The notes beneath the pieces are model-generated. The model searched no databases. It was not told the origin of the DNA and was given only the letters and a program-made list of their open reading frames with translations. Of a stretch of 64,000 bases of DNA, positions 1 to 64,000 are shown in pieces. The stretch spans positions 1 to 64,000 of IMG/VR virus record IMGVR_UViG_3300046747_000672; one strand, written 5' to 3'. The stretch's first letter is position 1. The number at the start of each line of letters is the position of its first letter. This DNA is from a virus. The translations under genes were made by a program, and so were the position numbers.

Positions 1-91
1 GACAGCTTTCGCCGATTCGATGAAGCCAGCCGGTGGCCCCGCCGAGCCGGCCGGCATCCCGCCGAGTCGCTGGGGCACTGATCACTGACCG

Positions 92-988
92 ATGGCAACC
101 CTCGACGTCCTCTCCACCCTCCAGCCCCCGTCGTGGCGCGGCATCCCGTTCCCGCTCACGTCACTGCACAACGGCTTCACGCACGACCACGTCGAGCACA
201 AGTTCCTCTACCAGGCTGGCGCATACATCGAGGCGACCGGCCGGAACGCGCTGAACTTCCAGGCGCGCATCCCGTTTTGCAACGGTGTCGAAGCAGCGTC
301 GTTCGAGCCGTGGGCGGGACAGGTGCTCTACCCGGACCTCTTCAATCGCTTCCTGCAAGCGGTGCTCGATGAGACGTCGGGCGAGTTCGTCCATCCGAAC
401 TTCGGAACGCTCACCTGCAAGGCGCGCGATGTCGATTGGGAGTTCGCCGGCAACGGGCCGCGCGATGGCGCCATCCTGTCGTGCCGCTTCTACCACTCGA
501 ACGACGACAAGGATTCTCTTGCCGATGCGCTCACGGTCCAGTCACCGATGGCGCGCGCGTCGTCGAGCGCCGCGGTCCTGGACGACCAGCTCGCAGCGAC
601 GGGCCCGCTACCTGAACTCTCGAACGACAAGCAGTCCTTCGGCGAGCTCGTGTCCGACGTCGGCGACGGCACGGGGAACGTCGGGCGCATCACGTCGAAG
701 CTCGACAACACGGACGCGGCACTTCAGCGGCGCGATTCCGTCGGCGACTGGCCGCTCCGTGGCGCCGTCGAGGACATGCGCGCCGCCGTGTTCGACCTCC
801 AGTCGTTCAACGGCGTCGGCACGCAGCGAACGCGAGAGACGACCGTGTCGTGGGGCACGACGCTGCCCGTGCTCGGCATCCGCCTCGGCGTGCGCACGCA
901 AGACCTCGTCGAAATGAACCCGAGCCTGGCGCGAAGCCCGCTCGTTCCTGCTGGCGTCCGCGTGCGCTACCCGTTCGGGGCGCGGTAG
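92..988 (+). CDS. Mu-like DNA circularisation/tail tube initiator protein (DNA_circ_N domain, LysM-like C-terminus)
   Basis: N-term SWRGIPF...HVEHKFLYQAGAYIEATGR matches the DNA_circ_N pattern; C-term DLVEMNPSL...LVPAG.RVRYP is LysM/tail-X-like; first gene of the baseplate cluster. Confidence 0.8.
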   Translation: MATLDVLSTLQPPSWRGIPFPLTSLHNGFTHDHVEHKFLYQAGAYIEATGRNALNFQARIPFCNGVEAASFEPWAGQVLYPDLFNRFLQAVLDETSGEFVHPNFGTLTCKARDVDWEFAGNGPRDGAILSCRFYHSNDDKDSLADALTVQSPMARASSSAAVLDDQLAATGPLPELSNDKQSFGELVSDVGDGTGNVGRITSKLDNTDAALQRRDSVGDWPLRGAVEDMRAAVFDLQSFNGVGTQRTRETTVSWGTTLPVLGIRLGVRTQDLVEMNPSLARSPLVPAGVRVRYPFGAR

Positions 989-991
989 TCG

Positions 992-2503
992 GTGCCGTTC
1001 GGCGTCGTCACAGCGCCCGCCGCCGCGGGTGCGCCGAGCGCGTACGGCGCCATATCGGTTCAGATCGGAAGCGTCACCCTGACGTCCTTCCGAAGCTTTC
1101 GCTTCACCCAGCATTTCCTCACGCCGACCGACTCGTTCTCCTTCGAGCTGTCGACGGACGTCATGACCGACGAGGTCCTTGACGCCGTCTTCACCCCTGG
1201 CGTGAAGCTCACGTTCTTCATCGACGATGCGAAGCAGTTCACCGGGTACATCGACGTCGTCGACACGTCGAACGCGGGCCGGCACGAGGGGAGCTCGATC
1301 ACGATCGAAGGGCGCGACGCGATGTCGCCCGTCATCGACTCGCAGATCGACCCCGACCACCACTACCCGGACAATACGCCGCTCGACAAGTTGCTGCGCG
1401 ACACGCTCGCGCCGTGGTTCGAGAAATTCGACATCACGAACGAGGCGAACATCGACGTCGCTGCGGGGAAGGCCGCACGCGCGAAGCTGAAGCGCCGCAC
1501 GAAGCGAAAGAGCAAGGCTCTCAGCCAGTACCCGATTCCGAAGAGCAAGCCGGAGCACAACGACAGCTTCTTCGTGTTCCTGTCGCGCATCACGCAGCGC
1601 TACGGGCTCTGGATCTGGCCGAGCGTCGACGGCGATACCGCCATCGTCGGCAAGCCCAACTTCGATCAGGAGCCTTGCTGCCAACTACGGCGGCGACGGC
1701 AGCAGACGGTCGCAGGATTCGGCCGAGCGATGGGCGCGCCGCCGTCCGATGGATCCAACAACATCGTGCGCGGCGGCATCCGGCGCGACTCGTCGGAGCA
1801 GCCGAGTTTCATCGTGGCGCGCGGCAACGTGCCTCCGAAGACGGTGGAGCATCAGCGGATCAAGGTCATCATCGGCAACCCGTACGACAACGTGCTGGAG
1901 CGCCTCATCGGCTCGCCCCCGGCCGACCCGACCGGCCCGGTCGACTTGAACTCGCTCGGCAACGCGGAGAACATCCGCCCATTCTTCGACGCGCAGCCGA
2001 ACCCAAGACCGAATGCCGTCAGTGCGGACGACGCGATCAAGAACATCCTGGTCGGGTCCAAGATCATCGAAGACCCGTCGCTGACCTCCGCGCACGAGAC
2101 GGGCACATCCAACTCGCTCCTTGCGCGCAAGCAGTTTCTGACCGTCACGGATGTAGAGGTCATCCCGGTCAAGCCGATCCAGATCCAGAACGTCTACGCG
2201 TCTCTCACTGCGCGACCGCGCTACCTGAAGGACCGACACAGCCGCACGCTGGAGGAGCTCGAGCGCTTCGCGCGCCGCCAGATGTCGCTCTGCACGCGGA
2301 AGGCGTTCGTGGGCAACTACGAGATCGCTGGCTTCAAGATCGACGACGCGATTCCGGTCGTCGACACCGTCGTCGAAGTCGATGACGAGCTCTCGCGCTT
2401 CAAGGGTCTCCTCTGGGTCGAGGGGCGAGAAGTGACGTTGTCACGCAGCGGCGGGGCGACATGCCGGCTCAGTTTGATTCCGCTTTTTTCCATTCAATTC
2501 TGA
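992..2503 (+). CDS. Baseplate hub protein (Mu gp44/gpP-like)
   Basis: FLTPTDSFSF, FTGYID.V, ITIEGRD...IDS motifs; C-term VEVDDE...LWVEGREVTLSRSGGATCRLSL; synteny. Confidence 0.8.
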   Translation: MPFGVVTAPAAAGAPSAYGAISVQIGSVTLTSFRSFRFTQHFLTPTDSFSFELSTDVMTDEVLDAVFTPGVKLTFFIDDAKQFTGYIDVVDTSNAGRHEGSSITIEGRDAMSPVIDSQIDPDHHYPDNTPLDKLLRDTLAPWFEKFDITNEANIDVAAGKAARAKLKRRTKRKSKALSQYPIPKSKPEHNDSFFVFLSRITQRYGLWIWPSVDGDTAIVGKPNFDQEPCCQLRRRRQQTVAGFGRAMGAPPSDGSNNIVRGGIRRDSSEQPSFIVARGNVPPKTVEHQRIKVIIGNPYDNVLERLIGSPPADPTGPVDLNSLGNAENIRPFFDAQPNPRPNAVSADDAIKNILVGSKIIEDPSLTSAHETGTSNSLLARKQFLTVTDVEVIPVKPIQIQNVYASLTARPRYLKDRHSRTLEELERFARRQMSLCTRKAFVGNYEIAGFKIDDAIPVVDTVVEVDDELSRFKGLLWVEGREVTLSRSGGATCRLSLIPLFSIQF

Positions 2504-2509
2504 CGTTCA

Positions 2510-3409
2510 ATGCCCGAAGGCTCCTGGGAGATCTCGCACGTTCTCTTCGCGAAAGCGGACAACGCGACGGGCGCGATCACCTACCAGCTCGGCGACGTCA
2601 AGAGCAACGAGGTCTACGACGTCGAGGCGCCGGTCTTCCAGATTCCGGGCGCGCTCTGCCTGCCAGCGAATCCTGTCGCGGGACAGTCCGCCGCTGAAGC
2701 CGTCACGCTCACGCACCCGGCGGGCAACGTGGTTGTCGCCTGTCGCTCCGTGCGGAGCGCGGCGATCGCCGGGCTCATCAAGATGGGCGAGTCGTCGTTC
2801 TTCGCCGACGGGTCGCAGGCGTGTTCACTCTACAAGCTCGACGGGTCGCTCACCCATTTCACGACCCACGACAACACGGCGAACGGGCGGTCCGTCTACT
2901 ACCGCATCTCGCCCGAGCGAGGCTTCGACGAAGCGTGGCCATGGGGCCGGCGATTCTTCGACAAGTCGGGCCACCACTTCGTTCACGTCTCGGGCGCGCA
3001 GTTCCACCTCGGCTCGGTCAACGCGCCAGCGCCGCTCAACACGTTCAGCACGACCTTCTCGCTCACGGCAGCGATGGGGCGGCTCAACGCGTCGTTCGTG
3101 TCGGTCGGCCCAGACAATGCCGTGTTCTCCCCTGTCGCGCGCGCGGACGCAGTGATCGCAGCGCTCGACGCCGCGTCTTCAGCGTTGACGACGGTCACGG
3201 CTTCTCTGGTCGCGATCAACGCGGCCCTCGTGGCGCTCGGCGCGATTCCCGTCAACTCCGCAGCGGAGTCGCTGTGCGCAGCGGTTGCCGCGCCGGTGAC
3301 CGCTGCCGGACTGGCGATCAGCGCGGCGGCCAGCGTCATCGCAGGCGGCGCCGTCGGAACGGTGCCAGTGCCTGGCCCCATCGGTTCGCAGTGTCTCTCG
3401 ACCGCGTGA
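2510..3409 (+). CDS. Baseplate spike/assembly protein (Mu gp45/gpV-like)
   Basis: Position after hub; PG...LP...AEAVTL...VVVA...L..GES motif. Confidence 0.6.
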   Translation: MPEGSWEISHVLFAKADNATGAITYQLGDVKSNEVYDVEAPVFQIPGALCLPANPVAGQSAAEAVTLTHPAGNVVVACRSVRSAAIAGLIKMGESSFFADGSQACSLYKLDGSLTHFTTHDNTANGRSVYYRISPERGFDEAWPWGRRFFDKSGHHFVHVSGAQFHLGSVNAPAPLNTFSTTFSLTAAMGRLNASFVSVGPDNAVFSPVARADAVIAALDAASSALTTVTASLVAINAALVALGAIPVNSAAESLCAAVAAPVTAAGLAISAAASVIAGGAVGTVPVPGPIGSQCLSTA

Positions 3410-3412
3410 CGC

Positions 3413-3703
3413 ATGCCCGCCATTGACCTCACCCCGCCGCTCATCTGCGACAAGATCACGCCGCCCGTGTTTCCGACGCTGCCATCCGGCGTGTCGTTCG
3501 ACGCGGCACTCCCCAATCCTTCTTTCCCCTTCTCTGCGCGGCTCTGCTGCAAGGTTCTCCAGTTCGACGTCGGCAGCTTGATCCCGCCGATCAGCATCGG
3601 CATCTCGGTCCCGATTCCGTACGTCATCGCGCTGAACACGCTCATCGGACAAATGAACGCGTACATGGCGGCCATTCCGATGATCTGCCCGAAAGAGATT
3701 TGA
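3413..3703 (+). CDS. Small Pro/Cys-rich protein, possible spike-tip protein
   Basis: Tightly packed ORF between spike and wedge genes. Confidence 0.55.
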   Translation: MPAIDLTPPLICDKITPPVFPTLPSGVSFDAALPNPSFPFSARLCCKVLQFDVGSLIPPISIGISVPIPYVIALNTLIGQMNAYMAAIPMICPKEI

Positions 3704-3704
3704 C

Positions 3705-4175
3705 GTGGCAACCGGACTCAGCACGCCTTACGGCATCGGCCCGTACGGCCTCGGCACGCCGCCGACCGCGCCAACGCCGGGCGGTCTCGTGAACCGCGAC
3801 GCGAGCGGCGTGCAGCAAGGCTCCGTCGCCATCTCGCTCGACAACGCGTCGAAGGGCCAATACGTGTTCGACGCGTACGGCCGCCGACTCGGGTCCGGCA
3901 ACGTGCGGCACATGGCCACGCTTGCGCTGTCGACGGTGCGTGGCTCGAGCTGCGTGCCGGACCTCGGCGAGCGCTTCTCGGAGATCCGGAAGATCGAAGA
4001 CTCGTTCGAGAAGGAGCAAGCGGCGCGCATCACCGAAGCGCTGAGTTCCATGGTCGAGCGCAAGATCATCACCATCGACGCGATCACGGTTGACCCAGGA
4101 CAAGGCCACCCGGCGTCGACGCGCGTCCGCCTGACCGACCTCACGCAGAACATTCCGATCGATCTGGTTCTCTGA
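3705..4175 (+). CDS. Baseplate wedge/sheath initiator (gp25/gpW/Mu gp46-like)
   Basis: LST.RGS...PDLG...I.EAL..M motif; immediately upstream of baseplate J. Confidence 0.7.
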   Translation: MATGLSTPYGIGPYGLGTPPTAPTPGGLVNRDASGVQQGSVAISLDNASKGQYVFDAYGRRLGSGNVRHMATLALSTVRGSSCVPDLGERFSEIRKIEDSFEKEQAARITEALSSMVERKIITIDAITVDPGQGHPASTRVRLTDLTQNIPIDLVL

Positions 4176-5716
4176 TGGCAACCAAGCTCCTTGTCCCGTC
4201 GCCCGCAACAAGCCGCGACGCGATGCTGCGGACCATCCGCTCCGGGCTGATTCAGCGCGGCGTCACGAACCCGAACGTGACGAAGGATTCTGACTGGTTC
4301 GTCGCCACGACGGCCTACGCCGACCAGCTTTCGCCGGTCTACGCGAACCAGCAAGTTCTTGCCGACGATCTCATGCCGGACACGGCAGAAGACGTCGGCC
4401 TCATTCGCTGGCTCGACATCTTCGATCTTGCCCCCCGCGCCGCCCAGCCGGCATCAGGCAACATCGTACTTGATACGTCGGCGGCGACCTTCGTCGCGAC
4501 CGGCCGGCAACTCCTGGACGGCCAGGGGCAGACCTACGAGGTCACGACCGGTGGCACCTATTCGAACGGCGCAACGATTCCGGTCCGTGGCGTCTCGACA
4601 GGGAAGGGGACCGACCACCCGCAAGGCTACCCGCTCCAGTGGGTCGGCACCGTGCCGAGCTTCGCGAATCAGCGACAGCTCGTCGGTCTCGGCGGCCTCA
4701 CCGGCGGCGCCGACATCGACACGTCCGAGACGAGCCGCAACCGTCTCTTCGACTACATGCGGAACCCTCCGCAGGGCGCGAACTGGACGCAGATCGCAAC
4801 CTGGGCGGTCGAAGCGAGCGCGAGCGTCCAGGCGGCCTACGTCTACCGCGCCCTCAACGGCCCGGCGACGGTTGGCCTCTGCGTGCTCGGGGGGCTCTCG
4901 TACGACACATCGAACGGCTGGACCCGCGCGGTCCCTGACGCCGTCGTTGCCACGGTGGCCAGCTACGTCGCGGCGCGTATGGACCGAACGAACCTGGTCA
5001 CGACGACGCCGAAGGACACAGGGGGCGCTACGCCGGACGTGGACGCGTCGATCTCCATTGGCGTGTCGCTGCCGCTCTCGGTCGCGGGCGGCGGTCCTGG
5101 TGGCGGCTGGATTGACGCCGACCCATGGCCGGACCTCTCCACGGCTGCGACCCGCGTTTACGTGTCCTCGGTGACGTCCTCGACCGTCTTCACTCTGACC
5201 AGCGACGACCCTGGAAACTGCCCGACGTCCACGAAGCTCATCGCGGGCGAGACGCAGATCGCCTGGTTCTCGTCGACGCAGTTCGCCGATGGGCAGGACC
5301 CGATCGTAACCGCCACGGTGACCGCGGTGTCGGGCTCGACCGGCGCCATCCAGGTGACCGTGAGCGTCCCGTTCTCCGGCATCGCGTCGGGCGACTACGT
5401 GATGCCGAACTCGGTCAACGTTCAGACCTATGCCGCCGCGCTGCTCGCGTCGATGGGCGACATGGGCGCCGGGCAATGGACGAGCCATGCGCCGACGCTC
5501 ATTTTCGCTGCGCGCCGCCCGCTCGTGACCGCGTCGAATCCGTCGGACATCGGCCCGACGCTGCTGCGCGCGATCTCCGACGCGGGCGAAGAAGTGACCG
5601 ACGTCGCCTACCTCTACCGGAGCGCAACGAACCCTGGCGTTCCGGCCAACACCACGACGGCGTCGCCGTTCGTGTTCGTGCCGAAAACGTTCGCCCTCAT
5701 GAACAAGATCCCCTGA
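4175..5716 (+). CDS. Baseplate J/gp47-like protein
   Basis: LMPDTAE...L.RW, A.G.G, LTGGADIDT.E..R.RL...RNPPQGAN, GPATV motifs. Confidence 0.9.
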   Translation: MATKLLVPSPATSRDAMLRTIRSGLIQRGVTNPNVTKDSDWFVATTAYADQLSPVYANQQVLADDLMPDTAEDVGLIRWLDIFDLAPRAAQPASGNIVLDTSAATFVATGRQLLDGQGQTYEVTTGGTYSNGATIPVRGVSTGKGTDHPQGYPLQWVGTVPSFANQRQLVGLGGLTGGADIDTSETSRNRLFDYMRNPPQGANWTQIATWAVEASASVQAAYVYRALNGPATVGLCVLGGLSYDTSNGWTRAVPDAVVATVASYVAARMDRTNLVTTTPKDTGGATPDVDASISIGVSLPLSVAGGGPGGGWIDADPWPDLSTAATRVYVSSVTSSTVFTLTSDDPGNCPTSTKLIAGETQIAWFSSTQFADGQDPIVTATVTAVSGSTGAIQVTVSVPFSGIASGDYVMPNSVNVQTYAAALLASMGDMGAGQWTSHAPTLIFAARRPLVTASNPSDIGPTLLRAISDAGEEVTDVAYLYRSATNPGVPANTTTASPFVFVPKTFALMNKIP

Positions 5717-5717
5717 C

Positions 5718-6212
5718 ATGCCGCTCCCCGACGTAGACGACCTCGACACGTTCGGCGGCGCGCGCACGAACTACAGTCCGAAGATCGACCCGACCACCGA
5801 CGTCGGCTCCGAGGACATCAACCCGTGCTTCGCGAACGTCGCGATGATGACGCACACCGTCGAGCGCGCATGGGTGAAATTCAACGGGCACACGTACGTC
5901 GGTCCGACCGACACCATCTCCGTCGTCGACCATGACGCCGTGTGGGGCAGCGGTACGGGCGTGAAGCCGGCCGTCTCGCAGACTGACGCAAACACGTTCG
6001 TGATCACGTGGACCGCGACGCAGAATGATCTCCTCGCGGCGTCACACACGCTCAACATCCGGCGCCCGAGCGAACCGCTGACCATCGACACGGCGCTCAG
6101 CAAGGCGAAGGTGACGGCGTTCACGGCGAACACGATCACCATCAAGACCTTCAACGCGGCCGGCTCGGCGAACGGCCTATCCGGCATCCCGATCATCGTC
6201 GGCTGGCGCTGA
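5718..6212 (+). CDS. Hypothetical baseplate/tail protein
   Basis: Coupled ORF inside the baseplate operon. Confidence 0.6.
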   Translation: MPLPDVDDLDTFGGARTNYSPKIDPTTDVGSEDINPCFANVAMMTHTVERAWVKFNGHTYVGPTDTISVVDHDAVWGSGTGVKPAVSQTDANTFVITWTATQNDLLAASHTLNIRRPSEPLTIDTALSKAKVTAFTANTITIKTFNAAGSANGLSGIPIIVGWR

Positions 6213-6874
6213 TGCGTCTCGGCGGCTTCGCGCATCTGCCGGTGCGTCTCGGCGGCGGCGAGCCGCGCGTCGAGACCATCTACAATTCGCTGAACCAGGC
6301 GCGCGGCACGGCATACGACACGACCGACGAGAGCAACGTCACGGCGGAGACGCTGGCGCAGGCGCGCGCTATCGACGCCGCGTGGGGCGCGAACGAGCGC
6401 ATGTCGCTCCAGACCGACCCGCGACGGATGTCGGACTTCCTCTCGCGCTGGGAGAAGATCCTTCGCCTTCACCCGGGGCCCGACGACACGGTGGTCGCTC
6501 GCCGGAGCGCCGTCCAGGTGAAGTTCCTCGCTTGGATCGGCCCTGCCGGACTCGAGGACCTCGTCGCCGAGATCGCGGGCGACAGCTTCATCGGCATCGA
6601 ATTGACGGCGCTCGCCGACTCCGTTCCTAGGTGGCCGCCGAACGGGTACCCGAACAACTTCACGTCGAACTGCGCGCACATCCTCGTCCGTGTTCGATTC
6701 GGCGCCAACCAAACAATGGCGGAGTTCTGGGACATGCGCGCGCGGCTGTCGCGCACACTCGCCGACTTCTTGCCGGCGCACATGACCTTCGACATCGGGA
6801 CGTACCGCGTTGGCGGAGGGACAGGGTTCTTCTTGGACGAGCGCAACCTCAACTACTCCACGTTTCGGGCCTGA
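6212..6874 (+). CDS. Baseplate wedge protein (gp48/gpI, YmfQ-like)
   Basis: LSRWEKILRL...RR.AV and LPAHMTF motifs. Confidence 0.8.
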   Translation: MRLGGFAHLPVRLGGGEPRVETIYNSLNQARGTAYDTTDESNVTAETLAQARAIDAAWGANERMSLQTDPRRMSDFLSRWEKILRLHPGPDDTVVARRSAVQVKFLAWIGPAGLEDLVAEIAGDSFIGIELTALADSVPRWPPNGYPNNFTSNCAHILVRVRFGANQTMAEFWDMRARLSRTLADFLPAHMTFDIGTYRVGGGTGFFLDERNLNYSTFRA

Positions 6875-6883
6875 CGGACTGAC

Positions 6884-7834
6884 ATGACGATTCAGAAGAT
6901 GCGCGTCTCGCCGTACGGCGTGAACGATGAGCTCTTGTCCGTGGAGGTCAACCTCCTGAACGACCAGATGCCGGCGTTCGTCGATGGCGAGGATGGCGGT
7001 CTCTACGAGCCGACGACGCCCATCGCCATCGGCGGCAACGGCCTCACGTGCACAACGTTCTTCAGTACGTCAGCCGCGTGCAGCACGTTGCTCGACGGCA
7101 CAGTCGTGTTTCCGAACGGGTTCTCGTGCACGGGCACGTCGACAACGACGTTCGGCGACAACTCGGTCAGTATCGGTAGCGGTGGCGAGCTTACGGCGTA
7201 CTGCGACTCGTTTTTCAATGGCGATGTCACGTGCACGGCGGCGTCGAACGTCGCGCTCTCTGCCGGCGCTGGCGTGTTCACTTGCGGCAAGACCGCATCG
7301 TTCGGATCGACGGTGGCAATCAGCGGCGCCGTCACGTGCGGGTCGACGCTTGCTGTGGCCGGCGTCGCGACGTTCGCGGCGAAACCAGTGTTCTCGGATG
7401 GCCTAACGGTTGGCGCTGGCACTCACACCGTCGATTTCAACAATTCTACGACGAACATCGGCGGCACGCTGAATCTGTCCGCGATTGTGCGGCTCATCAG
7501 TTCGGCCCGTATCCAATACAGATATGTTGCCGGCGTCAACGCGAATCACACCTACACGATCGCAGACTGCGACATGATCGTGGTTCCGCCGAGCGGCTCG
7601 ACGACGACGCGCATCTACACCATCAGCAACACCGGGTGCTCCGGCGGCGAAGTGATCGAGATCTTCAACGGCAACTTTCCGACGCAGAGATTCTCGATCG
7701 TGCAGCATGACGGTGGCACCGCGATCGCCGACCTTGACGGCACGCTCGACTTCATTGGCGTCAAAATCGTGAATGACGGCAGCGGCAACGCAACAAGCGC
7801 GTGGAAGGTCGTTAGTGCGACGTCGGCGCCGTGA
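6884..7834 (+). CDS. Tail fibre-like beta-rich protein
   Basis: Gly/Ser/Thr-rich beta repeats; follows the gp48-like gene. Confidence 0.6.
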   Translation: MTIQKMRVSPYGVNDELLSVEVNLLNDQMPAFVDGEDGGLYEPTTPIAIGGNGLTCTTFFSTSAACSTLLDGTVVFPNGFSCTGTSTTTFGDNSVSIGSGGELTAYCDSFFNGDVTCTAASNVALSAGAGVFTCGKTASFGSTVAISGAVTCGSTLAVAGVATFAAKPVFSDGLTVGAGTHTVDFNNSTTNIGGTLNLSAIVRLISSARIQYRYVAGVNANHTYTIADCDMIVVPPSGSTTTRIYTISNTGCSGGEVIEIFNGNFPTQRFSIVQHDGGTAIADLDGTLDFIGVKIVNDGSGNATSAWKVVSATSAP

Positions 7835-7837
7835 TAA

Positions 7838-8209
7838 TCACTTGCAGCAGAACACGTCCGGCTTGGTTGCGTCTGGGCTGATGCAGCCGCGACGCTCTGG
7901 GCTCGATCCGTGGCACACGTAGAGATTCTTCGGCGCAAGCGTCGGACACGTTTCGTTGTCGATACCCTGGAAGACGCAGCCCGACGTGTCCGATCCGTCT
8001 GACGCGCCGCCATCGCCGTCGCACCCGCACGCGCCGAACGAGGCGCCGTCGTCGCTGCACGTCTGAACGCTCTTCGCGCCACCCGCGCACGAGCATTCGA
8101 CCTGCTCGCCAGGCGTGCAGCCCATCGGCGTCGCCGCCGCCGGGCCCGAGAAATCGCCGCCGCCGCACCCCGCCAAAACCAGCACCGCCACACCCGCCAA
8201 AACTCGCAT
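7838..8209 (-). CDS. Cys-rich lipoprotein, antisense moron in the tail operon
   Basis: MRVLAGVAVLVLAG-C lipobox from ATG 8209; CTPGEQVECSC...QTCSDDGASFGACGC module; TAGCCT -10 box 7 nt upstream. Confidence 0.7.
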   Translation of the reverse strand: MRVLAGVAVLVLAGCGGGDFSGPAAATPMGCTPGEQVECSCAGGAKSVQTCSDDGASFGACGCDGDGGASDGSDTSGCVFQGIDNETCPTLAPKNLYVCHGSSPERRGCISPDATKPDVFCCK

Positions 8210-8265
8210 TCCGTCAAGGCTAGCCATGTCCGTCTCCGCCGCAACTGAACAAATGGGTACCACCG

Positions 8266-11200
8266 TTGGTTAGCCCCCTCGTCGAGGTCAATTCCGCGTC
8301 CCTTGGCGCATGGACATCCACAGAAAATGGCGTCAACGTGGCGCTTGGCGAGACCATCAGCGTCCGCCTTGCCGACTCGGCAGGCGTCCGCTTTTGGGTC
8401 TTGTCGGTCATCGGCACGGACGAAGTCGTGCTCGCGCCGACGATCACGCAGGCGAGCGTTGTGAGCGGCGTGGCGACCTTCACGGCGCCCGCCACGCCGA
8501 CGGACGGGTGGGCGGTCATCATCCGATCGCAGGTCGGAATCCGCGGACTCGAGCTCGACAACAACAACGCGATCCAGACCGGGTACACGTCGAGCTTCGG
8601 CGTCTACACGCCGACCGCGATCAACGGCCGCGTCGGCGCGACGAACGAGACGAGCGAGGGGTCCGCCGCATTCGGCTGGGTGCCGAAGCTCAACGCTGTC
8701 GCGAAAGCCCCGCCTGGCGCTGGCGGTCCGCCGACGGGCGCGGCAACGGGCGACTGGTCCGGCACCTTCCCGAGCGGCACCAACAAGCGCGTCAACAACC
8801 AATACGTGCCGTGGAAGTCCACGGTGCGCGCGGCGACGACGGCGAACATCACGCTCTCCGGCTCGCAGGCTGTCGACGGCGTGACGCTGACGAACGGTGT
8901 CGACCGCGTGCTCGTGACGGCGCAAACGACCGCGTCGCAGAACGGCATCTATCTCTACAACTCCGGCGGAGCGTGGACCCGCGCGTCGGACATGGCGACG
9001 TCGCAGGACACGCTGCCAGGCAGTCGAGTTCACATCTACGACGGCAACACGTGGGCGAACACCGAGTGGACCCTCACGACGCAGGGTTCACTTTCGCTCG
9101 GGTCGACGTCGCTTCAGTTCACGCCAGGTCGCACGCCTACGGTTGCAGCACTTCGCCTCGTCGCCGGCAAAGTGACTGGCGAGACGATCGAGGTGCCGTG
9201 CTTCGCGTCGCACGGCGATGGCGGCGGCGGGACCTTCGTGTGGAAGGTCGGCACGCAGCCGACGGACGACAAGGGCGTCAACATCGTCCCGTCCGTAACC
9301 ACCGCGGGCTGGTGGCAGCGCCGGTATTCGGGACCTGTGTCCGTCAAATGGTTCGGCGCGAAAGGGGACGGCACCACCGACGACGCCCCGGCGATCCAGG
9401 ACGCACTCACCTACTTCTCCAGCAACCTGCTGTCGGGCAGGATCATTTTCCCGAGCGTCGGCAATCTGGGGCAGTCGCTCTACTACAACCTTGCATCGAA
9501 GATCACGGTGCAGGGGAGCTTGGGGCACTCGATCTGGCTCGATGGCGAGTACACCTCGCCCAACGGTGTCGGCGGCGCCAAACTGAGTTTTTCCGGCGCG
9601 TCTGGCACGAAGGGGATGATCGACCTTCTCGGCGCCAACGACGTCCGGATAACGAACTTCGACATCATCGGCAACAGCCTGCCGAAGTACGTCGTGTGGT
9701 TTCATCCTGACCAGGCGGCGTCGCCACAGCCGCTCGGCGCGTCGAAGCTTCTGATCGACAACGTCAACATCCGCTATCCGCAGAATGTTGCCGGAGCCTG
9801 CGCACTCGGCTTCGGCCCTGACGCAGGCGAGCCGGTCAATCAGTCCGACAACATCACGGTTTCGAACTCGCGCATTCAGGGGACCGGGGGAGCTGGGTAC
9901 AACCCCGTCGGCATCAAGAACCTATCGGGTGGCAACGCGAAGCTTGCCAAGTTCGACAACGTCAACATCGGCGGTTTCAAATACGCCTACGATTTCGCGA
10001 ATACCAGCGGCCCAATCACGATCATCGCCGGCGGCGTGTCCGACTGTGTAACGGCCGCCATCTATGCGTCCAGCGTGCAGCTGGAGATCCTCGGGTGGGA
10101 CTGCGAGACCAACCTCGGCGACTGCAAGATCGTCACTGGGTCCTTCGGTGGAGGCAACGGGACCATCCACTTCCAAGGCTGCGAGCTCGAGTACCAGGAC
10201 GGGCCAGGAACAGGACACGGCACAGCGACGAACGACATCGCCATCGATTGGCCTGGCGGGATGCTGTCGTTCGAGCAATGCGGCATCATCAACAGTCGGT
10301 CGGTCGCGATTTCAGGTGCCACGGCGGCGACTCCGATCGTTCTCACGGTCCCGTCGGGGCACGCCATCGTTGCGGGCGACCGGATCCAGATCAGCGGCGT
10401 TGTCGGCATGACAGGCGTCAACACGGCCGACTACTCGTTCAGCCAGGTGACGTCGGTCACATCCACGACATTGACGGTCACCGGGACAGGGACCGGCGCG
10501 TACGTGAGCGGCGGGACGATTCATCTCGAGCCGAAGATCCTGATCGAGACGAATACGCTCGGCGCGGGCAACCCGATGTCCGGCGTCTTCAGCGTGGGCA
10601 ACACGTGGCTGCACTGCGGCAGCAACCTGCCGATCTTCGATCGCAGCACGGGACTACGGCTTCTCGATTCGACCAACGCGCAGGCGAAGCCGTGGGCGAT
10701 TCACTCGTTCAACGACGTCGGCTTCCAGGAGGGGCGCTCGACCCCGCATGCGCTGCCGACGACGCTCGGTCGGTCGCTGCGCTTCGCTTCGCTGGCCGCT
10801 GGCGTGCTTCAGGTCGACTCGACCGGTACGGTGTTCTCGGCGAGCGCGCCCATTCCCGACGCCACCTCGTCGGTGAAGGGCATCATCAAGCTCGCGCAAG
10901 ACATCGCCGGGTCCGCAGCGCTCCCGACGGTTGTCGGCCTGACGGGAACGACCGGAACCGTCGCGATGCACGGCACGAAGGTGCTGTGGGACACGAACGG
11001 TCCGAGCGTCGAGACGTCGAGCGGAGACCTGGTCCTGCGCGTCAACACGGCGGGCAAAAACGTCAGTATCTTCGACACGACGAACCGCATCTTCGACCTG
11101 AACTACAACAGCGGGAACGCATACTTTCAGCTTCCTTCCAACATCAGCAGCCTTGGCGTGTTCGCAAACACGGCAGGGGGGCAGTACCTGCGGTTTCAGG

Positions 11201-12261
11201 CGTCCACCATGTACTTGGACGCCGACCTCAACATTCGGTCGATCTCGTCCACGCAGCGCATGTCGGTCACGAGCGGCGGCGTGACGATGGACAGCCTGGC
11301 AGGCACGGGCTCGCGAATCGTCCTCGCCAGCGCTGCCGGGCTCTTGTCGGCGCTCACCGCTGGCTCGAACGGGCAAGTCTTCGCCATGGTGTCCGGGTCG
11401 CCGGCATGGTCGACCCCTGGCGGCGACGTGACGGGCGCGCCGAGTGCGAGCACGGTGGTGCAGCTCACGGGCGCGACGAACAGCGTCGCCATCCCTTCCG
11501 GGACGCATCTCGACTGGGCGAGCGGGCCGACAATCGCCAAGGGCGGCGCGAGCAGTTCGGGGCTTCAACTCAAGGTCAACGCGGCCAGCGAGGCTCTCAG
11601 CTTTTATGAGAGCTCCAATCGCGCGTGGAGTACCGCGTGGAACAGCGGCAACCCGTATATCCAGCTCGGCTCAACCGCGACGTCGCTGCAAATCACGGCG
11701 GACACAGGCACATCGCAGTCGATGCGGCTCCTCGTGGCCGGGACGACTCCGGTCGGGCTTCAGCTTGCCGCCGACACGATCGACTTCTTGCAGGGTAGCA
11801 CGACCGCGAAGGGCCGGTATACGAATACTGGTTTTCGCATCGGCGATGCGACGAATCCGACGCACACGCTCGAAGTTGCCGGTCAAATGGGCATCGATGG
11901 GCAGATCGTCTGGTCGAGCGCGTCTACTGCGGCGGTGCTGAACGCGAAGACGAACACCGCGATCGTGTTCATGATCGCCGGCACGAACATGGCGGAGATC
12001 GACCCGACCGGTGTCGTGGTGATCAGCGACGTCATATCGGGGCCGGCGTCGAATCCGTCGGTCGGCATCGACCTCTATTCAGAGGCAGGTCGCCCGACGT
12101 GGCGAGGCAGCGCATCGGGATCGAAGAAGGTCAGTTGGGAAAGCAACGTTGCGGCCACCGCTGGCATTGGCGGCGCGACGCTGCCGGCGGCGCCGGCTGA
12201 ATTCCTTACGCTATTCGTAGACGGCAACGCACGGAAAATCCCGCTGTACCCAGCATTCTGA
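8266..12261 (+). CDS. Large tail fibre/tailspike with pectate-lyase-like beta-helix (putative polysaccharide depolymerase)
   Basis: VRAATTANITLSG...DGV...RVLV..QT..SQNGIY fibre motif; SVKWFGAKGDGTTDDAPAIQ beta-helix start; FCCH-like insert; DATSSVKGIIKLA fibre repeat. Confidence 0.85.
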   Translation: MVSPLVEVNSASLGAWTSTENGVNVALGETISVRLADSAGVRFWVLSVIGTDEVVLAPTITQASVVSGVATFTAPATPTDGWAVIIRSQVGIRGLELDNNNAIQTGYTSSFGVYTPTAINGRVGATNETSEGSAAFGWVPKLNAVAKAPPGAGGPPTGAATGDWSGTFPSGTNKRVNNQYVPWKSTVRAATTANITLSGSQAVDGVTLTNGVDRVLVTAQTTASQNGIYLYNSGGAWTRASDMATSQDTLPGSRVHIYDGNTWANTEWTLTTQGSLSLGSTSLQFTPGRTPTVAALRLVAGKVTGETIEVPCFASHGDGGGGTFVWKVGTQPTDDKGVNIVPSVTTAGWWQRRYSGPVSVKWFGAKGDGTTDDAPAIQDALTYFSSNLLSGRIIFPSVGNLGQSLYYNLASKITVQGSLGHSIWLDGEYTSPNGVGGAKLSFSGASGTKGMIDLLGANDVRITNFDIIGNSLPKYVVWFHPDQAASPQPLGASKLLIDNVNIRYPQNVAGACALGFGPDAGEPVNQSDNITVSNSRIQGTGGAGYNPVGIKNLSGGNAKLAKFDNVNIGGFKYAYDFANTSGPITIIAGGVSDCVTAAIYASSVQLEILGWDCETNLGDCKIVTGSFGGGNGTIHFQGCELEYQDGPGTGHGTATNDIAIDWPGGMLSFEQCGIINSRSVAISGATAATPIVLTVPSGHAIVAGDRIQISGVVGMTGVNTADYSFSQVTSVTSTTLTVTGTGTGAYVSGGTIHLEPKILIETNTLGAGNPMSGVFSVGNTWLHCGSNLPIFDRSTGLRLLDSTNAQAKPWAIHSFNDVGFQEGRSTPHALPTTLGRSLRFASLAAGVLQVDSTGTVFSASAPIPDATSSVKGIIKLAQDIAGSAALPTVVGLTGTTGTVAMHGTKVLWDTNGPSVETSSGDLVLRVNTAGKNVSIFDTTNRIFDLNYNSGNAYFQLPSNISSLGVFANTAGGQYLRFQASTMYLDADLNIRSISSTQRMSVTSGGVTMDSLAGTGSRIVLASAAGLLSALTAGSNGQVFAMVSGSPAWSTPGGDVTGAPSASTVVQLTGATNSVAIPSGTHLDWASGPTIAKGGASSSGLQLKVNAASEALSFYESSNRAWSTAWNSGNPYIQLGSTATSLQITADTGTSQSMRLLVAGTTPVGLQLAADTIDFLQGSTTAKGRYTNTGFRIGDATNPTHTLEVAGQMGIDGQIVWSSASTAAVLNAKTNTAIVFMIAGTNMAEIDPTGVVVISDVISGPASNPSVGIDLYSEAGRPTWRGSASGSKKVSWESNVAATAGIGGATLPAAPAEFLTLFVDGNARKIPLYPAF

Positions 12262-12262
12262 A

Positions 12263-12601
12263 ATGAACGAACGAACCATTCCCAAGCCGATCGATTTCGA
12301 CGGGCTCGCCTGGACTTTCGAAAAGTGTGTTGCGCACGTCGTGGACACGCACCCGCTGTTCAACTCGACGCGCAGCGGGGCGCGCGCTGGCGATCGAATC
12401 GTGAACGCGCTCGCCGGCAAGTCGGCGGGCGACGTGTTCACCTGGATCGACGATGACGCGAAGCTCGCCGACCAGGCGTTCGCGGAACCCCCGCAAGGGT
12501 ACTGCCCGCCGCTCGTGCGCGTGGATGGCGACCAGCGAACTCCCGTGACGGTACCGGCGCGCGCATTCATCTCGTTCATCAACACCGTGTCTCCAGAATA
12601 A
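12263..12601 (+). CDS. Hypothetical protein, possible fibre chaperone
   Basis: Directly follows the fibre gene. Confidence 0.5.
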   Translation: MNERTIPKPIDFDGLAWTFEKCVAHVVDTHPLFNSTRSGARAGDRIVNALAGKSAGDVFTWIDDDAKLADQAFAEPPQGYCPPLVRVDGDQRTPVTVPARAFISFINTVSPE

Positions 12602-12664
12602 TTCTCACGTTGCCAGCGCCATGGGTGGGGCGGTGATGGCAACGGCAACCTGCGAAGGATTCCC

Positions 12665-13114
12665 ATGGACCCCATCGACGCTGCCAGAGCGGCGCGCGAA
12701 CGAGCGGAAGTAGAGGCAGTACGTCGTCACCCTGCGCGCGAGCCATCGGACCCGCCGCCATCGTCGTCACCCACCCGAGCGAGCTTCCGTGTTGGCGTCG
12801 CGCACTTCGCCGGCTGGGCGGAGCGCATGTCGAAGCGCGTCACCGTGCTTCTCGCGATCGCGTCGAGCGCGTCCGTCGTCGGGTCGTTCGGGTTCGCATT
12901 TTGGACGGCGCACCAAGACTTCGTGCACCAGAACCAGATCGCGGACATCAACGCGTCGGTGCGGCGGATCGAACTCGCCGTCGAGTCAATCTCGCTCGGC
13001 ACGAAGAACGATCGCGAACAGGTGCGACTCATCAACGAAACGTTGTTTGCTCATACTCAACAGATCGCAGCGATGTCGGGGCCGGGGAAGCGCGTGCGAC
13101 AAATAGGACCCTAA
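12665..13114 (+). CDS. Single-TM membrane protein with coiled coil, lysis-cluster candidate
   Basis: Hydrophobic segment VTVLLAIASSASVVGSFGFAFW followed by a heptad region. Confidence 0.55.
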   Translation: MDPIDAARAARERAEVEAVRRHPAREPSDPPPSSSPTRASFRVGVAHFAGWAERMSKRVTVLLAIASSASVVGSFGFAFWTAHQDFVHQNQIADINASVRRIELAVESISLGTKNDREQVRLINETLFAHTQQIAAMSGPGKRVRQIGP

Positions 13115-13121
13115 CGAAGCC

Positions 13122-13676
13122 ATGACCGACGACAAGAAGCCGGATGTCGCCACAGATAGGGACGCTCCGCTAACCCCGCGGAGCGCGTCCCTGGTACCGC
13201 CGAGAGACCGACCCACGCCGAGGCGGCCGAGCGAGCCGCCTCCGACCGCTGGGGAGGTCGTGGAGATTGTGCACAGGGTCATCGAGACCAACCTCGTAGA
13301 GGCGATCGTCGAGCGCGTCATCGACGAAAAGGTGGCGCCGCTACGAACGAAGATTGACGACCTCCACGCGCTTCTGATGGGCGCGCCCGCGACCGGCGTG
13401 CATCCACTCGTGAAACGCAAGGACGGACGGGAGGGGGGCATCGGCACGGCCTTCCACGACCTCAACGACCACCTGACCGGAATCAAGGGGACAGGCGACG
13501 CGGTGTACGAGCGACTCTCGAAGATCTACGAGCTGCTCACGGCGGACGTGCTCCAGGTCCATCAGGAACACACGGTGTTGCTCGGCAAGGTCGACAACCA
13601 CGACCACCGCATCGCCATTCTCGAAGAGAAGTCGCCGCCGAGCTCGAACGGCAAGCATCACGGAGAACAAACATGA
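13122..13676 (+). CDS. Hypothetical coiled-coil protein
   Basis: In operon; C-term VDNHDHRIAILE typical of phage lysis-region proteins. Confidence 0.55.
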   Translation: MTDDKKPDVATDRDAPLTPRSASLVPPRDRPTPRRPSEPPPTAGEVVEIVHRVIETNLVEAIVERVIDEKVAPLRTKIDDLHALLMGAPATGVHPLVKRKDGREGGIGTAFHDLNDHLTGIKGTGDAVYERLSKIYELLTADVLQVHQEHTVLLGKVDNHDHRIAILEEKSPPSSNGKHHGEQT

Positions 13677-13954
13677 CGCTATCGATTCAACACGCGTGGG
13701 TCCCGATCCTCATGCTCCTCCTATCGACCTTGAACCGAACGTTCAAGGAGGAGGTGACCGGTTTTCCGACCCTTGCGCCGACCTGGCGCGCGCTCATCGT
13801 CTCGGTCACCGGCATTCTCGCCGGCGCCCTAGAGCAGGTGACGACAGGCGGCAACTTCCTCAATGCGCCTGTCGTCGCGCTCATCACCGCCGGTCCGTCG
13901 CTCGCGACGCTCATATTCGACGTTGTGAAGGGACCGAAGGTCCCTGCTTCTTGA
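13673..13954 (+). CDS. Putative holin
   Basis: 93 aa, 2-3 hydrophobic helices, basic C-terminus, GGAG RBS. Confidence 0.55.
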   Translation: MTLSIQHAWVPILMLLLSTLNRTFKEEVTGFPTLAPTWRALIVSVTGILAGALEQVTTGGNFLNAPVVALITAGPSLATLIFDVVKGPKVPAS

Positions 13955-14049
13955 GCCCGCGTGATTGGGGTTCGCTTCTTCTTTGGTGGGGGCTCATTGG
14001 CGCGGTGGTAGCGGCTGTCGTCAGCTACCTCGCGCTCACGCATTCGTAG
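13951..14049 (+). CDS. 32-aa single-TM peptide
   Basis: TTG start overlaps the holin TGA; MSPRDWGSLLLWWGLIGAVVAAVVSYLALTHS fills the gap before the next RBS. Confidence 0.4.
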   Translation: MSPRDWGSLLLWWGLIGAVVAAVVSYLALTHS

Positions 14050-14061
14050 GAGAGATCACAC

Positions 14062-14487
14062 ATGAAGAAGGTGTTGTTGGTTGCGGCGCTTGCCGCGACG
14101 TTGCCGGGTTGCGCGGCGTGGCAGAAGGTGCAGCCGGTTCTGAGCGATGTGGAGGCGAAGATCACGGACGCCTCGGCGCTCATCGATGCGATTCAATCGG
14201 TCGTGACCGTGTTCTTCCTCGCGCGTCCGGCGCCGGAAGTTCAAGCCAAGGTCGAGAAGGCGATCGGCGACGTGTCGCTCGGTCTGTCGGCTGCCTCGCG
14301 CGCGCTCCGTGGCGTGGAGAATGCGTCCCAGGAGCAGCTCGACGCAGCATGGAAAGATTTCCGTGGCTCCTACGCTGAACTGCTCGTCATCCTCCGCGAC
14401 ATCGGCATCGTGTCGGCCGACGGCAAGATGGCGACGCGGCGTGGAACGGTCGCGCTACCTGATCCGCTCGCGATGGGGCATCAGTGA
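14062..14487 (+). CDS. Helical lipoprotein, spanin-like candidate
   Basis: MKKVLLVAALAATLPG-C lipobox; AGGAG RBS. Confidence 0.7.
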   Translation: MKKVLLVAALAATLPGCAAWQKVQPVLSDVEAKITDASALIDAIQSVVTVFFLARPAPEVQAKVEKAIGDVSLGLSAASRALRGVENASQEQLDAAWKDFRGSYAELLVILRDIGIVSADGKMATRRGTVALPDPLAMGHQ

Positions 14488-15263
14488 CGAGATTCGGGCT
14501 CGGCTGCCACCCATCGCCGCCCGATCGTCTCGGGCTCGGCTCGCCGATGCACCTTCGCGCGGTCTCGTCGGTGCCGTACGCCGCAGCCGTCGCGCTACCC
14601 CCGCCGGTCGACCAGGGCCAGACGAGTTCGTGCACGGGCAATGCGAGCGCGATGGCGTTCTGCGAAGCCATGACGAATGTGGCCAACCTGCCGGCCGGGC
14701 AGTGGGTCGAGCTCCCGTCGCGCCTGGCGCTCTACTATGCCGCGCGCGCGCTCCGCGGCTCGGCGGCGAACGACGACGGCGCCTACCTCTCCGACGTGTT
14801 CGAGGGGGCGCGCCTGATTGGCGTCGGCCCCGAGTCGGCGTGGTCGTTCTCCGATGACATCGCCAAGGTGACGAGTCAGCCCGACTGGGGCTACATGCGC
14901 CGCGCGGCCGACCAACGCGTCACCACGGGCGCATGGCGTATCACGTCGTCGGGGTCGCAACGTTTACAGGACGTGAAGGCTGCGATCGCGACAGGTAGCA
15001 CGGTCGTGTGGGGCTCGCGGCTCGACGAGGCGTTCCTCGACCTGCCGTCCGGCTCCGTGTGGCCAGGCGTTCGCGGATCGGTGATCGGCGGACATGCGAT
15101 GGTATTATTTAAATATGAGGGCGACGTGTTCTGGTCGCGCTCGAGTTGGGGCGACTGGTGCGAAGGCGGCTCGGCGCGCGTAGCTGCCGCTGCCGTCGCC
15201 TCGCCGGACGCGTCGGACTTCTGGGTGGTGGCGATGGCGAAAGACTACTCGAGGGCAGCGTGA
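14484..15263 (+). CDS. C1 (papain-like) cysteine peptidase
   Basis: DQGQTSSCTGNA (Gln/Cys), GGHAM (His), SSWG in place of NSWG. Confidence 0.85.
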   Translation: MTRFGLGCHPSPPDRLGLGSPMHLRAVSSVPYAAAVALPPPVDQGQTSSCTGNASAMAFCEAMTNVANLPAGQWVELPSRLALYYAARALRGSAANDDGAYLSDVFEGARLIGVGPESAWSFSDDIAKVTSQPDWGYMRRAADQRVTTGAWRITSSGSQRLQDVKAAIATGSTVVWGSRLDEAFLDLPSGSVWPGVRGSVIGGHAMVLFKYEGDVFWSRSSWGDWCEGGSARVAAAAVASPDASDFWVVAMAKDYSRAA

Positions 15264-15592
15264 GGCGGCTCATCGTCGCGCTTCTGCTCTGCGCGCCAGC
15301 GTGCGGCCCGAAGCCCACGCCGAATCCGCCCGTGCCAGCCGTTGACGCAGGCGCCGATACGAGGCCCGACGCCGCGCCTCCCGTCATCGTCGGCGCTGGA
15401 TGCGCGCCAGCGTGCGCTGTTCTCTCGTGGCTCGGTTGCGTCGAAGGCAGGCCAACGCCGAACGGCGACTCGTGCGACGCGGTGTGCGAGCGAGCTCGCG
15501 CGTTCCCGAACTTCTCGCTGCCGACCGCGTGCATCTCGACCGCGCGAACCGTCGGCGCCGTGCGCGCGTGCGGCGTGAAGTGCGCGCAGTAG
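15260..15592 (+). CDS. Cys-rich lipoprotein
   Basis: GTG overlaps the peptidase TGA; MRRLIVALLLCAPA-C signal; 8 further Cys. Confidence 0.7.
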   Translation: MRRLIVALLLCAPACGPKPTPNPPVPAVDAGADTRPDAAPPVIVGAGCAPACAVLSWLGCVEGRPTPNGDSCDAVCERARAFPNFSLPTACISTARTVGAVRACGVKCAQ

Positions 15593-15657
15593 TTCTGTAG
15601 CCAATCGAAACAAGCAGTCCTTTGAGCGCGCCTCGACGGCGCGATGGGGTGAAAAGC

Positions 15658-15864
15658 ATGTCTCAGATCAAGTGGGAATACATGAGCGAGGCGGGCGACG
15701 TCGCACGCATGGACGTGCTCGGGAAAGATGGCTGGGAAGCGTTCTCGGCCGTGCCCGTGTTCGGTCGCACCGACGATTCGATGCTTCGCATTCTCTACAA
15801 GCGACCGAAGGGCGACAACAAGTCGTGCCCGACGGTGAAGGTGGAGGTGACCTGTGGCTCGTGA
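15658..15864 (+). CDS. DUF4177-like small protein
   Basis: KWEY...LGKDGWEA...YKRPK signature. Confidence 0.7.
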   Translation: MSQIKWEYMSEAGDVARMDVLGKDGWEAFSAVPVFGRTDDSMLRILYKRPKGDNKSCPTVKVEVTCGS

Positions 15865-16234
15865 GGTCTTCGTCGTGGACGCCGTCGTCGAAGAGGGCGG
15901 CGGGAACCGTCATGTAGACGTTGTTCTGTGGCTTGCCGCACCGGCCAATCGCGTGCGGCCAAACCAAAATGCGACGCCCGGCATTCTGGCGGACACCGCG
16001 GTGGCGTGGGGCTACACGACTGCCGAACTCGCTGCCGTGCGTGCCGGGACGATTGTCGTTGAGTTGACGAGGATCAACGAGGGCGAGATCACGGGGCCGG
16101 TGACCATCGCTAATTTCCAGGCAGCGGCCGATGCCCTCTACACCAAGAGGCAAATTATACTTACGAATAGCGCCCTAGGCGCCAAGACGATCGGCATGGC
16201 GCGTTCGGGCGGGACCTGGGGTTCGGCTCCGTGA
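15854..16234 (+). CDS. Hypothetical protein
   Basis: GGAGG RBS, coupled ORF. Confidence 0.6.
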   Translation: MAREVFVVDAVVEEGGGNRHVDVVLWLAAPANRVRPNQNATPGILADTAVAWGYTTAELAAVRAGTIVVELTRINEGEITGPVTIANFQAAADALYTKRQIILTNSALGAKTIGMARSGGTWGSAP

Positions 16235-16650
16235 AGGCGCGCGTCGGCGGATTCATCGTCGACGTCGCCACTGGTCAATTCATCTCGCGCGACCTCACCG
16301 ATCGCACGGTCGAGCGCACGTGCCAGGAATGTCACCAGCGCCCAGGCAATCGCCGGTGCGACTTCCCCGTAAAGGAGCCGCACCGGTTTGCTTGCGAGAA
16401 GCGCCTTTGCGAGGCGTGCGCGGTCCACATCTTCACGCGCAACGATTGCGACTACTGCGCGGCGCACGCGAAGGAAGCCGGCATTCAGCTTCATCCGATC
16501 GTGCGCGACTACGCGCAGCGCGCGCGTCTCCCACGTGACCTCATCGAATGCCGCAACCTGTGCGGCGAAGAGCTCCGCGAGAAGACGCGCGAGATCCTCG
16601 CCGCCACCTACCGAACAGAGAAAGAACATGCCGCTCGCCTACGAGCTTGA
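16231..16650 (+). CDS. Zinc-finger protein
   Basis: CQEC, CD, C...LCEAC, CDYCAAH. Confidence 0.55.
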   Translation: MKARVGGFIVDVATGQFISRDLTDRTVERTCQECHQRPGNRRCDFPVKEPHRFACEKRLCEACAVHIFTRNDCDYCAAHAKEAGIQLHPIVRDYAQRARLPRDLIECRNLCGEELREKTREILAATYRTEKEHAARLRA

Positions 16651-17122
16651 GCCCGACGTCGTGATCGCCCAGGAGGCGTTCACGGCAGCGCAGCAAGAGC
16701 AAGATCTCGCGTCGGCGCTCGCCGTCGCTTGGATCGCCGAACGCGTGACGAGCATGTCCGCGTCCGCGGCGCGCGCGTTTCGCGAACGGGCGAGACTCGA
16801 CCCGCCGCCGGAACTCGCGACGCTGATCGCCGAATGCGACGCACTTGGAGCGGTCGCCGCCGCGAAGCAAGCGGAGTTCGAGGGTGCGACGCGCGCTGCG
16901 GTGAAGCGCCTTCATCCGGATCTCGTAGAGATGCAGGAGGCCCTTGCCGCGGCGGAAGCGACGCTCGTCAAGGCGCAGGACGCTCTGGCAGAGGCGATCT
17001 CGTGCGCCGATCCGGACGACGAGATCAAGCGCCTCAGCGATGAGGTGAACGCCAGGACGATCGCCGTCAACCGTGCGCGTCGCGACGTGCGGCGACAAGT
17101 CGAAAGGGACGGGCTCGGCTAA
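16628..17122 (+). CDS. Coiled-coil hypothetical protein
   Basis: Ala/Glu-rich helical ORF from ATG 16628; stop overlaps the next ATG. Confidence 0.55.
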   Translation: MPLAYELEPDVVIAQEAFTAAQQEQDLASALAVAWIAERVTSMSASAARAFRERARLDPPPELATLIAECDALGAVAAAKQAEFEGATRAAVKRLHPDLVEMQEALAAAEATLVKAQDALAEAISCADPDDEIKRLSDEVNARTIAVNRARRDVRRQVERDGLG

Positions 17123-17589
17123 TGTCGACGGTCAAAGTATCGTACGCCGCAGCGACGTCCATCACATGCTCGATGGCGAGCAAGACGAGCGGGCAGGGGC
17201 GGCGCTCCGCCGTCGTCGACAACAGCTCGACGCTCTACGTCGACGCGCTGATCCTCGGATCGCTCACGATCGGCACGTTCACCTCGCCGGCAAGCTGGTC
17301 GATGTACGGCTACGCGTCTGCCGACGATGGGACGACGTACGAGACCGGCGGATCGACGGACGCCGACTGGAACACGATTCGAGGTGACGAGAAGTCGCTT
17401 GGTCCATCGGTTGCGGCGTACACGAACACGACAGCGTTCGCTGGCGTCTTCACGCTCGCCGCTGCGTACCGAGGGGTAGCGCCGCGTAACTGGGGCATCA
17501 TCGAATCGCAGCTGAACTGCGGGACGCTGTCGGCGACAGAGGGAAATCATCTGAAGAAGTACACCGGCATTCTTCTGACAAGCACCTAA
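17122..17589 (+). CDS. Hypothetical virion structural protein
   Basis: Ser/Thr-rich beta protein in the late operon. Confidence 0.6.
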   Translation: MSTVKVSYAAATSITCSMASKTSGQGRRSAVVDNSSTLYVDALILGSLTIGTFTSPASWSMYGYASADDGTTYETGGSTDADWNTIRGDEKSLGPSVAAYTNTTAFAGVFTLAAAYRGVAPRNWGIIESQLNCGTLSATEGNHLKKYTGILLTST

Positions 17590-18185
17590 GCGGCGCGCAG
17601 TGCGCGCGCGGGGTCCCATCCGAAAAGCACGAGGCGTGAATACAAGGTGCCATATCCGATACCGGTCACTTCGCTCCATTCGGCGATGGTCATCGACCTG
17701 CCATCGTGTGTGATGACGCGCGAATTGCGTCGGTTCCTAGCCTGCTCTGTCATGGTCGCCCACTTGCAGTTGCCTGGCTCGTAGTTGCCGTCATTGTCAA
17801 TTCGCTCAATCGCATGCTTTCGCGAAGGCCGCAGGCCTATGTCAGCGATGAACGCTGGGAAGTCGTGCCATCGCTTGTCGAGCGAAATTCCTCTCGCGCC
17901 ATAGTGAATGTATTCTGCGCAGTTCTTGTTGTAGCAGCGAGTCTTGATGCCGGTCCAGATCCGATACTCGGACGTCTCCGTCATGCCATGCGTGCGACGG
18001 CAGCCGATGAAGTTTTCCTTGGACAGGCACCCGCAACTGCGCGTGGTTCCGTTGCGCAACGACTGGACGCGAACGCTTGTTTGGTTGCCGCAGCTGCACA
18101 TACACAACCATCGTCCGACCTCATTGCGGCGAACCGCGACAAGCCTGCCAAAACGTTGACCTCTCAAATCGAGAAAGTTTCCCAT
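17586..18185 (-). CDS. Free-standing HNH-type homing endonuclease
   Basis: DLRGQRFGRL, WLCMCSCG, TRSCGC, THG, YGARGI, IERIDNDGNYEPGNCKWAT..EQARN; lower GC; antisense to the operon. Confidence 0.85.
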   Translation of the reverse strand: MGNFLDLRGQRFGRLVAVRRNEVGRWLCMCSCGNQTSVRVQSLRNGTTRSCGCLSKENFIGCRRTHGMTETSEYRIWTGIKTRCYNKNCAEYIHYGARGISLDKRWHDFPAFIADIGLRPSRKHAIERIDNDGNYEPGNCKWATMTEQARNRRNSRVITHDGRSMTIAEWSEVTGIGYGTLYSRLVLFGWDPARALRAA

Positions 18186-18245
18186 CCTTGCGCGCTACCA
18201 CATGCAGTCCGTGTGTGCGAGCCGCATAGAAGCGATTCCTGATCC

Positions 18246-18998
18246 ATGGGCGGAAGCTTCGGCAGCGGTCAAGACGTTCGGCGCGGCACGAACATCCCGA
18301 GCATCACGTCGTTCTCGATTGCGTGGTGGTACAAGTACACGAACGCGTCGAGCTACGAGGTTTGCTTCAGCTACGACAACGCTCAAGCATCCATGGGCGA
18401 CTGGATGCAGTTCGGACAGGACTCGGGCGGCATCTACTACAGTTCGGACAGCGTCGGCGGACTCGCCCTGACGGGTGGCGCCAGCACGAACTGGCGGTTC
18501 TTCTGCTTCGTCCGCAACGGGTCCACGACCAACGCGACGACGATTTACAATGCCATCCAGGGCAACGTTCTCAACGTACAGACGCAGAGCAACGACGTTG
18601 CCGCGATGACATCGCCATCGGTCTACATCTCGACGTCAGGCTTCGGTGAGCAGGCAGTCGGGCTCGCGGCGGAGGTGTGGCTATTCGACCGCCCACTCAC
18701 TGCCCAAGAGGCAACACACCTCTACCAGTACGGAGTCCCGGCGAACTACGCTGGCGTCAATTCGTACCTGCCGATGTCCGGCATCCCGCTCGGCCGGAGC
18801 GTCTACGGCCTCGGTGGAAACTGGACCGTGACCGGCTCGCCGACGGTGATCGCGTCGGCGCCGCAGCGTGCGCCCGCTGGCTACGGACTCGGGCTCAACA
18901 ACATCGCCGCAGCTGCGGCGTCGCAGGCGGCAGCGGCCAGTGATGGTGGCATGTCGACCTCCGATCGACTTCGACGAAACGCGCTCCTCCGCATGTGA
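18246..18998 (+). CDS. LamG/concanavalin-A-like domain protein
   Basis: FSIAWW, WRFFCFVRNG, G..AEVWLFDRPLTAQE..LY. Confidence 0.8.
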   Translation: MGGSFGSGQDVRRGTNIPSITSFSIAWWYKYTNASSYEVCFSYDNAQASMGDWMQFGQDSGGIYYSSDSVGGLALTGGASTNWRFFCFVRNGSTTNATTIYNAIQGNVLNVQTQSNDVAAMTSPSVYISTSGFGEQAVGLAAEVWLFDRPLTAQEATHLYQYGVPANYAGVNSYLPMSGIPLGRSVYGLGGNWTVTGSPTVIASAPQRAPAGYGLGLNNIAAAAASQAAAASDGGMSTSDRLRRNALLRM

Positions 18999-19495
18999 GC
19001 GTCGCCAGGAGACACTCCAAAATGGGACGAATGTATACGGCGGTCTTCCAGGCCGTCGCGGTCACTGCTGCGCAGGACCTGTTCACCATCATCACGAGCT
19101 CTACGGCTGCCGTGGTCGTGCACGCGATCTACATCGGGCAATCGTCCGACTTCGGCGACGCGCAGGACGAGCTTCTTCGAATTGCGTTGAAGCGCGGCAT
19201 GACGTCGAACGGTTCAGGCGGCGGAACGTACACCCCAGTGCCGCTTGTGCCGACGGACGCAGCCTTCGGCGGAACGTGCCGGATCAACGACACCACGGCG
19301 TCGAGCGGCGGGACCATCGTCGTGCTCGACGAGCAGTGCTTCAACGTGCGTTCCGGGTACGTGTTCGTTCCAACGCCGGAGATGCGCTCAGTCGTTCAAG
19401 CGAGCACAGGCGGGCGATTCGCCGTGAACCTCGTCGCGGCTCCAGCGGACTCGCTGACGGTGAGCGGGACCATCTACTTCGAAGAGCTCTCGTAA
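18995..19495 (+). CDS. Hypothetical structural protein (alternative start 19022)
   Basis: Coupled ORF, beta-sandwich-like composition. Confidence 0.6.
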   Translation: MSVARRHSKMGRMYTAVFQAVAVTAAQDLFTIITSSTAAVVVHAIYIGQSSDFGDAQDELLRIALKRGMTSNGSGGGTYTPVPLVPTDAAFGGTCRINDTTASSGGTIVVLDEQCFNVRSGYVFVPTPEMRSVVQASTGGRFAVNLVAAPADSLTVSGTIYFEELS

Positions 19496-19546
19496 CTCAT
19501 TTGGTTTTCATCCCGCTGGCGTAGCCGGCGTTAGGAGACATCTCAT

Positions 19547-19993
19547 ATGTCGCTCTCAAATTCTGCGGAGACAGCCGCTCTCCGCCTGTTTTTCACGAAC
19601 ACTACGTGGGCGAACGTTGGCGACGCGACAGGTCTCGTTGGATCTGGCACCGCTGGCAGCTTCTACATTTCGCTCCACACGGCGGACCCTGGCGAAGCCG
19701 GCGATCAGACGACCAGCGAGATCGCATACACCGGCTATGCGCGCGTGGCCGTCGCGCGAACGACGGGCGGTTGGACCGTAGCCGGCAACAGCGTATCCAA
19801 TGCTGGCACGATCACATTCGGCACGATGACGGCCGGCGCTGGCGGGACGGCGACATACTTCGTGATCGGTCGAGCGTCGACAAGCACGGGAGAGATCATC
19901 CTCTCCGGCGCGCTCACGAATAGCGTGGTCGTGTCGCTCGGCAACCCCGTGGCGTCGTTCGCCATCGGAGCTCTCACGGCGACGGCGGACTAA
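19547..19993 (+). CDS. Conserved phage structural/fibre protein
   Basis: YISLHTADPGEAG...EIAYTGYARVAV motif; AGGAG RBS. Confidence 0.75.
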   Translation: MSLSNSAETAALRLFFTNTTWANVGDATGLVGSGTAGSFYISLHTADPGEAGDQTTSEIAYTGYARVAVARTTGGWTVAGNSVSNAGTITFGTMTAGAGGTATYFVIGRASTSTGEIILSGALTNSVVVSLGNPVASFAIGALTATAD

Positions 19994-20003
19994 GTAGCCC
20001 GCG

Positions 20004-21371
20004 ATGAGCAGAGGCGTCTACCGCCGCAGGTGGTTTGCGCCTCCGCGCGCTGCGATCGTTGCCGTCCTCACGGCGGCGCAATCGGGCGCGCTCGTTGGCA
20101 GCACGTCGTTCAGCGTCGTCGGCGCTGGTGCAGCCACGTCCGCTGGCGTGCTCGCTGGCACGTCTGCGGTAACGGTCTCGCAGACCGGCGCGGCGACGGG
20201 CACTGGTGCTGCCGTCGGCGCGGCGAGCCTCAGCGTCATCCCGACGGGTGCCGCTACTGGGTCAGGCGCGCTCGTCGGGACGGCATCGCTCTCGTTTGCC
20301 GCAACGGGCACTGCCAGCGGCACAGGGGCGCTCGCTGGGGCATCCGCGGCCACGCTGGCAGGGTCAGGCGTTGCGACCGGCAGCGGAGCGCCAGCGGGCA
20401 GCGCCACGGCATCACTTGCCGCGACGGGGACCGCGACCGGTTCAGGCGCGGCCGTCGGAAGCACGACGGTGACGATCACGCCGACAGGCATCGCCACGGG
20501 GACGGGGGCCCTCGTCGGCGCATCGACCGTCGCGCTCTCTGGCTCGGGCGGGGCAACGGGCAGCGGGGCCGCCGCGGGAGCCGCCACGCTCGCAGTCACG
20601 GGCTCCGGAGGACTGGCCGGTTCTGGCGCGCTGGCGGGCACGTCAACGCTCTCCCTGACCACGACGGGGGCGGCGACATCCGCCGGCGCTCTCGCTGGTT
20701 CCGGTGCCGGCACGTTCACGCCATCGGGCATTGCGACCGGAAGCGGATCGCTTTCGGCGAGCGCGACGCTTGCTCTGTCGGCTACCGCATCCGCCATCGC
20801 GGAGGGCGCGCTCGTCGGCGCTGCCAGCTTCTCGATCACCGGCCAGATCCAGACCGGCGCCGCCGGGTCGGCCTCGTTCTCGATCATCGCGAGCGGGAAC
20901 GCGACAGGCACCGGGGCGCTCGCTGGTGCCACCACAGCGACGCTTTCGGCGTCTGGTGCAGCAACCAGCGCCGGAGCACTGAGCGGCGCTACTACAGTCT
21001 CCTGCGCGGCCACGGGCACCGCGACGAGCCAAGGCGCTTGCGTCGGTAGTGCCAGCGTCGAGGTCGCTTGCGCTGGCACGGCGGCCGGGTCCGGTGCGCT
21101 CGTCGGTGCCGCATCCTTCGCGTTCGCCGCCTCCGCGACTGCCGAGGTCGGGACCGGACCAACCGGCTCGGCGTCATTCGCGTTCACCTGCGCGGGCACG
21201 CTCACGGCGCCAGGCGCGCTTGTCGGCTCGGCGTCGTTCGCACTGTCGGCGTCCGGGACGCTGACTGCGTCGGCGACGGTGCCGATCCGCGTCCGGACGC
21301 ACCTCGTCGCTCTCGCTCGGCCGACATCGACTCTCATGGCTCTTCCACGACCGACCACGACGCTCGCATGA
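20004..21371 (+). CDS. Ala/Gly/Ser/Thr-rich protein with about 20-aa tandem repeats (fibre shaft-like)
   Basis: Repeat unit GA(L/A)xGxxxxxxxxxGxATGx occurring many times. Confidence 0.75.
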   Translation: MSRGVYRRRWFAPPRAAIVAVLTAAQSGALVGSTSFSVVGAGAATSAGVLAGTSAVTVSQTGAATGTGAAVGAASLSVIPTGAATGSGALVGTASLSFAATGTASGTGALAGASAATLAGSGVATGSGAPAGSATASLAATGTATGSGAAVGSTTVTITPTGIATGTGALVGASTVALSGSGGATGSGAAAGAATLAVTGSGGLAGSGALAGTSTLSLTTTGAATSAGALAGSGAGTFTPSGIATGSGSLSASATLALSATASAIAEGALVGAASFSITGQIQTGAAGSASFSIIASGNATGTGALAGATTATLSASGAATSAGALSGATTVSCAATGTATSQGACVGSASVEVACAGTAAGSGALVGAASFAFAASATAEVGTGPTGSASFAFTCAGTLTAPGALVGSASFALSASGTLTASATVPIRVRTHLVALARPTSTLMALPRPTTTLA

Positions 21372-21709
21372 ACCGACTCGAGATCACCCGCGGCGACACG
21401 AAAATCTTCGCGTCGTCCGTCGCTGGCGACGACAAGTCCCTCGCCGGCGCGACGATCCGGATGATGTTCCGCCGCACGGCAACGGGCGTCGCGGTCATCA
21501 CGAAGTCGACGAGCAGCGGCATCGCGGTCACCTCCGACGTCGCCGACAACCGGGCGTTCACCGTGACGTTTCTGCCGGCGGACACGTCGGCGCTCTCCGT
21601 GCGCGGCGAGGTGTTTTCGTACGACGTCGAGATCACGTACGCCGACGGATACGTGGTAACGACTGAGAGCGGGACCTTGGTTGTCAACGGGGACGTCACT
21701 TTCACATGA
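21368..21709 (+). CDS. BppU N-terminal-like Ig-fold virion protein
   Basis: ITRGDT, LAGATIRM, PADT, YDVEITYADG...G.L.V..DVT. Confidence 0.7.
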   Translation: MNRLEITRGDTKIFASSVAGDDKSLAGATIRMMFRRTATGVAVITKSTSSGIAVTSDVADNRAFTVTFLPADTSALSVRGEVFSYDVEITYADGYVVTTESGTLVVNGDVTFT

Positions 21710-21728
21710 GCAAGGAGAACGCCGGCTA

Positions 21729-22421
21729 ATGCGCACTGTTGCCTGGGTCGCCGGCATCGGTCGGCTATCTGCTGCGGAACTTCACGCGCTGGCGCTCGCG
21801 GCCGATGCGATCGACACGCCGGTCGACGCTCTCGCCGCGGTGATCAGCTTCGAGACCGGTGGCACGTTCAACCCTGCCGAACCGAACCGCGCCGGCTCCG
21901 GAGCGACGGGACTGATCCAGTTCATGCCTTCGACGGCGAAGAGCTTGGGGGCGACGACGGACGCGCTCGCGAAGATGACGTTCACCGAGCAGCTCGCCTA
22001 CGTCTCGCGCTACTTCTCATGGTTCCGCGGCCCGTTCGACACCGTCGAGAAACTGTACTGCGCGGTCTTCTGGCCCGCCGCGATTCATCAGCCGGACGAC
22101 TACGTGATCGCGGTCGCAGGCTCGGCCGTGTTTCGGCAGAACGCCGGCTTTGACACGCGCGGGAATCGCGACGGCAAGATCACCCGAGGCGAGATTTGCC
22201 ACGCTGTCAGGTCCGTGCTCGATGCGGCAGCGGACAAGCCTCGGATCGAGATCGCAGAACCTGACGACGCAGGGTCGCCGTTCACCAACGACGAGAAGGC
22301 GCAAATACTCGCGCTCGTTGCCGCGACATCGAGTCTGGCGACCGAGGACTTTCGCCATGGCTCGCCCGTGCCAGACGACGAAGTCACACAGCCGGACGCA
22401 CCGCTGAAGCCGAGCGCCTAG
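21729..22421 (+). CDS. Lytic transglycosylase (SLT-like), probable endolysin
   Basis: AVISFETGG (catalytic Glu), SGATGLIQFMPSTA; AAGGAG RBS. Confidence 0.85.
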   Translation: MRTVAWVAGIGRLSAAELHALALAADAIDTPVDALAAVISFETGGTFNPAEPNRAGSGATGLIQFMPSTAKSLGATTDALAKMTFTEQLAYVSRYFSWFRGPFDTVEKLYCAVFWPAAIHQPDDYVIAVAGSAVFRQNAGFDTRGNRDGKITRGEICHAVRSVLDAAADKPRIEIAEPDDAGSPFTNDEKAQILALVAATSSLATEDFRHGSPVPDDEVTQPDAPLKPSA

Positions 22422-22477
22422 CGCCACCAAAACTACCTGCCCGACAGCCGCTCTGACCTCCGGCGGCCCGGGACGCC

Positions 22478-22519
22478 AAAGGCCACTCTCGCGCGAGCGG
22501 GGGTGGCTTTTCGTGTTTT
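22478..22519 (+). terminator. Rho-independent terminator ending the late operon
   Basis: 11-bp stem GCCACTCTCGC / GCGGGGGTGGC, GCGA tetraloop, TTTTCGTGTTTT tail. Confidence 0.85.
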
Positions 22520-22659
22520 GGCGATGCCCATTCGGGCAATAGGGCCCCCGCGGCGTCATCACCGCCAGGGAGGCTTGTCGACTCATTTTCCCAGACTTGC
22601 GTCTGCGTCGTCACGAGTCGGCGGAGACCTGAAAATCACAGTCCCGTACTGCGATTTTT

Positions 22660-22679
22660 GGTGCTGTCCTAATTTGCCC
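22660..22679 (+). repeat. Left terminal inverted repeat
   Basis: GGTGCTGTCCTAATTTGCCC. Confidence 0.93.
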
Positions 22680-22745
22680 AGCCTCGTGGCGGTCGGCCCC
22701 CGCTGCCCGTGACGTCGCGACGGAGCGTGGCTAGGCTTCGGTGCA

Positions 22746-23075
22746 ATGGTGCCGACCAAGATGAGCGGGACGACCCGATGGATCGAGTTCAACCCTGAAG
22801 CCTCCAAGGCCTTCGACGTTGTCGACGCCATCGTCTCAGACGAGCGGATCGCGTTCGATGCGAAGGACGGGCAGTACCAGTACGTCGTGAAGCTGGCGCC
22901 TGCTCCTGGGGAGCCCGTTCGGTGGACTGGCGACTGGGTCGGCAAACTACCCACCGACGGCGGCGGCCTGGTCGATGTCCGCCGCTACGACTCGAAGGAA
23001 GGCGGCGTGGCGCTGGTCGGCGTTTGGAAGGATGGCGAGAACGTGGTGGACTGGATCACGGAGCTCCGGCCGTAG
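22746..23075 (+). CDS. Hypothetical cargo protein
   Basis: TAGGCT -10 box 8 nt before ATG; protein-like composition. Confidence 0.6.
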   Translation: MVPTKMSGTTRWIEFNPEASKAFDVVDAIVSDERIAFDAKDGQYQYVVKLAPAPGEPVRWTGDWVGKLPTDGGGLVDVRRYDSKEGGVALVGVWKDGENVVDWITELRP

Positions 23076-23399
23076 ATGGGCAAGCACGACAACGTGCAGG
23101 ACGACGTCTCGGTCGAAGAGCTCCAGCGCGCGGTGGAACACTTGCACGGCTGCACCGCGACGTTCGTCGAAGCCGTCGAGGTCCGCGAGGAGCACGGCGG
23201 TAAGGTCATCTGGGAGGGCGCGGTGAAGATCTTCGACCTCGTCGGCCACCCGAAAGCGAAGCGCGCATATGCTTGGTCGTACGCGACGACAGGCACCAAG
23301 CGACGCTTCGTCGCGGTGCTCGGGTTGCCGCCCGTGGACTCGGCCGTGATGGCCGTCAGGGCGACGATCTTGGCGGACGAGAAGGCAAGTCGAGGCTGA
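23076..23399 (+). CDS. Conserved hypothetical cargo protein
   Basis: WEG.V..FDL.GHPKAKRAYAW...VL..PPV.S motif; abuts the previous stop. Confidence 0.7.
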   Translation: MGKHDNVQDDVSVEELQRAVEHLHGCTATFVEAVEVREEHGGKVIWEGAVKIFDLVGHPKAKRAYAWSYATTGTKRRFVAVLGLPPVDSAVMAVRATILADEKASRG

Positions 23400-23450
23400 T
23401 CGCGCGATTTAGTCCTAGAACTAAACGGCATTTCGCTTCATGCTGGACAG

Positions 23451-23539
23451 CGGAAGGTGGTGGAATCGAACCACCGGGCGCGCGAACGCCCGCCAGGGCA
23501 TGTAGAGGACCCAGTTTTTCGCCGTTTCGGGCACCTTCC
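23451..23539 (-). ncRNA. tRNA-like RNA B (8/4 or 7/5 fold, long variable arm, CUA at the anticodon position)
   Basis: Acceptor GGAAGGT(G)/(C)ACCTTCC+G; T arm (G)GTGG-TTCGATT-CCAC(C); V arm GGGCG/CGCCC; irregular D arm; imperfect anticodon stem; no encoded CCA. Confidence 0.7.
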
Positions 23540-23642
23540 TGGTCGGCACGGTACGAGTCGAACGTCGCAGGTGGCAGCCTGCGTCCCCTTCGGATGCGTG
23601 TCGTGCATCCCGCCAACCGAGGCAGGCAGGGGAACCGTGCCA
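23540..23642 (-). ncRNA. tRNA-like RNA A (9/3 fold, encoded ACCA, extra helix)
   Basis: 9-bp acceptor TGGCACGGT/ACCGTGCCG+ACCA; T arm ACG-TTCGACT-CGT; arms GGATGC/GCATCC (7-nt loop) and GCAGG/CCTGC; extra TCCCCT/AGGGGA helix. Confidence 0.7.
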
Positions 23643-23648
23643 GAATCG

Positions 23649-24452
23649 CTAGTTCTTCACCTCCTCGGCGTCATCGATCTGGGTCTCCAAGAAGGCGTTC
23701 ATGCGCTTCACGTCGGCCGCGGTGAAGTCGGGCGGGAGTGGAATGTCGATCACGCGTCCCCGCGATAGCTTGCACTTGTAGACAATGAAGTCCGCCGGAA
23801 CGTGAAGCGTCTGCGTCCCGGCTGGCGCGGCGGGCGATTTCGGCGTGTCCGCACTATTCTCCTTCGCGACCGCGGGCGCGGCATCGAGACTGATCTGCCC
23901 CGATGGCGTCAGCAGCTCTGCCGTCTTCAGCGAATCAAGGAATGCGTCTGCGGCCATCAGGGCCATCGACTCCACAATACCGTGGTCGGTGTAGAGAAGG
24001 TTCCTGAGCCCCTCCCTCGTCGGAGCAGGGTGTCCACTGAATTGTTCGAGGAGCTTCGTGTACAACTCGGTGGTCCGCATCGCGGCGATCTTCGCGGCGC
24101 GCCCAGCCTCCGGCGTCAGAGGGTTCGTGACACGAAGGGCGAGGTCCGTCACCTTGAGGCGTCCGCTTTCGCCGCGCCCGACGCGTTCGATCAGGCCGTA
24201 CAGCATCGCGCTCGGCACCCCGTACGCCCACCGACGGTCCGTGTTCTTCGCGATCCCCAGCTCCCTCATTATCGCGTCGCTCGATGCCTCCTTGCCTCCG
24301 ACGCGCCGAACGGCCTGCACCATCTCGATCGCCTGCCCGATGCCGTAGTACGGGTACTTCGTTTCGCTTCGAGCTTTGCCATCTCCCGAAGCCACGTTTT
24401 CTGGTCGCTGCGAATCCGACCCGTTTCCCCCCGCTGCATTCTGGTCGACCAT
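23649..24452 (-). CDS. Uncharacterised 267-aa protein, probably winged-helix nucleic-acid binding
   Basis: YPYY...AIE...GG...I..ELG...AMLYGLIER...VTDLA pattern; GAGG RBS; stop 6 nt upstream of the tRNA-like pair. Confidence 0.75.
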   Translation of the reverse strand: MVDQNAAGGNGSDSQRPENVASGDGKARSETKYPYYGIGQAIEMVQAVRRVGGKEASSDAIMRELGIAKNTDRRWAYGVPSAMLYGLIERVGRGESGRLKVTDLALRVTNPLTPEAGRAAKIAAMRTTELYTKLLEQFSGHPAPTREGLRNLLYTDHGIVESMALMAADAFLDSLKTAELLTPSGQISLDAAPAVAKENSADTPKSPAAPAGTQTLHVPADFIVYKCKLSRGRVIDIPLPPDFTAADVKRMNAFLETQIDDAEEVKN

Positions 24453-24623
24453 GACGTTGAACCTCGTGTCCAGAATCTATCCGAACCTAACCGGCGACGT
24501 CAGTAGATTTGATATTTTCGTTAGGCGTGGCGTTAGATTGTCAGCCGAACCGGTCAGAATAAAATAAGTTTTGATCTGATAAACTGCCGTACTAATTCAT
24601 ATTTTTGTTCTAGACTCCGGTGC

Positions 24624-24851
24624 ATGTCGTCGAGGTCAATCGCCAGAGTCGTTGGGCTGTCTGAGTTGATGGAGTCATTCGACGGGATGGCAAGAAGCGT
24701 GTTCGGGATGTCTGGATCCGAATTCGAGATGGCTTATTACGCTGGAATCATTGCTGATTCTGGTGAATTACGGGACCTCGCCTCTGTGCTATCGCTCATC
24801 GAGCGACTCCGTGAGCGAGATAAGATCGTCAGGATTGGACGACCTCTTTGA
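24624..24851 (+). CDS. Small hypothetical protein (low GC)
   Basis: TAGACT -10 box 7 nt before ATG; divergent from the 267-aa gene. Confidence 0.5.
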   Translation: MSSRSIARVVGLSELMESFDGMARSVFGMSGSEFEMAYYAGIIADSGELRDLASVLSLIERLRERDKIVRIGRPL

Positions 24852-24866
24852 TTCCGACAGACTCAC

Positions 24867-25067
24867 CTATGAATCGGTCGCTGCCGCGACAACCTTTCGG
24901 ATCCAGTCCGAAAGAGCGAGCCCAGACTTCTCGGCCGCCGTCTCGGCCGCGTCCCGCTCCGCCTGCGTCCACCGCAACGTGAGCGCCGCCGCCTTTCGCT
25001 CCTCTGGCGCCTTGGGCGGCCTCCCCATCCTCTTCTTCGGTGTCTTGCTCGCTTTGCGTTGGCTCAC
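24867..25067 (-). CDS. Ribbon-helix-helix-type DNA-binding protein
   Basis: GRPPK...LTLRWTQAERDAAETAAEKSGLALSDWIR; GTG overlaps the transposase TGA. Confidence 0.75.
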   Translation of the reverse strand: MSQRKASKTPKKRMGRPPKAPEERKAAALTLRWTQAERDAAETAAEKSGLALSDWIRKVVAAATDS

Positions 25068-25906
25068 GATCGCCCCACATTCATGGCCGCGTCGAGCAGG
25101 TCGTCTATCGACCACAGCGTCGCTGTGATACCTGCGGCCATCGCTGGCGTCGTGCGAAGCGTCGTGTGCCGTCGCACGAAGTTATAGAAACCGAAGTGAA
25201 GCGCGGTCGCCGCAACGTGGTTCTCGAACTTCTTCGAGTGCGCGTTGGTGAGGCGTGTGTACCGGCGAACGCCCATGCGCACCGTGAGGTTCTGGCGCTC
25301 GACGTAGGACGTCGAAACGAGCTCGGCGACGGGCTCGCCAAAGATCGGCGTCTTCTCCGTGCCCGTGACCTTGGGCGGCGAGTACCTACCAGGACCGGTG
25401 GCTTCGGCCTCGTACGATTTTACGAGCGTCGCGTAGTCGACGCCTTTATCTGCGAAGGCACCGCGGATCGCCTCGACGTACGTGCGGAGTCCGTCCGTCG
25501 TGACCTGCACGCGGTAGCGAAGACGCGAGGCGAGGTCCGCCACGAACGCATCGGTATGCGCTGCGTCGCGTTTCCCAACGAGGAACGATGGGACGAGCTT
25601 CGTTTCCGCGTCGAGCGCGACGAAGGTCCACGTGTCGCCGATGCGGGAGGAATCATCTTCCGGAAGGACGTGACGTTGCTTCTTGCCGACGAACGCCCAG
25701 AGCTCGTCCAGCTCCAGCCGCTCGCAAGCAAGGTCGCGCATCGTCGCGTTGAGCAGGTCAGCGCAGCCGTTCCCGACACGGACCATGAGGCGAAGGATCG
25801 TGTCCCGATGCACGCTAGTCATCCGCTCGATCGAGCGGGCGGAGTTCCCCTCCACGAGGGCCGAGAGGATCGCGATCTGCTTCTCACGGGGAAGAACGTT
25901 GCTCAT
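25064..25906 (-). CDS. IS1-family DDE transposase (single ORF)
   Basis: N-term HTH LVEGNSARSIER; ELDELW (D), TTDG (D), TSYVERQNLT.RM..RR.TRLTN..SKK (E); TPAMAAG. Confidence 0.92.
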   Translation of the reverse strand: MSNVLPREKQIAILSALVEGNSARSIERMTSVHRDTILRLMVRVGNGCADLLNATMRDLACERLELDELWAFVGKKQRHVLPEDDSSRIGDTWTFVALDAETKLVPSFLVGKRDAAHTDAFVADLASRLRYRVQVTTDGLRTYVEAIRGAFADKGVDYATLVKSYEAEATGPGRYSPPKVTGTEKTPIFGEPVAELVSTSYVERQNLTVRMGVRRYTRLTNAHSKKFENHVAATALHFGFYNFVRRHTTLRTTPAMAAGITATLWSIDDLLDAAMNVGRS

Positions 25907-25913
25907 GATACTT

Positions 25914-25941
25914 ATTGTATCGCATAAATGCCACGTGGCAA
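25914..25941 (-). promoter_or_regulatory. Transposase sigma70-type promoter with palindromic operator
   Basis: TTGCCA-N16-TACAAT-N7-ATG; perfect palindrome TGCCACGTGGCA (25929-25940) over the -35 box. Confidence 0.7.
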
Positions 25942-25979
25942 GAACCCCTTTTTGCGACGCAATAAATTGGCCGCCCGGT

Positions 25980-26465
25980 CTATGCCATCGGATGCGATTC
26001 CCAGTGCGCTTGCCGCGAGCGCATGCCGACGCGAAACGGCTTTGGCGACGAAGCAATCTCGTGGAGAGTTTCGGCCGGATAATGCGTGGCCGGTTTCTCG
26101 TTGGCGACCAGTAGGCGCAGCATGCGATCACATGTCACGCCAATCTCGTCGTGATCGTTTTCCCAGCGCGAAAGCGTGGCCGGGTCGATGCCCATGCGCT
26201 GAGCAAGATCTCGCCCACTCAGCCCAATAGACTTCCGCAAGAATTTGATCTCGTCCCCCGTGAATCTAGTGGGCTTCTGAATCAGAGCCATCGCGATAGA
26301 CTTGTGGAGCCCTTCAATGTTTGAGATCGCGACTTCAGTGGCGCCGCACTTTCCACAACGCCGGACGGGGACATCGCAGAGGGTCACGTAAGGGAGACCG
26401 CACTCCGCGTATTTGTAGTTCTCCGTCGTTTCCGTAAGCCTATTGCCACACTCGGTGCATTTCAT
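25980..26465 (-). CDS. MqsA/YgiT-type antitoxin (zinc finger + XRE HTH)
   Basis: MKCTECG...RCGKCG; EIKFLRKSIGLSGRDLAQRMGIDPATLSRWEN. Confidence 0.88.
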   Translation of the reverse strand: MKCTECGNRLTETTENYKYAECGLPYVTLCDVPVRRCGKCGATEVAISNIEGLHKSIAMALIQKPTRFTGDEIKFLRKSIGLSGRDLAQRMGIDPATLSRWENDHDEIGVTCDRMLRLLVANEKPATHYPAETLHEIASSPKPFRVGMRSRQAHWESHPMA

Positions 26466-26797
26466 CGATGCTTCCTCCATGCCGTGGCGATGTACAGTTC
26501 TGTTCGGCTTCGAAAGCCAACGATCACGCACATCCTTGGAGTTTCTATGTGGTGCCTCCAGCACCCATTCTCCCATTCGGCCTCACTGACAACGCCAGCG
26601 CGCAAAATGTTCGTCACGTCCACCATGGATAGATTGTCCTTCTCCATCTCCCTCAATGCGTGCCCCTTCGGGGGCACGACGAATCCTCCAGAAAGGATGG
26701 CAGTGATGACCTCCTTCGCCTCCCTTGCCTTAAGCGGTTCGAGCAGTTCTACGTCATCTCCGTCTTGATCTTTAGTCAACGCTTGTCCTCCGGTCAA
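26462..26797 (-). CDS. DUF4258-family toxin (RelE-like RNase); start uncertain
   Basis: HALREMEKDNLSMVDVTNILRAG...IATAW; stop overlaps the antitoxin ATG. Confidence 0.8.
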   Translation of the reverse strand: MTGGQALTKDQDGDDVELLEPLKAREAKEVITAILSGGFVVPPKGHALREMEKDNLSMVDVTNILRAGVVSEAEWENGCWRHHIETPRMCVIVGFRSRTELYIATAWRKHR

Positions 26798-26841
26798 GGC
26801 CTAGACCAACGGGTTCGTTTTCGGCAAATTGTCGAATCTAC

Positions 26842-26857
26842 TTGACCGTCAGGTCAA
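26842..26857. promoter_or_regulatory. Inverted repeat, likely TA operator
   Basis: TTGACC-GTCA-GGTCAA upstream of the toxin gene. Confidence 0.5.
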
Positions 26858-26904
26858 CTGCCTAGCTCGACTTCGCTGGGCATAAATACGCCGCAGCGCA
26901 TCGC

Positions 26905-27225
26905 TCACCGACTCCCGCAGAACGGGCACGGCTGCGGCCCGGGCCACCTGCCGGCTAGGATCTGTTCGACGGGCGCCCAAGCGATCCTCGCCACGCAGAG
27001 CGCCATGCCAGGGCTCACCCGATGCTTCGCTTCGGTCGAGTGTCGCAGCGTGCGCAGTCCGACCCCCATCAGTTCGGCCACCCGCTTGCGCCCGTAGCGA
27101 GCTCGCAGCTTGCGGATCGCGGCCTTCACGTTCACCTGCTCGGCTGCCGTGAGTTGCCACGACCGCTTCGGTGGCGCGCCAGGCGCACGCCGCGACCAAG
27201 CCTGCTTCTCCCGAAGGATCGTCAT
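26905..27225 (-). CDS. HTH protein with C-terminal CPFC
   Basis: RKRVAELMGVGLRTLR HTH-like segment. Confidence 0.6.
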   Translation of the reverse strand: MTILREKQAWSRRAPGAPPKRSWQLTAAEQVNVKAAIRKLRARYGRKRVAELMGVGLRTLRHSTEAKHRVSPGMALCVARIAWAPVEQILAGRWPGPQPCPFCGSR

Positions 27226-27437
27226 GCGTCCGCGCGCCTCGCGTCAACGCGCGGAATGGCAAAAGCGCACGACGGCGCGCACTCGGCTGTCCTCCGCCTG
27301 CACGCGAAGCGCTTCCAGCACGATGTAGAGCGCCGCCGCGTGGCAGTTGCCAGCGGACGCATGCAGGCGGCTCGCGTCGCAGAGCTCGGCGAGCATCCTG
27401 TAGAGCTCGATGCCGATGGCCGGTGGCCTCGGTCGCT

Positions 27438-27656
27438 TCACGAACGCCCCCTCCTGCCCAGCCTCGCCGCGGTGGCCAGCCAAACGGCGTCGACCGCCTC
27501 TGCGTGCGCCTTCCAGGCAGCTTCGATGGCGACCATCAGCAGACGGAACGCATGGCGCTCGGCGGCCTTCAGTGCCGCGAGTTCGGCCATGGCTTCGTCT
27601 GCGACGTCGCGCCGGTTGCGCCCCTTCGGGCGGACTCGTACCTTCCCGTCGTTCAT
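27438..27656 (-). CDS. Small helical hypothetical protein
   Basis: GGAGGT RBS 6 nt before ATG. Confidence 0.5.
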   Translation of the reverse strand: MNDGKVRVRPKGRNRRDVADEAMAELAALKAAERHAFRLLMVAIEAAWKAHAEAVDAVWLATAARLGRRGRS

Positions 27657-27771
27657 CGGACTTACCTCCGGTGGACTGGGCTCCGAGCGTCTCTAGCGCT
27701 CGGGGCCCGCTTGGTTTCTGCCGGAGGGGTAGCAGTCGGAGCGGAGCGACGGGTGGGGAAAGGTGGCGGAC

Positions 27772-27791
27772 GGGCAAATTAGGACAGCACC
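27772..27791 (-). repeat. Right terminal inverted repeat
   Basis: GGGCAAATTAGGACAGCACC is the reverse complement of the left TIR. Confidence 0.93.
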
Positions 27792-27861
27792 CGATTTTTA
27801 GCTTTCTTCGGCGCGGAACGCAAGTCACCCAGGAAGTTCGTTCCGAATCGCAAGGATAGCA

Positions 27862-28086
27862 TTAGCCGCCCTTCCTCGGCAGCGTCGCGAAGTACAGCCG
27901 CAAAGCGCTCTCGACCACCGCGGACTGCGTAACGCCGAGCTCCGTACGGAGGACCGCGAGGATCGCCTTGCCCGCTTTGGAGAGGGAGAGCTCGACGCGG
28001 TACTGACCTCGCGCCGCCCGCTCCTCGTGCGAGATGGTGGGGCCGCTCGGGCCGGACCTGGACTTGCGCGCCTTCTGTGAGGTCAT
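27862..28086 (-). CDS. RHH-like small DNA-binding protein
   Basis: RVELSLS...IL..L..ELGVTQSAVVESALR. Confidence 0.6.
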   Translation of the reverse strand: MTSQKARKSRSGPSGPTISHEERAARGQYRVELSLSKAGKAILAVLRTELGVTQSAVVESALRLYFATLPRKGG

Positions 28087-29399
28087 CGGACGCTGTAGGG
28101 CGGATAGCCGGCGGCAACGGCGTCGTCGTTGGCCAGCTTCACCGCCGCGTCCCCTCCGCCGCATCTGCCGCAGAGCGGACCGCCAGTGAATATCGGGCCT
28201 GACGTCCTGCATACGCCGAGCGTCGCGCCTCCGGCTCCGCAGTTGATGCATTGGCGAGGAACTGTGCTGTCGGGGTCGATGTTGTCCGCCTCGTACGTGC
28301 CGACGCGAGAGAGGTTCACGCGTCCTCTGGGATCCGAAGTGCTCGGATCTCGGCGGATGCGACCCAGTAGATCCAGCATTCTCCGCTATCGTCGCGCGTA
28401 TCGCTGACCGTGTAGCCAGCGGCTTCCAGGTCTCGGCGCGCCGTAGCCAGGCACTCCGCGTCGATTCGGGCGACCTTGCCACCGTCCGTGTCCGGGTCCG
28501 CGCCAACGTCCGACATCCCCCAGCTGCGCTTGATTTCCATTTGCCTATCTCTCCTCGGAAGCGGTGTCCGCCGCCGCATAATGCGCTGGTTCGTGTGCCG
28601 GGCCGCGCCACGCGTGAGCTCGTAGCAGCGCATCTGAGAGGCCACGGTATTCCTCCGGCGCCCGGCCACCGCCCCGCCAGCGGGAGGCCTCCCACCAGAC
28701 GCGACATTCCCGGCTCCAATCTGGGATGACGCGGCGAAACTCATCGTCCCCTCGTTCGGCGAGGACCAGCGCCGCATTGTAGCTCCTGCCGCCTAGCCTA
28801 CGCGACAGTCCAGCGATGAATTCTTTGCTTGTCACGACGCACCTCCGACGAGGCGGATCGTGAACCCGAGCTTGCGCAGTCGCGCGACTACGAGCTGCCG
28901 CGGACCGTCGATGACTCGACGCTCTCCGTCCTCCGCAGGATACGACACGCGCAATTGCGGCTCGTCTCCAATCTCGACCACGTGGCCCGCGCGGCGCAGG
29001 TCGAAGCCCACGTCGAGCGGGTGCAAGCGATATCGGATCGACGTGACGTCGGTCGCATTTTCGAAGGCGCCGTCCGTCATCTCGGCCCGCGCGCTCACGA
29101 CGCGCCTCCGTCATCAATTCGAACGCAGTCCTCGGCGTGCCGCACGTGGACGCGCCACGGGCGATCTCCGCCGCCCCAATACTCAGTGACATTCGCGATT
29201 TCGCCGCGCACTAGCACAGAACCGTCTGCCACCGCCGCGATGTCGCGGCGAACGGACTCGTCCCCCTCGATCGTGACGATCTCATTGTGCGCGTCGCTGC
29301 AATTGATCGCTGTCGTGATATTACAGTTCATGGTGACCAGCTCCTTGTTGGTTGCCCACGGGGCGGGCCGTTCTCGCGGCGCCGCCCCAACTACATAAA

Positions 29400-29816
29400 T
29401 CAGAACCCCGCCTCGGCTAACGGCATCACGCGCACGACGCGCGTCGGCAGCACGAGCACGGCGCCGTCCGCCGCGTCCCAGTCCGCCTCGTCGCTCTCCT
29501 CGCCCTCGAGTTCGAGCACCGCGCACCCGTCGACCGAAGCGCCGCGCGAGGCGAAGTAGGACTGGAGCGCCGCGAGAGAGCGGCAGCAGGACACCCCGCG
29601 TCGCACGTCCTCGACCGTCCCCTGGCGCCCGCAACGAGCGCACGGGGAGAGGACGAAATCGTCGTCGATCATCTGGCCGACGTCGCCCTGCCCACGGCAG
29701 TCGGGGCACCTCTTGCTCGACTCGCCAACCCATACACGCGACGACCAGCGGTCCTCGGACAACACCGACTCGGGAGTCTCGCCGGCAGGGTGCACTCGGT
29801 AGAACGTCGACCTCAT
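29400..29816 (-). CDS. Possible ADP-ribosyltransferase-fold protein with a CxxCxGxG zinc-finger insert
   Basis: FYRV...RGVSCC pattern; CPDCRGQG and CARCGRQG; own promoter. Confidence 0.45.
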   Translation of the reverse strand: MRSTFYRVHPAGETPESVLSEDRWSSRVWVGESSKRCPDCRGQGDVGQMIDDDFVLSPCARCGRQGTVEDVRRGVSCCRSLAALQSYFASRGASVDGCAVLELEGEESDEADWDAADGAVLVLPTRVVRVMPLAEAGF

Positions 29817-29822
29817 GAACCC

Positions 29823-29851
29823 AATATGCGCGCGGCCCGGACCGCGCGCAA
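29823..29851 (-). promoter_or_regulatory. sigma70-type leaderless promoter
   Basis: TTGCGC-N17-CATATT-N6-ATG with inverted repeat TGCGCGCGG/CCGCGCGCA. Confidence 0.55.
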
Positions 29852-32834
29852 CAGGAATCGACATGGCCTCGGTCGATTTTAACTTACGCCGAGAAACAGC
29901 CTCAAAACCGCTCGCCGTACGACAGCCAAAGCCAGGCCCCGATCATCCCGATGCCAAAGATCAGGAGCACGACCCGGAGGTCCCCTGGATGGGGCGAGAT
30001 CATCTCTTGGTCTCGTCGCGCTTGTAGTCGTACGTCTCGACCTGCTTGGTGATCATCCTCCCCGATGTCTCCCGCTCGTCCAGGTACGTCGCCAAGCGCC
30101 GCATGAGCCTGTCCCAGATCGACGGGCGCTTCGGTCCGCCGATCATCGCGGCGGCTGTGCTGCGTTCGATGCTTTCCATGGTCACCCTCCGTGTCCCTTC
30201 TATCATCGCTACTTGACGATGAGAACCCTACCGCTGCGCGGCGTCCGCGCCCACGGTCCACTCTGGCAAGCCCGTCCGCCTCAATCGCTGCGTCCTCTTC
30301 GTCGCGCTCATCCCGCCAGCGGCGGCGGAGCGGAGAGCGGCGCCGTTCATTCTTCGCTCCACTCCGCCTCGATCGTGAGGGTCTCGGGCGCACGCACGGC
30401 CTCCGTGTGGCGCCGTCGAATCCTCCACCTACTGCCGATCGCCAAGCGAATGAAATCGTCCTCATCAGCTGCCTCTACGGTGATCGGATGCAGGCGATTG
30501 CCGAGCGTGATGGCGCTTTGCGGGTCCTCATCGTCGACCCGTCGTTCTCCGAACGACCGCACCGAAAACCATACCCGGATCACGACCGCGCCCCAGTCGT
30601 CGCCGGCATGATGATCTCGAGCTCGCTCACGTCGATGGCGTCTTCCACGCGGCGGATTTGCTCGCGCTCGTAGTAGCCCCAGCCGACGGCCTCGCACTCA
30701 ACGAGCTGGTGCACCGTCCAACCACGGTGGGGCCGGGCGAGCGCAAGCGCGGCCTCAGCGCTCGCCCTCCAATGCTTCTGGTAACCGGCCTCGTCGAGCA
30801 CGACGAAGTCGTCCAGCCGCCGCTGCATCACGACGCCACCGCCTTTCCGTCGCGGCGCGTAGCCGGGGCGCGCTCGTCCTCGTCGGCGAGCAGAGTCGGG
30901 TCGATGCACGCCTGCCCGACGAAGACCCGCAGCGTTTCGGATTCAAAGCGCGCCGCGATGGGCACGGGATAGCCGAGGTCGCGCAGAAGCGACGCTGCGC
31001 GCTCCGCGTCCACGAAGTCGAGCATCTGCGGCGGCACGTAGGAGACCGAGCCGCGCGCGCCGACCACGACCGCCTCGGTGCCGCTCATGGTCATGTGCGC
31101 GAGCAACGCGCTGCCTGCCGTCCGCTCTTCCTCTCGCAGACCGGCAATCTTCGCCTGGAGGTCGAGCAGGCGCACCGCGAGTTGCTCGGGCGACAGCGTC
31201 GGCGCTGGAGCGGGGATCGTCTGACGCCCGTCGTCGTTGTGAACCTCGAAAAAACCGGATACCGTACGTTTGTTCATGGGAGTACCCCTCCTTTGGGCCA
31301 CGCCCTCCGGCTGTTAGAAGCAGCGCGGAGGGCACCTGTTTATTTGCTGTGCGAGTCAATCCAGGATGCGACGGTCGCGCCAGCGGCAAGGCAAAAGAAA
31401 ACAAGGCTGAACGCGTCCCGTGAGACAACGGTGAACCAGAGCGCGACGGCGGCGACCAGCAGAAAGACGACCGGCTGACGAGACCAACGCGGCGCGCCCC
31501 AGATAAGGACGGCGATGCCGATGACGCACGCGGCGACCACGGGCACAGCGATGTTGTCGGGGATGCCGCCTTCGGTCGCTTCGGGGAGCGAGTTCATAGT
31601 TTCGTGAAGTGGGCGCATCGGGTCACTTAATCTGACATTCGTGCGGATGCGCCTCACCGCACCCTAGGCACCACCTTCGCGCGATCGCTGCCAGGATGAG
31701 CGCTCGCTCTTCCGGCGAACGCCGCTCGAAACTCATGATGATCATGGCGGCGGCCTGCTCGACAGGAACCTTCGATCTCTCGCAACTCATTTTGTCTTCT
31801 CCCTCTCCTCCGTGAGGCAGCGACGGATCGATCGGTTTGATGCTGCTCGGATGGAACCGCTCCTCTAGTCCGCTAGGGAATTCGCCACACAAGCGGAGAA
31901 TCAACTCACCAGTCTCATATCCAAACGGTGAGCGAAGATACTGCTCAAACTCTGCCTCGGTCATGGACGCTGGCAGTCCGAACACCTCGACGCACTCCTC
32001 GAAACTGCTGAGTCCGGAGTGTGCCCACGATGCGGCGCATCGAGCGCAATACGGCTCCATTTCCCCTGTCGCAAGCCAGAAGCACGAAGCGGCGCCGTTG
32101 CACACGACGCATGGGGGGAACGTTCTGTTGTTCATCTGCCTGCCTCCTTCGCCCTGCCCTTCGCCCGCGCCACCCTCTCATACCCCCGACACGCATCCTT
32201 CGCGAACCTCGTCGCCAGCGTCTCCAAGCCAGCAGCGGCGAGGAGCTCGGAAAGGCGGAGCGCTGCGTCGGCGGTGGGAGTGGGAGAGACGGGTCGGTCG
32301 GTGGCTGTCATCGGACCCACCACGCTGCCCTGTTCGGCGTCTCTGCCGACGCAGCGCTACGGAACGTTCGTTCGCCGCGCGCCTTCCATTTGTTGTCCGC
32401 GGCGGTGAATGCGCCTCTCGCTTCGGCGCGCAGAATCTGCATTGCCTGCTTGCGCATCTTCGGCAGAAGACCTTCTAGCGTCATCGGCACGGAAGAACGG
32501 AGAGTCGACGCTGAAGGATTATTGAGGTGCGCCGTCGCGAGCTCGAGTGCGAGCTCCTCGACCGCCGTAGCGTTCAACGCGGACGGTTTCATCGCGCACC
32601 CCCAACCAGCCGCGCAAGAATCCGTTCCGCCGCAGCGGCATCAGCGTCGCGACGCGCTTTCAGATCCGCGAGGAGCGAAGACACCGTCAACGACGAAGCG
32701 GGGACTCGGACGGTGGGTCGCTCGGTTGATTGCGTCGTGTTCATGAGAATCATCATGCGCCGAGACGCTAGCAAAAACAAGCATTAATTGTCTGGCTCAT
32801 GCCGAATCCATTCCGAGTCAGTCATTCCGCCGTC

Positions 32835-33026
32835 TTACGGGGCCATTCCGTCGGCGATCCGAAGGAGCGTTTGCCTCGCCCATTCGACCAGCGTGCGAGA
32901 TCTTGCTCGTTCCGAAGCGGCTTCCAGCTTCGCTCGCTCATCCTTCGACAGGCGGATGTAGAGCGGCGGGGCGTCTGTTGGAATCTTGAGAGGCGGGCGC
33001 CCGAGGCGCTTCGTTTTTTTGACCAT
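32835..33026 (-). CDS. RHH-type DNA-binding protein
   Basis: GRPP...LYIRLSKDERAKLEAASER...LVEWAR. Confidence 0.7.
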   Translation of the reverse strand: MVKKTKRLGRPPLKIPTDAPPLYIRLSKDERAKLEAASERARSRTLVEWARQTLLRIADGMAP

Positions 33027-33034
33027 GACACACG

Positions 33035-33063
33035 AACGTAACCCGGAGCGCTAGTTACTGCAA
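33035..33063 (-). promoter_or_regulatory. sigma70-type promoter
   Basis: TTGCAG-N17-TACGTT-N8-ATG; GTAAC/GTTAC inverted repeat. Confidence 0.6.
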
Positions 33064-34958
33064 GCGTCAGCTCGTCCGCCACCTCTTCGCCCTCTCATGC
33101 GCATCGACGTCCCCGGGCGCATCGCAGTGGATGCCGCACTTGCCGCACAGCGTGCACCCGCCAGCCGCCTGGCAAGGGTGACCACACGGGAGCGGCGGCG
33201 GGACGATCGCCTCCGCGTAGGCGCGCGCTGAGACGGTCTCGCTGGCGGCGACGCCGAGGACGACCCAGTAGGTCCGCTGCCCGTCATGCTCGCTCGTGCG
33301 GACGCTGACGCGCCCGTGAACGCCGAAGCGCCTGGAGACCTCGACGATGGCTTCGACGAGCCGAACGATGACGACGGGCCACGGGCGAGCGGCGGGGTGG
33401 GTCGACATGCGGGGAGGATATCGCAGGTCGGAGCGGCGCGCGGTCGGGCCTGCGTCGCTACCATGGCGGCCTGAATGTCCTGCCAGCGAGCCAGACGATC
33501 ACGGCAACGGCGGAGCCCCCGACGAGCACGCCAAGGATGAAGAGCGTCAATGGGCGCCGTCCTCTCCGACGTCCCACCCAGGTCGCTCATCATCAACGAG
33601 GGTCCTGTCGGAGGTGCACCACCCGTCGCAGACGAACCACGGCACGTCGAGCGCGAGAATGGCGTGTCCTTGCCGGTCTCGGCGGTACAGGTGGTCGTCC
33701 GGGAAGCCGGCCATGCCGCCACGGTGCGGGTCGAGCTCGTAGGCGGTGGCGCAGAGGAAGTGGAGGGCGAGGGTCACTTCGACTTCCTCGCACTCCCGAT
33801 CGACACCGTCCGCCTGTCGGTGACGTTGATCCCTGCCCGCTTCCAGTCCGGCCACGTGCGAACGACAGCCGCGACGCGATCTACGTCGCGCCAGAATGCG
33901 CGGCTTTCGGGAGTCGACAGGTTGCGGAGAATACGCCTCACGCGCAATCCTTCTTCGGCCGCATCGCCGCCAACCACCTCGCATGCGCCGCAACGTCCAC
34001 GCACTGCCAGCCCATGCATTCCGGCTCGTCGCAGTCGCACGGGGCGACGTCCTGCCCGTTCTCTCGCAGCCACTCGACCGTGACGTCAGAACGTTCGGCG
34101 TAGCCACGGAACCACGTTTCGCCTGCCTCATGCAGCGCTTGTCGCCACGCGTCGCTGCGTTCGTTGGGCGCGTTCAAGAACAAGACGACGTGGTCCATGG
34201 TTTCGTCGGTCCATCGTTCGCGCCACGCTGGCGCGTGATTCGTTGATGCGATGGCGGAGTCGTGCCCGTTATTCATAATCGCTACCCAAACCTCACGACT
34301 GCCGTCAGTGCTCCGAAGAAGTATGGCCACGCCTCCCAGCACATCCGGGTCGATGTCGCCGATCGTGAGCGAGTTTTGCTCTGCCAAAAGGATGGTGGCG
34401 CGTGCACGTTCGATTACTTGCGCCGCTGGAATCTCCGCGCCATCACCGTCCCAGTCGTACTCCAGGCGCGCAAGGCGATCGAAGCTGAGGAGATGGGATT
34501 GGTGGTCTGCATTCCTAGGGTTTGAATCGGACACTACCTTGCACTCCTTCTCGGGCAAACATGCCGCTCCCACCTCGCCAGCGCCCGACTCGCACGGACG
34601 GCGCCCGCGTAGAGCCGTCCTTGCCCGCATCGTAGGCAACCGACGGCGCACGGTCCGCGCGAGCCGATTCCGATCTGTCCGTCGGCTTGGTGGAGCATTT
34701 CGGCGAAGCGGGTTGCGATGTAGAGCCTACCAAACTCGCACCGAAGCGGGACGCGGTTGAGCGGCACGTCGTCGAAGAGCGCATCGAGAGCGTCGATCGC
34801 GTCTGATGTGATCGGCACCGTGTACGTCGTTTCGAACGAGGTCGCGGCCGGAAGCGGCGGCAAGTCTGCTGGTGCCTCGCGCTTGAACTCGTAGCTGAGG
34901 TCGCTGGCGGGCATTTCGATGCCGCCGATCGATATCGTCGAGAAGGTTGCGTGCGCGC

Positions 34959-35390
34959 TCATTCCCGAAACTCCTCCACGCGACGCCCCATCCCTTTTGC
35001 CTGATCGCAGCAATCCTTCGTGCCTGGGCCGCCGGACGGGAAGGCGACGACGAGTCCCGGACGAACCGTCCTGAGCATGACCCGGTTGCGCACGGGCCCC
35101 GCGGACCGGCACATCGGTCCGAGACGACACTTCGACGCGTGATAGCAGACGTGGACCGTCCACTCGGCGGCGAACGTCTTGCCATCCACTCCGCGCGCCT
35201 CCCGCCAGTTGCACGCGAACAGGTCGGCGCCCGTCTCGCATCCGCCCTCGGCGAGGTAGCCGATCGGCGTCTTCGCGTGGATGGCGTCCAGTGTCGTCCA
35301 TACGAATGCCTCGTTGGTGAGATCTCGGCCTCCGGTCACGACGAGAACGAGATCGTCGGCGCGGCGCGGGAGTTTCCCCGTGATGGTCAC
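34959..35390 (-). CDS. SLOG superfamily YspA-like (DUF2493) protein
   Basis: VVTGGRD, EGG..TGAD, AGPVRN.VML, VVAFP.G.GT. Confidence 0.85.
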   Translation of the reverse strand: MTITGKLPRRADDLVLVVTGGRDLTNEAFVWTTLDAIHAKTPIGYLAEGGCETGADLFACNWREARGVDGKTFAAEWTVHVCYHASKCRLGPMCRSAGPVRNRVMLRTVRPGLVVAFPSGGPGTKDCCDQAKGMGRRVEEFRE

Positions 35391-36813
35391 TTGGACCTCT
35401 CGCCGCTCGCTTGGGCCTCGTCGCGCTCCGCTCGCACGGCGTCGAGCTCGCCAAGCAGCGCCGTGATGTCAGCCTTTGCGCGCGGCGGGCAACAGTTCGA
35501 CGGGTCGTCGTGTCGTCCTCGGATCGCCGCCCCTTTCTTCGCCGTCAACCTGTCGCCCATTACTCTTCCTCCGTCGCCGGCATGAACTCGCACTCGTCGA
35601 TCGCTTTCCGGATCTTGCGCAGCGCCGTCGCTCGATCCTGAGAAACGCGCACGCCGAAATCGTTCATTGTGATGAGCCACCCAACTGCGTCGCGGCACCA
35701 GTCTGGCAGTTCATCGAGGCGTGACCGAAGCTGCTCGATGATAGGCACGTAGCGCTTCAATTCGACGACGTCACCCATTACGCCTCCTTCACTTCCGACC
35801 ACCTCGTCCAGTGCCACTCCTCGGTAGCGTGGCTCCAGATAGCTTTGCCCGCCTCTCCGTTCTCGAAGATGACGTCAATCGACCACCTGTCCGACTCCGC
35901 CTTTCTGAAGCCCGCCAGACTGCCATCCGGACCGTAGTATGGCCTGTCGCCTGATTCGACGGTCAGCGTGACCTTAGAAACGCGAAGCCTGCCGTCTGGT
36001 CCTGTTTTTGGGAGGTGGATGTGAGGCTTTTTCACGTGGATCTCTCTTGCTTGTGGTCGGTCACGCGATAACCCCAAAGCGGAGCCTGACGAAGCGCTCG
36101 ATGTGGTCGGCTACTTCCGCCGGGCCCGCACATCCTCTTGGCGAGTCGTCCGAACCGACGAAGGAGTCGTCTTTCGGCGGAGCCACACCTGGCGCAAACA
36201 AATATTCTGCGTCGTCTGTCGATATCCCAAAGATGCCAGAGGCGGCATGAAACGAAGCGAAGGAGCTATCGTCGGGCGTGCCATCCGATACGTAGACGTA
36301 CCCGTCGGTTCCTCGCTTGAGACGAAGCCCCGCCGCAGCAAGCTCCGGTATCGTCGTCGCCCATCCGAGCGCGCAGGCCGTCGTGCCGCACGATAGGTCG
36401 GGCGCGTCCTGCCAGTTTTGGCCGACCCATCTGCCATAGTCGAAGCGCTCCACTGGCAGTGCTCGCAGCTTCGCCACGACCAACATCAGGCGGCGCACGC
36501 TTGTTTCTCTGTCCATCGTTTCAGCCATCCTCGTCCACGTCGTCGGTCATCCTGGGTCCTCCTCCGTATCGCTCGGGATGATCTCGCCCAGCGTCACGCG
36601 CTTCGGGTCCTGGTCGGCGAAACCGTCGAGCAACGACAGCGATCGTCCTTGTATCAGGTTGAACGCGAGGTGCTCGGCCACGTCCTCCGGCGTCATAAAC
36701 GGGTAGAACTGTGAGCGCCACTCGTCGGTCAGGACCGACTTCAGCAGCGCCGGCGCGATATCGATCTCGACGGTGAAGGTTGCGTAGAATTTTCGGTGCT
36801 TTGCCATGGTCTC

Positions 36814-37251
36814 CTACTTCCCAATGCAGTCGTGGTCGCAGTCCGCGTCGTACGGGCCCATCGGGTGCCCGTTGGGGCAAACCGCCGTGCCAAAGGCCTT
36901 GCGACAGAAGCGATGCATTTCATCGACCGTCGTCGATAGCTCTCGCAGATCATCGCCGTGGACGTTCAGTTCCGCCATCCGCCGCACCATCCTCATCGCA
37001 AGCGGCTGCGCCTGAAGGTACTCCAGTGTCCCCTGGTCAAGCTTGCCGGATAGGGTCGCGAGTTCGTGGACCGGAACGTGGAGCAACGCGGCGAGCTTCT
37101 CCCAGCGTTCGCTCTTGATGCTGCGCCGTCCGTATTCGACGTCGTGCAGAAATGCACCGGACACGCCGAGCGCCGTTGCCAGCGCGCCCTGCGACATGCC
37201 CTGGCGCTTCCGAGCGGCACGGACCATGGCGCCGAATTGCTCGCGGCTCAT
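36814..37251 (-). CDS. XRE-family HTH regulator
   Basis: VRAARKRQGMSQGALATALGVSGAFLHDVEYGRR. Confidence 0.85.
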   Translation of the reverse strand: MSREQFGAMVRAARKRQGMSQGALATALGVSGAFLHDVEYGRRSIKSERWEKLAALLHVPVHELATLSGKLDQGTLEYLQAQPLAMRMVRRMAELNVHGDDLRELSTTVDEMHRFCRKAFGTAVCPNGHPMGPYDADCDHDCIGK

Positions 37252-38990
37252 CGCTCTCCCATCTCCCTTCGCCGCCACCCCTGCACGACCTGCACGGCCC
37301 CATCGACAACAACGACCGGCCACAGGATGGCGGTCATCAGAATCGCCGCCCACGCGCCGTAGTCGCGCAGCGGGTAGCGCTCCACGCGGAAGGTAAGGAC
37401 GGCGTAGTAGGCGAAGGCCGCGAGGGCGGGGAGGAGGTAGAGGAGGATCATGTCGCCACAGCCATGCCGAACGGCGCCAGCCATTCGCGGCGACGCTTCC
37501 CCGTGAACCCGCACTCGTGGCAGCCGGCTCCTAGGTAGCAACCGGCCTTGTCGTCGTAATCGTAATACTTGGCGTTTTCCATGCACTCTCCCAGTTCGCA
37601 ACAGCCGGAGCACGAGTCGGTCCACCGGACGACGAAGTGGTCGGCGCCGTCCAAGGGGACCACCTTGTGGAGCGAACCGTCAGCGTCGCGTCGAAACCGT
37701 CCGATCATCGTCGCCTCGCGGAGCACATCGGACACCCTGAGGCTTTGAATCTTCGCGCCGGTTCGTAGGGTGCCGGTTGCACAGCCGTCATTACGCGTCC
37801 CCCGTGCCGAAACGCCAGCGCCTGCTGGTGCGTCAGAAACGCGCCGCATTTCCCGCACGCGAGACGGACTGGCTGGTAGAGGTCTCTCACTCGCCCTTCT
37901 CCATGGCGTCCGAGAGAGCGATCAGGTCGTTCTCGTCGAACTTGGCTTCGGCCAGCGGCGGCGCATCGGGTAGTCCGGCCACGAATGCGCCGAGTCGGTC
38001 TGGCACCGCGTCGAGCACTTCGACCGTGACGCGAACGCGGCTGCCGTCCAGCCCGCGAAACCATCCAGTGTCAGTCGGGCCATCCTGATCGCCGGCGATC
38101 TCCCCGTCGTCCAAATACTGCGACTGGCAGTGGTCGCACCATAGATGGACGGTGCCTTCGATTACGCGCTTCTCGCTCACGTCTTCTCCTCCGCCAGGAT
38201 TACCCCGAGTTCTTGCTCCGCCTCGTCGAGCTTGCCGCGCAGTCGATCGACCTTCCCCTTTGCTTTCGCCGCCGCGTCCATGCGCCGCAGCGCCTTCACT
38301 GCCATGTCCGCCGCGACCGATTCACTCGGAAGCTTCTTCGCGCACGCTGGGCACAAGACGCCGGTCATGTTCGCCGTCCAGCACTTCGTGCATTCGATCG
38401 AGCCATAGTAGGTCCAGCCAGATGACCAAAAGGCGGCGACGCCGCACGTGGAGCATCGCCATTTGAGCCGACCTGATGCGTCGCGCCCGACGGTGAAGTC
38501 GGTGTAGTTCTTGTGGGTGCAGTTCACGACGCCTCCGCTTCCTCTCCGACGGGCTCAAGCCCCCAGAGCCACGCGCCCCACTTCGGCCCGATCGCGCGCA
38601 GCGTCTCGGCGCTCATCTCGCACGTGAAGCAACCGCGCCCGTCGTCGGATGTGACGATGATGCCTCGCTTCTCGTAGGTCTCCCGTCGCACGAAGCGACC
38701 GAAGAGGTCGAGGCCGATGATCCAGCCGCGGTAGATCATCGCAACGCTCCGCTACCGTCGCTCAAGTGCGACAGCAGGTACGCGTCCAAAAACAGAACTG
38801 CATCGCCGGCCCAGCCGAGCGCATCTCCGTCGGTCCGCGCTTGCCGGATGGCATCGTCGGACTTCCATCCGGCGCTCATGAGCGCCGCCGCTTTCATCGC
38901 ATGGGCGATGAACTCAACAGCGAGAGCGCGACCCGAGGAGTTGGCGGGAGCGTAGTCGGAGGGGGAGAATTTGAAATCGGCTGTGGCCAT

Positions 38991-39188
38991 CTACGCATCC
39001 TCGTCGTCGTTGCCATCGCTCAAATCGTCGTCGCGGTCGTCGCGGTCGTCGCATCGGCACATCAGGTCGCACATCCCGCCAGCGCAGACGCCGTCGCACG
39101 GGACGGTCGCGCACTCCTGGCAGCAGCGGCAGTCCTTCGCCATCTCTTCGTAGAACTCCGGAGGTGGGAGAAACGGGCCGTCGGTCAT
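38991..39188 (-). CDS. 65-aa Cys-rich acidic protein
   Basis: 9 Cys in about 27 residues followed by an Asp-rich tail; GGAGG RBS. Confidence 0.55.
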   Translation of the reverse strand: MTDGPFLPPPEFYEEMAKDCRCCQECATVPCDGVCAGGMCDLMCRCDDRDDRDDDLSDGNDDEDA

Positions 39189-40072
39189 GCCGCCTCCGAC
39201 GGGTCGTCGGGCATGCACTTGCGACACCAGTCGGGCGCCCATGCGACGTGGAGCCAGCCGATCGAGAACTGGCAGTGCGGGCCGTCGTAGTAGTCGTGAT
39301 CCATCCCGAATCGGAAGCTGCCGGACACGTAGACGATGCCGTACCGAACCATGCGGCGGCCAAACTCGCCGTCGTCTTGGCGGTACTGCTCTACGAAGCC
39401 GAGCGACCACGGCTTGACCTCGAAAACCCAGCGCCACGCGCGGAGTGGAGCCCCCTCCCAGGCTGGCTCCGTCTCTGCCGTGGGGCGACCTGTCCAGAGG
39501 ATCATGGCGCCTCCAAACCGAGCAGCCCAAGGAACCGGAGCATGCTTTCCTGGGTGATGACGGCTTGCCCGTCGCTGAGACGCGCCACGTCGAGATCGAC
39601 TCCTGCGAGACGCAGCACGCCGATGTGCGTCGCGTAGGGGATGCCGTCGGGCGGGCCATCGGGTGGCGCCGCCTCGGTCCACTCGACGGTGTCGAAGAGG
39701 GCTTCGGCGGGAGTGCGGGTCATGCTCTTCACCAGTCCGCCGAGCAGAAGTATCCAGGCCCCAAATCGGCGCACCATTCGCCGCACGTTTTCGATCGTGT
39801 CAGCCCGCCATCATCGTGAAACTCGAAAACTCGGTCCGGCGGAAGTTCGTCGATCTCGGCATCATCGAAGTTTGGCTCGCTGCCGAGCACGTCGGCAGCA
39901 AGGGCGAGGCGCCAGGCTTCATCAGCCGTTGGCGCGATTACGTATTCAGAGTCGTCGATTCGCCAGAATTTCATTGCCGGTCTCCTTTTCGCCCACCACT
40001 CCGGATCGCAAACGTGGCAAGCGCCACAGCCGCCAGCGATGACTGGGCAATCACGCTCAATTCCGTTGATGG

Positions 40073-40669
40073 TCATACGGACCCTCCCGCTCGCGAATAC
40101 GCAAGCGCCAACCGCGTCCGCAGTTCGGCAACGTTGCTCCCGTCGTACCGGAGCACCCGCGAGTCCTCCTCGTAGCCGCCCGGCGCGTACTCCGTGTTCC
40201 ACGGCTGCGCGACACAGACGACAATGCCGCGCGGTCGCACCTTAAGCCAGCTCTCGAAGTATGGCGGGTAGTCGTCGACAAGCACGCGACCGTAGACGAA
40301 CGACTTGTCGCTCGTGACCGTGACGATGGCGTCAGGAAGATGCTGCCGGCACCACTCGACCTTCTCGCTCCACGCCGAAGGCGTAGCCGATGGTCCCTTC
40401 GTAAGGACGTGCAGCGAGAAGCCGACGTCCCGAAGTTCGGACACGACCTCGAGCCCGGCTCCGAGCGGCAGCAGGTTGCGCCAGAAGCCGGGCTGGCGCT
40501 GGATGAGCTTGCGTCGCGCCTCGATGTGGGGCGGTTCTTCCGAGTCGGCGTAGCGCCGCCCGCACGGCTCTTCGGATGGGGCCTGGAGCGCGCACATGGC
40601 GTTGCCCATCGCGCCGTCGTAGTCGGCGATGGTGCCGTCAAGGTCGACGAGGGCCCAGAGGTCCGTCAC
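40073..40669 (-). CDS. 5'(3')-deoxyribonucleotidase, HAD/NT5C family
   Basis: LVDLDGTIAD, LTKGP, EKVEW, DKSFVYG.VLVDD. Confidence 0.85.
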   Translation of the reverse strand: MTDLWALVDLDGTIADYDGAMGNAMCALQAPSEEPCGRRYADSEEPPHIEARRKLIQRQPGFWRNLLPLGAGLEVVSELRDVGFSLHVLTKGPSATPSAWSEKVEWCRQHLPDAIVTVTSDKSFVYGRVLVDDYPPYFESWLKVRPRGIVVCVAQPWNTEYAPGGYEEDSRVLRYDGSNVAELRTRLALAYSRAGGSV

Positions 40670-41497
40670 GTGGTCCTCGCAGTCTCGGAACTGGCGCCGC
40701 GACCGGAGCACGCGACCGGGAGCGCCTCGTCGCCAAATCGGCCACCGCACCGAGGTGCAGACGTTGTCGAGAGCAAAGTCGTGGCCGACGCTCGCTCTGG
40801 CTTTCGCGAGCGCAGCGTGCCCCTCGTCGGTCATCTCGTAGCAGATGCGCCAGCGCTCGGGCTGAATCGTGAAACCGTCGCCGTCAACCATGGCGCCGAG
40901 TTCGGGCAATTCGCAGAGCCAGCCTTTCGCGACCAGTCGTCGGATGACGCGCAACGGAGTGGATCGCGACGATGCAATTGACCAGCCGAACTTGGCGTTG
41001 TGCTCGGCTCGTTTAAGGACGGCGAATTCGGATCGGGTCACAGGTATTCCTTCCTCTCTGTTCGCGCCGTGAAGCACCGCCTGCCGCACCGCGCGCCAGC
41101 GACCTCGACGCGGCATCCGCCAAGACGGGTCTCGTCGCTGCTTCGCATGACGCGTTCGCGATCCGCCGGGTCGCCGAGATCCTCGGACTCGCGCTCGACG
41201 TGACCGGCAGAGCAGACCCACGTCGTGGTCATGACGACGGCGTAAGGCGGGTCGTAATCGCCCATATCGGTGCCTTCGTCCCAATCGGTGGCGGTCAAGG
41301 CTTCCCCTTTGCGCCGGATGCCGGGAGGCATCACTTCACGCCTCCGTCAACGTCGCGCGACACGCATTCGCAGCCGCCAGACGGCGAATAGCGGAGCATG
41401 CGGGCTCCGCCGCTCACGCAGGCACGTCCGCAGACGGCGATCTCGTCGTTCATGCACGCGAGGAGAAGGAAGGGGAGGAGGACGATGACGAGGCGAA

Positions 41498-41986
41498 TCA
41501 TGCAGTCCTCCTACCCGCGCGCACCGGTCGCGCGAGCACGCCCATCGCCGTCGGGATGTGGTGGTCCTGGAGACCGGTCTGCGAGTCGGTCCGCACCAGT
41601 CGGTCGGCGAGGTGCGCCATGTCGCTCGAGTCGTCCAAGATCACGAACGACCGAACGTCGGCGCCGTCGCGGCTCAGCCAAGCTTGGATCTCCCGCCCGC
41701 GCGGCACGCTGCCCCAGAGGACCGGCGTCGCCCCGATCACGTCACCCGTGAACCCGCGCGAGTCGAGGAGGCGCTGGAGGTCCTTGATGGTGCGCCCGAT
41801 GCGCCACGTCGAAGAGACGACGACCTGCGCGCCCGCGAGGGCGAGGAGACGGTTCAGCCGGGCGACGAGGCCGCGATCGATGCGTTCGTCGCCGGAGACG
41901 GGGGAGCCGTGGAGGGCGTAGTGGTGGGTGAAGGTCTCGACGGAATTCAGCACGCCGTCGAAGTCGAGAAATACGAGCGGTGTCAT
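41498..41986 (-). CDS. HAD phosphatase, Swiss-army-knife RNA-repair-like family
   Basis: VFLDFDGVLN, VVVSSTWR, RGREIQAWL, FVILDD. Confidence 0.85.
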   Translation of the reverse strand: MTPLVFLDFDGVLNSVETFTHHYALHGSPVSGDERIDRGLVARLNRLLALAGAQVVVSSTWRIGRTIKDLQRLLDSRGFTGDVIGATPVLWGSVPRGREIQAWLSRDGADVRSFVILDDSSDMAHLADRLVRTDSQTGLQDHHIPTAMGVLARPVRAGRRTA

Positions 41987-42583
41987 GCGGGCTCCTTCGT
42001 TGGGACGTCGAAGTCGCCCCACATCGCTCGGTCGATGTTCGACGGCGCCGATAGCCGGTCCGCTTCGTTGCGGATCTGGTTCAGCTTGCGCTCGAGTGCC
42101 CGAACGGCGGCGTCCCGGCTGCGATGGTAGCCGGCGGTGACGCAAAGGTCGGCGGCAAGCATCGCCGTTGCGGACCACCACACGCCGGACGTGACGGCGA
42201 TGCAATCGACTTCGATCTGGCGAGGGGGGCGATTCATGCGGGGCCTTTCGGGCCGACCGGCTCCGCGTCCGAGCTCCCGGCAGCGATTGCTGCGTTGCAT
42301 GCGGGACAGTCGCTCTCGGCAGGGAGACCGTCGATGCACATGAGCGCACCATACCCGTCGAGAGCTCCTTCCACGATCGATGCAGGGAGGAGGTCGCCGA
42401 CCAAGTCACGCCGCCGGAATTCGATTTGGAGCCGGAGCATCTCGCCATGAAGGAGCTCGGCGGCGGCGCAGACGAGATGGACGCTCTCGCCTTCAGCGCC
42501 GTCGTTTCCTTTCCAGTTCTCTCGAAGGAACTCGATCGCGGACGTCAAGGCGCGCATCTGCACCGGGTTTTCTTTCGTGTGTT

Positions 42584-42985
42584 TCATGCGGGCTCCTTGT
42601 TCAGCCGGACCTCGAACTTGAACCTCGCCCACACCGTCGGGAAGGCAGCCTTGGCGAGCGCGATGCCGCGGTCGAAGTCGATGGCCTCGTCGAAGACGAA
42701 GACGCTGTTCGACCCGGGTCGACCGTCGACCGAGTAGTCCCAGAAGGCGATGGCGGTCCAGTTCGTCCCGCGCTCGTCGCGCGCAAGGTGGATGGCGGCA
42801 AGACCTTCCGGTGCACGCCGATCGCGCGTGCCCGGGGGGACGAGTCCGCCGTCGGTCTTCTCGCCCCACGGGAGCTGGTAGAGCGTGCGGCTACGGAGCC
42901 AGGTCGGACGGTAGTCAGGAGCGGTTCCGGGCCCCCACAGGTAGTGCCCCTTGTCGCCGACGCAGCCGAAGTAGAGGACGCGCAT
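42584..42985 (-). CDS. Hypothetical protein
   Basis: AAGGAG RBS; LYFGC...GHY; WT.IAFWD.SVD.RPGSNS.F. Confidence 0.6.
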   Translation of the reverse strand: MRVLYFGCVGDKGHYLWGPGTAPDYRPTWLRSRTLYQLPWGEKTDGGLVPPGTRDRRAPEGLAAIHLARDERGTNWTAIAFWDYSVDGRPGSNSVFVFDEAIDFDRGIALAKAAFPTVWARFKFEVRLNKEPA

Positions 42986-43304
42986 CAGGTGGGCTCCTTC
43001 GGCAGCAGTCCGTAAGCACGCTCGCCCTTTTCGCCGCCGCTCCGCCTGAGATCGACATGGGTCCAGGCGCGATGAAAACCTGCCTCGCGCAGCGCAAGCT
43101 GCCCGGCATCGTCAAGGACGAAGTCCTCGGGCACGCCGTAGATCTCGATCGAGCGGTCGTAGTAGTCGGTCGTGAAGTCGTCCCAGCGGTCGCCGAGGAT
43201 CGACTGGAGAATGTCGAGTAGTTCATCCTCGGCGCGCGAGGCGGCGCGCTCGGCGGCCCAGAGGCGATCGGCGAGGGGGAGCGAGGTGGCGTCGACGGGG
43301 ATGG

Positions 43305-43757
43305 TCATGCCGCCTCCCATCGGAACTTGCGCTGCGTCGGATGGAGATCGACGCGCGGGCGATCGGGGCGGTTCCAAGAACCGCCCCCGGCCTCGCCGAT
43401 TAGTTTCCACCCAGAAGCGCGCAAACTGGCGCCTCCTTCCTCCGGAAGTGTGTAGGTGACCAGCCGCCGATACCCCATCGAGCGCGCCGCTCGCCAACAT
43501 GCGGAGTAGAGGAACGAGCAGGCGTTCCTCTCGCCCGTCGAGCAGAGCCTCGTGACCTCAGCGGTCCAGCCGTCTTGGAGATTCCTGGCGACGGGCCGAC
43601 CCACGATTGCGACTGCGACCACGGCGGAGCCGATGGCGGCGCCAAGGGCGAAGAGTCCGCCCCGTGGCGGACGATGGTGCCGGTGATGCTCGGCAACGAA
43701 GACCGACGCTTCGCGAAGCGAGATGGGGCAGAGAGCGAGCCGCTCGGCGAGCGTCAT
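43305..43757 (-). CDS. XF1762-family GNAT-like protein (Mom-related DNA-modification candidate)
   Basis: HHRHH.P, IVGRPVAR, EVTRLC, NACSFLY, TYTL..E.GASLRASGW. Confidence 0.8.
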   Translation of the reverse strand: MTLAERLALCPISLREASVFVAEHHRHHRPPRGGLFALGAAIGSAVVAVAIVGRPVARNLQDGWTAEVTRLCSTGERNACSFLYSACWRAARSMGYRRLVTYTLPEEGGASLRASGWKLIGEAGGGSWNRPDRPRVDLHPTQRKFRWEAA

Positions 43758-44272
43758 GGCGTCTCCTTCGTCGCCCACATCTTGAACAGGGTGACGACGT
43801 TGTTGAAGGCGTTCGCCCGCCCGTTCTGGAGACCAGCGGCGTCGCGGTAGCCAGCCGAGATCACCCGGCCAAGCTCGTCGCGGTCGACCGCGCCCCAGAA
43901 CAAGTCGGACGCTTCCTTGGTCAGTCCGAGACCGGCGCCGGCCGAGCAGACCGCGGCCCGCATCTGATCGACGATGGCGCCGCTCGGCGCCGAGAACAAC
44001 CATTCCAACTGTGCCTCCCGCGGCGCGCCGTCCGGCTGCTCCAGGTGGCAGTGGTCGCAGAGGAGGAAGAAGTTGTCCGGCTCGTTCGAGCCCCCGTGGC
44101 TTGCGGCGACGACGTGGGCGCGGGACGGCTTGCTACTGCCGACGCAGCGGCAGGCCCAGCAGGTCAGCGCCGCCTCCTCTGGCGCGATGCCGAGCCGCGC
44201 GACGAGGGCAGTATTCGACTCGACGATTGCCGCGTGCGGCGGGCGGGGCATAGGCCCTCGGCGAGAGGTCAT
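43754..44272 (-). CDS. HNH endonuclease
   Basis: CWAC...AHVV...GGSNEPDNFFLLCDHCH. Confidence 0.8.
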   Translation of the reverse strand: MTSRRGPMPRPPHAAIVESNTALVARLGIAPEEAALTCWACRCVGSSKPSRAHVVAASHGGSNEPDNFFLLCDHCHLEQPDGAPREAQLEWLFSAPSGAIVDQMRAAVCSAGAGLGLTKEASDLFWGAVDRDELGRVISAGYRDAAGLQNGRANAFNNVVTLFKMWATKETP

Positions 44273-44419
44273 CGCCAGACCCTCCGCTCTCGGCAGGTTG
44301 AGCCGCGCCAATTTCCGCGGCACAGCGTCACCCAGACAGGGTATTTTACGGGAAGCATCGCCGCTGCACCGCTACGGTTGGTCCTCGTAGATTCCCGCAC
44401 GCTCGACCTTGGCGCCTTC

Positions 44420-44440
44420 TTCGAGTCCAGGCGCTGGAGC
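44420..44440 (+). other. Putative attP core (3' end of a tRNA-Asn gene)
   Basis: TTCGAGT-CCAGG-CGCTGGA-G-C = T loop, 3' T stem, 3' acceptor strand, discriminator; about 50 bp from the integrase stop; tandem AGTCAA repeats nearby. Confidence 0.7.
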
Positions 44441-44492
44441 TGCAAAACAGCTAGATTCGCGACGCAGTCAACCAGAGAGTCAATTTCGTGTT

Positions 44493-45653
44493 TCATGCCG
44501 GCGCCGGCTCCTTCTTGGTGGCGACGCTCGCCAAAGTGAGGACCGGAAGGCACTGGACGGCCTCGCAAAGCGGCCCCCAGTCCCAGTTCGTATACTGGTC
44601 GACGATGTCGCCCTTGGCGTTGTGGGTGATCCGCTCGACGACTTCCTTCCTGGCGCCACCTCGGCGGGCAAGAGAGATGAACGTGTGGCGGGTGGCGTGG
44701 ACCGTGTGGGGCGCGATCTCGACGGCCCTGCACGCCGTCAAGAACCGCTTGTAGGCCATCGACTTCGTGAGACACGCTGCAGCGTCCGGCACGTCGCGGC
44801 GAGGAACGATGAAGTCGTTGGGGCGAGGCTTCCGCAAGTAGAACAACTCCCAGCCTTCTCGATACCACTTGTCGAGGATGTTTTCGAGCGCAGGATGCAC
44901 CGGAGCGCGTCTCGGGCGCTCTGTTTTTAGCGGCTGCCCGTCATACTGACTGTCGATGGTCAGACATTGCAGCGGGAGCGATGCGCGATCGAGATCTCGC
45001 CAGCGCCGCCCGCAGACCTCGCCCTCACGCATCCCGGTAAAAAAGGCGAGCGCTACCCAGACGCGCGCATCCCAATCGACGCGGCTGTCCGACGTGAGAA
45101 TGGCGACTTCGCTTGAGGCGTAAGGCTCTCTCGGCGCCGAGGTCCCACGCCGGAGGGTCCCTGCCGGTAGTTCGCACGGGTCGATGGCGGTCAACTCGTG
45201 AATCCTTGCGTCGCGAAACATCGTGCGAAGAACGCCGACGATGAGCGCGATCGACTTCTCGCTCAATCGCATCCGCTTGCCGTAGCGACCGCTGTACGTC
45301 TCGCGGAGGTCGTCGACGAGTTGGACCGTGTGACGGACTCGGACATCCTCCACCTTGAGCCGCGCATACCATGGTGCTCTCGCGAGCACGTGGTTCTTGA
45401 ACAGGCTCTCCTCGTTCGCCGCCGAACGACCCTTCCGCTTCGGAAACCAAGCTTGCGCATAGGATCCAACGGTCGCGGCGCCGGTCTTCCTGGCGGAGTA
45501 TGTGCCGACGGCGATCTCCTTTTTCATAGCCGCGTCGCGGCGCTCTGCTGCCCGTCGGTCTGTCCCGACACGCTCCCAGAGTTGTTGTTTGCCCCACTTA
45601 TTCGCGATCCAATAGACGGTCGAGCTCTTCAGCTTGCGTGGGACGACGGCCAT
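44493..45653 (-). CDS. int: Tyrosine recombinase/phage integrase
   Basis: TGMREGE (R), LKT (K), HATRH (HxxR), TH, DQY (Y). Confidence 0.93.
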   Translation of the reverse strand: MAVVPRKLKSSTVYWIANKWGKQQLWERVGTDRRAAERRDAAMKKEIAVGTYSARKTGAATVGSYAQAWFPKRKGRSAANEESLFKNHVLARAPWYARLKVEDVRVRHTVQLVDDLRETYSGRYGKRMRLSEKSIALIVGVLRTMFRDARIHELTAIDPCELPAGTLRRGTSAPREPYASSEVAILTSDSRVDWDARVWVALAFFTGMREGEVCGRRWRDLDRASLPLQCLTIDSQYDGQPLKTERPRRAPVHPALENILDKWYREGWELFYLRKPRPNDFIVPRRDVPDAAACLTKSMAYKRFLTACRAVEIAPHTVHATRHTFISLARRGGARKEVVERITHNAKGDIVDQYTNWDWGPLCEAVQCLPVLTLASVATKKEPAPA

Positions 45654-45931
45654 TACTTCACCCGCCGCAGACTCTCGCGCAATTCGGACTTGAAGAAGCG
45701 GTACTCTCGCGTCCCGATCTTGTGGTAGGGGATCTTGCCTTCCTTGGCGCGCCTAGCGAGCGTCTTCGGGTGAATACCGACGAAGCCAGCCGCCTGCTTC
45801 AGGTCCATGATCTCGTTGGCGGGCTGCTGGTCGCGCTCCGCCTGCGCTTCGAGTTCTTCGCGGAGGACCTCGCGAATCTTTTCGATCAAGTCCGGGGTCA
45901 TTTCGTCGATCACGCGTCGGCTCGCCATCAT
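45653..45931 (-). CDS. xis: Excisionase-like HTH protein
   Basis: MDLKQAAGFVGIHPKTLARRAKEGKIPYHKIG..YRF; coupled to int. Confidence 0.8.
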   Translation of the reverse strand: MMASRRVIDEMTPDLIEKIREVLREELEAQAERDQQPANEIMDLKQAAGFVGIHPKTLARRAKEGKIPYHKIGTREYRFFKSELRESLRRVK

Positions 45932-46356
45932 GTCTCTCCCTTTACATAATCGACAAGCTTCGCCGACTTGCGCCGTCGCGCCGGCTTTAACGTGTTACGA
46001 ATGAACGCCCGAATTTCGGGACCGTAAATGAACCATTCCCCACGTATTCGCAGATGTCGAAAACGGTCGTGCAATTCGAGCTCAAGTTCTTCTCCGCCGC
46101 CTCGAATGAGGAGGACACATTCGATTGGTTGATGGTTCCCGATCTGAAGAAACGACACGCGTTTCGGGAAGTCCGTGGTGCGCCCTATCTTGACCGCCCT
46201 CATCTTCCCTGCGCGAACGAAGTAGACAACGGATTGTTTTGGCTCAGGAGGAGTGTCGTATCTACCTTCCGCTTGCCATTGCGCCGCAATAGCGGCCACC
46301 TCGGCGACACCGACAGACGACTCTTGCGTGAACTTATATCCTTCACCGTCACCCAT
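45928..46356 (-). CDS. GIY-YIG nuclease (T5orf172/Mug113-like)
   Basis: VYFV, VKIGRT...R...LQ.GN, E.ELH.RF...RIRGEWF. Confidence 0.85.
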   Translation of the reverse strand: MGDGEGYKFTQESSVGVAEVAAIAAQWQAEGRYDTPPEPKQSVVYFVRAGKMRAVKIGRTTDFPKRVSFLQIGNHQPIECVLLIRGGGEELELELHDRFRHLRIRGEWFIYGPEIRAFIRNTLKPARRRKSAKLVDYVKGET

Positions 46357-47320
46357 CACCAGCCTCCACTTCCTTCCCAGCGCGCTCCGAAGTTGCTCAC
46401 AGCCCTCGTCGCCTCCGCTCGACTTCCTTCGTGACGCGCTCCTCGACCGCCTGCGCCGCCGCCCGCTTGAGCCACTCCGTGAGGTGACTGTTCTTGGTCC
46501 ACGCGACCGAAACCGCCTCATCGATGGCGCTCGACAGGCGTCTCCGGATCTCAGCCTGGATCATCGGCACGGCCTCGCGCTTGACGAACGCGACGACGTC
46601 GAACTCGTCGATCGCCTGTTCGACGGCGCCCTTGATGCCTGCAACAAGCTCCGTGGTCTGCGACACGACGGCCGCGACCATCTGCTGCTTCATGTAGTCG
46701 AGCTCGATGCGAATTCTCGGAAAGTCCGGTCTATCCATCGCCCTCTCCTCTGATCTCTCTCCACCCGCGCCACATCATGTAGACGCCCATAACGAACATG
46801 CCGACCGCGAGCCCGACCCCGAAGCCGTCCGAGAATTCGTGCGACATCACGCCCGCCCCAAATTCGCCGCCACCACCACACCCCCGCGCGAAGCCACACC
46901 CCACCACGCGTTGCGCTGGTAGTCGGTCCACCCTCGTGGGCGCAGCGCTCGCAGGCAGACGGGCACCGTGTAGTTCGGCGCCGGCTCCTTCCCCGTCACC
47001 GCGATCCACGTCCACCGTCCAGCCCACCCGCGCGACCAGACGTCGCCCTTGCGGCGCAGCGAGCGAATGCGCGAGACGCGCTTCTTCATGGTGCGGCGTT
47101 TCACTTCGTCCCCTCGGCAGCGACAGCGTCGCGCAGCGCCGCGGCGAGCTGGCAAGTACCATCGTGCTTCGCTTCGCTCACGACGTAATGCCGCACGTCG
47201 CATTCAGCGCACTCGACGTATTGAGCGCCGTCGTCTGCGTGCCGCCCGTGAACCCACTCCCTCGCCATCAGCAACGCGGCGAGGCGCCCCACGAGCTCGA
47301 TGAGGGCGTCCTCGTCGTAG

Positions 47321-48139
47321 TCAGCTAGCACGTTCCGCCTCCTTCGCCCGCCGAACCGGCTCCGGCTTGTTCGGTCCGTACTTGTCAGACAGCGGCATAT
47401 AGATCGCGCGCGCGTCAACGTGCTCGAAATGGTACGAGCCGTCGTCCAGCAGCACCATCGCCGTAAGCCGTCCGCCAGCATAGCAGCCGGTGTCGATGCC
47501 AACGCACGTGGAAGCGTGACCGCTGCCGAATTCGCCTACCTCGTTGCTGTCGACATGCGGTCCGATGAAGCGATGAATGTGGTGCCCATAGACGATGTTC
47601 TCCGGTCCTCGCCACCGCTGCGACCAGAACCACTTGTCCGTGGGGTCTGGCGCGTCCCCATCCTTCGCTGAATACGCCGTGCCATCGTCGTTGATGAACC
47701 GCGTGCGGAGAAGCGCTTGCGAGTCCTTCTGCTCCTCGAAGGTCTTACTCGGCTCGAGTCCTGCGTGGATCGCATACCACCCTTGGCCGATGTCGATCGA
47801 CATGGGCAGGCCGTGCATCCACTCGATGTCGTCGTCCGTCAACGCGAGGTTCTGCGCCGCCTGCACGGCCGTGAAGCGGATTGGATTCTTCTTGCCTCCT
47901 GCTACCTCGCGAAGGTGGTGCCCGCGCCAGCGCACGTGCTTGTCATCGTGGTTCGAGGCCGTGCTTTCAAAGCCAGCCTTGCGGACCATCCGGACGACGC
48001 CGACCGGATCGGGTCCTCTGTCCATGAAGTCGCCGAGCATCACGACGCGATCGGTTGAACCGACGGCGAGGACGGTGAGCAGCTCTTCGAGCTCGACGCG
48101 GCACCCGTGCACGTCGCCGATCACGAGGACGCGGCTCAT
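47321..48139 (-). CDS. Metallophosphoesterase (ApaH/PrpE/Pnkp-phosphatase-like)
   Basis: IGDVHGC, GDFMDRGPD, SNHD, HAG, YGH, GIDTGC..GGRLTA. Confidence 0.9.
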   Translation of the reverse strand: MSRVLVIGDVHGCRVELEELLTVLAVGSTDRVVMLGDFMDRGPDPVGVVRMVRKAGFESTASNHDDKHVRWRGHHLREVAGGKKNPIRFTAVQAAQNLALTDDDIEWMHGLPMSIDIGQGWYAIHAGLEPSKTFEEQKDSQALLRTRFINDDGTAYSAKDGDAPDPTDKWFWSQRWRGPENIVYGHHIHRFIGPHVDSNEVGEFGSGHASTCVGIDTGCYAGGRLTAMVLLDDGSYHFEHVDARAIYMPLSDKYGPNKPEPVRRAKEAERAS

Positions 48140-49212
48140 GAAAACGACTCCTCGACGAGCTCTCGGCACAAGGCGTCGAGTGCCGGGCGATCGGTCGAGT
48201 GACGCAGCGTCGACGTCTTGTAAAGCTCGCCAAGTTCCGCGTCCTGACGCGCGGCCCACTCGGTCAACTCTTCGTACGACCACGCACCGTTGCGAATCGC
48301 GAGGAGTTCGTCCCGATCGGGACGCTTCACGATCACGCGCCAGCTCTCCAAAATCTCGCGACACATTCGCATGAGCCGCACCAGGTGCATGGCGTGCTTG
48401 GTGTCAAAGCCCCACTTCGACTCAAGTGCGGCACGCGCTTCGTTCCTGGTTGCCTTCCAGTTCTGATACTGCTCCCACTCGACTTTGCGCGCCTTGTACT
48501 GGCGCTCCAGATCAAGCAATCGGAGGAAGTTCTCCTCGTAACCAATCGAGCGCGCGGCGGCGGCGTACTGCGCATCGGCCGTAACCCCGATTTCGCCGAG
48601 CATCTCCGCCATGAGGTTCTGAAGACGGATCCGGTCCGCTGGCTCGACTCCTGACATGTCGTCCAGGTGCCACTCGCCGAGTCTCTTCTCGATCGCCGCG
48701 TGCGCCGCCTGAAGCTGGTCCGCAGGGATGACTGTTCGCTCGGGCAGACCCAGATCGGTCCGTGTCGGCGGCGATTGAGGTGGCGTCTTCAGCCACCTGT
48801 AATGGGTCGCGATCCGCTTGAGTTGCGCGTGCGCGTATCCCGAAAATGTGAAGCGCGCCTTTTTCGAAAGAAACAGCTCTCGCGCCTCGAGTAGCCGAAG
48901 CCCAGCTGGCGTCACCATTCTCCGGTCCGCCTCGTCGCCCCACAAAACTTCGATAATGTTTGGATTGCACTCCGAGGCGAGCGCGAAGAACTTCCGGATG
49001 TCGTAGACGACCATGTCCGGGTCCTTCGACTCCGCTTGTTCGAAGCGCTTGTCGAACCCATGGAAGTACTCACGCGGCGGGATGGCAATCCCTTTGATGT
49101 CGATGTCGCTCGTTGGCGTGTTGAGTCCGTACGCCGTTGAGCCGTGCGTGACGCAGAGAATCGTCCGCTCGCGAAGCCACGTGAGATTACCTCGGTAAGG
49201 TAGCGGTTCCAT
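48136..49212 (-). CDS. Pol-beta-family nucleotidyltransferase (YcgL/RlaP-like)
   Basis: HGSTAYGLNTPTSDIDIKG, NPNIIEVL, GFDTKHAMHLVRL. Confidence 0.88.
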   Translation of the reverse strand: MEPLPYRGNLTWLRERTILCVTHGSTAYGLNTPTSDIDIKGIAIPPREYFHGFDKRFEQAESKDPDMVVYDIRKFFALASECNPNIIEVLWGDEADRRMVTPAGLRLLEARELFLSKKARFTFSGYAHAQLKRIATHYRWLKTPPQSPPTRTDLGLPERTVIPADQLQAAHAAIEKRLGEWHLDDMSGVEPADRIRLQNLMAEMLGEIGVTADAQYAAAARSIGYEENFLRLLDLERQYKARKVEWEQYQNWKATRNEARAALESKWGFDTKHAMHLVRLMRMCREILESWRVIVKRPDRDELLAIRNGAWSYEELTEWAARQDAELGELYKTSTLRHSTDRPALDALCRELVEESFS

Positions 49213-50961
49213 CGTCACCTCTCCCACCCCTTCGCCCCGATCAGCCTCCGCACGTCGGCGGCCATCGACTCGCGCCCGGCTTCGTAGGCGGCGTTGAGAA
49301 GCGACGCGACGCGATCTGCGTCAATCCTGGCGACGTTGTCGCCGTCGTTCACGGACAGCGTTGCCGCTTCATTGAGCGGCTGCATGAAGTACAACGGCGG
49401 CGAGATCCTGGCCATCCCTGGCCCATGGAACTCGTGCGCGACGCCGAGCGCCGTCGTGGTCTCGGTGACGGAGTAGGGGAGCTTGGGGGCGGTCATCGAT
49501 TGAGAGCCTTTCGGAGCATCTCAACGCTTCCGCCGTTCGAGTTCGGATGGAACCGGAGCGCGACGCCTGCTGCGTACTCCAGTTCGGCGACGCGCGACTT
49601 AAGCGCGCGCGCCAGCTCACGAAGCTCCTCGTACTGCCCGACGTCGATCGTAGCCCGCCCCATCGACGACACTTCGCTCAGCAACCACAACTCTCGGTCG
49701 TTCATCGTCACTCCTCCGTCGTGCAAAGCCAGCCGCGCCCGCATCGCTTCACCCACTCGATGGCGGTGAGCTCGACGTCAGAACTGTCGTCGTCATCCAT
49801 GGTCGGTAGTCCCGTCTCGTTGTTGCACCAGATGGTCAGCTTCTCTTCGTCGTGGATGGCGAGCCAGTATTCCTCATCCTCACCCGCACCCGCCCCGGCG
49901 TTCGGGAAGCCCAGGGACTCCGCCCACGCGTTCCACGCGTCCTCCTTGCTTTCGGCGATGACCCACTCGCAGCGGTCGGGCGAGACATAGAGCTTCAGTG
50001 CGCCCACCTCACCCACGCGCCACCTCCAGTCCCAGGTCGATCTTCACAGCGCACGCCGCCGAGCACGCGAAGTGCGTCGCCTGGCGCCCTTGCGGCAACA
50101 GGTCGCGCCGCATCAGCCACCCGGGCGGCAGGCAGTCGACGGGCTCGCCGAGGTCGCTCGCGCTCACGCTGCCTTTCGCGACGGCGCAGCAGGACGCGCA
50201 CGTGAACGTCGTGGGGCGGAGCCAGTGGCGGAGGTCAGGCATCGGCGGCATCGTTCTCTCGTTCCTCTTCCGCGACCTCTTCGGCCCACTTCTCAACGTC
50301 AACTAGTGCCCGTTCGACGGCAGTCCCGAGAGTCGCGCCTTCCCATTCGTAACAGCGCGACGGTACGATGACGTAGCACCACAACTTCAGCTTGACCCAG
50401 TCGTCGCCCTTGGATGTCTCGAAGTGGTTCGGCAAGTGAATCTCCCACGTTCCCTCGTAGGTCTTGCAATGCGGCTCGAAACGAAGCTTGCGCGCAATGG
50501 CGGAGAACGTCGCCTGCCTCAACGCTTGGAAGGCGGCGATCTCGTCGCCGGAGAATAGCGGCTTGATGGGCTGGTTCACGGCGCCGTCCCCGCACAACGG
50601 TGGTCCCACATGGGAACCATCTTCGATGCGAAGTCCCAGATCGCGACCAGCATCTTGCCGAAGTTCTCGCCGTCGCCACGCCCGCACATGTGGAGGCTTT
50701 CTTCCTCTGCCATCCTGAACTCGAGGCAGCCGTCCCATTTCACGTACCCGCTCGCGAACCGTCCCGCCTCCTCGATGCGCTCGACCATGTCGAGCGACTC
50801 TCCGCCGCGTCGCCGGTAGAACCGTTGCGAGCGGTCGAGCGACCAGCCGATGATTTCGTAGACCTCGAAGTCGGCGCCGTGCTCCGAGCAACCTCCGAAT
50901 GGCGTCAGGCGGATCGCGAAGTTGATCGCGTCCATGTTGTGGGTGGTCCACTGGCGGTCGA

Positions 50962-51618
50962 TCATGGCCTGATCCTCCGAAACTCGACGACCCACACCCG
51001 CGGGTTCGTCGTCCAGTTTGCGCGATCGCGGTTGATCGAATCCCACAGACACGCGAATGCGCCGCGGTGCGTGCCGCTAAGTTCTCTTGAGAGTTTGCCT
51101 GCGCCATCGAAAACGATGGCCGCATCGGTCCATCTCGCCCCTTCCGCCTGCGCATCCTTCTCGGTGATGTCCTGCAACCGCTCAACTCGAACTCCCGCTA
51201 CCTCCAGTGTGATTCGCGACGCCCACTTGGGCATGTAGAGCGGCGTCACCCAGCCGGCGCTGGCCGCTTTCGGTATCTTCCAATTGTTCGTGACATCGTA
51301 TTCAGAAAAGAAGGAGCACGAGTTGTCTGCGGCGTATTCCACATTGACGTCGGCGCAATCGCATGCATCGGAACCGTGACCATGGGCGATGCTCGGGCGC
51401 CAGGTTTCCTTCACCCAGAGTTTGTCGCCTGACAGGCCGTACCGGTTCCGAATGCGTCGAGTGCCAGTCGACTCATTGGAGTTCGACGCCAGAACGTCGT
51501 CGAACTCCACATCGCGAGCGAGCGGGACAATGCGACGTGTCTGTGTTTTTGCGCCGGACAGGATCGCCAGGACCATGGGCGCAGAGAACAGGATGGGGCG
51601 ATCGGCGGTAGCGCTCAC
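50962..51618 (-). CDS. ASCH/PUA-like conserved phage protein
   Basis: RPILFSAPMV.AIL.G.KTQTRR; MPKWASRITLE...RVERLQDI...DA.AEG; NP.VWVVEF. Confidence 0.8.
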   Translation of the reverse strand: MSATADRPILFSAPMVLAILSGAKTQTRRIVPLARDVEFDDVLASNSNESTGTRRIRNRYGLSGDKLWVKETWRPSIAHGHGSDACDCADVNVEYAADNSCSFFSEYDVTNNWKIPKAASAGWVTPLYMPKWASRITLEVAGVRVERLQDITEKDAQAEGARWTDAAIVFDGAGKLSRELSGTHRGAFACLWDSINRDRANWTTNPRVWVVEFRRIRP

Positions 51619-51705
51619 GGGCCAGCCTCTTCCTGGCAATCGAGGCAGTAGGCGTCCCAATCGGTGCTCACGATTCTCTCCTTCTCCGCTGTACTCGGGA
51701 GGCCA

Positions 51706-53328
51706 TCAGTCCCACCGATCGATCCTGTATTCCAGCCGGACGCCGTTGCCGTCGGTGACTCGCACGTGAACGACATCGTTCGAGCCCTTCTGAAGCATCA
51801 GCCCGCACGCCGACGCGTCATCCTCGCCAGCGATCCGGGCGCCTCGCGAGTACGCTTCGATCGTGGCACGAATGCCGTGAAATTCAGCTCGCATGATCTC
51901 CGGGAACAGTCCAGCTCCAGCCGTCTTCGCACGCGAGTCCTTGGCCCCGTCGATGACGATGACGGCGCCCTCTCCTTGGTGCGTGAACGTGCCTCCAAAC
52001 CACGATGGCGGGCGAAGCGTGATGGCCGTAACTGGCGACCACACGTTGGCGACGAGGCCCCACGAGGCTGCTATCGATCCGCCATTGTAGAGGTACCAGG
52101 AGAACGGGTTTCGTTTCTCCGACGAGTCCCATTGCAGAATGGGCGGCGCCTCCGAATTTGCCGCGGTCACGATCGCGGTGAAATTGCCGGCGTGCGGGAC
52201 GAGGACAGCGATCGTCTTCGCGCCAGCGAGAACCGTCCGCCGAAACTTCTCCCACGTGATCGCTTGCGACGGCACCGCCATCAGCGGCAGCGTCGTGCCT
52301 TCCTTCGGTTTGAGGTGCGAAAAGACGCCGCCTGCCTTGGGCGTCTCAGGAACTGCCGGCCTCCACAGCGCGTCGACCTCTCCGAGCCGCGCGAATCTGC
52401 GCTCAAGCGATCCGGCTGCTTTCAGTTTCTCGATGACCTTTTCTGCCTGCGCGATGTTGCCAGCCGAAGGCGCAGCTTGCGGACGCTGGTACTGGAGCGG
52501 ATGCATCTTGTCCTTGAACCGGCGCGCCACCTCCTCGAACGGCATTCCGGCGGCGATGTCTTCGAGCAGCGTTCCGATCATCGAACTCCGTGGATGGCAG
52601 AATCCAGCAGGCGCTGATGCGATGGCGCGCCACACGATGTTTGCGCGGCGTCCCTTGTGCGTAGCGATCGCGGTGTGCAGGTCAGCCAACCACTTTGCCG
52701 GACCAAGCACCTTCTCACTTCGGTACAGCGCGTCGCTGTTCAGCAGCGAAAGCGCCTGCGCAAGGACAGGCGGCGCAAACTCTTCGAGAGCGCGCTGAAC
52801 ATTTTTGAAGTCCTCCAGCTTCTCCGCCATAGCCTGACCGGCGGTCTGAACGAGGTTCCGGAAGACGTGGTCGGGCGTCGGGCTGACGCTTAGGTGAACC
52901 CAGTCGCCTTTGCGCGATGGCGTGAAATGCTGCCCCAACGTCGGTTCAGACGATAGGAACACGCCAGTTACGATGGCCCGGCGCAGTCTGGCGGTTATCG
53001 CTTCAACCGCCGAAGCGTGGTCGTTGTCAGCGTCGGACATATGCCACGCCGCTGGCGCAGTCGTGCCATTCTCGCCGATCGTCACGAGCCCGCCAACCCG
53101 CTCGACGAAGCGACGACATGCGTTGCAGTTGTGGTACTGGCGCGACGTCGCTGGGAAGCTCCCCAGATATACGTCCCACAAGTCCGGCGTGTCCGTCGTG
53201 AAGACATGTGCCTTTGAAGTGTTGGCAGCGAAGCGCGCGTCGACGCGCTTCAAGAAGTCTGCGTAGCTTGCGTCGGCAGCGTTGCCGGTTTGCGGCGGAG
53301 CGTCGTTGGTTACTGTGATCACTTGCAT
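51706..53328 (-). CDS. Large hypothetical protein with an HNCxxC motif
   Basis: 540-aa ORF; QYHNCNACRRFV, FCHPRSSMIGTLLEDI, NPFSWYLY. Confidence 0.75.
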   Translation of the reverse strand: MQVITVTNDAPPQTGNAADASYADFLKRVDARFAANTSKAHVFTTDTPDLWDVYLGSFPATSRQYHNCNACRRFVERVGGLVTIGENGTTAPAAWHMSDADNDHASAVEAITARLRRAIVTGVFLSSEPTLGQHFTPSRKGDWVHLSVSPTPDHVFRNLVQTAGQAMAEKLEDFKNVQRALEEFAPPVLAQALSLLNSDALYRSEKVLGPAKWLADLHTAIATHKGRRANIVWRAIASAPAGFCHPRSSMIGTLLEDIAAGMPFEEVARRFKDKMHPLQYQRPQAAPSAGNIAQAEKVIEKLKAAGSLERRFARLGEVDALWRPAVPETPKAGGVFSHLKPKEGTTLPLMAVPSQAITWEKFRRTVLAGAKTIAVLVPHAGNFTAIVTAANSEAPPILQWDSSEKRNPFSWYLYNGGSIAASWGLVANVWSPVTAITLRPPSWFGGTFTHQGEGAVIVIDGAKDSRAKTAGAGLFPEIMRAEFHGIRATIEAYSRGARIAGEDDASACGLMLQKGSNDVVHVRVTDGNGVRLEYRIDRWD

Positions 53329-53890
53329 GAGAGTCTCCATGGCAATCGAAGTAGCAAAAAGCACGGCTGGCGCCATCGCCAGGGGCGGCGTGTCGGGACC
53401 AGGCTAAGCATCGAGGACCTCTTTCGTCGCCATCGGCCACCCATCCAGTTCTCGCGCCTTCGCCCTGTACAGCGGCCCGCTGCCCTTGCGCGTGCAGTCA
53501 ATCTCCTCGCTGTCGCGCAGCCGCCACAGCGCCCGCTCGAGCTCGCCGCGGTTGAACCGGATCTGAAGCTTCGTCCACACGTCGTCGAGTGACCACGCGC
53601 GCGTCGGCGACGACTCCAGCAGCGCGACCACGGCGGCCCGACACGCCTTGGCGCGCTGCACCGGACCGCGGGTCGACGGGAAGCCTTGGCTGCTCATGAT
53701 TCCTCCGCGATGACGCAGAGCACGTCGTGCGGGTCGCATTGAAAGAGTCGTGCTGCTTCCCGCCGAGCATCGATAAACATTCTGGTCTTGACGGTCACAA
53801 CCTCGTCCGGCGAGCCCTTACGGCGGCAGCGCCAAAGGACGGGCGTCGCGTTCGGGTGGCCGATGCGCGGGTCTTCGATGGCGCCGTGTT

Positions 53891-54256
53891 TCATTGCTGA
53901 GCTCGCTGCGGGACGGCGACGACCGCCCACGGCTTGGGCGTCTTGCAACCGGAGATTGGATACGTGCGCTCTGGCTCGCAGCCGTGCCCCTTCTCGACGG
54001 CAAATGCGCCAGGGGCACCGCACAGAAGCTGCTCCTTCTGATCGCCAAAGTTGACGTCGCATGTGACGTAGCCGTCGCCATCTGAGTCCGTTGTGGCGCA
54101 GGCGAGGCCCATGGGCCTGTAACCCATCTTGTCGAGCCATTCTCTCGCCGACTGCTCCGGCGCCGCTCGATTGCGGTTCGCTTTGTCGTCGCAGGCGGCT
54201 GCGCAAACGAACGCGAACGCCATCATCCAGAAAAGCCACTTCTGCACGCTCATCAT
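53891..54256 (-). CDS. Lipoprotein
   Basis: Hydrophobic signal ending AAA-C; DSDGDGYVTC; AAGGAG RBS. Confidence 0.65.
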   Translation of the reverse strand: MMSVQKWLFWMMAFAFVCAAACDDKANRNRAAPEQSAREWLDKMGYRPMGLACATTDSDGDGYVTCDVNFGDQKEQLLCGAPGAFAVEKGHGCEPERTYPISGCKTPKPWAVVAVPQRAQQ

Positions 54257-54461
54257 TTCGTCAGCTCCTTTTCAAAAGCCCTTGAACACAGCACGCACCG
54301 ATTCACGGGCTTATCCACGAGCCTCCCGGTCACGCTGAGACCGCACAGCGGCGGCGACTGGAAGCGCAGCGGCTTCTGCTCGGACCACCGCGCGGGCTCG
54401 ATGGCGGCAAGGAGATGCGCGACCGGCAGAAGCGGCGTGGGGACGGGGACGAACCAGCGGG

Positions 54462-54956
54462 TCATGGTGCGCTCACGGCTGCCGCCGCCTCGTCGATCAC
54501 GTCCTGATACGGAAGCCACATCCGCACGATCTGAGCTTTCGTTACGTCGCTGTCGCAGCCATTCGATTTGTGCTGCTGCGTCGGCTTCAGCATCCGGCAC
54601 TCATACGGGCGATCGTCGTGCGCCATGGAGCATCCGGTCGTGGTCCACTGGACGCACTGACCGCCCCAGCTTGGATCGCGGAGTCGCCGCCCCGTGACGG
54701 TCGCAGGCCGAACGTATTCGGTCTGGCAAAGAACAGGGTCGGCGAGCTCTTCGCCAAGCGCCGTTCGCACGTCACCTTCCCACCAGTCGATGGCGTACTT
54801 GCCGCTCGCGAAGGCCTTTGCCAGCGCCGCCACAATCTGGCTTCGGTCGCTCCCCCAGTCTTCCGGTCGCGTGAGTCCAGGCATCGACTTGCAACACGCG
54901 CCGCCGCAAGCGCTGCACAGATCGGCGTCGACGTACATGGGGAGCTTCGCGCTCAT
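54462..54956 (-). CDS. YkgJ-like CxxCxxxCC metal-cluster protein
   Basis: CSACGGACC...C.....GCS...DRP.ECR. Confidence 0.75.
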   Translation of the reverse strand: MSAKLPMYVDADLCSACGGACCKSMPGLTRPEDWGSDRSQIVAALAKAFASGKYAIDWWEGDVRTALGEELADPVLCQTEYVRPATVTGRRLRDPSWGGQCVQWTTTGCSMAHDDRPYECRMLKPTQQHKSNGCDSDVTKAQIVRMWLPYQDVIDEAAAAVSAP

Positions 54957-55369
54957 TCGGCGCTCGCCCGGATTGAGAAGCCGCCGTAGTAGCCGTTGTG
55001 CTCGTTGTGAGACGACACGACGAACTCGCCCTTGCTCGTCTTCACGGCGAGGAACTGCACCTCGTGCGCATCGCACCCGTCCGCCGCGTCCGGAGCTTCG
55101 CGCAGTTCTATCCCGACGAGCGTCGCCCCGACGTAGTCGGCCAGCGTGTCATCGGTCCGCATGTAGCGGTTCTCGCAGCACGACTGGCCGTCGTCCCACA
55201 GCTTCAGCGTTGACCCATCGTCGAACGCGAAGCGGAGGACGTCATCCTTGTCGTCCAATACGACGCCGACGATCGTCTTTCCGATAGCTGCACTCACGGC
55301 GTCAAAGGTTTCCTTGCCGCTGTCGAGCATGTTGAGCATCACGTTCATCCCTAGATTCACGAACTTCAT
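54953..55369 (-). CDS. Conserved hypothetical phage protein
   Basis: QSCCE and NGYYGG motifs; GGAG RBS. Confidence 0.65.
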   Translation of the reverse strand: MKFVNLGMNVMLNMLDSGKETFDAVSAAIGKTIVGVVLDDKDDVLRFAFDDGSTLKLWDDGQSCCENRYMRTDDTLADYVGATLVGIELREAPDAADGCDAHEVQFLAVKTSKGEFVVSSHNEHNGYYGGFSIRASAE

Positions 55370-55968
55370 GCCCGTTTCTCCGTTCTCGTCGGCAGCCGCT
55401 GCCGCGCTGCGTCTCGCCTGGCCATCACTGCACCCTCCGCGGCACCACGCACACATCCTTCGCCCCCGAATCCGGAGCCGCCCACGGCGCGCCGGCCGCT
55501 GGATCCTGGTCCAGCACGATGGCCTCTACGCCCACGTCATGCCCGCGGTACGGCGCCACGAGCTCCTCCAGCGCCTCCCACGAGTGCACGACGGCGAACG
55601 AGACCCGCGCGCGCTCGCGGTCGTTGAAGCGCACGAGGAGTTCGGCTGGGCCCGACGGGAGCTCCGGCGCGACGTTGGCGGCGCACGAGATGACGAGGGC
55701 GAGGAGGATGAGGAGGCGGTTCATGGGTTGGTTCCGTCTGGGTTCACGAAGCGGAGAAGGCCGAGTCGTCCGGCGATTCGAATCAGGTTGGTCGAACGTC
55801 GTTCGAAGAAGCCACGGCAGCAGACGTCTTTGTCGTCCGCCTTGTGGCAGATGAAGTGGACGCCGCGCCGTGCGCAATCGCGCAGCACATCCTTCGCGCG
55901 CGCCGCGCTGACGATGCGCCTCTTGGAGAAGAGGCACTGGTCGCATTGCTTGTGCATGACGAGGAAGC

Positions 55969-56691
55969 TCATGCGGCGGCCTCAAGAATTTGGCGAATCA
56001 CTTCGCCGACGACTTGCGCCGCCTGCGGAACGACGGCATCTCCGAGAGAGGCAACTCGGTCCACCCGATGGGGAATCCCATGAACTGCTCGCACCAAGTC
56101 GGGCTCAATGCCCCACGAAAAAGCTCCGACAGCCGAGGACCTCGACCTCGGGTCCGGCGTAGTTCCTCCGCTCGGCTGAAGTAACCTCGCGTTGCATCGC
56201 TTTTGATGAGCGTGGGCAACAACGAAGACGCGGTTCCGGAGATGAGCCGCGCCGACGTCTCTGGCGGCAATCCCCATGGCGCGCGTTCGATATCCCAGTT
56301 GATGCAAATGGGTCCGCACCGCACACAGCCATCGATTGCGCCCGACTGCGACGTTTTCGATGACGACCCACGGCGGGCGCTTTTGCTCGACGAGCCTTGC
56401 GAAGTACCTCCACAGTCCCGACCGCTCCCCTCGGACAATGCCGACGTTCTTGCCCGCCGCCGATACGTCCTGGCACGGGAATCCGCCGCAGATGAGATCC
56501 ACGTCATGAAGTTGGGCAGCACGCACTGTCTCGACATCGCTCCACCTCGGCACGTCGGGCCAGTGCTTCGCGAGCACGCTTCGCCGGAATTCATCCCTCT
56601 CGACCTGCCAAAGCACAGGACCGAGCCCTGCCCACTCGAGGCCGAGCTCTAGCCCGCCGATCCCGCTGAACAGCGAACCAATCGTCAGCAT
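55969..56691 (-). CDS. dcm: DNA (cytosine-5) methyltransferase, alpha-like subunit
   Basis: SLFSGIGG (I), GGFPCQD (IV), ENV (VI), HLRNRVF (VIII), LGDAVVP (X); no motif IX in frame. Confidence 0.88.
   Translation of the reverse strand: MLTIGSLFSGIGGLELGLEWAGLGPVLWQVERDEFRRSVLAKHWPDVPRWSDVETVRAAQLHDVDLICGGFPCQDVSAAGKNVGIVRGERSGLWRYFARLVEQKRPPWVVIENVAVGRNRWLCAVRTHLHQLGYRTRAMGIAARDVGAAHLRNRVFVVAHAHQKRCNARLLQPSGGTTPDPRSRSSAVGAFSWGIEPDLVRAVHGIPHRVDRVASLGDAVVPQAAQVVGEVIRQILEAAA
55998..56594 (-). CDS. Overprinted beta-like subunit of the C5 methyltransferase; start uncertain
   Basis: Alternative frame nested in dcm ends LLPT...LSPTWCEQFMGFPIGWTEL, i.e. motif IX. Confidence 0.7.
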   Translation of the reverse strand: MNSGEACSRSTGPTCRGGAMSRQCVLPNFMTWISSAADSRARTYRRRARTSALSEGSGRDCGGTSQGSSSKSARRGSSSKTSQSGAIDGCVRCGPICINWDIERAPWGLPPETSARLISGTASSLLPTLIKSDATRGYFSRAEELRRTRGRGPRLSELFRGALSPTWCEQFMGFPIGWTELPLSEMPSFRRRRKSSAK

Positions 56692-56843
56692 CACTGCACA
56701 TCCCTCATCGCCCGCCACGCAGCGCGGAACGACCAGAACACGAACCTATCGACAGGTGGCACCCGCCGCACGCACGCCAGGATGGCGCACGGCGGCAGGT
56801 CGAGTTCGAGCGCGAGAAGGACGAGGTCGGCGGCGGGCATGAC

Positions 56844-57725
56844 CTACTCGATGTCCTGGCGATCGTCGCTGCCCGACAGCGGCTCTTGCTTCTTTGGCCG
56901 TTGCACTTTCTGCGTCGCAGGCTCCGCTGCAACCGGAGTCGCGAGCAGCGTCGCCTCGAGCTCCCTCGGGCTGCCAGGTACCAGCGCTGCCGGCGTCGTG
57001 ACGTCAGACAGCACTGTGCCCGTGGTGTCGACGATCTCTTCCGACGTCGACATGCCGAGCGACAACTCCGGAGCGAAGACGCGCGTCCAGAAGCCGCCGG
57101 AGCGGTACATGAGCATCAGTTCGGGCATCGTCTTCCACTTCGACCCGTTTCTCGAGTACCACCCCTCCGCTTTCGCCATCGCGATCGTGACGAGCGGCCC
57201 GACGCACTCCTCGCCCGACTCGCGATCCTTCGCCACGGCACGGCACCCCCATTCGTCGGTGCCCTCCTTGCCCTGCCATCGGAAGCGAATCGGCGAGAAC
57301 CGTCCGCTGCTGTTGACGGTCCCGATCAAAAACTGCGATCGCCACCCGGGGCGCCCGTGGATGATGTCCAGGTTGGTCATCACCATCAGAACCGACGCGC
57401 CGACGCGGCTCGCCATCTCGATGGCGATGAGGCAGTTCGGGATGTTGTTCTGGTACTGCGTCGGGACCATCGTGCTCGCCGACAGCGCATTCGCCATGCG
57501 GTAGGCACCCTTGAAGTTGGCTTCGCTGGCGAACGCGTTCAACGCGCGCTGCGCCTCGTCGCCCGTCGGCGGGGCCATCATCGCGACATGCGCGGCGGCG
57601 CCCGCCTGAGCGGAAGCCGAAGCCGGAACGGGCGCTTGGACGCCTACGTCAGCCATCCCGTTCGATGAGACGGAAGGCTTCGGAGCCTCCGCCGGAAGTC
57701 CTTGCGATTGAGTCACGTCGATCAT
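56844..57725 (-). CDS. RecT-like single-strand annealing protein; start uncertain
   Basis: VPTQYQNN..NCLIAIEMA; MAKAEGW...GSKWKTMPELML.YR; adjacent to the exonuclease. Confidence 0.8.
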   Translation of the reverse strand: MIDVTQSQGLPAEAPKPSVSSNGMADVGVQAPVPASASAQAGAAAHVAMMAPPTGDEAQRALNAFASEANFKGAYRMANALSASTMVPTQYQNNIPNCLIAIEMASRVGASVLMVMTNLDIIHGRPGWRSQFLIGTVNSSGRFSPIRFRWQGKEGTDEWGCRAVAKDRESGEECVGPLVTIAMAKAEGWYSRNGSKWKTMPELMLMYRSGGFWTRVFAPELSLGMSTSEEIVDTTGTVLSDVTTPAALVPGSPRELEATLLATPVAAEPATQKVQRPKKQEPLSGSDDRQDIE

Positions 57726-57730
57726 TCCTT

Positions 57731-58561
57731 TCATGCCCACGGGGGCAGTACGACTGTCTGTATCTCGACCGGATACGCCGGCCACGAATCCTTCGCGAGG
57801 CAATCGGCGAGCGTCGTCATGTGGCGCTGCACATGGGTGTACCCGCGCCCGATCCCCTCCGCCTCGAGCGTGTGAATTGCCACCGCGTACGGCGGCGTCT
57901 TCTCGACCGCGCCGAACATGAAGTACTTGACCGCAGCGCCGAGCGCGCCGTACCCGGCTCGGTAGAGAGCGTCCTGCCAGTGGTACCTGTAGCGGACGAT
58001 CTCCTTCGCAAAGGAGTCCTTGCTGGCATCCTCGGTCGACTTGACGTCCAGGACCATGCCGAGCCGCTCGACGTAGTAGTCCGAGCGACTCTTGCACGTC
58101 AGCCCGGTTGCGGCGTCTTTCCACACGAGCGTGAGTTCGGACTTGCCGTCAACAACCATTCTGCCGGCGAGCGGGTGGCGGCGAAACGCGTCGACCATGC
58201 CAGCGATCGCGTCGCTGTCTTCCGCCGAGAGAAGCTCGCTGCCGGCGTGGGCACCGCGCCATTCGGCGCGCGCCTTCTTGTTGTCGGTCTTGCGGCAATC
58301 GCCGAACTCGGGTTCCACGGTGAACGCGCCTTCGAACAGGTGGGGCTCGAGCAGCGCGCAGTGGAACGCTCGCCCGAACGAGAGCGCCGGCCCTGTCTTC
58401 TCCGGCGAGACGCCGTCGATGTACGCCTTGTAGTGCGCCGGCGTTTGGCTGACGCGCTCCAGCGCGGACTTGCTCACCACGCCGAGCTTCCGCTTCAGGT
58501 AGACGTGCGCCGGAATGTTCGGGTGAACGCCGGGAGGCAATTCGTGAACGGGCAGGTTCAC
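57731..58561 (-). CDS. Exonuclease VIII/RecE-like PD-(D/E)XK nuclease (DUF3799-like)
   Basis: SKSAL...PAHY, FGRAFH..LLEP, CKSRSD...DVKST, Y.YHWQ.A.Y, VEK.PPY. Confidence 0.9.
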   Translation of the reverse strand: MNLPVHELPPGVHPNIPAHVYLKRKLGVVSKSALERVSQTPAHYKAYIDGVSPEKTGPALSFGRAFHCALLEPHLFEGAFTVEPEFGDCRKTDNKKARAEWRGAHAGSELLSAEDSDAIAGMVDAFRRHPLAGRMVVDGKSELTLVWKDAATGLTCKSRSDYYVERLGMVLDVKSTEDASKDSFAKEIVRYRYHWQDALYRAGYGALGAAVKYFMFGAVEKTPPYAVAIHTLEAEGIGRGYTHVQRHMTTLADCLAKDSWPAYPVEIQTVVLPPWA

Positions 58562-61500
58562 CGCTTCCCCGCCTTCAGCCGCACGACCTTCCCATCGCCG
58601 CCCTCGAGCGCCTCACGAAGCGCCACCGACTCCTTGCTCGCCGGGTGCATCTGCGTCTTCAGCGCCATCTCGCATGCCGCGCGAAGCCGCCTGCGCTCGT
58701 CGTCGAGCGTTGCCGCCAGTTCCCGCTGCTCCTCGTGGACCGCCGCCAAGACCTCGCCTAGCGCGCCGTGGAGCCACGCCGCCTGGTCGTGCGTCAGGAC
58801 GAAGATACGGCGCTCTGTCACCTTGCCGGTTGGAGCGCGACTCGTCAGTTCCTCTTCGCCAATCTCGTAGAGTTCGTTGACGCCGCGGCGGACGACCGTG
58901 CGGAAGAGAGGGTCTTTCGGGTCGGTGCTGAGGCGTACGCGTTCGATGTCTTTGGGTTTCACGGAATGATTCCCTTCAGGCAGTACAGCCGAATCTTCTC
59001 GACGCTGTCGCCGCGCTGCTTGGCGAGCTCGATCGCGAAGTCGCGCCGATCCTCGCGACGGTCGCGTCTCGGATTGCCTTTGCCACGGGCGCGTCTGGTT
59101 CTCGAATGGAGCATCTCACGCCACCTTCCCGAGCCGCTGCCCCACCACGCGCATCCACTCGTCGGCGGGCATGTCGCTCGTCGACGACGGCGGCAGTCCG
59201 GTGATCTGGAGCAGCCACGCGACGAAGTCGTCGAACGACGGGCGAGGCGGAATGAGGCTGTTGCGGATGTGCACGGGTTGTCGGGTTCGGTTCATGTTGG
59301 TCTCTTGATTGGAGAATGGGTGGTCGTCTCATCGACTCCATGCAGGACCGTCGGCACGCGTCTCGTCGTTTCGGTCCACTTGGTGGTCGAAGCCAACGGT
59401 CCTGCTTGCAATCGATGATTGTAACGCATTGCTCATTGTCCGTCGAGTATTGCCAACGCCTCCGCTTCCTTCAGCGCGACCATGACGTCGCCCCAGGTTC
59501 GCTCGGGCGCGTCGTGCCAGAGGACAATCGGCTGCACTCCGACGGCGCGCTCCAAGTAGTCGTATGCGGCATAGAACAGGCCGTAGGCCGGTGTCGCGGA
59601 GCTTGCTTCGTCGGCTGCCGACGCTTGATTGGTGACGTGAACAAGCGCCGCCGTCGCAGTCCACCGCGTGACGCGGTCTTCCGTCGAGTACCGTGCCCAC
59701 TTCTCCGGCGCGTCGATGAGGGCGCGCGCCGCCGCCAGCGCTTCACTCGGCTTCATCGTCGTACTCCCGAAGTTGCCGCCGAAGGTCGTCGGCGAAGCGC
59801 TCCTCGTCGCGGACGTGCGAGTAGATGGCGTAGTTCCAGACGGAAAATATGAACGCCGCGAACGTTACGCCGATGCTGCAGGCCAATGCGACCGTGTCGG
59901 TGGCGCTCATCGCCTCGCTCCTCGCGCCACGTCCCAGCACACATTTTCGTGAAACCAATTGCCCATGTCGTCCGTGCGCCCGCCCGTTTTGACGTAACCA
60001 GAGCAATGGGCGCAAAGCGGATAGTCCCGCGTCGGCACGTCGCTCGCGCGCCGCGGAATCAGATGCCCCGGCGGAATCGACTGCGCGATCCTGCGCGCCG
60101 AGTTGAAGGCGGCGGCGGCCGGCGGCAGCGACGCGCGGCGACCGTTCACGATGCGGCTCAACCGCTCCGCCGACGAGCCGAGATGGCGCGCCGTCGCAAG
60201 GAGGTCCGCGCTGACGCGTTCGCGCGGCCCGTTGGCAGGCGGCGACGACTTGATGCGCGTCGTGGACACCGGCGGCATGTCGTCGGCGGGAGGCTTCGGG
60301 AGGCGATGGATCATGAATCGATATCCGTTGTGAGAGGGAAGAGAACCGCGTTGAGTTGCACTCTGTAGGCTCCGCCACGCTGCGTCGTGATGCGGTAGAC
60401 CGGCACCGCGAGGTGCTCCGTCGGCAGTTCGAACAGGAAGGTCGTTTCGATGGCGCCGTCGCCTAGGTCGACGCTCGCCTCTCGCAGGCCTCGGTCTCGG
60501 TACTCGGCGGTCTTCGCCATCGTGTCGACGAGCGAGACGTCGCGCCACACGGCATCGGCGACTTTGGTCACGGGGACACCGCGCCATCGACGAACTCGAC
60601 TTCGACGCCGTCCACGGCGAATCGCTCGGTCAGCCGCTTCTCTCGCGTGGCATCGTCGATCCCATCGTCGTCGTTAATGTTGGAGATGTCGTACTGTCGC
60701 GACCCTCCATTCCAGAAGACCCATGCCGGCCACCGCGGGTCCCCCTTCGTGAGCGAGCATTCGATGCTGACAGGATACTGCTGGCTCTTGAGCCGCTCCG
60801 GCGCCACGCCGCACGCCTCGCCGAGGAAGCCAAGGACGCAACACTTTCCTTCGCTGTTGCGCAAGACGCCGACGCCATCGCCGACTCCGCGCGCCCACTT
60901 CGACCTGTCGATTACGAGTTTCACGTTGCCACCCTCTTGCTGCTTGCCAGCAGCCGCTCGAAAACCGCCAGCCGTTTCTTCGCTCGAACGTCCGAGCGCT
61001 TGCATCCGATGTACGCGACCAACGCTCGCCGAATCGTGCCCGTCCGTCGTCGCAGCGTGACGAGCGCGCGCGCAGCAAGCGACTGCGCCAGCGTGTTCGA
61101 CGCGCACACCTCGGCGGGCGCGTAGCCGTTCAGCCAATGACGATGGAGCTGCGGCGCCGCGAATGCTTCGCCGTTGTCGCACTCGTAGCTGCGGCAATGG
61201 CAGCGCTCGATGCGCTCCTCGAACCGCGATTCCTCGAAGTGGACGGCGACGAGCCCGAGCATGAGTTCGGTGTCATCGGCGGCGGCGACAGCGATGTCCG
61301 CCGCGTACCTGTCACGTTGCTCCGCGCCCAGGGTCGGGGCGAGCGTCGAGATCAACATCGCTACGACGGTCGCTTCGATCATCGTCCCTCCATCGTCTCC
61401 GACTCGAACACCGCGCGCATCGCCCGAAGCCTCTCGGGCATGTCGAGCAGCGCCCGCGCGGCCCAGTCGGAGCCGTTCACGTTGGCCGCCAAGTACTCGC

Positions 61501-64000
61501 CGACGAGGCGGATGGCTTCGTCGAAAGCGGAGAGGGCGAGCTTGCGCTGTGCGGCGGGGGCGGTCATCCCACCCTCGGCATGCGCGCAAATGCGTCCGCG
61601 GCCTCGACCCAGATCCAAGATTGCACGTGCGAGTCTTCCGGGTCGCGCCCAAGCGATTGGATCGTGTGCATCCACCTGCCGCTGAACGCGACGTGGTGAA
61701 CCTGCTCGTCGACGTGCGAAACAACAACGTGGACGGGCAGGTGGCACTTGCGATCGACCGACGGTAGCTCGACCCAAAAGCTCGTTTGGTCGCAGTCCTG
61801 CGGCAGAAGCGGCGGAAGCTTTCGCGTGCTGAGACGCCGAGCGCGCGGCGCTTCCGGCGGCGGGGTGAACTGCTTCGGCGGGACGCGCGGAGTGACAGGC
61901 GACACGTCGTCATCGGACGGCGGGACGGCGGGCGGGAATGCTTTGGCGGGGTTCATTCGGCTTTCTCGATGATCTCGAACAGGTGGAACACGAGGCTTCC
62001 TCCTCTGAATTGGGCCGTGCCTACGAACTTCACATGCGGCTCTTCGATCAGATGCCCCGTGCCAGCGAGACGGAATGAACGAGGCGCAGGGGGTGCTTCT
62101 GGGTCGACGAGCGCCCACAGCACAGGCTCGTTGTGCTGGTTGTCGAAGTGGAGGAGCTCGGCCCCGCTGGGCAGCAGGAGCTGGAACTGATCGGCCATGG
62201 GGCAGGCGAATTTGTAGACGGTTCTCATCGCCCGCCTCCAACCTTCTTCGCTTCCATCTTCTCGAGCTCCTCCCGAATCGGCATCCGCGCCGCGACCATG
62301 TCCCGGAGCAGTGCCACGTCGTCCGTCGGCGTCGTCTTCGCGAGGGGCGCCGTCTCGCTCTTCGTCTCGCCCGTGATCGCCGCCAGTTCCGCCTCGAGTT
62401 TGCGCTGCTTCTCTCGCGCCCGCTGCCCGAAGTCCTCCCGCAAGTGCGAGATGGCGAGCCGCAGGAGGTTCGCTGCGTCGTCGGTGTTGCCACCCGCGAG
62501 CTTGGCGGCGGCGTCCTTCGCGAGGGCGCACGCCTGGGCGTAGTGTGGTAGGATGGCGGAGCGGCGGAGGTTGCGGGTCATCGCGCGCCTCGCTGCGCCG
62601 ATCGAAGCAGCTTCACGGCTGCGCGCAAAGCACGCGCATCCTCTCGATGCTCCGTCGACGTCTCTCCGCCCGGTGGGTCATCCGCCCAGACGTCCGATTG
62701 CTTGGCTTCCTGGTGGAAGAAGTCGATGACCATCTTGCGACCGCGCGCAGGGATGTTGCTCCACGCTTCAGCGGCGCCGCCGGGTGAGACTTTGGTTTTC
62801 ACGCCGACCTCCTCGGCTCGAACTGCCCCATCGCGACCGCCTCGTCGACCGCCGCCTGTTGCTCCAGCGTCAACCCGTTGAACGACTCGTCCTCTTGCTC
62901 CAAGTCGAACACGATGACGCGCTTCCCCGGGTACATGGCCGCCAATCGGCGCACAGCGTCGAGGCAACCGTCAAAATCATCGTGCCGCGTCGACGTGTGA
63001 ACGCAGAGTCGATCGAAGCAGTTGACGATGTAACGGCTCACGCGGACCTCCCGAAGGGCGCAGCGTCTTCGTTCGCTGCCTGCTCGGCCGGCACCGTCAT
63101 CACGATGGAGCAGTGCCAGCGACCGCCGTGGGGGCAACTGACGTTGATGGCGCCGCGCAACGCCGGGTCGTAGGATACCACCACGTCGCCGCACGGGAGA
63201 CCGCCGGAGTCGGAGCCGCCGCACTTGCGGCACGTGCAGACGTACTCGTAGCGCGTCGTCGTCTTCTGGGGCGCCGAGCGGACGGCGAAGCTCTGCCGGT
63301 CGAACCAGGATGGCGCGTTCTCGTTGGCCGCGGCAGGCGCCTTCGTCGGCGGGCGCAGCGCGACAGCGCCGACGAGCATCTCCCACGTCTGCGGACTTGG
63401 CTCCGACACCTTGCTGCCGGCGGCGAAAACGCGTTGCTCAGCGGGCGTGTACGCCGCGAGCTTCATCGCCTGAGCCATCGACTCGACCGCGTTGGCAGCG
63501 GGCGGGACCTGGGCGAGCATCGCTCGCACTTTCACGATGCGGTTTCTCGTTTCGAACTGGTTCACGTTGCCTCCTTGCCGAAGATCACGGCGTCGGGGTT
63601 GCCGCAGAGCGCGATGAGATCGCGTCGCGCCCGGATGAAGAAGTCGAGGTTGTCGGAGTCGGCGAACGTGATTCGCGCCGGTTCCTCGTTGTCGAGCGCC
63701 GCGTGCGCCACCGTCGCGTCGCCGTAGTTCACGAGCAGGAGATTGACGCCACAGCACGCCATCACGCCGATGACGGCGTGGTCAGTGGAGCGACCGGCGA
63801 GGGGACGGGAGAGCGGCGCTAAGGCTTGGAGCGCACCGACGCTGGCGTTTCTTCGGCGCGACGATGCTGGAGCTCCAGCCGAGCCTCCCAGAGGGCCCAA
63901 GCCGTTTCCTTCATCGCCTTCACGCGTGCCGCTACGTAGCCCTCGTCGCCCGGGTTGTGTCGCACGCCCGCTGTCTGTTCGGCCACGATGAGGATTAGCC
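58558..64000 (-). other. Cluster of short hypothetical early genes
   Basis: Coupled minus-strand ORFs, e.g. 58558-58962, 59433-59756, 60311-60571, 60568-60924, 61953-62228, 62225-62581. Confidence 0.6.
60921..61382 (-). CDS. Secreted SLT/lysozyme-like protein
   Basis: Hydrophobic N-terminus; VAVHFEESRF (Glu-Ser motif), PQL, ALVAY; GGAGGG RBS. Confidence 0.5.
   Translation of the reverse strand: MIEATVVAMLISTLAPTLGAEQRDRYAADIAVAAADDTELMLGLVAVHFEESRFEERIERCHCRSYECDNGEAFAAPQLHRHWLNGYAPAEVCASNTLAQSLAARALVTLRRRTGTIRRALVAYIGCKRSDVRAKKRLAVFERLLASSKRVAT

Follow-up and report, generated by a model that had tools for sequence, protein, structure and literature searches.

A tandem pair of irregular tRNA-like genes on a probable IS1-family cargo transposon in a phage genome

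The window analysed here is a 64,000-nt stretch of viral DNA (IMG/VR record IMGVR_UViG_3300046747_000672, positions 1 to 64,000), to which all coordinates refer. Within this phage sequence lies a 5.1-kb cargo transposon, probably of the IS1 family, with about ten genes, and it carries two abutting tRNA-like genes, RNA A and RNA B, on the minus strand behind a 267-aa ORF (p267). From left to right, the features of the element are as follows.

22660..22679, plus strand: left terminal inverted repeat GGTGCTGTCCTAATTTGCCC, with the target duplication CGATTTTT before it at 22652-22659.
23076..23399, plus strand: p107, a small alpha-beta4-alpha protein, convergent to RNA B (conservation, AF2).
23451..23539, minus strand: RNA B, an allo-tRNA-type tRNA-like gene of predicted Ser identity (model R2, covariation, 8/4-9/3 trade-off).
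23540..23642, minus strand: RNA A, an irregular 9/3 tRNA-like gene (sequence, fold, minihelix scan).
23649..24452, minus strand: p267, with an N-terminal winged-helix, a helical and a small C-terminal alpha/beta domain (AF2, fold search).
24624..24851, plus strand: p75, a small helical protein, divergent from p267 (tblastn, promoter-like site).
25064..25906, minus strand: probable IS1-family single-ORF DDE transposase, about 280 aa long and starting with an HTH domain (NCBIfam, Pfam, alignment A3).
25980..26576, minus strand: MqsA-family HTH antitoxin-like ORF, following the DUF4258-like ORF (TIGR03830, 75 bits, above cut-off).
26462..26797, minus strand: DUF4258-like ORF, putative toxin-antitoxin cargo (DUF4258, E 7e-4, below cut-off).
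26905..27243, minus strand: p111, a small HTH-like protein with a C-terminal CPFCG half zinc-ribbon (tblastn, weak Zn_ribbon_IS1595 match).
27772..27791, minus strand: right terminal inverted repeat, a perfect copy of GGTGCTGTCCTAATTTGCCC, with the target duplication CGATTTTT after it at 27792-27799.

The ends of the element are perfect 20-bp inverted repeats, and the target duplication CGATTTTT is 8 bp long, in agreement with an earlier reading of this DNA from the sequence alone (the sequence-only reading), which had described the RNAs as transposon-borne. A sister element in locus L007 has its own ends and its own target duplication, CGAAATCG. The transposase ORF as listed extends to 26131, and conservation in alignment A3 begins at the ATG at 25906. 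Its product matched Pfam DDE_Tnp_IS1 with 27.3 bits (cut-off 24.1) and NCBIfam NF033558 with an E value of 1e-16 and 61 bits, below the cut-off of 100. Relatives of this transposase are encoded on 159 viral contigs. Of 80 viral loci encoding such a relative, 15 have tRNA or tRNA-like genes no more than 2 kb from it. The lineage was assigned to Myxococcales MAGs and their phages, and the host of the phage is probably a member of the Myxococcota. In one contig from a DNA run (X3), positions 22521-27866 are missing and 15 different nucleotides stand in their place; as its shorter flank is just 21 nt long, the contig was not counted as an empty site.

The putative toxin-antitoxin cargo spans 25980..26797 on the minus strand. 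Other cargo genes recur in related loci. p111 gave tblastn matches in seven related loci (L003, L004, L006, L007, L009, L010 and L021) and five viral loci. The product of p107, modelled by AF2 with a pLDDT of 88, had no match in the PDB. It is conserved in L003, L006, L007, L008 and L030 and in 9 of the 80 viral loci, and adjoins a B-type RNA in L007, L008, L228 and L233; from this distribution p107 appears to be a fixed gene of this transposon sub-lineage.

The p267 ORF ends with a TAG stop codon at 23651-23649. After a spacer of 6 nt, RNA A (23642-23540) follows on the same strand and abuts RNA B (23539-23451) with a 0-nt spacer, and no terminator was found between the p267 stop and the RNAs. 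RNA A has a 9-bp acceptor (UGGCACGGU/ACCGUGCCG) whose first pair is U1.G, a 3-bp T stem with the loop UUCGACU, a long variable arm of 6 bp, a further 6-bp stem with a 7-nt loop, and an encoded ACCA at its 3′ end. The most stable predicted fold has a free energy of -50.9 kcal/mol (z = -3.4), and in it the D-like and anticodon-like hairpins are both enclosed by an additional helix of 6 bp, UCCCCU/AGGGGA (10-15/54-59). The 9/3 branch pairs over 9 bp and 3 bp with no mismatch, and the five helices, about 30 bp in all, contain a single G.U pair and no mismatch. This layout and the 9-bp acceptor, 3-bp T stem, T loop, variable arm and CCA end of RNA A had been described in the same terms by the sequence-only reading, and coordinates, sequence and fold all agree with it. 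Instead of the U33 anticodon loop of a canonical cloverleaf, RNA A has the 7-nt loop ACGACAC with C at position 33, and neither a nonsense anticodon nor U33 is present. No tRNA model matched RNA A even at E ≤ 10. No full-length homolog was found in IMG/VR by exact 19-mer, BLAST of 401 Myxococcota genomes gave short chance matches only, and blastn-short with a fuzzy motif search of 2.56 Mb of related loci gave none; a soil metatranscriptome contig (341 nt, run X10) shares only the last 29 nt, with full identity. RNA A, an orphan in these searches, is best described as a candidate for a second, more derived 9/3 tRNA-like RNA.

RNA B has the acceptor GGAAGGUG/CACCUUCC, the T loop UUCGAUU, a 6-bp variable arm and G as discriminator, and its fold has a z of -2.2. 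Because one C pairs either way, the 8/4 split of the window copy can also be drawn as 7/5; the T loop, long variable arm, discriminator and 8/4 split originally described can all be recognised, and of these the split is not unique. The anticodon loop CUCUACA presents CUA (amber) with U33, together with C rather than a suppressor's purine at position 37. The remainder of the window copy is reduced: the pair closing the loop is a C.U mismatch, the anticodon stem consists of three G-C pairs and one G.U with mismatches (3-4 bp), and the D arm is minimal (a 3-bp D-like hairpin) with an A5 linker, such that the folds confirm the earlier description of the D and anticodon parts as aberrant. The long D arm with tetraloop and the long anticodon stem of tRNA-Sec are absent from this copy. 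Relatives have 5-bp D stems (L008, L017, L163) or a 6-bp anticodon stem (L004, L006), and tRNA-Sec-like D and anticodon features are thus a property of the B family and not of the window copy.

Standard gene finders gave no call at either RNA, neither ARAGORN nor Rfam at its gathering score. In the comparison with ordinary tRNAs that the sequence-only reading had proposed, RNA A had no match at all and RNA B a sub-threshold match of 26 bits to tRNA-Sec. Both strands of the 113,762-b record were scanned for sites at which GTTCRANYC is accompanied, at tRNA spacing, by an acceptor/T helix paired over all 12 bp, and only RNA A and RNA B were recovered; about 0.015 such sites are expected by chance among the 22 motif sites. 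With 0.015 sites expected and no perfect minihelix in the 113.8 kb besides these two, the RNAs are non-random. The classification first given to them, as genuine irregular tRNA-like genes of the 9/3 (RNA A) and 8/4 (RNA B) allo-tRNA type, is borne out by the 12-bp minihelices and folds of both and by the covariation of the B family.

That covariation was assessed among the relatives of RNA B. Model R2, built from nine of them with RNA B itself left out, recovered RNA B as its sole match in the window (52.3 bits, E 2.5e-9). In alignment A6, which holds 13 B-family members with short forms included, 88.6% of cells pair, compared with 70% when shuffled, both sides change in 15 of 21 pairs, and the covariation score is 0.434, compared with 0.146 shuffled and 0.07-0.10 slid; covariation, which had been suggested as a check, is thus found in the RNA B family. 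Acceptor pair 9 and T-stem pair 4 are mutually exclusive across eight members, and the branch stays at 12 bp because 8/4 and 9/3 members trade the one pair for the other. The variable arm measures 5-8 bp in the eight full-length members, and its 5-bp core pairs in 39 of 40 cells with compensatory change at four of five positions. Of the family's helices the anticodon stem pairs least well, with 34 of 48 cells paired among the eight full-length members and 78.7% in A6.

Identity elements of tRNA-Ser include G73, G2-C71, A3-U70, G1-C72 and a long variable arm. All eight full-length members examined have the acceptor pairs G1-C72, G2-C71 and A3-U70, and seven have G73, the exception being U in L003. 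The anticodon is UUA or CUA in every relative found, and C37 is conserved throughout the family. The loop reads CUYUACA or UUUUACA in the window and in L003, L004, L006, L007, L008, L017, L163 and L228, AUUUACA in L233, and CUUUACA in a short form lacking the variable arm in L030, a distant element; the copies in L004 and L006 were called tRNA-Stop(tta) by ARAGORN. Judged by sequence and conservation, RNA B is an allo-tRNA-type RNA of predicted serine identity with an amber anticodon, and its charging is predicted. Sister elements also carry other tRNA-like genes, namely a second, canonical Leu-like scaffold with UUA and A37 (L004, L006, L013, L021, L277) and Ser-like genes with GUA or AUA, and a long hairpin lies immediately 5′ of B in L003, L008 and L228. 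In wider pattern scans, CTYTACA...GGTTCGANTCC matched 17 Myxococcota genomes compared with 7 reversed-control matches, mostly by chance, and GGAAGG...CCTTCC in IMG/VR returned mostly ordinary phage tRNA-Ser genes along with 8/4 tRNA-Ser(UGA).

The association of the RNAs with p267 was examined in 16 distinct p267 homolog loci, the window included. The AF2 model of p267 (pLDDT 84) contains a MarR-like winged helix (Z 9, residues 36-116), and the fold search returned generic winged helices only. There are 44 homologs, all unnamed or mis-named, the closest (P0002-P0007) sharing 60-68% identity, and no family in Pfam, PHROGs, NCBIfam or PADLOC was found for p267, p75 or p107. An AT-rich intergenic region of 170 nt separates p267 from p75; a promoter-like site was found in the plus orientation at 24538-24565 and none on the strand of the RNAs. 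Matches to p75 were obtained by tblastn beside p267 in 11 distinct loci, and p75 appears to be a conserved partner of p267. Downstream of p267, a B-type RNA is present in 7 of the 16 loci, only a canonical tRNA(UUA) in one, and no tRNA-like RNA in eight (L005, L009, L010, L011, L014, L015, L020, L022). Where both are present, the distance from p267 to B ranges from 6 to about 370 nt with varying elements between, and the p267 stop codon shows no correlation with the presence of B. Conversely, B-type RNAs occur without p267 in L228, L233 and L163, and in the first two, which belong to the 80 viral loci, they are convergent to p107, as in the window. Among the 80 viral loci with a related transposase there was no close relative of p267, and a profile search of them gave one distant look-alike (L227). 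The distribution suggests that the B family tracks the transposase and p107 rather than p267, and that p267 is swappable cargo rather than the fixed partner of the RNAs, forming with p75 a separate passenger module.

The soil metatranscriptome contig, which comes from a different locus than the window and may derive from DNA, is identical over 23450-23568, comprising all of RNA B and the 29 nt of RNA A mentioned above; parts of the stretch left uncovered in the RNA run were not counted as silence. TAG is the stop codon of about 31% of the likely phage genes, and a strong amber suppressor would therefore be costly. No signal of TAG recoding was seen in the phage: ORF totals under alternative codes were uninformative, and same-frame ORF pairs across one stop (15 TAG, 17 TGA) were as expected for packed genes. 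Private suppression of backbone genes was considered and rejected, as they have no in-frame stop matching the anticodon; the three stops in the L004 transposase are located in its decayed C-terminus. Elongator tRNAs normally carry a purine at position 37, and since C37 is conserved, efficient decoding by RNA B is doubtful. RNA B is probably either a weak serine-inserting reader of UAG or a non-decoding RNA.

The explanation that we favour, and hold to be reasonably probable, is that these are tandem irregular tRNA genes on an IS1-family cargo transposon in a phage, RNA B being an allo-tRNA-type reader of UAG. RNA A and RNA B would be co-transcribed, perhaps at the 3′ end of the p267 mRNA, and released by RNase P and 3′ trimming, with the RNase P cut at the first base of RNA B exposing the encoded CCA of RNA A. 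RNA B would then be charged by the host SerRS and read UAG, and its UUA relatives UAA and UAG, at low efficiency. The transposon would in this case have stop-codon reading as a selfish or accessory trait.

A possible though distinctly less probable alternative is that both are structured RNAs that do not decode, their tRNA shape serving only to engage RNase P, RNase Z, the CCA-adding enzyme or a transposon or host protein and the nonsense loop as a recognition motif. Such RNAs might cut the p267 mRNA after its stop codon, insulate p267 from p107, or take part in transposition as cofactors or regulators. The sequence-only reading had likewise leaned towards tRNA mimics rather than decoders, and the aberrant D and anticodon parts speak for it, as do the conserved C37, the weak anticodon stem, and the retention of the CUYUACA loop even in the short L030 form; RNA A, for its part, combines perfect helices and an encoded CCA with a C33 loop unusable as an anticodon loop. 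The hairpins in L003, L008 and L228 suggest that the position before B is filled by varied structured elements, and related irregular tRNAs and allo-tRNA(UAU) were inactive in E. coli translation according to the text of Mukai et al. (2017, Nucleic Acids Res 45:2776; PMC5389517). However, two unrelated scaffolds of one transposon lineage, one of them canonical with A37, converge on UUA/CUA, such that a role as processing handle alone would be insufficient, and all of the B family retains the Ser identity set. The invariable UUA/CUA of RNA B and its relatives and the canonical UUA scaffold speak against reading RNA B as a pure mimic.

A rather unlikely variant would make all the NUA-anticodon genes (B with UUA/CUA, Leu-like UUA, Ser-like GUA/AUA) a working part of the transposon, either as a read-through switch or addiction device or by replacing UAN-reading tRNAs cleaved by nucleases or acting as decoys for those enzymes; RNA A would then be a CCA-ended, non-decoding partner released by the processing of RNA B.

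It was originally suggested that p267 and two tRNA mimics form a single conflict module mobilised into the phage by an IS, the RNAs acting as ligands, decoys or antitoxins, and this we now consider improbable. Winged-helix domains can bind RNA, the RNAs lie 6 nt behind p267 on its strand with no intervening terminator, and a B-type RNA follows p267 in 7 of 16 loci; however, half of these loci lack any tRNA-like RNA, B occurs without p267 in three others, spacing and intervening elements vary, and B tracks the transposase and p107 instead. The predicted recurrence of tRNA-like pairs behind p267, and with it a dedicated protein-RNA unit and a new conflict system, was not upheld by these linkage data, and the decoy or antitoxin idea has so far gained no support, p267 being only a winged-helix protein without PADLOC matches or any match to defence or toxin families. 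That the RNAs are functionless decayed pseudogenes or chance folds is very improbable, for although both were missed by ARAGORN and Rfam, RNA B has degenerate D and anticodon arms in the window copy and RNA A is an orphan, only 0.015 such sites are expected per genome, the B family covaries strongly, RNA A keeps five helices without mismatch, and a contig from an RNA library is identical over RNA B.

If the RNAs are expressed and charged, as the favoured explanation supposes, widespread jumping genes would move stop-codon-reading, Ser-type tRNAs between soil bacteria and phages, which would constitute a natural source of genetic-code noise and of ready orthogonal tRNA scaffolds.

Members of the IS1 family have a DDE transposase, ends beginning GGnnnTG and an 8-bp target duplication, and include single-ORF members with passenger genes (ISfinder). 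The present element shares the related transposase, the GGnnnTG ends, the 8-bp duplication and the passenger genes, but its transposase scores 61 bits where the NCBIfam cut-off is 100, and it is larger, at 5.1 kb and about ten genes. We know of no published description of IS1 elements in which tRNA-like genes are recurrent cargo. Classical nonsense suppressors include supD (Ser-CUA) and supF/supC (Tyr-CUA/UUA), and suppressor tRNAs are also encoded by stop-codon-recoded phages. RNA B resembles these in placing CUA/UUA on a class II body and in being phage-carried, yet it has C37 in place of a modified A37 and a non-canonical 8/4 or 9/3 body, and, unlike the tRNAs of recoded phages, it accompanies no recoding signal and belongs to the transposon rather than to the phage backbone.

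The closest known relatives are the allo-tRNAs, whose 8/4 and 9/3 forms decode amber codons as Ser in E. coli, and the irregular-tRNA polycistrons, which have been described together with 9/3 species having an ochre anticodon (PMC5389517; review, PMC7609411). As portrayed in PMC5389517, allo-tRNAs have in common with RNA B the 12-bp branch, divided 8/4 or 9/3, as well as G73 and the long variable arm, and with the B family anticodons unrelated to identity, including that of the ochre 9/3 species; they likewise originate from soil and peat metagenomes and are associated with transposable elements and toxin-antitoxin genes. They differ, on the same account, in having long, tRNA-Sec-like D and anticodon arms, in place of which RNA B shows a minimal D arm and a weakly paired anticodon stem, and in occurring in Acidobacteria, whereas the present lineage is found in Myxococcales MAGs and phages. 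The conserved C37 further distinguishes the B family, as does the carrier, here explicitly identified as an IS1-type transposon whose ends are intact and flanked by a target duplication. The zero spacer and encoded ACCA of the RNA A/RNA B pair have no mention in the text of PMC5389517. The irregular-tRNA polycistrons of forest and peat metatranscriptomes (tRNA0/tRNA1/tRNA2, E-loop, five-stem-junction) are, in that text, likewise tandem and closely spaced and, as here, near toxin-antitoxin genes; some are possible nonsense suppressors, and in some an additional loop or helix separates the acceptor stem from the D stem, to which the extra helix of RNA A, enclosing both hairpins, may be comparable. 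For allo-tRNAs and irregular-tRNA polycistrons alike, an IS1-type transposon with defined ends provides a concrete genomic home.

The genes for RNA A and RNA B, two abutting irregular tRNA-like RNAs, and for the 267-aa protein p267 lie inside a transposon with perfect 20-bp inverted ends, both bracketed by the direct repeat CGATTTTT, which bears out the sequence-only reading of the locus as transposon-borne. The carrier phage is represented by an IMG/VR record that is 83% complete (CheckV) and of which the window is the first 64 kb; the left flank codes for a baseplate-hub/transglycosylase protein and a head protein. The features of the element, which also encodes the small proteins p75, p107 and p111 (111 aa, HTH-like), are as follows.

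22660-22679 and 27791-27772: perfect inverted ends GGTGCTGTCCTAATTTGCCC, the transposon termini
23076-23399: p107, 107 aa, convergent to RNA B
23539-23451, minus strand: RNA B, following RNA A with zero spacer
23642-23540, minus strand: RNA A, beginning 6 bases 3′ of the p267 stop
23649-24452, minus strand: p267 ORF, 267 aa, stop TAG at 23651-23649
24624-24851: p75, a small gene divergent from p267
25064-25906, minus strand: transposase, ∼280 aa, with an N-terminal HTH (alignment)
25980-26797, minus strand: DUF4258-like ORF, then MqsA-family HTH antitoxin-like ORF, between p111 and the transposase

The transposase is predicted to be a distant IS1-family DDE enzyme, matching Pfam DDE_Tnp_IS1 with 27 bits and the NCBIfam IS1 model with an E value of 1e-16, below cut-off. 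The ORFs resembling DUF4258 (E 7e-4, below cut-off) and MqsA-family antitoxins (TIGR03830, 75 bits) probably make up a toxin-antitoxin pair that travels as additional cargo, and this pair was missing from the sister elements examined. A DNA-run contig (X3) joins position 22520 to 27867 through 15 other letters, skipping the transposon and ∼200 nt of its flanks; it may derive from a relative of the phage that lacks the transposon, but on its shorter side the joint is covered by just 21 nt.

RNA A folds with a 9-bp acceptor (U1.G and eight Watson-Crick pairs), a 3-bp T stem with the T loop UUCGACU and a 6-bp variable arm, and ACCA is encoded at its 3′ end. An extra 6-bp helix (UCCCCU/AGGGGA) encloses both a small GCC/GGC hairpin and a hairpin with the 7-nt loop ACGACAC on a 6-bp stem. 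The minimum-free-energy fold is -50.9 kcal/mol (z = -3.4 relative to shuffles). RNA B has the acceptor GGAAGGUG/CACCUUCC, the T loop UUCGAUU, a 6-bp variable arm and discriminator G, and its loop CUCUACA sits on a weak stem (fold z = -2.2). Besides an 8/4 split of acceptor and T-stem pairs, a 7/5 drawing is possible in the window copy, where G8 and the base preceding the T stem are alternative partners of the same C.

Neither ARAGORN nor Rfam at gathering score identified RNA A or RNA B; at relaxed thresholds RNA B matched tRNA-Sec with 26 bits, and no tRNA model matched RNA A. The sole ARAGORN call in the whole record, a 98-nt 'tRNA-Gln(CTG)' at 7224-7321 (+), is probably a false positive, being embedded in a long high-GC3 ORF and without the T-loop/minihelix signature. 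At 49535-49622 (-) the Rfam gyrA RNA motif matched below threshold, with 30.7 bits (gathering score 45) and a window-wide E of 0.001.

In a scan of both strands of the 113,762-b record, RNA A and RNA B were alone in having the T-loop motif GTTCRANYC within a perfect 12-bp acceptor/T helix spaced as in a tRNA, compared with 0.015 sites expected among 22 motif sites at a chance rate of 0.00067 per site (200,000 random positions). The earlier observation of two structured tRNA-shaped genes, with a 9/3 split in RNA A and 8/4 in RNA B, is therefore confirmed.

RNA B belongs to a conserved and covarying family. B-like RNAs lie 3′ of p267 in loci L003, L004, L006, L007, L008 and L017, and three viral contigs, L163, L228 and L233, hold further B-type RNAs, with a short form in L030. 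A covariance model built from nine B-type relatives, with the window copy left out, recovered 23451-23539 (-) as its sole match in the window (52.3 bits, E 2.5e-9). In a 13-member alignment, 88.6% of cells were paired versus 70% when shuffled, both sides changed in 15 of 21 pairs, and the covariation score was 0.434 versus 0.146 for shuffled and 0.07-0.10 for slid partners. Acceptor pair 9 is formed in four members, the same four in which T-stem pair 4 is broken, and is broken in four others in which T-stem pair 4 is formed; this 12-bp acceptor/T rule is what defines allo-tRNAs (PMC5389517). The family's loops read CUUUACA, UUUUACA, AUUUACA or CUCUACA, so that in all relatives found the putative anticodon is UUA or CUA, a nonsense anticodon, with C37 A38 after it; ARAGORN labels the L004 and L006 copies tRNA-Stop(tta). 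All eight full-length members examined have G1-C72, G2-C71, A3-U70 and a long variable arm, and seven have G73. These are serine identity elements.

Forty-four homologs of p267 (50-68% identity, none informatively named) came from Myxococcales, Polyangiaceae and Kofleriaceae MAGs and from soil and peat metagenomes. The conserved neighbours are p75, the transposase, p107 and the 111-aa HTH-like gene, in an order and orientation that are shuffled among elements; in L007 the same gene set is flanked by inverted ends of its own and by the duplication CGAAATCG. A B-type RNA occurs in seven of 16 distinct p267 loci, the window among them, a canonical tRNA(UUA) alone in one and neither in eight, and B accompanies the transposase. 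A related transposase is encoded in 159 viral contigs, 80 of which were analysed: a close relative of p267 or p75 was found in 0/80, a distant p267-like ORF in one, p107 in nine, and tRNA or tRNA-like genes within 2 kb of the transposase in 15 (20 matches versus one in a reversed-sequence control). In L228 (CUA) and L233 (UUA) the B-type RNA is convergent to p107 in the same way as in the window, although the gene upstream of it is unrelated. B-type RNA tracks with the transposon lineage and with p107, and p75-p267 is a passenger module that is found elsewhere too. The proposed conflict module of p267 plus tRNA mimics is therefore unsupported, with p267 loci free of the RNAs and B-type RNAs free of p267; what stands of that interpretation is the presence of irregular 9/3 and 8/4 tRNA-like genes on a transposon.

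In the confidently predicted structure of p267 (pLDDT 84), a MarR-like winged helix (Z 9) spans residues 36-116 and is joined by two further parts, one helical and the other a small alpha/beta domain at the C terminus; structure and family searches gave no match closer than the winged helix. A confident alpha-beta4-alpha fold is predicted for p107, which had no PDB match, and none of the element's small proteins matches a PADLOC defence model. In L003:3511-3790, L007:3575-3835 and L008:3541-3835, p75 and the transposase share one reading frame, with just 2-3 stop codons, spread over 8-14 codons, between them; in the window, unlike these loci, the transposase gene has the opposite orientation to p75. 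Short Cys-rich ORFs of ∼30 aa (C.C...G.PV.IR...PIH) lie 3′ of p267 homologs without tRNA-like RNAs (L009:1277-1372; L015, about 3990-4080). A canonical tRNA-Pro(UGG) at L005:5398-5475 (-) follows a p267 homolog, with no nearby transposase, at a distance of 600 nt downstream; the protein may belong there to an island that integrated at a tRNA gene.

The element preceding RNA B varies, and among the loci compared the 9/3 RNA A was seen in the window only. It is replaced in L004, L006, L013 and L021 by a canonical 7/5 Leu-like tRNA with the loop CUUUAAA (UUA, A37), which ends 3 nt ahead of B where B is present. In L007:4820-4912, L017:1860-1948, L009:1430-1500 and L016:1290-1364 the replacement is a conserved two-hairpin element (GCGCCC...CCGAGGCGC..TAAATATCGG..GGGCGC, then a second covarying stem) that may be another structured RNA, and a long hairpin precedes B in L003, L008 and L228. 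Searches of IMG/VR (exact 19-mer), 401 Myxococcota genomes and 2.56 Mb of related loci gave no full-length homolog of RNA A. A 341-nt soil metatranscriptome contig is identical over 23450-23568, spanning all of B together with the T arm, the 3′ strand of the acceptor and the ACCA end of RNA A, yet differs on both sides; there is therefore a sister locus that carries a variant of RNA A, and its occurrence in an RNA library hints at expression of such loci.

tRNA and tRNA-like genes also accompany related transposases. In L004, L006, L021, L277, L262 and L249 their anticodons concentrate on NUA (UUA, CUA, GUA, AUA), borne by Ser-like or Leu-like bodies. RNAs of ∼68-71 nt (L249:4721-4788, L262:4828-4895, L229:4627-4695, L246:4627-4697; acceptor GGGGCUG.../...CAGCUCCA) lie 100-300 nt upstream of the transposases, often beside another tRNA; their G3:U70 is alanine-type, resembling the tRNA-like domain of tmRNA.

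Neither a terminator between p267 and the RNAs nor a promoter-like site on the RNAs' strand was found. A single precursor, possibly the 3′ tail of the p267 mRNA, would give rise to both RNA A and RNA B, and RNase P cleavage at the first base of B would leave RNA A with its encoded CCA. RNA B would be charged by SerRS and, once charged, would read UAG. In favour of decoding, UUA and CUA occur on two unrelated scaffolds, the allo type and the canonical Leu-like type with A37, and other sister elements have Ser-like tRNAs with GUA or AUA, so the anticodon set centres on UAN codons, which comprise those for tyrosine and two stops. Allo-tRNAs with CUA insert serine at amber codons in E. coli, as described in PMC5389517. 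Efficient decoding is opposed by the conserved C37 of the B family, by the weak anticodon stem and minimal D arm of the window copy, and by the use of TAG to end ∼31% of the phage's likely genes; no stop-codon recoding signal was found in the phage, and no backbone gene has in-frame stops matching the B anticodon. The C37 and the weak anticodon stem would suit a non-decoding role, with the tRNA shape as a processing or protein handle, whereas the recurrence of UUA/CUA on unrelated scaffolds of the transposon lineage, one of them canonical with A37, argues against it. On balance we therefore favour, with some reserve, allo-tRNA-class genes of the transposon with B as a weak serine-type UAG reader, and consider the handle role rather unlikely.

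The closest described relatives of these allo-tRNA-class genes are the (8/4) and (9/3) allo-tRNAs, which include 9/3 species with an ochre anticodon, and polycistrons of irregular tRNAs with extra loops or five-stem junctions, which Mukai et al. tentatively tied to transposable elements and toxin-antitoxin systems (PMC5389517). Relative to the text of Mukai et al., what is new is that the carrier is explicitly an IS1-family cargo transposon whose ends are intact, together with the link to p107, an anticodon series centred on UAN, and the architecture of RNA A with its zero spacer and encoded CCA.

Follow-up and report, generated by a model that had tools for sequence, protein, structure and literature searches.

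The 103-nt RNA described here (RNA A) is a structural variant among the rare (9/3) allo-tRNAs, and both its host and its mobile-element setting are new for this kind of RNA. The RNA is encoded in the window, that is, positions 1 to 64,000 of an IMG/VR phage record of 113.8 kb and 65% G+C, the host of which is probably a member of the Myxococcota. In its predicted fold, an additional 6-bp helix (hereafter, helix X) encloses the D-like and anticodon-like arms and replaces the cloverleaf with two nested junctions. RNA A abuts a second irregular tRNA-like molecule (RNA B), and both RNAs, together with the gene for a protein denoted P0001, lie within an IS1-family cargo transposon.

Anatomy and predicted fold of RNA A

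RNA A is read from the minus strand and numbered such that i = 23643 - window position (Table 1). The acceptor stem consists of 9 bp, with U.G as the first pair, and is continued directly by the 5' strand of helix X. The D-like hairpin combines the GCC/GGC stem with a U.U mismatch, two further pairs and a CUCG tetraloop, and this type of mismatch occurs once among the 35 base pairs of the entire RNA. A single nucleotide, G32, separates the D-like and anticodon-like hairpins, and the latter is joined to the 3' strand of helix X by a GA linker. The anticodon-like loop, ACGACAC, contains C33 and the nominal anticodon GAC, the T loop, UUCGACU, agrees with the T54-Y60 consensus, the discriminator is A73, and the 3:70 pair is G-C. 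The terminal ACCA abuts the first base of RNA B, with a spacer of 0 nt. Altogether, a 4-way junction of the acceptor, helix X, variable and T arms, in which all linkers are 0 nt, is nested over a 3-way junction formed by helix X, the D-like arm and the anticodon-like arm.

Table 1. Positions of the features discussed in the text (window coordinates unless a locus is named)
Feature	Position	Strand	Basis or remark
IS1-family cargo transposon, 5,132 bp	22660-27791		terminal repeats and target duplication
109-aa gene, no known family	22746-23075	+	stop/start-coupled to the 107-aa gene; convergent on RNA B
107-aa gene, no known family	23076-23399	+	convergent on RNA B
RNA B, irregular 7/5 tRNA-like	23451-23539	-	starts at the base after the CCA of RNA A
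RNA A, 103 nt, encoded A-CCA 3' end	23540-23642	-	sequence reading and RNAfold
RNA A, A-CCA (i100-103)	23540-23543	-	3' terminus
RNA A, acceptor 3' strand ACCGUGCCG (i91-99)	23544-23552	-	pairs with UGGCACGGU
RNA A, T arm ACG-UUCGACU-CGU (i78-90)	23553-23565	-	3-bp stem
RNA A, variable arm CGCAGG-CUGCCA-CCUGCG (i60-77)	23566-23583	-	long; 6-bp stem, 6-nt loop
RNA A, helix X 3' strand AGGGGA (i54-59)	23584-23589	-	directly 5' of the variable arm
RNA A, anticodon-like arm GGAUGC-ACGACAC-GCAUCC (i33-51)	23592-23610	-	6-bp stem, 7-nt loop
RNA A, D-like hairpin GCC-U-GC-CUCG-GU-U-GGC, GCCUGCCUCGGUUGGC (i16-31)	23612-23627	-	RNAfold; compared with the description in PMC5389517
RNA A, helix X 5' strand UCCCCU (i10-15)	23628-23633	-	directly 3' of the 9-bp acceptor strand
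RNA A, acceptor 5' strand UGGCACGGU (i1-9)	23634-23642	-	pairs with ACCGUGCCG
P0001, 267 aa, tandem winged-helix	23649-24452	-	structure model
DDE transposase	25064-26131	-	Pfam DDE_Tnp_IS1, NCBIfam transpos_IS1
Type-II ochre tRNA(UUA) at the RNA A position	L004:4901-4985, L006:2135-2219, L020:619-702		Rfam
Structured element at the RNA A position	L007 ~4830-4915, L016 ~1865-1950, L067 upstream of 1378	- (L067)	
RNA B family	L003:5078-5167, L004:4989-5080, L006:2223-2314, L007:4916-5007		family alignment
RNA B family, continued	L008:5141-5233, L016:1951-2048, L065:462-554, L066:921-1011, L067:1281-1378	- (L067)	family alignment

The minimum free energy (MFE) structure and the centroid structure computed with RNAfold are both identical to the annotated structure, with a free energy of -50.9 kcal/mol and z = -3.4; equal stability was reached in 1 of 200 shuffled sequences, and RNA A folded in the same way within a 221-nt precursor context that included RNA B. 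The pair probabilities of helix X range from 0.85 to 0.996, and forbidding this helix costs about 7 kcal/mol; a competing fold that has a conventional D stem reaches -38.0 kcal/mol, compared to -50.9 kcal/mol for the predicted fold. For random 6-nt and 8-nt linkers of matching base composition, the chance of obtaining 6 contiguous Watson-Crick pairs is p = 0.0012, or 0.010 if G.U pairs are allowed. Pair probabilities in the acceptor stem are between 0.58 and 1.0 and those in the T stem between 0.87 and 0.92, and G77 and A91 cannot lengthen the T stem. The plus strand of this region gives a less significant fold (z = -1.8) and contains no T-loop motif.

The initial annotation of this locus had proposed that TCCCCT and AGGGGA form a 6-bp helix around the D-like and anticodon-like hairpins, giving nested three-way and four-way junctions instead of a cloverleaf, and that the 7-nt loop lacks U33. 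The helix is part of the MFE structure as well as the centroid, the predicted fold agrees with the nested junctions, and the second base of the loop is indeed C. The accompanying idea that RNA A could still be a substrate of end-processing enzymes fits the 12-bp acceptor/T stack, the consensus T loop and the ACCA end abutting RNA B. The suggestion that an elongated RNA of this kind would not fit the ribosomal A site is purely deductive and not secure. By stacking on the anticodon stem, which likewise has 6 bp, helix X could fill the place that a 6-bp D stem occupies in tRNASec and allo-tRNAs, and the resulting 12-layer limb would be of normal length. Overall, we consider the chances about even that RNA A is a genuine tRNA derivative that undergoes processing and that contains helix X in vivo.

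Affinity to (9/3) allo-tRNAs and other tRNA-like RNAs

RNA A was called neither by ARAGORN nor by any Rfam model at the gathering thresholds, and the models of the Rfam tRNA clan (CL00001) yielded no match even at E-values up to 10. The assignment of RNA A to canonical tRNAs (RF00005, ARAGORN) was rejected, there being no match above threshold. As a positive control, the tRNA(UUA) encoded at the neighboring position in related loci (L004, L006 and L020) scored 54-62 bits with Rfam. When the strands of helix X were deleted in silico, the resulting 91-nt RNA was recognized end to end as tRNA-Val(gac) by ARAGORN at the 80% threshold, which is weak evidence because this threshold is noisy; we discarded the low-threshold output for the record, which amounted to 269 calls in 114 kb. 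The sole regular ARAGORN call in the record, a 98-nt "tRNA-Gln(ctg)" at 7224-7321 (+), is located inside a 316-aa structural-module ORF and is probably a false positive.

The closest counterparts of RNA A, compared by published description, are the (9/3) allo-tRNAs, which are described in Mukai 2017 (NAR, PMC5389517) and of which about ten natural species were known in 2020 (Mukai 2020, PMC7590224). The 9-bp acceptor stem and 3-bp T stem of RNA A add up to the characteristic 12-bp acceptor branch. The published description also fits the D stem, which is long and capped by a tetraloop, as well as the 6-bp anticodon stem and the long variable arm. Further shared features include the soil origin, the link to transposable elements and to genes of the toxin-antitoxin type, and an anticodon unrelated to the apparent identity. 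The tRNA-like shape with an extra helix had been recognized in the initial annotation, which missed the match to (9/3) allo-tRNAs in everything but helix X. It is this helix, with its strands placed between the acceptor and the D arm and between the anticodon and variable arms, that sets RNA A apart: in the MFE and centroid structures alike, it separates the D-like and anticodon-like arms from the acceptor, variable and T arms, so that the core is not the single, cloverleaf-type multi-way junction of allo-tRNAs. RNA A also differs from allo-tRNAs in having C33 rather than U33, and A73 and a G3-C70 pair rather than the G73/U73 of the serine identity or the G3:U70 of the alanine identity, and in its location in a transposon within a Myxococcota phage, as opposed to Acidobacteria.

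A second point of comparison is provided by the polycistrons of irregular tRNAs (tRNA0/1/2; Fig. 4 of Mukai 2017), which comprise tandem, abutting, non-canonical tRNAs with nonsense or missense suppressor anticodons, encoded beside mobile-element or toxin-antitoxin genes. These polycistrons come from forest and peat soil metatranscriptomes, and some of their members are charged without being used in translation. More generally, allo-tRNAs and irregular tRNA polycistrons from soil metatranscriptomes are linked there to transposons and toxin-antitoxin genes (PMC5389517). Unlike the RNAs studied here, the polycistronic tRNAs are predicted to be of the 8/4 or 7/5 type and are assigned to Acidobacteria. 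Some of them contain an "extra loop" (E-loop), which might correspond to helix X.

Other classes of tRNA-like RNAs resemble RNA A in part. Bacterial tRNASec (RF01852) has a similarly extended acceptor stem, a 6-bp anticodon stem and a long variable arm, as well as a 6-bp D stem with a 4-nt loop; however, its 8/5 branch consists of 13 bp, the anticodon is UCA and there is no helix X. We rejected this assignment given the 12-bp branch and GAC triplet of RNA A and the lack of a match to RF01852 at E-values up to 10. YrlA and other bacterial Y RNAs are likewise non-decoding mimics of the acceptor, T and D regions that are processed by tRNA enzymes, but the anticodon arm of YrlA is replaced by a Ro-binding stem. 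This assignment was dismissed because the 113.8-kb record contains no gene for Rsr (TROVE, PF05731), for which the control genomes give matches; there was no Rfam hit to this class either. Finally, RNA A scored 20.7 bits (E = 0.012) against BTH_s1 (RF02690), for which the gathering score is 74. The 15-bp hairpin of this model contains many non-pairs in RNA A, and because the helices of the model are not preserved, we regard this similarity as due to chance.

The transposon module and the variable RNA preceding RNA B

The transposon is bounded by perfect 20-bp inverted repeats (22660-79 and 27772-91) and flanked by an 8-bp target duplication, CGATTTTT (22652-59 and 27792-99). Within this element, the TAG stop codon of P0001 is positioned 6 nt before the start of RNA A. 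The structural model of P0001 (pLDDT 81) resembles the recognition domains D1-D2 of FokI, BrxA and SspB, with middling Z scores of 6-7.7, which marks P0001 as a nucleic-acid binder, and nothing more specific. P0001 matched no Pfam, PHROG, NCBIfam or PADLOC family. It has 45 homologs, with 50-68% identity, and a search of viral contigs for its relatives found none.

An ORF with a CxxC and an HTH motif (25980-26576, minus strand) scores against the MqsA family (TIGR03830, 75 bits). It overlaps the DDE transposase ORF (25064-26131, minus strand) by about 150 nt in another frame, which could point to frameshifting of the InsA/InsB kind and not to an antitoxin. Upstream of it, another ORF (26462-26797) shows a weak match to DUF4258.

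RNA B combines a UUCGAUU T loop with a long variable arm and a CUCUACA loop that contains the anticodon CUA; its match to the Rfam tRNA-Sec model is weak (26 bits, with a threshold of 47). An alignment of the RNA B family (n=10, including three members from other viral contigs) revealed a covarying acceptor stem, GGAAGG.../...CCUUCC-G, an invariant C-U-Y-U-A-C-A loop, with the anticodon UUA or CUA and the unusual C37, and a long variable arm, with all members scoring below the Rfam tRNA threshold. In Myxococcota metagenome-assembled genomes (MAGs) and in soil phages, the family members are placed close to one terminus of IS1-like elements. When the sequences were read by eye, no correlation was seen between the stop codons of P0001 homologs and the anticodons of RNA B. 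Neighbor clustering showed that the 107-aa gene is kept immediately after RNA B in L003, L007, L008, L011 and L065; the loci in which it adjoins RNA B include one without P0001. The interval that separates RNA B from this convergent gene contains an A+T-rich inverted repeat, TTTAGT-CCTAGA-ACTAAA (23409-23426), which may be a bidirectional terminator; a simple terminator scan did not flag this site.

P0001 relatives are encoded in 8 Myxococcota MAG loci and 13 metagenome contigs, and the RNA in the position of RNA A changes among these loci. A type-II tRNA(UUA) is found downstream of the P0001 relative in L004, L006, L013, L020, L022 and L023; this is a bona fide type-II tRNA (54-62 bits with Rfam), called by ARAGORN as "tRNA-Stop(tta)" in L004 and L006. 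In four of these six loci (L004, L006, L022 and L023), the tRNA is followed by a B-type RNA, after a gap of 3-4 nt in L004 and L006. L007, L016 and L067 contain a different conserved structured element in this position, again followed by a B-type RNA, and the same element is present in L009 and L015, where no RNA B was seen. The motif of this element reads GCGCCCG..CCGAGGCGC..CUAAAUAUCGG..GGGCGCCCC and continues into a long covarying hairpin. In L003 and L008, the position is occupied by a small Cys/Arg-rich ORF that precedes the B-type RNA. Because these loci repeatedly contain an IS1-like transposase, inverted repeats of related sequence, and the 107-aa gene as well as one of 106 aa, the entire family can be described as IS1-type cargo transposons with irregular, suppressor-like tRNAs, a setting that matches the one reported for allo-tRNAs and irregular polycistrons in Mukai 2017 (PMC5389517). 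In L067 (160-2353), a B-type RNA lies together with a homolog of the 106-aa gene between two IS1-like inverted repeats (GGTGGTGTCCTAATTTG...) that are about 2.2 kb apart; this interval has no transposase, which suggests a non-autonomous cargo element.

Full-length homologs of RNA A were found neither among the more than 550 genomes nor in the viral, plasmid and phage collections searched, a result that refers to these collections and does not imply absence elsewhere; consequently, helix X is without covariation support. Exact and degenerate RNA A patterns matched the viral contigs once, inside a coding sequence (L069), whereas the blastn searches of phages and plasmids were empty or gave chance matches. 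In BLAST searches with RNAs A and B against 5 MAGs and 401 Myxococcota genomes, the best matches were coding regions or ordinary T arms. A single-sequence covariance model of RNA A (R1) identified no homolog in any of the loci, in G000-G004 or in the 151 genomes of the order to which G001 belongs. A search of viral contigs for the terminal inverted repeat of the transposon was likewise empty or gave chance matches, and exact look-up of the spurious ORFs overlapping RNAs A and B in the protein collection returned nothing.

A partial variant of RNA A came from a soil metatranscriptome (run X10), in which a 341-nt contig is identical to the window over 119 nt (23450-23568), a span that covers all of RNA B and the last 29 nt of RNA A; runs X3-X5 gave nothing beyond identical pieces or unrelated short matches. 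Just upstream of this span, the contig is about 70% identical over the 30 letters read, which in the RNA sense are CGCAGCCGAAGAGGACGCGGACUCCACUCC, compared to CGCAUCCGAAGGGGACGCAGGCUGCCACCU in the window. The variable stem of the variant, CGCGGA/UCCGCG with the loop CUCCAC, differs from the CGCAGG/CCUGCG stem of the window by two double compensatory changes, which points to structural selection on RNA A and argues against a decaying pseudogene. The stretch read covers the 3' strands of the two preceding helices: that of helix X is AGAGGA instead of AGGGGA (G56 to A), and that of the anticodon stem is GCAGCC instead of GCAUCC. If C13 is unchanged, helix X of the variant would carry a C.A mismatch. 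The identity runs from inside the variable arm of RNA A to one base past RNA B, with both flanks diverging, a pattern suggesting that RNA cassettes are exchanged between elements in mosaic fashion. That the contig stems from an RNA library hints at transcription but does not prove it, given that this is a single contig without visible ends and the library may contain DNA.

Alternative readings and the proposed role of RNA A

RNA A might be a working missense-suppressor allo-tRNA that reads GUC/GUU with its GAC anticodon and is charged by virtue of A73 and the long variable arm, helix X being either tolerated by the ribosome or not formed in vivo, where a CCC(U)GCC/GGCGGG D stem would take its place. 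In Mukai 2017 (PMC5389517), natural 9/3 allo-tRNAs with non-cognate anticodons are reported to decode efficiently in E. coli; without the strands of helix X, the rest of RNA A makes up a complete 9/3 tRNA, the tRNA-Val(gac) of the lowered-threshold ARAGORN search; and helix X could serve as a 6-bp substitute for the D stem by stacking on the anticodon stem. Nevertheless, C33 replaces the near-universal U33, the fold with the alternative D stem is far less stable than the predicted one (-38.0 vs -50.9 kcal/mol), the pair probability of helix X exceeds 0.85, and the same source describes allo-tRNAs with aberrant junctions as inactive in translation and, in some cases, toxic. We therefore consider a decoding role of this kind unlikely. 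The same base pairs can also be assigned a different homology, whereby helix X is the 6-bp D stem, the "variable arm" is the true anticodon arm, and the enclosed hairpins are an expansion of the D loop. The order of elements (acceptor, 5' strand of helix X, insert, 3' strand of helix X, next stem) corresponds to a D arm and a subsequent anticodon arm, each of the four junction linkers measures 0 nt, the two 6-bp stems would produce the 12-bp D and anticodon stack of allo-tRNAs, and the outer loop starts with CU both in the window (CUGCCA) and in the X10 variant (CUCCAC). However, this loop consists of 6 nt, not 7, the variable region would be missing altogether, and the enclosed hairpins are too similar to the D and anticodon arms of allo-tRNAs for a random insert, making this reassignment improbable.

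The reading of RNA A as a decaying, functionless pseudogene of a tRNA or allo-tRNA on a transposon, in which helix X is fortuitous, appears to us similarly doubtful. Allo-tRNA pseudogenes overlapping transposon genes are on record (Mukai 2017, PMC5389517), the searches of over 550 genomes and of viral, plasmid and phage collections returned no homologs, and both C33 and A73 are atypical. Such decay is hard to reconcile with six intact helices that contain one U.U mismatch in 35 pairs, with the X10 variant, in which two compensatory pairs of the variable arm are joined to 119 identical nucleotides, with the exact junction between A-CCA and RNA B, or with the 0.1-1% probability that helix X arose by chance.

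Given C33, A73 and the rearranged core, RNA A is most likely a non-decoding tRNA mimic. During its evolution, the linker at 8-9 and the first part of the variable region might each have expanded to a 6-nt strand and paired as helix X, which would then be a lineage-specific addition that splits the tRNA core into the 4-way and 3-way junctions. RNA A would be co-transcribed with P0001 and the suppressor-like RNA B from the cargo transposon, and RNase P would cut at the 5' ends of both RNAs. Because ACCA abuts RNA B without a spacer, a single RNase P cut at RNA B would leave the mature A-CCA end of RNA A. The non-decoding mimic could then act in conflicts among mobile elements as a decoy, a ligand, or a toxic or antitoxic partner of tRNA-directed enzymes; alternatively, it might plausibly be a partner or ligand of P0001.

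More broadly, P0001, RNA A and RNA B might constitute a new mobile-element system that works by tRNA mimicry, in which helix X makes RNA A a non-decoding but still processed mimic and IS1-family transposons spread the module among Myxococcota and their phages. This is a tentative proposal to which we assign a fairly low probability. Under tRNA mimicry, RNA A would perhaps be charged, and could perhaps function as a toxin, an antitoxin, an anti-defense decoy or a P0001 ligand. The module is compact and bounded, comprising one protein and two abutting RNAs in an intact transposon within a phage. If helix X is real, the core of a tRNA has been extensively rebuilt here while the acceptor/T minihelix was kept, and such a nested-junction tRNA scaffold would be relevant to tRNA mimicry between phages and hosts as well as to the engineering of orthogonal tRNA chassis.
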